DNA of 24,469 nt, taken from the NCBI GenBank assembly GCA_048938445.1, contig JBHLME010000065.1, positions 1 through 24,469 on the forward strand, written 5' to 3'. The translations under genes and the position numbers were made by a program. The notes under the pieces were generated by a model that worked only from the letters and a program-made list of their open reading frames with translations, made no database searches and was not told the origin of the DNA. This document shows positions 1-24,469 of this stretch, piece by piece (positions within the stretch are counted from its first letter, which is position 1; every line of letters starts with the position of its first letter). This stretch comes from Promethearchaeota archaeon. GTDB taxonomy: Archaea; Asgardarchaeota; Lokiarchaeia; Sigyniarchaeales; SOKP01.

Positions 1-333
1 AATTTTACAGGTGAAATGACATTTGAAAAAGTTTGGCAAATTAATGATATAATGGTAAGAATCCGTCGGGAATGTTTTTCTCAGACAGAGAAATATAATA
101 TAATGCAATTATTATGGAAAACTTCGGATTTTTCAGAATTCATTGAAGATGATATAAGTCCTGGAATTATAGAGGATTATATTTTAGAAGAACCTGATGA
201 AGAATTCAAGCAATTTGTAATTGAAAAATTAAGTGATGATAAATCCCAGTTTAATGTTGATAAATTAACTCGATTTGGAATGTCGGCGATTAAGAAAGCG
301 TTAAGTGTAATGGATAAGGAAGAGGAGGTTTAA
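1..333 (+). CDS. mre11: C-terminal part (5'-truncated) of probable Mre11/SbcD DNA double-strand break repair nuclease
   Basis: The frame is open from base 1 (AAT TTT ACA GGT GAA ATG...), so the 105-aa ORF is probably the tail of a longer gene. It has an acidic helical C-terminus and ends 7 nt before rad50 with a GGAGG SD inside its end. The nuclease motifs lie outside the window, so the call rests on synteny. Confidence 0.6.
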   Translation, partial: NFTGEMTFEKVWQINDIMVRIRRECFSQTEKYNIMQLLWKTSDFSEFIEDDISPGIIEDYILEEPDEEFKQFVIEKLSDDKSQFNVDKLTRFGMSAIKKALSVMDKEEEV

Positions 334-340
334 CATTAAA

Positions 341-2434
341 ATGAAAATAACAAAGCTTCAATTTAAGAATTTCATGGGATATCACAATTTAAATTTACCG
401 AAAAACGAAGAAATATTTCCAGAAGGTTTAATTGTTATTAGTGGAAGGAATTCGTATGGAAAATCGACAATTTTAGAAGGCATTTTATTTGCTTTTTTTG
501 GACCAAGTATATTTATTGGAAGAAAAGCAGATTCATTTATAACTTATGGTCAAGATCAAGCAGAACTTTATGTATTTTTTATTCTTGATAATATAAAATA
601 TTATATTTTTCGTAAATGGGGCAGGACTGGAAGTACAAGTATAAAATTATTCGAAATGGAAAAAAGGAGTAATAAATATCGGGAAATTAAAGATTTTAAC
701 CTAACAGAATTTTTTGAGATTTCAAAAGAACAGGCGTTAAATACTGTTTTTGTTCGACAAGGAGAAATAGAAGAATTAGCAAATATAAAGGGAGCTCAAC
801 TCAGAGATATGTTAATTAACTTATTTAGACTCGATATCATAGATGATTCATTAAAATATTTAGATCAGGAAATGAAATTGAAAAAACTAGAAAAATCAAA
901 AATAGAAAAAACTAAAGTACCAATTGAAAGAATAGAAGCAGATATTAATCGCGTTAAACAACAGGTTGAAAATGATACAAAGGAAGTTCAAAATAATAAA
1001 AGAAAGAAAAAAGATTTAGAAAAAGAATTAATGAGATATCCTCCTAAAAATTTAATTTCTGAATTGGAGAATCAATATAGAAATAAAGATATTGTTGAAG
1101 AAAAATATAAATCATATAAGCAGAATTTTGAATCAAAAATTCAACAATCTGGTTTTAATGTCAAGGATTTTTCTTCAATAGAGAAGATTGACCATACCCT
1201 AAGGTTAAAAGATAACGCAAAATCTCAATTAGAGGAAATATTAAGTGAATTAAATAAAAAAAAGCAAGCAACTATAAGAGGTAAAGGGATTACAAGAGGA
1301 AAAATAAATGATTTATCTGAAAACATAAATTTAATGAAAGAGAGTTTTTCTTTCGAGGAAAAAAATGGTAAAAGTAAAATAGCAAAGTGTCCAACTTGTC
1401 AGAGTGAGTTAACTAAGGAGCATTATGATGAAATGATGAAAAAATTTGAAAATGAACTCAAATTAAAAGAAAAAAAAATGGTTACAATAACTGAACTAAT
1501 AGAAGGTATAGAGATAGAAATTAAAGGTCATCAGGAAGAATTAGATAGCATCAAAAGACATATTGCTACTATTCAAGGACTTAAGTACGATTATTCAAAT
1601 TATCATGTTCATGAGAAAGAAGTAATGCAAATTCAACATGAAATTGATAAATTTATTAGAGAAAATAAAATTCTCTTTAAAGAAACAAATTCAAAATCAC
1701 TTAAAAGTCTTAGAGAACAATCAGAAAAGATTATTAATGAATTAAAATTAATAGAAAAAGATATTACCAAAAGAATTGAGGATATTGAATCAAATGAAAA
1801 GCGAATAAAAGAACTTACTAAAGAAATTGAAAAAATGAAAGAGTTAGAAAAAAAAATTGGTGATATTGAAATAGATCTTGAGCATTTCATAAAAGCAAAA
1901 GAGTACGTGCGTCGATTTGTCACTGAATATATGGTTGTAAAGCGTTTGGTTAAAAATATAGCATTAAAAACTGATAGATATATAAAAGATTTTACATCAG
2001 GGCAATATAGTGATTTAATTTTAGATTTATTTGGAACTAAAAAAACTGGTCTTTCTTTAAAAATAAAAGATCATTTTAATGGACAATATGAATCAATAGA
2101 AGTTTTATCAGGAGGAGATCGAACTGCTCTAGGAATCGCATTAAGATTGGCTATAAGTGAACTAATGAGCATCATTCGACCGACTAAAGAATCACCTAAA
2201 AAAAATCCCAAAATCAACTTTCTTTTATTAGACGAACCATTAGCGGCTTTAGATGAGAACCGTAGAGAGCGAATCTTAAAATATTTAATTAAATCTAAGA
2301 CCTTTTCTCAGATTTTCTTGATTACTCACACAGCAATACCACCAGATATTCAAACACATAAAATATTAGTAGAAAAAGACCATTCTAATGGTCAAAGTAA
2401 TGCCCGATTTGAAAGAAGTCAAATATTATATTAA
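341..2434 (+). CDS. rad50: Rad50/SbcC SMC-family ATPase (697 aa)
   Basis: Walker A GRNSYGKST, Q-loop VRQGEI, coiled coils, central zinc hook CPTC (aa 350-353), signature LSGGD, Walker B/D-loop LLLDEPLAALD, H-switch ITH. Confidence 0.92.
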   Translation: MKITKLQFKNFMGYHNLNLPKNEEIFPEGLIVISGRNSYGKSTILEGILFAFFGPSIFIGRKADSFITYGQDQAELYVFFILDNIKYYIFRKWGRTGSTSIKLFEMEKRSNKYREIKDFNLTEFFEISKEQALNTVFVRQGEIEELANIKGAQLRDMLINLFRLDIIDDSLKYLDQEMKLKKLEKSKIEKTKVPIERIEADINRVKQQVENDTKEVQNNKRKKKDLEKELMRYPPKNLISELENQYRNKDIVEEKYKSYKQNFESKIQQSGFNVKDFSSIEKIDHTLRLKDNAKSQLEEILSELNKKKQATIRGKGITRGKINDLSENINLMKESFSFEEKNGKSKIAKCPTCQSELTKEHYDEMMKKFENELKLKEKKMVTITELIEGIEIEIKGHQEELDSIKRHIATIQGLKYDYSNYHVHEKEVMQIQHEIDKFIRENKILFKETNSKSLKSLREQSEKIINELKLIEKDITKRIEDIESNEKRIKELTKEIEKMKELEKKIGDIEIDLEHFIKAKEYVRRFVTEYMVVKRLVKNIALKTDRYIKDFTSGQYSDLILDLFGTKKTGLSLKIKDHFNGQYESIEVLSGGDRTALGIALRLAISELMSIIRPTKESPKKNPKINFLLLDEPLAALDENRRERILKYLIKSKTFSQIFLITHTAIPPDIQTHKILVEKDHSNGQSNARFERSQILY

Positions 2435-2456
2435 GGATCATTTGATTGCCCTCAAG

Positions 2457-2471
2457 TTCTTTTTCTTTTTT
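2457..2471 (+). terminator. putative oligo-T terminator after rad50
   Basis: TTCTTTTTCTTTTTT about 22 nt after the rad50 stop; archaeal intrinsic terminators are T-tracts. Confidence 0.35.
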
Positions 2472-2518
2472 AAATAAAATATCAAAAACATTAAATATAA
2501 TGTGATAAGTGAAATACT

Positions 2519-3934
2519 ATGGCGAAAAAAAAAGCTCATTCAATAAATATTAACGGGGAGCAATTTAAATTACTCATGCAATCGATGACAATCACAAATT
2601 TAAAAGAAGTGATAAATCACTACAATGAAAAATATGTAGTAAATAACACCAAAACAGAAAAATTGAAGGGTTTTTCTTCTTTAAAAAAGGAGGAATTAAT
2701 TGATTTCATAGATTCTGCTATTAAAGATAAAGAAAAACAAGAACTATATAAGAAATTTGAACCTAATGTTACAAAAAAATTAGTTCAAGAAGCATTATCA
2801 TTAATTAGTGGAGAACATAAAGTAGAGAAGGTTCAACAAGCTTCAATAACACCTGGCGGCAAGGGATATAAAATTTGGTTTAAAAGTAAATATGGAATGC
2901 ATGAAACGTCCGTTGAAATTACGAATGATGGTGTAGAACGGAGTTGTGACTGTCGATTATCAAAATTAGGAGGTATTTGCATACATCAAATAGCAATTTA
3001 TTTGATGCTAATAAATAAGAAGGTTATAACGCTGTCAAACTTACCCTTTAAAGTAACTAAAAAGACTTTTGATCCTATTCAAAAAAGGTTAGATTTAATT
3101 GCTACCCAAAGTTTATTTAAAGAAGAACCTGCGATAATGCTTTCAAACGGATATAAGATATATGTTAACGGGGATATAGTAACTTATGAATGGACAGGAG
3201 ATTTTCCTGGAAAAAATACAAGAGATTTTTCAGTAGAGGATGGTGATGTTGATTCATGGATTTGTAATAAAATAGTTGAAGTAATGTTAAAACACATTAA
3301 AGTTAAGACAAAGGAAGGTACTCCCGAAAAGATTGTTATTGATTCTTATAGCGTGGTTGAAAAAATAATTGAAAGAGAAAATTTGGTAAAAAAAATTCTT
3401 AGAAAATTTAATGCCTTAGAAGATCCTTCATTACCATCAAATAATGAGGAATTAGAAGAATTTTTAAAAAGTGATCTAAAAGAAAGTGTTTCAGTAGTAA
3501 AAATGACACCACCATTTAAAGCTTATGATGGAAATGATCCATTTTTGTTTGTTAGTTATACTCATAAAGATAAACCTATTGTTTATCCTATTATAAAAAA
3601 ATTACATAAAAATGGAGTAAAAATTTGGTATGATGAGGGTATCCCTCTTACTACTGATTGGGGTGATATTTTAGGCCAGAAGATTATTGATTGTGATCTT
3701 TTCGTGTCATTCATTTCTCCTAATGTAAATAATTCTGATAATACTCAAAAAGAAATTAAATATGCATGCTTGAAGAAAAAACCATATATTTCAATCCACT
3801 TAGAAGAAACAAACTTAAATCCTGGAATAGAAATGATCTTGCAAGACATTCAAGGTATCCTGAAATACAAAATGGACGATGATACATTTTATAGCAAATT
3901 AATTGAAGAAATTAATCAACTACTACCATTATAA
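2519..3934 (+). CDS. HeH/Rho_N-like + SWIM zinc finger + C-terminal TIR domain protein
   Basis: N-terminal MTITNLKE...LKGFSSLKKEELIDFI resembles Rho_N/HeH. SWIM motif CDC-x8-CIH starts at aa 143. TIR_2-like domain FLFVSYTHKD...IWYDEGI...FVSFISP...QKEIKYA from about aa 331. Confidence 0.8.
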   Translation: MAKKKAHSININGEQFKLLMQSMTITNLKEVINHYNEKYVVNNTKTEKLKGFSSLKKEELIDFIDSAIKDKEKQELYKKFEPNVTKKLVQEALSLISGEHKVEKVQQASITPGGKGYKIWFKSKYGMHETSVEITNDGVERSCDCRLSKLGGICIHQIAIYLMLINKKVITLSNLPFKVTKKTFDPIQKRLDLIATQSLFKEEPAIMLSNGYKIYVNGDIVTYEWTGDFPGKNTRDFSVEDGDVDSWICNKIVEVMLKHIKVKTKEGTPEKIVIDSYSVVEKIIERENLVKKILRKFNALEDPSLPSNNEELEEFLKSDLKESVSVVKMTPPFKAYDGNDPFLFVSYTHKDKPIVYPIIKKLHKNGVKIWYDEGIPLTTDWGDILGQKIIDCDLFVSFISPNVNNSDNTQKEIKYACLKKKPYISIHLEETNLNPGIEMILQDIQGILKYKMDDDTFYSKLIEEINQLLPL

Positions 3935-3951
3935 TTTATTTGATGTTTTAT

Positions 3952-4917
3952 TTAAAAACCTAAAGCAAATAAAAGAAGACTTAATATATTAAAAACTATA
4001 AAGCCGATTAGATAATATACGGCCCAATATTTCCTTATTTTTTCATTTTTAATGTAATCATTAATATATAACATTATAGCAGGATATAGCCATATTTGAA
4101 CTCTAAATGGAGTGTATCCATTCCTGAAGATAATATTTAAGAAATTATTTTTAAAAAGTAGCTCCTCTCCTACTAAAGTCTGTGCACCACCGGCTCTTTC
4201 AATATATTGAATTATTAATTCAGGATAAATAATGAAAGGAACATTTGATACTAATAACCAAATGAAAAACATGCTAATGAAAATTAACTTACGATTTGAT
4301 TTAAAAAACAATAAGGGTAAAAAGATAATAAAAATTGGTTTAAATATTCCAAAAGCGATTATAAAACCGGCAAATATATTATACAAAATAATAGTTTGGT
4401 TTTTTGACGTATATTTGGATGAATATCCCTCATCCTTTTGAATTTTTTGGGCTTTATCTAAACAAATATAGCTTAAAAAACCACACGCTAATAATAGGGT
4501 GTCAGAATTTTCCGTATAAATCTCATTAACCATCCCTAATATTAAAACGAGTATGGCAAAAACTAATAATTCAAAAATATTACGCATATCTTTTGAAAAT
4601 AGAAGGGTTCTCCAGATTAATACAATAATAATTATTTTTAAAATGATCCATATGGCTACTCCATAATAAAAAGGTATGAATTTTATCCAGAAAAACTCAA
4701 CCACAAATGCAGAAGTATAAACATACCAAATATCATTATAAATCATGGGATAATTTTCAAAGACTTGTTTAAAAACATAAAAATCGCAAAATGGTCTAAC
4801 ACTTACGCTTGATTTAAAAAAAAATTCAATAATAAGTGAATATACTAGTGCTATAGAGATTGGGATTATTGGAAGAATTAATAAAAGTTTTTTTGTCTTC
4901 TGAGATAGATCATCCAT
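3952..4917 (-). CDS. polytopic membrane protein, GT87/DUF2029-like (GT-C fold) glycosyltransferase
   Basis: Multiple TM helices. DFYVF after the first TM, YVYTSAF, ENSD and GIFKP resemble GT87 conserved blocks. Confidence 0.55.
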   Translation of the reverse strand: MDDLSQKTKKLLLILPIIPISIALVYSLIIEFFFKSSVSVRPFCDFYVFKQVFENYPMIYNDIWYVYTSAFVVEFFWIKFIPFYYGVAIWIILKIIIIVLIWRTLLFSKDMRNIFELLVFAILVLILGMVNEIYTENSDTLLLACGFLSYICLDKAQKIQKDEGYSSKYTSKNQTIILYNIFAGFIIAFGIFKPIFIIFLPLLFFKSNRKLIFISMFFIWLLVSNVPFIIYPELIIQYIERAGGAQTLVGEELLFKNNFLNIIFRNGYTPFRVQIWLYPAIMLYINDYIKNEKIRKYWAVYYLIGFIVFNILSLLLFALGF

Positions 4918-5093
4918 TTTATGTAATAAGCCTCATTTAGAATATTTTATATTATTAACGACTTTAAATTAAATTTTCGAATAAATCATGGATAATATAA
5001 TTTTTATATAAACGTTGAATATAAGTTATTTGTCTTAATCCAAAGTAAAGAAATTGCATTTAAAATTAAAATTATATATTAATAGTTTCCATA

Positions 5094-5402
5094 ATGATTA
5101 TATTTGAATTAAAAGAGGAAGACTATGAAATTGTAGACTTAGATGATGAAGATGTTTCAATAAATTCACTATTGAGTACGGATAAAATTCTCTATTTCAT
5201 AGATTCAAGGAATTCTATAGTATGGGTATGGGAAGGAAAAAGTACGAATACTAAAATGAAGTTTATTGCTGCAAAAATTGCCTCCAATATTAGAGATAAG
5301 TACGGAATAACATATAATATATCTATTGTAGACGAGGATAATGAACCTGAAGAATTTTTAAGCATCATTGAAATCGAAGAAGAGGTCCCCATTAGTCAAT
5401 AA
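5094..5402 (+). CDS. single-domain gelsolin/villin-like protein (Asgard eukaryotic-signature family)
   Basis: LLSTDKILYFIDS...VWVWEGKST...KFIAAKIASNIRDKYG...IVDEDNEPEEF matches the gelsolin-repeat pattern (D..fild....iyvW.G.......E..E...F). Confidence 0.75.
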   Translation: MIIFELKEEDYEIVDLDDEDVSINSLLSTDKILYFIDSRNSIVWVWEGKSTNTKMKFIAAKIASNIRDKYGITYNISIVDEDNEPEEFLSIIEIEEEVPISQ

Positions 5403-5579
5403 AAAAGATATCTCTATCACTGAAGAAAATGTTAATATAAGGCTAATTCAATTTAGATTGTTAGAATATTTTATACTATAGAGATAAGAAACCGGAGCAA
5501 AACCATTTAAAGGTTTATTATAACTATTTTATTGTAATTTATTAATATTTCTTAATTATTAGTAAAAAAAAATATCAAT

Positions 5580-6566
5580 ATGACAGATAGTAAAATTCTT
5601 AAAAAACTTGAAAAAAAAGAGAATTTAGAAAAAAAAACGATACATGAGATTTTTGGAGCCCAAAAAGTTAAATTATATAAAATAAAACATTTCATGTTTG
5701 ATTTTGGAGGTGTTATGGTAGAGAGATCCTTCGCTTTTAAGAATTTTTTAGACATTATAAAACATGATCACATTATAAAAAAAGAGTTTCAGAATGACCA
5801 TAAATTTAAAGAACAGAGAAAAAAGCTCAGTGCAGGTGTAATTAATGCACGAGAATTATTAGAATTTATTTTTGAGGAGTATTATTATCCATACCAAAAA
5901 ATTGAAGGTTCTTTACCACCTAAAAAAATTAATATTGATTATTATCTAGAGTTATGGTTCCAATTATATTCTCGTTTTGTCCACTTATCTTCAGAAATGG
6001 AAGAAATTGTTACAAGATTGCATAAAGCAGGTTATATTGTTAGCCTAATCTCAAATACTTTTGATATTCATGCAAAATGCAATGAATTAAAAGGATTTTA
6101 CAAAATATTTGATCACGTGTTTTTATCTAATGAAATTGGCTTAATAAAACCGGATAAAAACAAATATCTACATGTTTTAGAAAATTTAGATGCTAAACCA
6201 AAATCTTGTTTCTTTATAGATGATAAACCAAGAAATCTCATTACTGCTAGAGAATTAGGAATAATAGTAATAAAATTTGAGTCCATTAAAAAATTCAAGA
6301 AACAATTATCTGAGTTAGGAATTGAAGAAATTAGCGAAAATTTAAGGGAAGAGATTCAAAATAAATACAAACAATATGAACAGAAAAAAAATGAATATAA
6401 AAAAGCGAAGAAAGAATACAAAAAAGTGAAGAAAAAGAAAAATACATTTTCAGGGAAAATTCATCATAAAATTAAAAAGAAAAAGTATGAAGAAAAGAAA
6501 ATTGAATATAAAGAGATGAAAGAAAAAAAAAAAAGAGATTTAGAAAGGAAATTCACACTTACTTAA
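5580..6566 (+). CDS. HAD-superfamily (subfamily IA) phosphatase with Lys-rich C-terminal coiled-coil tail
   Basis: Motif I FDFGGV, motif II LISN, motif III SNEIGLIKPD, motif IV FIDDKPRNL. Confidence 0.85.
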   Translation: MTDSKILKKLEKKENLEKKTIHEIFGAQKVKLYKIKHFMFDFGGVMVERSFAFKNFLDIIKHDHIIKKEFQNDHKFKEQRKKLSAGVINARELLEFIFEEYYYPYQKIEGSLPPKKINIDYYLELWFQLYSRFVHLSSEMEEIVTRLHKAGYIVSLISNTFDIHAKCNELKGFYKIFDHVFLSNEIGLIKPDKNKYLHVLENLDAKPKSCFFIDDKPRNLITARELGIIVIKFESIKKFKKQLSELGIEEISENLREEIQNKYKQYEQKKNEYKKAKKEYKKVKKKKNTFSGKIHHKIKKKKYEEKKIEYKEMKEKKKRDLERKFTLT

Positions 6567-6750
6567 TTAAAAAATTACAATTTACAATTAGGGGTATTAT
6601 TTTCTATTATTTTTATTTTTATAAGGTTCAGTTTCAATATTCAAGATAAAGATTTTTGAATATAAAATAATTCCCGTAATAAAAGGTATTAATAAATCAA
6701 CCAAAAATTAGATATATTAAATAATGGTAAAATATATTATAATATTTATC

Positions 6751-6769
6751 ATCTAAATAGTATTTAGAT
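6751..6769. promoter_or_regulatory. perfect inverted repeat, candidate operator upstream of DUF47-pit
   Basis: ATCTAAATA-G-TATTTAGAT (9-bp arms, 1-nt spacer), ending about 46 nt upstream of the DUF47 ATG. Confidence 0.45.
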
Positions 6770-6815
6770 ATAATCAAATAATCATTATTACATTAATTTG
6801 AAATCGGGAGATAAA

Positions 6816-7469
6816 ATGAACTTAAAAATTTTAAAACCAAAAAAAAATCCTTTAGATGAGATTAACAAGCAATATTTAACTGAAGCATCATATGCTATTG
6901 AAATTCTGTATAATGACATTAATGATTTATGTGAAGGGCATTTAGAAAAAGAGGATCTTGCTAAAGTTATTTCCTGTGAACAAAAATGTGACCGCTTGAA
7001 AGAAAAATATGTTGAAATTCTTTTTAAGAATAAAAGAGGTTTACCATTTTTAATTGAAGATCGTTATTATATAATAAATAAGATTGATAAAAAGATTGTT
7101 GGATTGTGTGAATTTGTTGCTAGATTCTTACGAGTTTTTCCATTTGAAATATATAAAGACTTAATAGATGAGATTAAAGCTATTAATCAAAAATTCTTCG
7201 ATTCAACAAGCGAATTGATTAAATGTTTAGATTTAATTGAGATGGATTTTAATTTAGCATATAAAAAGACATTTGAAATCGAGAGTATAAGGAGAGAGGC
7301 CCGTGAGATTAAATTTACCATAATGGAAATTTTATTTAAGAAAAAAGGTGATGATCTTCGGGTATACCTCACTAGCAAACTTGTTCAATATATTTATGAT
7401 ATTATCAATAATGCTGAAGAGATTTCGGATTACTTGAGAGGTTTAATAATTAAATATCCATCAAAATAG
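6816..7469 (+). CDS. DUF47 / PhoU-like phosphate transport regulator (Pit accessory protein)
   Basis: Helical protein with E..CD and EEISD motifs, directly upstream of pit. ATG at 6816 preceded by GGAG is preferred over the ORF-track TTG at 6798. Confidence 0.85.
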   Translation: MNLKILKPKKNPLDEINKQYLTEASYAIEILYNDINDLCEGHLEKEDLAKVISCEQKCDRLKEKYVEILFKNKRGLPFLIEDRYYIINKIDKKIVGLCEFVARFLRVFPFEIYKDLIDEIKAINQKFFDSTSELIKCLDLIEMDFNLAYKKTFEIESIRREAREIKFTIMEILFKKKGDDLRVYLTSKLVQYIYDIINNAEEISDYLRGLIIKYPSK

Positions 7470-7492
7470 TAAAATAAGGGAGAATTATACAA

Positions 7493-8500
7493 ATGAGTGG
7501 TGCTACTGCTTTTACTATTTTTGTAATATTCATTGTAATCTCATTACTAATTGCTTTTGCTATTGGAGCAAATGATGAGACGTTTGCTACAGTTTATGGA
7601 AGTAAAACACTTACTATAAGGGAAGTCATGATCTTAGCAACGATTTTCGCTATTTTAGGAGCCGTCATTCTTGGAGAAGCGGTGAGTGAAACGGTTGGAA
7701 AAGATATTCTGATAGTACCAAAAATTACAAATGCAATTACTATAACTGTTCTTATTTCTACAACTATATGGTTAATTACATCATCAGCTCTAGGATTGCC
7801 AATTTCAACAACTCATGCTACAATGGGAAGTATAATTGGTATTGGAATATTATATGGAATATCATATAATACAATAGGAATAAATTGGTTTTCAATATTA
7901 GAAATGAGCTTTTGGTGGATCTTATCACCAATAATTGGTTATGTTGTTACATTTGGTGCTTATAAATTAATCCATAAATACGTAATAAATAAGCTTCAAG
8001 GATTCAAACAATTTGAAAAAACAGAAAAGATATTTGCAATACTTTTACTACTAACTATTTGTTGGACTGCCTTTTCAAGAGCAGGAAATGATTGTAGTAA
8101 TGCGGTAGGGATAGTTCTTGGTGCATCTGAAGGTATAAGTAGCAATTTATACTTATTTTTGCTAATAATCGGATTTTTTTTTGCTATAGGAATAATATCA
8201 TTAGGAAGAGGATTAATAAAGAATGTTGGTACGATGACTGAGCTTCGACCCAGTACTGCTTTCGCAGCAGAAATTCCTACCACAATTATATTGTTTATTG
8301 GAACTTTACTTGGAATACCATTATCAGGTTCACACATGCTAGTTGCATCATTAATAGGGTTAGCTAAAGCTCAAAGTGCTCCAAAGAGTAAAAAATCGAA
8401 GAGAGTAATATTAATATGGTTTCTAACATTTCCAATGGCTGCAATTGTAGCAATAGTACTCTTTTTTCCAATAGATCTACTTTTAAGACCATTTACTTAA
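7493..8500 (+). CDS. pit: PiT-family inorganic phosphate transporter
   Basis: GANDE and GNDCSNA signature repeats, GLPISTTH and GIPLSGSH motifs, about 10 TM helices. Confidence 0.92.
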   Translation: MSGATAFTIFVIFIVISLLIAFAIGANDETFATVYGSKTLTIREVMILATIFAILGAVILGEAVSETVGKDILIVPKITNAITITVLISTTIWLITSSALGLPISTTHATMGSIIGIGILYGISYNTIGINWFSILEMSFWWILSPIIGYVVTFGAYKLIHKYVINKLQGFKQFEKTEKIFAILLLLTICWTAFSRAGNDCSNAVGIVLGASEGISSNLYLFLLIIGFFFAIGIISLGRGLIKNVGTMTELRPSTAFAAEIPTTIILFIGTLLGIPLSGSHMLVASLIGLAKAQSAPKSKKSKRVILIWFLTFPMAAIVAIVLFFPIDLLLRPFT

Positions 8501-8578
8501 TTTTTTACGAGAAATTTCTTTTTAGAATCATTTATTTTTCTAAAAATAATCAATTTATGACTTGCTTAAAAGAAAAAT

Positions 8579-8590
8579 AAAAAAAAAAAA
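8579..8590 (-). terminator. oligo-T terminator of the histone gene
   Basis: A12 run on + strand (T12 on -) about 12 nt after the histone stop. Confidence 0.5.
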
Positions 8591-8602
8591 TTAAATAAAT
8601 AT

Positions 8603-8818
8603 TTAAATATCCTTATCTTGAACGGTTTTTCTTCCATTAGCTTTAGCTCGAGCAATTGCCTTATCAAGAATGGAAATCATGATATCATTCAATGCCCCTC
8701 CATCAAGAATTCCACTAGAAGTATTGCATTCTTTACTTTTTATATATTCTCTAACCTTAGATTTTACAAAAAGAGAATCTCCTCCTGCTTTGGGAGCGGC
8801 TTTTTCTTTTTTCGCCAT
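8603..8818 (-). CDS. histone-fold protein, alpha3-truncated (face-to-face / bacterial-histone-like) type with N-terminal tail
   Basis: LFVKSKVREYIK...NTS...KAIARAKANGRKTVQDKDI contains the RKTV-xxx-D histone L2/alpha3 motif and ends right after it. ATG at 8818 preceded by AGGTTG is preferred over TTG at 8827. Confidence 0.85.
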   Translation of the reverse strand: MAKKEKAAPKAGGDSLFVKSKVREYIKSKECNTSSGILDGGALNDIMISILDKAIARAKANGRKTVQDKDI

Positions 8819-9136
8819 TTTTTTCAACCTCTTATTTTTCTATTTATAATTATTAAATTATTAACAATTATCCTGTTTAGATTATTTTTATTTCAAAATT
8901 AAATTTAATAATTAAATTGGGTATCTGAATTATTAAATGTTATTAAAAATTTAGAACATTTTAAAACAATCGATAGAATAAAAAATAAGATAATGACGAG
9001 AAGGATCAATTTAGATTATTATTTTTTCAAATTTTATGATATATTAACTTAAAAATAACAAAATAATAATAAAAAAAATAAGTAAGTTAAGGATTTTTGT
9101 AATCATGTAGAAAAATAATAATATAGATATTTCTAA

Positions 9137-9415
9137 CTACTTGGGCGGAGCAATTACAATTTCAATACTTGAAACATTATTGGTTTGCTTATTTTCACCT
9201 TTAATCTGTTCAGTAGCAAGAGTTATATCCTTATATGATATTCCTTTTAAAAATCTATTTCTTAATATTTCACAAACATCCACAGCATGAGAGATAGCTC
9301 TACCTCGAGCTTTAACCGTGCAATCTTCTCCCTTGTTAAGAACCATCATTGCCGCCATAACATAATTCATAGTAGGACGACGCCCGATAAATACTGAGTT
9401 TTCTTCTTTTGACAT
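9137..9415 (-). CDS. albA: DNA/RNA-binding chromatin protein Alba
   Basis: VFIGRRPTMNYV, VKARGRAISHAVDV, RNRFL and VSSIEIVI are diagnostic Alba motifs; GAGGT SD upstream. Confidence 0.95.
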   Translation of the reverse strand: MSKEENSVFIGRRPTMNYVMAAMMVLNKGEDCTVKARGRAISHAVDVCEILRNRFLKGISYKDITLATEQIKGENKQTNNVSSIEIVIAPPK

Positions 9416-9637
9416 TTATTTGACCTCTATTTCAGTTTTTAGTTATATTATTGTGTTATAATTGAATTTTGATTTACTTAATGTCATATATATTGTTTTG
9501 TTCTTGATTAAAAATACTTAATTACTATTTAGAATTCATGATATTTACTATTAGATTAGCTAAAAGTAAAATACAATCTGTAGAATTATAGGATTGTTAT
9601 AAATTTTATTAATTAATAAAATTTAGTAAACATATTG

Positions 9638-10252
9638 CTAATTTAAAGTTTTCGTATCTTCCTTATATTTTTGTAAATCTTTTCCATTTTCTACATTTCT
9701 TTCATTTTCCTTTTCCTTGATATAATCGAATATCATTGAAATACCGAGATAAAAAATAATTATGATTAAAATTATATATAATAATCCTGATCTATCAAAA
9801 ATTAATTTAATCCATCCAATATATGGTATTCCTCCAATAACAACTCCATAGACAAATTCTTCTCTTACAAAGTAAGGATCTGGTATTTCATTATTATCAC
9901 CTTTCGTTTCAAAATATAACACTCCACTATAATTATGTATCCCAATAACCCGATGAACTACCGGAATTGAAGGATCTGATGACCAAATAGCATGGAAAAC
10001 AATTATGGATTCATTTTGTATTTCTGAACCATCCACGCCCTTTACGAATAACATGTCTCCTTCATTTAAAGTTGGGCTCATAGATCCTGAAGATACGACA
10101 ACAACAGGAGTTTGGGTATTCAGAGAGAGTTGTAAAGTTGAAAAGGTGATAAATGAAGCTAAAACGGCAATAATAATTACAACTATAGGAATAAGGAATT
10201 TCTTAAATGATTTGACTTTCTCTATCACAGTGTTTATTTTCTCTTTATCCAT
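9638..10252 (-). CDS. sec11: signal peptidase I, archaeal/ER-type (S26B)
   Basis: VVVSSGSMSPTL (catalytic Ser), VVHRV (His), TKGDNN..PDP; N- and C-terminal TM helices. Confidence 0.92.
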   Translation of the reverse strand: MDKEKINTVIEKVKSFKKFLIPIVVIIIAVLASFITFSTLQLSLNTQTPVVVVSSGSMSPTLNEGDMLFVKGVDGSEIQNESIIVFHAIWSSDPSIPVVHRVIGIHNYSGVLYFETKGDNNEIPDPYFVREEFVYGVVIGGIPYIGWIKLIFDRSGLLYIILIIIIFYLGISMIFDYIKEKENERNVENGKDLQKYKEDTKTLN

Positions 10253-10362
10253 TTTACTAAACTTTTTCCTAGACGTGAATAACTAGATATATTATATTAT
10301 TATTATAATAATATGAATATAAAGAAAGCATAGAAAAAAAAGATTGATAATTTTTAAATTAG

Positions 10363-11562
10363 TTATTGTTCTAATGCTTTTAAAATTAGATCCGTTAAAT
10401 CAAGCATCTTTATATTAGATCCGAGCAATTCAATAGCATCAGATAGATTCCTATAACAAAAAGGACATGTACTCACGAGATATTTTGCACCTGTTTTTAC
10501 TGCATCTTCTATTCGATTTTTAGCTATTTCAATTGATAGCTCTGGGAATCCTTTTTTAACCCCTCCTCCAGCACCACAACACATTGCTGATTCTCTATTC
10601 GTATCCATTTCAATGAAGTCGGAGATTTCATTTAATATTATTCTTGGAGCATCATAAACACCCATGTGCCTGCCAAGATGACATGGGTCGTGATAAGTTG
10701 TTTTTATACCTAGATTTTTCAATTTAGAACTGTTATTTTTAATGAAATCTGCTAAAAATTCTACAGTATGTAAAACTTCAATATCTTTTAATTTTTCTAG
10801 ATAATCTTTTTTCAAGGTTCGATAACAACCTGCACAACTAGTAATAATTTTTTTTATACCTCGTTCTTCGAATAATTTAACATTTTTTTCAGCGACATTT
10901 TCGAAAGCTTTCCTATCTCCTGTTCTCATCGCCACGCTTCCACAACAAATTTCTTTTTCACCAAATACACCGAAATTAATACCTAATTTATTTAATATTT
11001 TAGCAGTATCTATTGCGACGTTTTGAATCTGGGGTGTTAAAGCAGCAGTACACCCTACAAAATATAAAATTTCCACATCTTCTTGAATTGCATCTTTTAT
11101 CTTGAAATCTAATTTTTCAATCCAGTTGCTTTTTTCTTTATTATCTCGCTCATAGGGGTTCAATAATTCAACAAGAGCTCTATTCATGGGAATCTGTGCT
11201 TCAATTGGATAACCCGCTTCTACTAAATCCGCCCTTAAAGCCTCAAATACATTCACGTGATCAATCCAATCATGAGTTTTAAACTTGACATATTCATTGT
11301 GGGAATTATGACAAAAATCTTCACAAGAACCACATAATGTACATTGAAAAATTATATCGCTTATCTCTTGGCTTAATTCTAAATCACCCCAAAAGAGCCC
11401 TTTCAGGATCATATTTTTACCTCGTGAAAAAAAAGGTTCAAATTTCGGTGTAATATCCGTTTTTAATACAGGACAAACATAATAGAATCCTTTCTCTGGC
11501 CAATTTGCAGCCCTACATTGCCCACATTGAACACATGCTAATGCTGCCTCTTTTACATGCAT
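10363..11562 (-). CDS. Fe-S oxidoreductase, GlpC/HdrD/GlcF-like (two 4Fe-4S motifs plus two CCG domains)
   Basis: CVQCGQC, CTLCGSCEDFC, YFVGC, EICCG, TSCAGC, YHDPCHLGR, MCCGAGGG, STCPFC. The true start may lie upstream at 11613/11616. Confidence 0.9.
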   Translation of the reverse strand: MHVKEAALACVQCGQCRAANWPEKGFYYVCPVLKTDITPKFEPFFSRGKNMILKGLFWGDLELSQEISDIIFQCTLCGSCEDFCHNSHNEYVKFKTHDWIDHVNVFEALRADLVEAGYPIEAQIPMNRALVELLNPYERDNKEKSNWIEKLDFKIKDAIQEDVEILYFVGCTAALTPQIQNVAIDTAKILNKLGINFGVFGEKEICCGSVAMRTGDRKAFENVAEKNVKLFEERGIKKIITSCAGCYRTLKKDYLEKLKDIEVLHTVEFLADFIKNNSSKLKNLGIKTTYHDPCHLGRHMGVYDAPRIILNEISDFIEMDTNRESAMCCGAGGGVKKGFPELSIEIAKNRIEDAVKTGAKYLVSTCPFCYRNLSDAIELLGSNIKMLDLTDLILKALEQ

Positions 11563-11628
11563 TAAATTCTTTAGTTGAGTTTTAGTATCTTCTTGTTTTT
11601 TCTCTACTTCTATAATTTACCTCACCAT

Positions 11629-13131
11629 TTAATAATGATCTGTCAAATAAAACTTCCCAGGACTTAAAATTCCATTGGGATCGAGTGCTTTTTTCATTGT
11701 TATCATAAAATTGTAATATTCTTCACTTAAAGCGCCAGAATCTACTAATGTACGTCCGATTATTTCACCCATCCAATAATGAACACCGCCTAATTCTTTA
11801 ATTTGCATTGTTAACAAATCTTTCCATAATTCCTCTTGAAGTTCTCTGTTTTCTCTATTGGTAGTAAAGGAAAGACCTCCAGTAACATCAAGATAATTTG
11901 GATGGACTCCAAACACTATGAATTCAGCACTAGCATTGCCAAGTGATAAGAGTTTTTTGGAATTTTTCCTGTTAAATTCATCATATAATTCAACATATTT
12001 GGGCAATTGATTAGTCCTACACTTTAAACAAGTCCCGCAAGAAGTAGTATCTGCACCAACAAGCCCCCAATATATGTGAGCCCATTGCCATCTACCATTC
12101 TCCTCATAAAACCATTTTGCAATATTCCCATCTTCTACGTTAGACCCAAAATCTTTAAGATCCATCCCTTTTGCCATTTTTTCAATTTTTTCTACTTGAA
12201 TATCTAATTCCTTTTGCGTGTCAGCTACGGTGACATAAAATAATACGCTTCCCTTTATTCTCTTATCTGCCCATCCTTGAACTAACCTTATTCCTTTCAA
12301 GTACATCGCATACTGCCTCGTATAGTAATAAAAATCATGAATCGGAACTTGCGAATGTTGCCATTTCATCATAAGTTCTGATGCTTTTACATATTCTTTC
12401 ATTTCAGGGGTGTTTCTAATTTCATAAGTATTATATGCAGCATATTCGGGAATTGGATATAAATTAAAGGATGCTTTTGTTTTTATTCCATGAATCCCCA
12501 CATCACCTAGAAATAATCCACTATAATCTGGACCTAATCCAAATCTAGTAAAAGGCTTGTCGCAAAAAGAATTTGCTTTTGCACCAGTAAAAATGAGTTC
12601 TCCAGTAGGTAAAACCACTTCTAATCCAACACATTGTTCTGTTACTGCACCATACATCGCCGCACCACCGCCTCCAACTGTATTATTGGAAAGACCACCA
12701 CCTATTGTTGCTGAGAAGCCCGAACCAGGACCAGTTGAGCCTGTGTAGTAACCAATACCTACTTTGCTTAATTGTTCACATAATTCACTCCATGAGATAC
12801 CAGTCTCAACTGTTACTATTAAACTTTCCTCATCAACATCTAAAATTTTATTCATTCTGGTTAAGTCGATTACAACACCTCCATCACCAATAGGTTTAGC
12901 CCCACCAGTTAGATCTGCTCCACCACCTCGTGGTATGAGTTTAATTTTTTCTTTATTTGCAACTTTTATTATATCCGCTACCTCTTCAGCATTACCCGGC
13001 CTTACTACGACATCGGGAATTCCCTGCAAGACAGTATCACAATTCATTGAATAAGAATAACATATGGGTTTTGAATCAGAGACATACTTAGTTCCTACAA
13101 TATCTTCTATTTTTTCATAAACATTTTGCAA
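11629..13131 (-). CDS. FAD-binding oxidoreductase, VAO/PCMH superfamily (GlcD/D-lactate-dehydrogenase-like)
   Basis: PDVVVRP, PRGGGADLTGG, ATIGGGLS, GLEVVLPTG, GIHGI and LDPNGILSPGK motifs; TTG start. Confidence 0.88.
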   Translation of the reverse strand: MQNVYEKIEDIVGTKYVSDSKPICYSYSMNCDTVLQGIPDVVVRPGNAEEVADIIKVANKEKIKLIPRGGGADLTGGAKPIGDGGVVIDLTRMNKILDVDEESLIVTVETGISWSELCEQLSKVGIGYYTGSTGPGSGFSATIGGGLSNNTVGGGGAAMYGAVTEQCVGLEVVLPTGELIFTGAKANSFCDKPFTRFGLGPDYSGLFLGDVGIHGIKTKASFNLYPIPEYAAYNTYEIRNTPEMKEYVKASELMMKWQHSQVPIHDFYYYTRQYAMYLKGIRLVQGWADKRIKGSVLFYVTVADTQKELDIQVEKIEKMAKGMDLKDFGSNVEDGNIAKWFYEENGRWQWAHIYWGLVGADTTSCGTCLKCRTNQLPKYVELYDEFNRKNSKKLLSLGNASAEFIVFGVHPNYLDVTGGLSFTTNRENRELQEELWKDLLTMQIKELGGVHYWMGEIIGRTLVDSGALSEEYYNFMITMKKALDPNGILSPGKFYLTDHY

Positions 13132-13176
13132 TTAGTTCACATTCCACATATTTTATTAAAATTAAAAAATAATAGT

Positions 13177-13917
13177 TTATTCAAGAACCACTCCATTAGG
13201 AAGTATCATGTCACATTGGACATAGAATGCAGATAAGTCAGTATCAGCATGTTGAAATATTTCATGGCAAATATCATACTTTGAATATTCCGTGTTTACA
13301 AAATTTACTTTTGCACTCATTTTCGTCTTGAAGTTATCAAATTTCAAATATGTTGCCGTCTTTTGTTTGAGTACTGGATTTGAGTTATCAGTAATATCAG
13401 GAATGATTTTCAAGTTGTATAATGGCATTAGACTCTCGATCATTGCTTTAGGATCTAACTTTGGTGGTTCATCAGAAACCTCAACTTCCATATCAAGAAA
13501 TTTAATACCTCTTCTGGTTAAACTACCTCTTACCTTGTTATCTTTTAATTCTGAGAGTTGAATATCTGCAATTTTCTTAGGATATCCCCAAATTTCTCTT
13601 CCAGCACAAAGGGCATCATCAGTAGTTACGTAGATGTTTAACACAAATAAACCCATTTTATTACCATGTTTACATGTTAACATTATCAAGGATTCATTAT
13701 AAGGGCCAATTGTCGTGTCCGGATATTCTGTAATAAAAAGAACATCTGAAGTTCTCAAGGCTCTGAAACCTGGAGGTAAATACTTCTTTTTAACGTCTAA
13801 TGGCGTTTGAAATAAAGATATAATTGCTCTCATTTGTGGATAATGGTAAGGAGGGGGAGGAAATAACCCACATTGATGAGGCATTGAATAATCTATCTGT
13901 TGTTCATATTCTACCAT
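13177..13917 (-). CDS. acetoacetate decarboxylase-like superfamily protein
   Basis: YPDTTIGPYNE and AGREIWGYPKK (Schiff-base Lys) motifs. Confidence 0.88.
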   Translation of the reverse strand: MVEYEQQIDYSMPHQCGLFPPPPYHYPQMRAIISLFQTPLDVKKKYLPPGFRALRTSDVLFITEYPDTTIGPYNESLIMLTCKHGNKMGLFVLNIYVTTDDALCAGREIWGYPKKIADIQLSELKDNKVRGSLTRRGIKFLDMEVEVSDEPPKLDPKAMIESLMPLYNLKIIPDITDNSNPVLKQKTATYLKFDNFKTKMSAKVNFVNTEYSKYDICHEIFQHADTDLSAFYVQCDMILPNGVVLE

Positions 13918-14024
13918 TTTTTTTCACTTTTTTGCATATTTAAACTGTAAATTTTTTTACTAATTTTATTTTGATTTGTTTATATTTAAATATTTATAAA
14001 TAGGTATACTTCGTTTATCATATT

Positions 14025-14606
14025 ATGAATGAAAAAAAAGATAATGTAATCTGTACCCGTGTGGATGATCACCTTTTAACATATATTCAAGATTATTCAA
14101 AAAAATATGATCTCTCAGTCAGCAAATTAATTCGAGATTCATTGATGTATTACTTACAATATGCTCGAAAAGATGAGGATTCAATCGCTCCAATGATATT
14201 TTTTGCTAAAGGAGAATTTACATATCTTATTGATAATTTAAATGAGGAACAAATGAAAGAACTTGCGGATAGTTCATATCAAACAGCACTCCGGGGAATC
14301 GAGAATTATATTTTAAGAAGACTAAACCAAAAATTTGATCCTCTTAAGATAAAACCTCGATCTTTAATGATGATTCTTAATAGGGCAATTTTAAGTTATG
14401 GTGCCCAAAATTGGTTGAATGACATTCAAACTAATATTCACGCCAATAAGATTTCTTATGCTGCCACTCATAACTTCAGCTCGAATTTCTCTATTTATTT
14501 AAAATATTTCATTTCCAAATTCTTTGAACCTTACGGTTATGTTTTAAATAAGGAAACCATTCAGGAAAAAAAGGTCCATTTTATTTTCACACTTCACGCA
14601 AAATAA
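14025..14606 (+). CDS. ribbon-helix-helix transcription regulator with C-terminal putative ligand-binding domain
   Basis: N-terminal VICTRVDD...SVSKLIRDSL fits the RHH/CopG pattern; divergent from the adc-like operon. Confidence 0.65.
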   Translation: MNEKKDNVICTRVDDHLLTYIQDYSKKYDLSVSKLIRDSLMYYLQYARKDEDSIAPMIFFAKGEFTYLIDNLNEEQMKELADSSYQTALRGIENYILRRLNQKFDPLKIKPRSLMMILNRAILSYGAQNWLNDIQTNIHANKISYAATHNFSSNFSIYLKYFISKFFEPYGYVLNKETIQEKKVHFIFTLHAK

Positions 14607-14647
14607 AGATTAGAAAAGTAATAATAACTAATTATATTTTCCTTATC

Positions 14648-15451
14648 ATGGATATTGATCTAATAATAATAATTTTATTACTAATCTTTGGTTTCCTCAT
14701 TGGTAATATCGCTACAATTACCGGAATAGGAGGTGGTGTAATGTATGTTCCAACTTTAGTGATATTACTCTCTCTTCCATTTGATATTGCACGTGGAACA
14801 TCACTTTTTGTCATTTTAATATCCTCTGGAGCGGGCTTTGTTATTTATTTAAAAGATAAACGAACTAATTTGAAATTAACAGTTATATTTGGTAGTTTTT
14901 CTATCATTGGTAGTATTTTAAGCACGATCATATTTGGTATTTTAATACCAATTGATAATACATTACTTAGGATCATTTTTGCCTTGGTTTTAATATTTAT
15001 GGGAGTTTTAATGTTAATTAGAAGTATCATATCAAATAATAATTTAAAAAATTCTAAAGAATTGCCAAAAGAAATATCTTTAGATAGTAATGAATATAAA
15101 TCTAATCTTAAAAAAGCGATTCCCTTATTCATCATGGCGGGTTTTATTTCCAATCTGATTGGAATCGGTGGGGGCGTTATCAACACACCGTCACTTCACA
15201 TGGTTTTAGGTTTCTCCATTCACAACTCAACTGCTATATCTACTTCGATAATATTTGTAACACAAATTTATAATACCATTGTAAATGGGTTAATGGAATT
15301 AGTTGATTTCTTATTTGGATTATTAATAGGAATTGGTTCAGTAATAGGGTCCATTACGGGAGCTAAAATTTCAAAAAAGATACCTAAAGTATATTTACAA
15401 TTTTTAATATCGATAGTATTAGTTATTTTGGCAATTCGAATGTTTTTTTAG
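14648..15451 (+). CDS. TauE/SafE (TSUP) family sulfite/organosulfur exporter
   Basis: Duplicated GIGGG..P motifs (GIGGGVMYVP, GIGGGVINTP), A.GTSL, about 8 TM helices. Confidence 0.92.
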   Translation: MDIDLIIIILLLIFGFLIGNIATITGIGGGVMYVPTLVILLSLPFDIARGTSLFVILISSGAGFVIYLKDKRTNLKLTVIFGSFSIIGSILSTIIFGILIPIDNTLLRIIFALVLIFMGVLMLIRSIISNNNLKNSKELPKEISLDSNEYKSNLKKAIPLFIMAGFISNLIGIGGGVINTPSLHMVLGFSIHNSTAISTSIIFVTQIYNTIVNGLMELVDFLFGLLIGIGSVIGSITGAKISKKIPKVYLQFLISIVLVILAIRMFF

Positions 15452-16604
15452 ATTCTTTCTGACGATAAATATATTGAAAGGTAAAAATAACACATATAGA
15501 AATACAAATAATTGTGAGGATTGTCATTATTTCAGAATCTAATGCGTTTAAGTCAAAATTCCATGGATACCTCCCTTGATAGTCATTATTTGCACCAATT
15601 AAATAATTATTATAAATAAACTGTTCTACGGTTTTTCCGGTTACTTCAAGACTATGGATAGAAAGTGTCGTGATATCATCTTTAACAGTGTGGTGATAAG
15701 GCCAACCTGGATTATTCCAGAAATTAATTATCAAATCTGCTGATGGAATTCCTAATGCTATAAAATGATAATGATCGTCAAACACAAGATTAGAGGTTCG
15801 AAATGAAGGAAATTCAGTGTTATATCCTAAAAATCTTCCCACATCAAATAGTTCATCTAACAAAGATGAGGTAGAATATTGTTCTGCGATAAATTGAAGG
15901 TTCATTCCTCCAACCATATCCAAGAGAATCATACCATCAATCTGTTCTTCATTTGAATTGTAAAAATCTTGAATGTCTTGAGTAAATTTTTCAGATCCCT
16001 CACACCAATCCCATCCATCGATTCCATAACCTCCAGAATCTTCTCCTTGATCTTCGGCATCAAAAAATAAGAACCAAACTTGACATTCTAGGTTATTCCT
16101 ATTTTGGTATAAAACACTAGCAAGTTCTATTAAAACAGCACAACCACTAGCACCATCATTCGCACCAGGGATGGGATCTGATCTTTTCATAATATCTGGA
16201 TCTTTGGTAGCCTTTGCTCGAGAATCATAATGAGCACCTAATATTACAATATTTTTTTTATTTTCATTCAATTTAAACAAGAGATTTTGACAATCAACTG
16301 ATTGAATAGTAAAATTGTGTAAGATATAGGTAAAACTAGCATCTATTTCTTGAAATTTTGTAATAAAATATTGAGCACAATCCTCCCTTCCTTTTGTTCC
16401 GGGGATTCTATAATGTGTTGTATTTAAATCCAGTTGGTCTTGAATATATTGATAAGCATAAGCCTCATTAAAATTTAATTCTACGACAATATTATTAATA
16501 TGAGGGGAATTTGATAATATAATAAAAGAAGATGAAAAGAATAAGAATATGAAGATAATTGAATTGAATAGGATATACATATTCAAGCTCTTCTTTATTA
16601 CCAT
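15423..16604 (-). CDS. membrane-anchored M28-family metallopeptidase / glutaminyl cyclase-like protein
   Basis: GAHYDSR, GANDGASG, FFDAED, LLDMVG, DDH, YHHT; N-terminal signal/TM and C-terminal TM anchor. Confidence 0.85.
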   Translation of the reverse strand: MVIKKSLNMYILFNSIIFIFLFFSSSFIILSNSPHINNIVVELNFNEAYAYQYIQDQLDLNTTHYRIPGTKGREDCAQYFITKFQEIDASFTYILHNFTIQSVDCQNLLFKLNENKKNIVILGAHYDSRAKATKDPDIMKRSDPIPGANDGASGCAVLIELASVLYQNRNNLECQVWFLFFDAEDQGEDSGGYGIDGWDWCEGSEKFTQDIQDFYNSNEEQIDGMILLDMVGGMNLQFIAEQYSTSSLLDELFDVGRFLGYNTEFPSFRTSNLVFDDHYHFIALGIPSADLIINFWNNPGWPYHHTVKDDITTLSIHSLEVTGKTVEQFIYNNYLIGANNDYQGRYPWNFDLNALDSEIMTILTIICISICVIFTFQYIYRQKESKKTFELPK

Positions 16605-16660
16605 ACTTATGATAAATAAGCAATAATTTATAATCCTTTATACAAGTCTCGGAGTATAAT

Positions 16661-16670
16661 AAAAAAAAAA
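16661..16670 (-). terminator. oligo-T terminator of the tautomerase gene
   Basis: A10 on + strand (T10 on -) 7 nt after the TGA stop. Confidence 0.5.
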
Positions 16671-16677
16671 TTTTAAA

Positions 16678-16884
16678 TCATTGAGGTGGTCCCGCGTCAG
16701 GACGAGATTCTGTTGAGGGTTTCCCTTCAATACCCCAATGAGATTTTGGTATTTCATTAATAATTACTTCTACAGCATATTGGGGAATCCCTAAATCAAC
16801 AAATACTTTAGTTACTCCTCCAATCACTTTCTTGATGTTTTCTTCAGAAAATCCTTTCCATACATATATTTGAGCTAAAGGCAA
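16678..16884 (-). CDS. 4-oxalocrotonate tautomerase family protein
   Basis: Catalytic Pro-1 after Met removal, 68 aa, VEVIINEIPKSHWGIEG; strong AGGAGGT SD before the TTG start. Confidence 0.9.
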   Translation of the reverse strand: MPLAQIYVWKGFSEENIKKVIGGVTKVFVDLGIPQYAVEVIINEIPKSHWGIEGKPSTESRPDAGPPQ

Positions 16885-17088
16885 TTAAATAACCTCCTTT
16901 TAAAGAAATTTTAAATATCAATAAGAATGAAATGCTAAAAAAATTATCATTTTATAAGCAATATAAATACTTAAAACTGAGTAGAGGTGTGCTGATTTGA
17001 ATGGAAGCTTAACCCAAATTGAGATTTAGAAACCTTTTTTTTATATTTTATTTTATATCATAATAAAATATTTGTCAAATTGACTATC

Positions 17089-17535
17089 ATGACCGAAGAA
17101 AATAATTTAGAGCCAGTTAAATGGGACGATTATAAAGTTGGTGATTCTGCAAAATTCACGAAAACAATAACGGAAGAAGATGTCATGAAATTTGCAGAAG
17201 TTTCAGGAGATTATAATCCAATACATGTAAATCCTGAATATGCAAAAACTCAAATGTTTGGAAAACAAGTAGCTCACGGGATAATTAGTGCGGGGCTTAT
17301 ATCTGCTTCTCTTGGAGTCAAATTATTCGGACCAGGAATCTTATATGGTGAACAATCAGTGAGATTTGTTAAACCAGTATTTTTCGGAGATAGATTAACG
17401 GCAGTTGCTACAGTGAAGGAAAAGTTTACCAAAAAAGAAGGAAAGTTAAAATTCGTTAAATGTGATACAAAAGTATATAATCAAAATGATGAGTTAGTAA
17501 CAGACGGAGAAGCTGTAATTTTAATTTTAAATTAA
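17089..17535 (+). CDS. MaoC/PhaJ-like (R)-specific enoyl-CoA hydratase (hot-dog fold)
   Basis: FAEVSGDYNPIH...YA...FGKQVAHG hydratase motif. ATG at 17089 is preferred over TTG at 17080. Confidence 0.9.
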   Translation: MTEENNLEPVKWDDYKVGDSAKFTKTITEEDVMKFAEVSGDYNPIHVNPEYAKTQMFGKQVAHGIISAGLISASLGVKLFGPGILYGEQSVRFVKPVFFGDRLTAVATVKEKFTKKEGKLKFVKCDTKVYNQNDELVTDGEAVILILN

Positions 17536-17576
17536 AAAGAAGTTATTTACAAAAATAATTTCATTATTAATTTTCA

Positions 17577-18674
17577 TTAATTAACGAAATATGCTCCCAC
17601 CTTACCAGCAAGTTCCTTTACTTCAGCTTGGTGGGCAAAAAGAGCGCAAGGAGTTCCTTCTGTTTCCAATAAGTGTTCATTTTCCCTAATTAATTTAAAC
17701 AAGTCACCTGCAAGACCATCTTTCAAAGAATCTTTTTTAAGATTGTGTGTAGCTACATTAGAAACTGGGCAAGGTGTTAAATCTCCAGAAGGCGTTACAT
17801 GGGCAAAACCTTTACCTGCGGAAACACAACCTCCAAATAATTCTTCATCCCCTGGTGAGTGAATTAGATAGATCTTCTTATTTGCTCGATAATCTAGCAT
17901 TTTCTCTCTAAATAATTTTCTCTGCTCAGAACTAAGCATTAAAGAATGATCTTTATTGGGATTTGAAGAAATATATTCAATAAAAAAGGCAATTCTTATA
18001 CCCTTTTTGATTAATGAATCGATCAATTCAGATTTCATCCATTGTTCATAGTTTAATTGCGTGATAGTAACTGAAACTCCATTTAATACGCCCAACTTGT
18101 TTAATCTTTTTAAAGTATCCAAAGCTTTTTCATAAACACCCGCTCCCCTGCGTTTATTTGTAATTTGTTGTTCTCCTTCCAGGCTTACCATTACTACGGT
18201 ATTCCTTAATTTCTTTAATTGTTTAAAATCATCTTCTTTTATAGATGTACCATTTGTAATGATGATAAATAATCTATCATTAAATTCTTGGCATAAATTT
18301 AATAATTTTTGGTAAAGGAATGGTTCTCCTCCTGCAATTATATATCCAAAAACACCTATTTCATTTGCTTCCTTAATGATTTTTTTCCATTCATCTATTT
18401 TTAGTTGGTCTTTTGTTCCACAATTTAGCGTTCCTACTGCTGCTGCGTAGCAACCGGCACATTTTAGATTACAGTTCTTAGTTATGCTTAATATCATAAA
18501 TGGAGGAATTAATATATCATCATGTTTGAACTTTCTTCTCAATTCCAATGAATTCATAAAAGGTCTAACCAACTTTCTATAATGATTTAAAGAACTTGGA
18601 TGTCGTATTGCCCATGGAAAAAATACTCTTAATAGGTTAGGATCAACTGTTTTAAGAATTTTTTTTAATTTCAT
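17577..18674 (-). CDS. radical SAM protein with SPASM/twitch domain
   Basis: CNLKCAGC (CX3CX2C), GGEP, TNG, and C-terminal GCVSAG...GDLTPCP...PC. Confidence 0.9.
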   Translation of the reverse strand: MKLKKILKTVDPNLLRVFFPWAIRHPSSLNHYRKLVRPFMNSLELRRKFKHDDILIPPFMILSITKNCNLKCAGCYAAAVGTLNCGTKDQLKIDEWKKIIKEANEIGVFGYIIAGGEPFLYQKLLNLCQEFNDRLFIIITNGTSIKEDDFKQLKKLRNTVVMVSLEGEQQITNKRRGAGVYEKALDTLKRLNKLGVLNGVSVTITQLNYEQWMKSELIDSLIKKGIRIAFFIEYISSNPNKDHSLMLSSEQRKLFREKMLDYRANKKIYLIHSPGDEELFGGCVSAGKGFAHVTPSGDLTPCPVSNVATHNLKKDSLKDGLAGDLFKLIRENEHLLETEGTPCALFAHQAEVKELAGKVGAYFVN

Positions 18675-18719
18675 TTATTTTCTCATTTATATGTTATTTT
18701 ACTTTTGATTATACCGTGA

Positions 18720-18738
18720 AATACATGTATTATAATAC
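18720..18738. promoter_or_regulatory. overlapping palindromes, candidate operator of the radical SAM gene
   Basis: AATACATGTATT (18720-18731) and GTATTATAATAC (18727-18738) lie between a minus-strand TATA-like element near 18749-18756 and the ATG at 18674. Confidence 0.35.
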
Positions 18739-18906
18739 TAAGTAGTAAATATATAATTTGAATAGTCCAATTTTTATTCTAAAATTACTTTGAATTTTTC
18801 ATACTAAGACGATGTAAAATCAAATTAAAATAAAGTTTAAAAAAGTAAATATAAGATCATTATAAACTCTAATATTCTGTACTATATCGACTTATATTTC
18901 CTCATT

Positions 18907-19794
18907 TCAATCGATAAATCCACTTAGCTTTAAAGATTTTATTAACCAGTCAAAGTAGAATCTAAAACCCATTATACTCTCCCTTGTAAACCTTTTCGAA
19001 TTTGGTATAAATTTATCATGATATTTTAGTGTAATATCTGTAATTGAAGGATTTTCTTTATACCATTTCACAAATGCTTCCTTAGACTCATGATAGAGTG
19101 TATCCATTTCATTTAAAATTTTATCCTTATCATCATCTTTCCAAAAACCATAATGTGATAAAGAAATAGAATCGAACTCCTTTCTCATATTTTTTAATTT
19201 TTGGAATACTTTAAGTTGCTCAGATTCGTGAAAATCGGGAGGAGAATATGAAGGAAAAAAGGTTTCATTATCTTGTTTGGTCATAATAGAATCTCCTGAA
19301 AATAAATTTCTATTTTTTTTATCATGAATACCAATCGAGTCCATGGTATGACCGAATAGATTTATAACTTCTAATTCTAATCCACGTAAATTTATGATTT
19401 CCCCATCTTTTAATCCAATGACATTTTCAACGGGTGGCTCTTTTATATTAAAGATATCATTCATTTTTTCGGGATTTTTTAAGTTATGAATTGCGTTTTC
19501 CGATGCTAAAATTTCAACATCTACTTCTTTTATCATCCTTCTTGTTTTTGCTGCTCCAGATATATGGTCACAATGAGAATGGGTTAATAGTATTTTGTGA
19601 ATTGGATATAATCCTAATTCTTGCAAATTTTTTAAAAATTTCCGTACATAAGTTCCTTGAGGAGAATCAATCATCATTCTTTCTCCATCATTTTCAATTA
19701 TATATATAGAAATAAAATGGGGGAAGTTCATATATTTTCCATCAAAAAGATATGTACTTTCATTAATTTTTCCATCTTTATTTATAAAAACCAT
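18907..19794 (-). CDS. metallo-beta-lactamase-fold hydrolase
   Basis: THSHCDH (HxHxDH), GHT, FSGDS and SHYG metal ligands. Confidence 0.9.
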   Translation of the reverse strand: MVFINKDGKINESTYLFDGKYMNFPHFISIYIIENDGERMMIDSPQGTYVRKFLKNLQELGLYPIHKILLTHSHCDHISGAAKTRRMIKEVDVEILASENAIHNLKNPEKMNDIFNIKEPPVENVIGLKDGEIINLRGLELEVINLFGHTMDSIGIHDKKNRNLFSGDSIMTKQDNETFFPSYSPPDFHESEQLKVFQKLKNMRKEFDSISLSHYGFWKDDDKDKILNEMDTLYHESKEAFVKWYKENPSITDITLKYHDKFIPNSKRFTRESIMGFRFYFDWLIKSLKLSGFID

Positions 19795-20002
19795 TTTAGA
19801 ATCTTCTCAATGTAATAAAAATCAATTTTAAATAAAAGAATAGAGGAATAGTCTTATAAATATAACTATTTCTCATAGTATAAAGAAAATCAGTTCCAAA
19901 TTTTTCTTTATTTTATCGATTAATAACCGATTACTTCATCAAGTGACAATTCTTATAATAAACATTAATAATTTTAATAAATCTAAGAATTTTTGGTATA
20001 TT

Positions 20003-20533
20003 TTAATATTCGATACCATATCGAGCGTTAATCCCTTGGGAGGAATAATAATGCTTTATCATCTTCATTTCAGTTAGCAAATCCGCTCTCTCTTTAATTT
20101 TAGGGTGAATTTTTTGCCCACCTGTTAAAATTAATTCTACATTATCAGGTTTTAAGTCAATTAATGCGAGAACATCTTCAATATTGACAATATTCATTTC
20201 AATCGCCACCCCCACCTCATCTAATATGACGATATCGTATTCATTACTGGTGATGATTTCTTTTGCAAAATCAAGTGCTTTCTTACCTTCATTTAAATCA
20301 ATTTCTCCAGGCACCTCAATTAATTCAGGAGTTCCAAACTGTTTGAGCTCGAAATTTGGATTTTGATCAATTGCTTTAACTTCTCCATACTTAGTATTTC
20401 CTTTCATGAATTGTATCATATAGACCTTAAAACCATGACCAGTTGCACGAAATCCTTGTCCCAATGCTGCTGTAGTCTTACCCTTACCTCTACCGAAATA
20501 CACTTGAACTAATCCTCGTGTTAATTTCTTCAT
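20003..20533 (-). CDS. cobO: cob(I)alamin / cob(I)yrinic acid a,c-diamide adenosyltransferase (CobA/CobO/BtuR family)
   Basis: YFGRGKGKTTAALG P-loop, IQFMKG, VILDE, ADLLTEM..IKH, ARYGIEY. Confidence 0.92.
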   Translation of the reverse strand: MKKLTRGLVQVYFGRGKGKTTAALGQGFRATGHGFKVYMIQFMKGNTKYGEVKAIDQNPNFELKQFGTPELIEVPGEIDLNEGKKALDFAKEIITSNEYDIVILDEVGVAIEMNIVNIEDVLALIDLKPDNVELILTGGQKIHPKIKERADLLTEMKMIKHYYSSQGINARYGIEY

Positions 20534-20562
20534 AATGATACTCTACACCTTAGTATTAATTT

Positions 20563-21123
20563 TTAGTTTTTTAATTGTAATATGAGTTTATGGAAAAAAA
20601 AACCTAATGTATATACGAGAAACTCAAAAAAGAATGATCCAAATTCAGGAGGACATCCCTTAATACGTGATTCAAATGATTCTATGGTATTACCCATGAG
20701 ATTACCATAAGTAATTAATATTATATAATTGAAAATGTCTCGTGCTTTTTCTTTATCATAACTTGATAGTAGCTCCTTAGTTGCTTGTTTACTTGGTTTT
20801 TGCCCACTTTCCGCATAATGGTGAGCGAACATTATGGCTTCTAATTCATCATCTTCCAATTCACTAAAGTTAAATACAAATATTTTTTTTATATCTTCAC
20901 GAGACATTCCCATTTTTTGACTGATTCGTGTATGAACCATCGTACAATAGCGACATTTATTAACAGCTGTGATTGTAAGGAGTAATTTTTCTTTAAATAT
21001 TCCAGAAATCCTTTTAGATATTAATGTCTTGAAGATACTCCTTAAATTGGTGATAAATGTTCTATTAAGTAATATAAATCCCTTAAAAGTGAAATGTCGC
21101 TTATTATAATGATGTTCCATCAT
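20563..21123 (-). CDS. AhpD / carboxymuconolactone decarboxylase family protein
   Basis: EKLLLTITAVNKCRYCTMVH (CxxC-x3-H); 29 nt upstream of cobO, probably co-transcribed. Confidence 0.85.
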   Translation of the reverse strand: MMEHHYNKRHFTFKGFILLNRTFITNLRSIFKTLISKRISGIFKEKLLLTITAVNKCRYCTMVHTRISQKMGMSREDIKKIFVFNFSELEDDELEAIMFAHHYAESGQKPSKQATKELLSSYDKEKARDIFNYIILITYGNLMGNTIESFESRIKGCPPEFGSFFFEFLVYTLGFFFHKLILQLKN

Positions 21124-21273
21124 TTTTTTTTCCGTTATTAATTACATAATTAGTAAATAATTATTGTTTTTTATTTATTTATTAATTGCTTATTACACAT
21201 GATAATATTCAAATTTTATATATTCTTATTTTAAGCATTTAAAGATACAAAACATGTATTTTAGGGATAAAAA

Positions 21274-22134
21274 ATGGGAACTAGTAAACTAATGTCGTTA
21301 GAAGAGGCGATTTCTGAACATGTCCAAGATGGCGATCTTGTAGGGATAGGGGGATTATCATTTTGGAGAAAACCTGTTAGTGCTTGCCGGGAAATCATCC
21401 GACAACAAAAAAAGAATCTATCAGTATGTACCTTTGTAGGGGGTATCGAAGTCGACATGCTCATTGCAGCAGCATGCATTTCTGAAATAAGAGCGTCTTT
21501 TGTAGGAATGGAAGTGTTTGGCATGGCACCGAATTATCGAAAGGCTATAGAGAATGGTAGGATCAAGGTCTCAGAAGAGAGTGAAGCTTCAATCGCATTA
21601 GGTCTTAAATGTTCCTATTTAAAAGTTCCCTTCATGCCTTTAAGGGGTATCATTGGAACGGACTTTTCTAAGGTGCGAAATGATATAAAACAATTTAAAG
21701 ATCCATTAGGTTCTGGAACTCAATTAATGGCACTTCCAAAAATTGACTTAGACGTTGCTATTTTACACGTGCCTCAAGCGGATGAATATGGAAATGGAAA
21801 CATCCCTGGAGCCGTGTGGCTTGATGATGATATGGCAAAAACAGCAAAAAAAACAATAATTACCTGTGAAAAATTAGTGGAAACAGAAGATATTATAAGA
21901 GCTCCTGGTAAAGCACAATTACCCATGCAAACTACCAAAGCTGTTGTCAAAGTTCCCATTGGAGCTCACCCAACATCATGCTATCCCCTTTACACGTTTG
22001 ATGCACGACATATTCAAGAATATCTTAAAATGGATTTTAATGAATACAAAAAAAAATACATTGATCTAAAGACTCACGCACAATATTTAGAAAATTCTGG
22101 TGGTGCAAAAATGATATTGGACATATTTTTATAG
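21274..22134 (+). CDS. family I CoA-transferase-fold protein, alpha subunit (GctA/IpdA-like)
   Basis: GIGG....RKP, VPFMP, DVAILHVPQADEYGN and GAHPTSC motifs. Confidence 0.88.
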   Translation: MGTSKLMSLEEAISEHVQDGDLVGIGGLSFWRKPVSACREIIRQQKKNLSVCTFVGGIEVDMLIAAACISEIRASFVGMEVFGMAPNYRKAIENGRIKVSEESEASIALGLKCSYLKVPFMPLRGIIGTDFSKVRNDIKQFKDPLGSGTQLMALPKIDLDVAILHVPQADEYGNGNIPGAVWLDDDMAKTAKKTIITCEKLVETEDIIRAPGKAQLPMQTTKAVVKVPIGAHPTSCYPLYTFDARHIQEYLKMDFNEYKKKYIDLKTHAQYLENSGGAKMILDIFL

Positions 22135-22149
22135 GAGTAGATAAAGAAA

Positions 22150-22851
22150 ATGGTAATTGATGCTGAAACAATAAAGAAGAAGGTAATTCAACTAGGTGCC
22201 GACATGTGTGGTATAGCGAATGTTTCTAGGTTTAAAAATGCTCCGAAAGGTTTTCATCCACGTGATATTTATCCAGAATGTAAATCAGTAATAGTTTACT
22301 TTTCCCATTTTCCTTTAAGCAGTTTACAAGCCAAAACTAATTCACCTTATACATTAATTCGAAACATGATGGTAAATAAGCTAGACTTGATTTCATTTCA
22401 TTTATGTGATGATTTAGAACACCATAGAATTACATGCGTTCCCATTCCATCTGCTGAACCATATGATTACTGGGATTCTGAGAGAAAGCATGGGAGAGGA
22501 ATACTTTCATTAAAACATGCTGCAAATCTTGCAGGTCTTGGAATAATTGGAAAAAACACTCTTCTCATAAATGAAAAATTTGGAAACATGATATGGTTAG
22601 GTGCTATTATCGTATCTACTGAATTGGAGCAAGATCCAATTCCAATCTATGATGGTTGTAATGAAAAATGCACGTTATGCATGGATTCATGTCCACAAAA
22701 TGCACTCGATGGAACCACACTTGATCAAGAACTTTGTAGGGAAAGATCAATTTCAACAACAGAGGGGGGTAGTTGGGTTCTTTCATGTAATATTTGTAGG
22801 AAAGTTTGCCCTAATTATAAAAGTATCCATAAAAAACAAACAAAAAAATAG
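22150..22851 (+). CDS. QueG/reductive-dehalogenase-like 4Fe-4S dicluster protein
   Basis: LGADMCGIA, SLKHAANLAGLGIIGKNTLLI..FG, CNEKCTLCMDSCP, CNICRKVCP; lacks the C-terminal extension of full-length QueG. Confidence 0.8.
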   Translation: MVIDAETIKKKVIQLGADMCGIANVSRFKNAPKGFHPRDIYPECKSVIVYFSHFPLSSLQAKTNSPYTLIRNMMVNKLDLISFHLCDDLEHHRITCVPIPSAEPYDYWDSERKHGRGILSLKHAANLAGLGIIGKNTLLINEKFGNMIWLGAIIVSTELEQDPIPIYDGCNEKCTLCMDSCPQNALDGTTLDQELCRERSISTTEGGSWVLSCNICRKVCPNYKSIHKKQTKK

Positions 22852-22879
22852 TCATATAAAATTATGAGGTAAAAAATTA

Positions 22880-23764
22880 ATGACAGAATATTCTAAAGAT
22901 TATACAATTGATGAGCTGATAACTATCTTAATGGCCAGAGAAGTAAATAATGATGACGTGATGATTGTTGGTGTAGGAACACCATGTGCCTGGGCAGCAT
23001 TTACTTTGGCAAAACTAACCCACGCTCCAGACGCAATATACCATTATATAATGGGGAATACATTCGTCTTGGAACCACGCCAAGTATCGCTATTATACTT
23101 GGAAATGAATACTTCCAGAGCATATCGATTTCAGAGTACAGGTGAATGCACTTTAGAAAGCTTGCCTTCAGATACTCTTACGACGATAGAATTTTTTAGA
23201 CCTGCACAAGTTGATCAATATGGAAATACTAATAACATATGTATTGGAGACTGGAACAATCCAAAAATAAGATTTCCGGGGTGTGCAGGTATCGCGGATT
23301 TTTCAATGTTTTACAAGCGAGGATCTTTCCTTTATACTCCACGACATGATATAAAAACATTTGTTCCAACTGAAAAACTGGATTTTATATCAGGTGTCGG
23401 ATTTTTGGACGGGAAAAATAGTATTTGTGGTGGTTCTGGACCACAGTGTATGATAACCAATTTAGCTTATTTAAATTTTGATGAAAAAACTAAAAAAATG
23501 AGGGTGGAGAGTATTCATCCTGGAGTAGAACTTGACACAGTAAAAGAATCCACGGGATTTGCCCTAATAATTCCCAAAGATCTAAAGAAAACAAAACCCC
23601 CAACAGTAAAGGAAATTGATCTATTGAGAAAAAAAGTAGATCCCTTAAGTATTAGAAAGCTAGAAGTTTTATCAGGGAAAAAGAGGGAAGAACATCTAAA
23701 TGAAATTATTAATGAAGAACTTAGAATGGTAAATAAATTTCCAAAACTCTTAAAAACCGAATAA
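22880..23764 (+). CDS. family I CoA-transferase-fold protein, beta subunit (GctB-like)
   Basis: AQVDQYGNTN, RFPGCAG, DFISGVG, ITNLA, SIHPGV...TGF, LRKKVDP; GAGGT SD. Confidence 0.88.
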   Translation: MTEYSKDYTIDELITILMAREVNNDDVMIVGVGTPCAWAAFTLAKLTHAPDAIYHYIMGNTFVLEPRQVSLLYLEMNTSRAYRFQSTGECTLESLPSDTLTTIEFFRPAQVDQYGNTNNICIGDWNNPKIRFPGCAGIADFSMFYKRGSFLYTPRHDIKTFVPTEKLDFISGVGFLDGKNSICGGSGPQCMITNLAYLNFDEKTKKMRVESIHPGVELDTVKESTGFALIIPKDLKKTKPPTVKEIDLLRKKVDPLSIRKLEVLSGKKREEHLNEIINEELRMVNKFPKLLKTE

Positions 23765-23783
23765 ATACTTTAATTATATAATC

Positions 23784-24467
23784 TCAAGTATCATTTCCAT
23801 TTAGATATAATTCCACATTTCTACCTTTACGTCTATGAGAAATGATGTTCTCTTGGATTAATTTATCAACATGATATTTCACTGAACTTCGACTTATTTC
23901 TAATTCAGAAGCAACCATACTGGGATTTATTCCAGGATTATTTTCAATTTTATCTAATACCTTCATTGTTGTTTTAGATTTGATGAGGAGGATGTTATAA
24001 CTCTGATTTATATCTTGCGATATAAATGAAGGAAAGAAGAGAGAAAATTGTCCTTCTTTTTTTTTCTTAATCAATCCATATTGGATTAATATTTGCAGAT
24101 GCCATTGAAGCTGTCCTTTTTGTAAATTGCACTGTCGAAGGAGTTCATTATTATGAATTCCGGGAGTATTAATAATTTTTTGTAATATTGTCGAACGATA
24201 TTCATTCCTAATAACATCTTTTATACTTAACCGATGATTCCCTATAATAGAAGGATTTTTATTGAGAAAATCTTCTAAATCTAATCTACCAAAGGAATTG
24301 GGAAATTTATTTTTATCAAGGGAGCTATTACCTATGTATATATGTTCGAATAGGAGAGTATCATTGATGAAATCAAATAATATCTTACTACTATAAATTT
24401 CATAGGTTGTACAATTTGATATGGAATTTATCGTAAAATTTAAGCATAACCAAGTTGATTGATTTAA
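23784..24467 (-). CDS. tandem winged-helix-turn-helix transcription regulator, 5'-truncated
   Basis: Manual translation shows the frame open from the window edge (LNQSTW...HRLSIKDVIRNEYRSTIL...PGIHNNELLR...QLQWHL), followed by a second wHTH (PGINPSMVASEL...VKYHV). The ORF track captured only the last 96 aa. Confidence 0.8.
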   Translation of the reverse strand, partial: LNQSTWLCLNFTINSISNCTTYEIYSSKILFDFINDTLLFEHIYIGNSSLDKNKFPNSFGRLDLEDFLNKNPSIIGNHRLSIKDVIRNEYRSTILQKIINTPGIHNNELLRQCNLQKGQLQWHLQILIQYGLIKKKKEGQFSLFFPSFISQDINQSYNILLIKSKTTMKVLDKIENNPGINPSMVASELEISRSSVKYHVDKLIQENIISHRRKGRNVELYLNGNDT

Positions 24468-24469
24468 AT

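What the first reader, a model, noticed from the sequence alone, without database searches (positions are those of the whole stretch)
21274..23764. CoA-transferase-fold pair with a rewired active site: possible IpdAB-like C-C hydrolase rather than a transferase
Seen: the beta subunit reads APDAIYHYIMG. Aligned by eye to glutaconate CoA-transferase GctB (APDCHIIVESG, catalytic Glu54), the Glu position is Ile57 (ATA, 23048-23050). The alpha subunit reads VSEESEAS with Glu104 (21583-21585). Established: class I CoA transferases need the beta-subunit Glu to form the enzyme-CoA thioester, whereas the cholesterol ring-cleaving hydrolase IpdAB uses an alpha-subunit Glu (Glu105, REMDEGM context) for retro-Claisen hydrolysis. 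Inference: this archaeal pair is not a CoA transferase and may hydrolyse or ring-open a beta-keto or cyclic acyl-CoA.
Basis: partly seen in the sequence, partly recalled or inferred. Interest (0 to 1): 0.75.

Follow-up and report, generated by a model that had tools for sequence, protein, structure and literature searches.

The report
Lokiarchaeal CoA-transferase look-alike, not a transferase
Two neighbouring genes of an Asgard archaeon encode an enzyme built like a CoA-transferase that has lost the residue such transferases need and carries an acidic residue where a known ring-opening hydrolase has its catalytic one, so it probably does another, still unknown, reaction on a CoA-bound acid.

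Summary
The window is an Asgard (Promethearchaeota/Loki-type) contig. Alpha (21274-22134) and beta (22880-23764) are glutaconate-CoA-transferase (GctAB)-family subunits. Beta Ile57 sits at the position of GctB Glu54 and AibB Cys56. Alpha Glu104 aligns with the Glu of IpdA's REMDEGM. Both features hold in all 120 clade homologs of each subunit and in more distant orthologs.

The same genome carries a second, canonical pair (beta Glu, alpha Asn).

Across 38 alpha/beta pairs, alpha position 104 is Asn/Gln/His in all 15 beta-Glu pairs. It is Glu in 9 and Gly in 6 of the 23 Glu-less pairs. So the site has at least three signatures: transferase, IpdAB-like and AibAB-like. This pair has the IpdAB-like one.

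"Not a ping-pong CoA-transferase, alpha-Glu catalysis" is well founded.

In its GTDB family the pair often lies between a corrinoid adenosyltransferase gene and a MeaB/B12-dependent acyl-CoA mutase with an atypical substrate pocket.

The Fe-S gene between alpha and beta looks like an incidental insertion.

This is a new variant of a known kind, of moderate interest.

The parts
21274..22134 (+). alpha subunit, 286 aa, GctA/IpdA-like CoA_trans fold
   Evidence: ORF. PF01144 at 60 bits. PDB matches: GctA 7e-39, IpdA 7e-29, AibA 3e-19.
21574..21585 (+). codons for alpha Glu101-Glu102-Ser103-Glu104. Glu104 (21583-21585) is the IpdA-Glu-equivalent and the proposed general base.
   Evidence: Sequence. 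Each Glu is 120/120 conserved. Alignment to IpdA REMDEGM. Residues 101 and 103-105 touch beta 136-140 in the predicted complex.
22880..23764 (+). beta subunit, 294 aa, GctB/AibB-like CoA_trans fold without the catalytic Glu
   Evidence: ORF. PF01144 at 44 bits. PDB matches: GctB 1e-26, AibB about 1e-17, IpdB 6e-12.
23042..23062 (+). codons for beta His55-Tyr56-Ile57-Met58-Gly59-Asn60-Thr61. Ile57 (23048-23050) replaces the Glu of the transferase E-x-G motif.
   Evidence: Residues 58-61 are in the predicted interface.
23072..23104 (+). beta Glu65 (23072-23074), Arg67 and Glu75 (23102-23104): conserved charged residues on the loop after the old catalytic position. Glu75 is the open alternative carboxylate.
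   Evidence: At least 99% conserved in 120 homologs and kept in 52-71% identity orthologs. Residues 71-73 and 75-76 are in the interface.
22150..22851 (+). gene between alpha and beta: 233-aa QueG/reductive-dehalogenase-like protein with a two-[4Fe-4S]-type motif. It lies in the same transcription direction but is probably an incidental insertion.
   Evidence: Family and PDB matches. Found between alpha and beta in 0 of 79 related loci. Its orthologs in 5 other genomes of the family are not within 1.5 kb of alpha or beta. The arrangement is bridged by one 2580-base contig of another sample.
20003..20533 (-). ATP:corrinoid adenosyltransferase (CobA/BtuR), the recurrent divergent neighbour of alpha
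   Evidence: PF02572 at 1e-54. Present in 28 of 79 related loci by ORF clustering.

Best explanation
The two genes encode a heterodimeric enzyme of the glutaconate-CoA-transferase (GctAB) family that no longer works as a ping-pong CoA-transferase. The beta-subunit glutamate that must form the enzyme-CoA thioester is replaced by Ile57. The alpha-subunit position that is Asn/Gln in real transferases has become Glu104, the position where IpdA (the cholesterol ring-C hydrolase) has the Glu that its depositors mutated.

Proposed mechanism:
- An acyl-CoA binds non-covalently in the cleft between alpha and beta.
- Its thioester is polarised by the retained Gly-rich loops.
- Alpha-Glu104, helped by Glu101/Glu102, acts as general base/acid on the acyl part, driving enolate-type C-C bond chemistry.
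- The most likely reaction is IpdAB-like hydrolytic (retro-Claisen) or lyase cleavage, less likely decarboxylation.

The substrate is not a steroid fragment. In this archaeal family it is probably tied to the product or substrate of a neighbouring atypical adenosylcobalamin-dependent acyl-CoA mutase.

Shown: loss of the nucleophile, conservation and interface position of alpha-Glu104, covariation of the two positions, and gene neighbourhood. Inferred: that Glu104 is catalytic, the reaction type, and the link to the mutase.
For: 1. Residues and alignment.

2. Conservation. Ile/Val/Met57 in 120/120 and Glu101/102/104 in 120/120. The alpha E-E-x-E motif is kept at 52-71% identity.

3. The query keeps the family-wide invariant and near-invariant residues of the 60-sequence beta alignment (A44, D112, N118, P241, G134, G137 and others), so an intact binding site is likely.

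4. Predicted alpha/beta complex with CoA riding along: ipSAE 0.90 against a best control of 0.00. That mark was reached by 58 of 80 solved complexes and 2 of 110 mismatched pairs. Run agreement was at least 91% and partner pLDDT at least 89. Alpha 101 and 103-105 touch beta 136-140, and beta 58-61 are in the interface. By the alignments, beta Ala136/Gly137 correspond to AibB Ala133/Gly134, which line the acyl pocket according to PMC7756340. A pass here may come from memory of the solved GctAB and IpdAB complexes.

5. Covariation in 38 pairs. With beta Glu (15 pairs), alpha 104 is Asn 12, His 2, Gln 1, Glu 0. Without beta Glu (23 pairs), it is Glu 9, Gly 6, other 8. Fisher p = 0.006, though kin are not independent. 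The Gly-Tyr signature of AibA recurs in four other Asgard pairs (L100, L104, L108, L115), so the AibAB-like and IpdAB-like signatures can be told apart, and this pair has the latter.

6. The same genome has a canonical pair on another contig (beta ...LTEAG..., alpha Asn).

7. IpdAB, with the same two features, showed no CoA-transferase activity with acetyl-, propionyl- or succinyl-CoA (PMC5380842, passages) and is described as a retro-Claisen hydrolase (PMC6678751, passage).

8. Context in 79 related loci: CobA in 28, MeaB in 24, mutase B12-binding subunit in 17, mutase large subunit in 15. Four loci read CobA-alpha-beta-MeaB-B12 subunit-mutase with nothing between.

9. In a 201-genome sample of the phylum, orthologs of beta and of that mutase were found in the same two of 27 families only (f1 and f19).
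Against: - No substrate or activity is known.
- None of IpdAB's pathway partners was found by the Pfam/NCBIfam scans of the window's ORFs and of the recurrent gene families around the pair.
- Both subunits score higher against GctAB than against IpdAB, so this is not an IpdAB ortholog.
- In a beta-subunit tree the alpha-Glu class falls in at least 3 separate groups, so an alpha Glu need not mean one chemistry.
- Conserved beta Glu75 and Glu65 could still supply a carboxylate near the old catalytic position. I had no coordinates to test this.
- The mutase link is weak. All adjacent cases come from one GTDB family. In family f19 the genes are not within 10 kb. Within f1 the split is 29 genomes with both, 4 with beta only, 5 with the mutase only and 3 with neither. 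In the window's own genome the mutase cluster is on another contig.
- The catalytic role of IpdA Glu105 is recalled from Crowe et al. 2018, which was not held.
Confidence: 0.45

Rival explanations
1. AibAB-like decarboxylase. The pair binds a carboxylated acyl-CoA (for example methylmalonyl-, glutaconyl- or 3-methylglutaconyl-type) and releases CO2 through a thioester-stabilised enolate, with Glu104 at most a proton shuttle.
For: AibAB is a solved Glu-less member of this family that decarboxylates 3-methylglutaconyl-CoA (PMC7756340, read in part). The beta subunit resembles AibB locally: THAPD...x-V/M-G-S/N and P-G-x-A-G. Carboxyltransferase PF01039 was not found in the window's genome (96.5% complete) and was found in only 1 of 41 genomes of its family. 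The genome nevertheless has a canonical methylmalonyl-CoA mutase paralog (Tyr/Arg signature, contig C186), so a non-biotin decarboxylase would fill a gap. Thiolase and MaoC hydratase genes recur nearby.
Against: AibA has Gly-Tyr where this alpha has the invariant Glu104. A distinct AibA-like signature class exists in other Asgard pairs. The mutase next to the pair lacks the Arg that binds a substrate carboxylate (Tyr89 to Phe, Arg207 to Tyr, His244 to Asn), so the neighbouring pathway is probably not methylmalonyl-CoA. The genome has 11 crotonase-family genes that could supply a YgfG-type decarboxylase.
Confidence: 0.2
2. Another Glu-dependent enolate reaction on an acyl-CoA: an epimerase/racemase, a double-bond isomerase or a hydratase, working beside the B12 mutase.
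For: Three invariant alpha Glu residues plus invariant beta His55 and Glu75 offer two-base chemistry. No methylmalonyl-CoA epimerase above the TIGR03081 cut-off was found in 41 of 41 genomes of the family (best 52.7 bits against a cut-off of 114.95).
Against: No precedent in this fold is known to me. Many weaker VOC-family matches could be the epimerase. This cannot be told apart from the best explanation by sequence.
Confidence: 0.15
3. Still a CoA-transferase, with the nucleophile moved to alpha Glu104 or beta Glu75.
For: The fold and the family-wide conserved residues are intact. Glu104 replaces the Asn/Gln next to the Gly-rich loop. My recollection, from no call, is that in SCOT the equivalent Gln helps hold the thioester carbonyl, so a carboxylate there would be close to it. 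Public annotations call the proteins CoA-transferase subunits.
Against: IpdAB has the same arrangement and showed no transfer. No transferase with a relocated nucleophile is known to me. The genome keeps a canonical pair. Alpha Glu never accompanies beta Glu in the 15 transferase-type pairs.
Confidence: 0.1
4. A non-catalytic CoA- or nucleotide-binding protein (regulator, or chaperone for the B12 enzymes nearby).
For: The neighbours are strikingly B12-related: CobA, MeaB, the mutase, and a corrinoid protein with its RACo activase.
Against: There is very tight conservation of a cluster of acidic and His residues at the subunit interface, and of the substrate-loop glycines.
Confidence: 0.05

Closest known systems
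IpdAB (COCHEA-CoA hydrolase of Mycobacterium/Rhodococcus; PDB 6co6, 6co9, 6coj, 6con)
   Same: Two-subunit GctAB fold. The beta catalytic Glu is missing (Gly57 in IpdB; Ile57 here). There is an alpha Glu in an E-x-x-E-[A/G] motif at the same aligned position.
   Different: E-values are only 7e-29 (alpha) and 6e-12 (beta; C-terminal half only in the single-sequence search). It is archaeal, with no steroid-pathway neighbours. It has two extra invariant alpha Glu residues, plus beta His55, Glu65 and Glu75. The substrate is unknown.
Glutaconate CoA-transferase GctAB (Acidaminococcus fermentans; PDB 1poi)
   Same: Best overall sequence match for both subunits (7e-39 and 1e-26; profile searches 4e-47 and 1e-62). 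Same subunit sizes and order.
   Different: GctB Glu54 is replaced by Ile57 and the GctA Gln by Glu104. Beta carries about 35 extra C-terminal residues that contact alpha in the model.
AibA/AibB 3-methylglutaconyl-CoA decarboxylase (Myxococcus xanthus; PDB 5mzw-5n03)
   Same: Glu-less beta (Cys56). Similar beta motifs THAPD...VG and PG-x-AG. A beta Glu (Glu72) lies near the old catalytic position, as Glu75 may here.
   Different: AibA has Gly-Tyr where this alpha has Glu104-Ala. Matches are weaker (3e-19 and about 1e-17). No HMG-CoA synthase or AibC-type reductase was seen nearby.
Canonical paralog in the same genome (contig C161 of G000)
   Same: Same family, with adjacent alpha and beta genes.
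   Different: Beta has the T-E-A-G motif with Glu and alpha has Asn at position 104. Identity to the window's pair is 25-28%.

Membership tests
Pfam CoA_trans (PF01144) / GctAB structural family | Both subunits match the family model above its curated cut-off and resemble solved GctAB-type chains | tested here: met
   60 and 44 bits against a cut-off of 23. PDB matches to 1poi, 6co6 and 5mzw.
Pfam CoA_trans (PF01144) / GctAB structural family | Alpha and beta form a heterodimer | tested here: met
   Prediction only: ipSAE 0.90 against a best control of 0.00. The mark was reached by 58 of 80 solved and 2 of 110 mismatched pairs. Run agreement at least 91%, partner pLDDT at least 89. The pass may reflect likeness to solved complexes.
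Class I (ping-pong) CoA-transferase, as a function | Beta-subunit catalytic Glu in the E-x-G motif (GctB Glu54) that forms the enzyme-CoA thioester | tested here: not met
   Ile57, or Tyr54 in the alternative alignment. 0 of 120 homologs have Glu.
Class I (ping-pong) CoA-transferase, as a function | Alpha Asn/Gln at position 104, as in all 15 beta-Glu pairs examined | tested here: not met
   Glu104.
Class I (ping-pong) CoA-transferase, as a function | CoA transfer between carboxylic acids | not testable with these tools
   Needs an enzyme assay.
IpdAB ring-cleaving hydrolase | Beta Glu absent and alpha Glu at the REMDEGM position | tested here: met
IpdAB ring-cleaving hydrolase | Orthology or close sequence relation to IpdA/IpdB | tested here: not met
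   GctAB scores higher than IpdAB for both subunits.
IpdAB ring-cleaving hydrolase | Steroid ring C/D catabolic gene context (EchA20, IpdC, IpdF, FadA6, FadE30; list from PMC5380842) | tested here: not met
   Neighbour families in 79 loci and in the window are CobA, DUF169, nitroreductase, MeaB, mutase, corrinoid protein and others.
IpdAB ring-cleaving hydrolase | Retro-Claisen hydrolysis of a cyclic beta-oxo-enoyl-CoA | not testable with these tools
   Needs an enzyme assay.
AibAB decarboxylase | Beta Glu replaced by a small or neutral residue, and alpha Gly-Tyr at positions 104/105 | tested here: not met
   The beta part is met (Ile57). The alpha part is not met (Glu-Ala). The Gly-Tyr signature is seen in other Asgard pairs.
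NCBIfam named CoA-transferase equivalogs (PcaI/ScoA, AtoD) | Score above the curated cut-off | tested here: not met
   Alpha scores 23 bits against 128.5 and 16 against 315. Beta has no match.

The most novel reading that the evidence does not exclude
The Glu-less pair and the neighbouring atypical adenosylcobalamin acyl-CoA mutase (Tyr89 to Phe, Arg207 to Tyr, His244 to Asn) together form a previously undescribed Lokiarchaeal pathway. A B12-dependent carbon-skeleton rearrangement of a non-carboxylated acyl-CoA would be followed by alpha-Glu-catalysed C-C cleavage in a CoA-transferase fold. This would be a third chemistry for the fold, after IpdAB and AibAB.
Probability: 0.2. Interest if true: 0.75.

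Novelty: new variant of a known kind. Interest (0 to 1): 0.45.

Why it matters
Proteins of this clade are annotated in public records as CoA-transferase or glutaconate CoA-transferase subunits. Metabolic reconstructions of Asgard archaea that rely on such labels would credit them with a reaction this pair almost certainly cannot perform.

The two-position signature found here (beta 57 and alpha 104) separates transferase-type, IpdAB-type and AibAB-type members. Only 16 of the 137 nearest 50%-identity cluster representatives have the beta Glu. A large part of the family is therefore mis-named and functionally open.

If the link to the atypical B12 mutase holds, it points to a new piece of acyl-CoA metabolism in the archaeal lineage closest to eukaryotes.

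Tried and rejected
- **Methylmalonyl-CoA decarboxylase partner of MCM.** This was attractive at first: synteny with "methylmalonyl-CoA mutase", no PF01039 and no epimerase. I downgraded it when the adjacent mutase proved to lack the Tyr89/Arg207/His244 signature.
- **QueG-like gene as functional partner.** Rejected. It lies between alpha and beta in 0 of 79 loci, and its orthologs elsewhere are not adjacent to the pair.
- **Nitroreductase as obligate partner.** It lies between alpha and beta in 22 loci. However, 35 of 66 loci have alpha and beta directly adjacent, and 6 loci have all four threonine-pathway genes (ACT, homoserine dehydrogenase, threonine-synthase-like, HAD) in the same slot. 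The slot therefore tolerates unrelated insertions.
- **Conservation across Asgard phyla.** Record titles name Thor-, Odin-, Hermod-, Hod- and Helarchaeota. In the 201-genome GTDB sample, matches of 73% identity or more were confined to one family (f1) and matches of 54-55% to f19. I therefore do not claim phylum-wide conservation.
- **Expression.** No RNA holder was listed.
- **Independent contigs.** Contigs of other studies (X3, X4, X8) cover parts of the region but do not bridge the alpha/mid/beta junctions. Only X2, from the same study as the possible source, does.
- **IpdAB primary paper.** Not held by DOI or by PMC id. A search for IpdAB together with Glu105 found 0 papers.
- **Literature on this clade.** "Lokiarchaeota + glutaconate CoA-transferase" gave 1 preprint that mentions only horizontally transferred Gct genes. 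"Asgard + methylmalonyl-CoA mutase + CoA-transferase" gave 2 unrelated hits. I found nothing in print on this clade with these searches.
- **Superposition of a model on 1POI/6CO9/5MZZ.** Not possible, because no coordinates are returned.
- **Placing GctB, AibB and IpdB in the tree.** Not possible. PDB sequences are not stored proteins, and all three score below the 150 representatives returned.
- **f19 neighbourhoods.** Uninformative.
Full report
**What is there**

The window is a low-GC contig (about 25-38% GC). Its best protein matches are MAG proteins labelled Promethearchaeota, Lokiarchaeota and other Asgard names. Three genes lie head to tail on the + strand:
- alpha, 21274-22134, 286 aa;
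- a 233-aa Fe-S protein, 22150-22851;
- beta, 22880-23764, 294 aa.

The gaps between them are 15 and 28 bases. Alpha and beta both pass Pfam CoA_trans. Neither reaches any named NCBIfam transferase equivalog.

**The observation**

ATA at 23048-23050 is beta Ile57 in APDAIYHYIMG. GAA at 21583-21585 is alpha Glu104 in VSEESEAS.

The best solved relatives are:
- glutaconate CoA-transferase (1poi: alpha 7e-39, beta 1e-26);
- IpdAB (6co6: alpha 7e-29, beta 6e-12);
- AibAB (5mzw: alpha 3e-19, beta about 1e-17).

A 60-sequence profile aligned to these chains puts GctB Glu54, AibB Cys56 and query Ile57 in one ungapped column. PMC7756340 (first of two parts read) states that AibB Cys56 replaces the Gct catalytic Glu. 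PMC5380842 (passages) states that GCT Glu54-beta is the essential residue and that IpdB has Gly57 there. The pairwise phmmer alignment places a 3-residue gap differently and puts Tyr54 there. Either way there is no Glu.

On the alpha side, Glu104 aligns with the Glu of IpdA REMDEGM. GctA has Gln there and AibA has Gly followed by Tyr. PDB entry 6coj differs from 6co6 by Ala at that very residue. This fits my recollection that Crowe et al. 2018 named it Glu105 and found it catalytic. That paper was not held.

**Conservation**

In 120 clade homologs of each subunit (73-100% identical):
- beta 57 is Ile 117, Val 2, Met 1;
- beta His55, Tyr56, Met58, Gly59, Asn60 and Thr61 are 120/120;
- beta Glu65, Arg67 and Glu75 are at least 99%;
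- alpha Glu101, Glu102 and Glu104 are 120/120.

Orthologs at 65-71% identity (records titled Helarchaeota) and at about 52% (GTDB family f19) keep alpha E-E-x-E and beta M-G-N-T...E-x-R. Their beta 57 is Ile or His.

**The wider family**

Of the 137 nearest 50%-identity cluster representatives of beta that are at least 230 aa long (150 were returned; 13 shorter ones were dropped), only 16 have Glu in the catalytic column. Being Glu-less is therefore common in this part of the family.

The window's own genome (4.6 Mb, 96.5% complete, 8.2% contamination) has a second pair on contig C161. That pair has the canonical beta ...LTEAG... and alpha Asn.

I collected alpha/beta pairs from five sources:
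- the three solved enzymes;
- the own-genome paralog;
- 13 fused alpha-beta representatives;
- 20 adjacent pairs from other genomes of the phylum;
- the window's own clade, counted once.

I picked the 20 from the hit list to spread over genomes, before seeing their residues. I left out other listed matches that had stop codons, sat at contig ends, or came from genomes already taken.

| Pairs | Alpha position 104 |
|---|---|
| With beta Glu (15) | Asn 12, His 2, Gln 1, Glu 0 |
| Without beta Glu (23; window clade counted once) | Glu 9, Gly 6, other 8 |

Fisher p = 0.006. Relatives are not independent, so this is indicative only.

Four Glu-less Asgard pairs (L100, L104, L108, L115) carry alpha Gly-Tyr, as AibA does. 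The site thus shows three signatures: transferase (E/N), AibAB-like (x/G-Y) and IpdAB-like (x/E). The window's pair is of the third kind.

In a 37-row beta tree:
- the beta-Glu sequences form one group (support 100/99);
- the alpha-Glu class falls in at least 3 groups;
- the window groups with its Hel and f19 orthologs and, less firmly (94/85), with a fused protein P0337 that has the same EESEAS motif.

GctB, AibB and IpdB themselves could not be put in the tree.

**Predicted complex**

Alpha and beta, with CoA riding along, gave ipSAE 0.90 in all three runs against a best control of 0.00. That mark was reached by 58 of 80 solved complexes and 2 of 110 mismatched pairs. The runs agree in at least 91% of contacts, and partner pLDDT is at least 89. 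Solved complexes of this family exist, so the pass may be from memory. It shows likeness rather than proof.

The model is still useful. Alpha 101 and 103-105 touch beta 136-140, the P-G-C-A-G-I-A-D loop. Beta 58-61, 71-73 and 75-76 are also in the interface. By the alignments, beta Ala136/Gly137 correspond to AibB Ala133/Gly134, which PMC7756340 places beside the substrate. Glu104 therefore sits at the acyl pocket.

Beta Glu75 is also at the interface. It aligns within 3 residues of AibB Glu72, which hydrogen-bonds Cys56 in the crystal. I had no coordinates.

**Gene neighbourhood**

79 related loci were fetched; many are cut by contig ends.
- Alpha and beta are directly adjacent in 35 of the 66 loci that hold both.
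- 22 loci have a nitroreductase-family gene between them.
- 6 have a block of threonine-pathway genes there.
- None has the window's QueG-like gene.

Orthologs of that gene (49-64% identical) were fetched from 5 other genomes of the family. They are not within 1.5 kb of alpha or beta. A partial ortholog in a sixth genome (G150) was not checked. I read the gene as an incidental insertion. The arrangement itself is real: one 2580-base contig from another sample covers 21828-24407 without a difference.

Recurrent neighbours by ORF clustering are nitroreductase 34, DUF169 32, an HVO_0163-type HTH regulator 32, CobA 28, MeaB 24, mutase B12-binding subunit 17, mutase large subunit 15, and a DUF2284/corrinoid-protein/RACo/acyl-CoA-ligase block in 11-16 of 79 loci. 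Four loci read CobA, alpha, beta, MeaB, B12 subunit, mutase with nothing between.

In the window, CobA is at 20003-20533, with one AhpD-like gene between it and alpha. The orthologous mutase cluster of this genome lies on another contig, C240.

**The mutase**

The large subunit next to the pair matches 2-hydroxyisobutyryl-CoA mutase best (4r3u, 1e-129) and methylmalonyl-CoA mutases less well. At the positions of P. shermanii Tyr89, Arg207 and His244 it has Phe, Tyr and Asn. At HcmA Asp117 it has Ala. The meaning of these positions is recalled; 5req in the PDB differs from 1req by Phe at position 89.

This signature is the same in all pair-adjacent orthologs that cover each position (13 or 15 of 16). 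The same genome also has a Tyr/Arg (canonical) paralog and a Phe/Gln (isobutyryl-type) paralog. The adjacent enzyme is therefore an atypical acyl-CoA mutase and probably does not act on a carboxylated substrate.

In a 201-genome sample of the phylum:
- beta orthologs (52% identity or more) were found only in families f1 (33 of 41, including the window's genome) and f19 (6 of 6);
- orthologs of this mutase (69% or more) were found only in f1 (34 of 41) and f19 (5 of 6).

Within f1 the split is both 29, beta only 4, mutase only 5, neither 3. In f19 the two are not within 10 kb. The link is suggestive, not strong.

**Gap analysis**

Carboxyltransferase PF01039 was not found in the window's genome and was found in only 1 of 41 genomes of the family. 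No match reached the methylmalonyl-CoA epimerase cut-off in any of the 41. Eleven crotonase genes are present. This keeps a decarboxylase or epimerase role possible but does not single out this pair.

**Verdict**

The pair is a conserved, very probably active enzyme of the GctAB family with the IpdAB-type active-site signature.
- It is not a member of the functional class of ping-pong CoA-transferases; a defining feature was tested and not met.
- It is not an IpdAB ortholog.
- It most likely uses alpha Glu104 for general-base chemistry on a non-covalently bound acyl-CoA.
- Hydrolytic or lyase C-C cleavage is my first choice. Decarboxylation is the main rival.

Searches of the held literature found nothing on this clade.

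Noticed in passing
own genome contig C240:6475-8148 (not in the window); L063:9543-11216 and 14 other loci: An acyl-CoA mutase large subunit with an unusual substrate pocket (Phe, Tyr and Asn at the positions of MCM Tyr89, Arg207 and His244; Ala at HcmA Asp117). The signature is the same in all orthologs that cover those positions. In the phylum sample it was found only in GTDB families f1 and f19. It may be a new mutase specificity.
   Followed up: partly
window 22150-22851 (+): A QueG/reductive-dehalogenase-like Fe-S protein is wedged between alpha and beta only in this genome. Elsewhere the slot is empty or holds a nitroreductase gene or threonine-pathway genes, so the slot seems to tolerate insertions.
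   Followed up: yes
L017, L021, L022, L023, L033, L035, L053, L062, L073 and others, downstream of beta; own genome C240:12298-17784: A recurrent block of DUF2284 (metal-binding), a corrinoid protein (MtgC/MtbC-like), a RACo reductive activase and an AMP-forming acyl-CoA ligase. Together with CobA, MeaB and the mutase, it makes the region a cluster of B12-dependent functions.
   Followed up: partly
L100, L104, L108, L115 (genomes G023, G096, G052, G011): Other Asgard families carry Glu-less pairs with the AibA-type alpha Gly-Tyr signature and beta I-L-G. These are candidate AibAB-like decarboxylases in archaea.
   Followed up: no
whole genome G000 and 40 genomes of its family: Carboxyltransferase PF01039 was found in only 1 of 41 genomes, and no match reached the methylmalonyl-CoA epimerase cut-off, although a canonical methylmalonyl-CoA mutase paralog is present (own genome contig C186). 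How methylmalonyl-CoA is made or consumed is unclear.
   Followed up: partly
window 341-3934 (+): An SMC/Rad50-like ATPase (697 aa) is followed by a 471-aa protein with a C-terminal TIR domain. This may be a defence gene pair.
   Followed up: no
window 10363-13917 (-): An acetoacetate-decarboxylase-family gene lies next to an FAD-binding oxidase (GlcD-like) and an HdrD-like CCG/Fe-S protein.
   Followed up: no
window 23784-24467 (-), runs off the contig end: A double winged-helix regulator (HVO_0163 N-terminal HTH plus MarR-like) lies convergent to beta. Homologs lie near the pair in 32 of 79 loci, so it is a candidate regulator.
   Followed up: no
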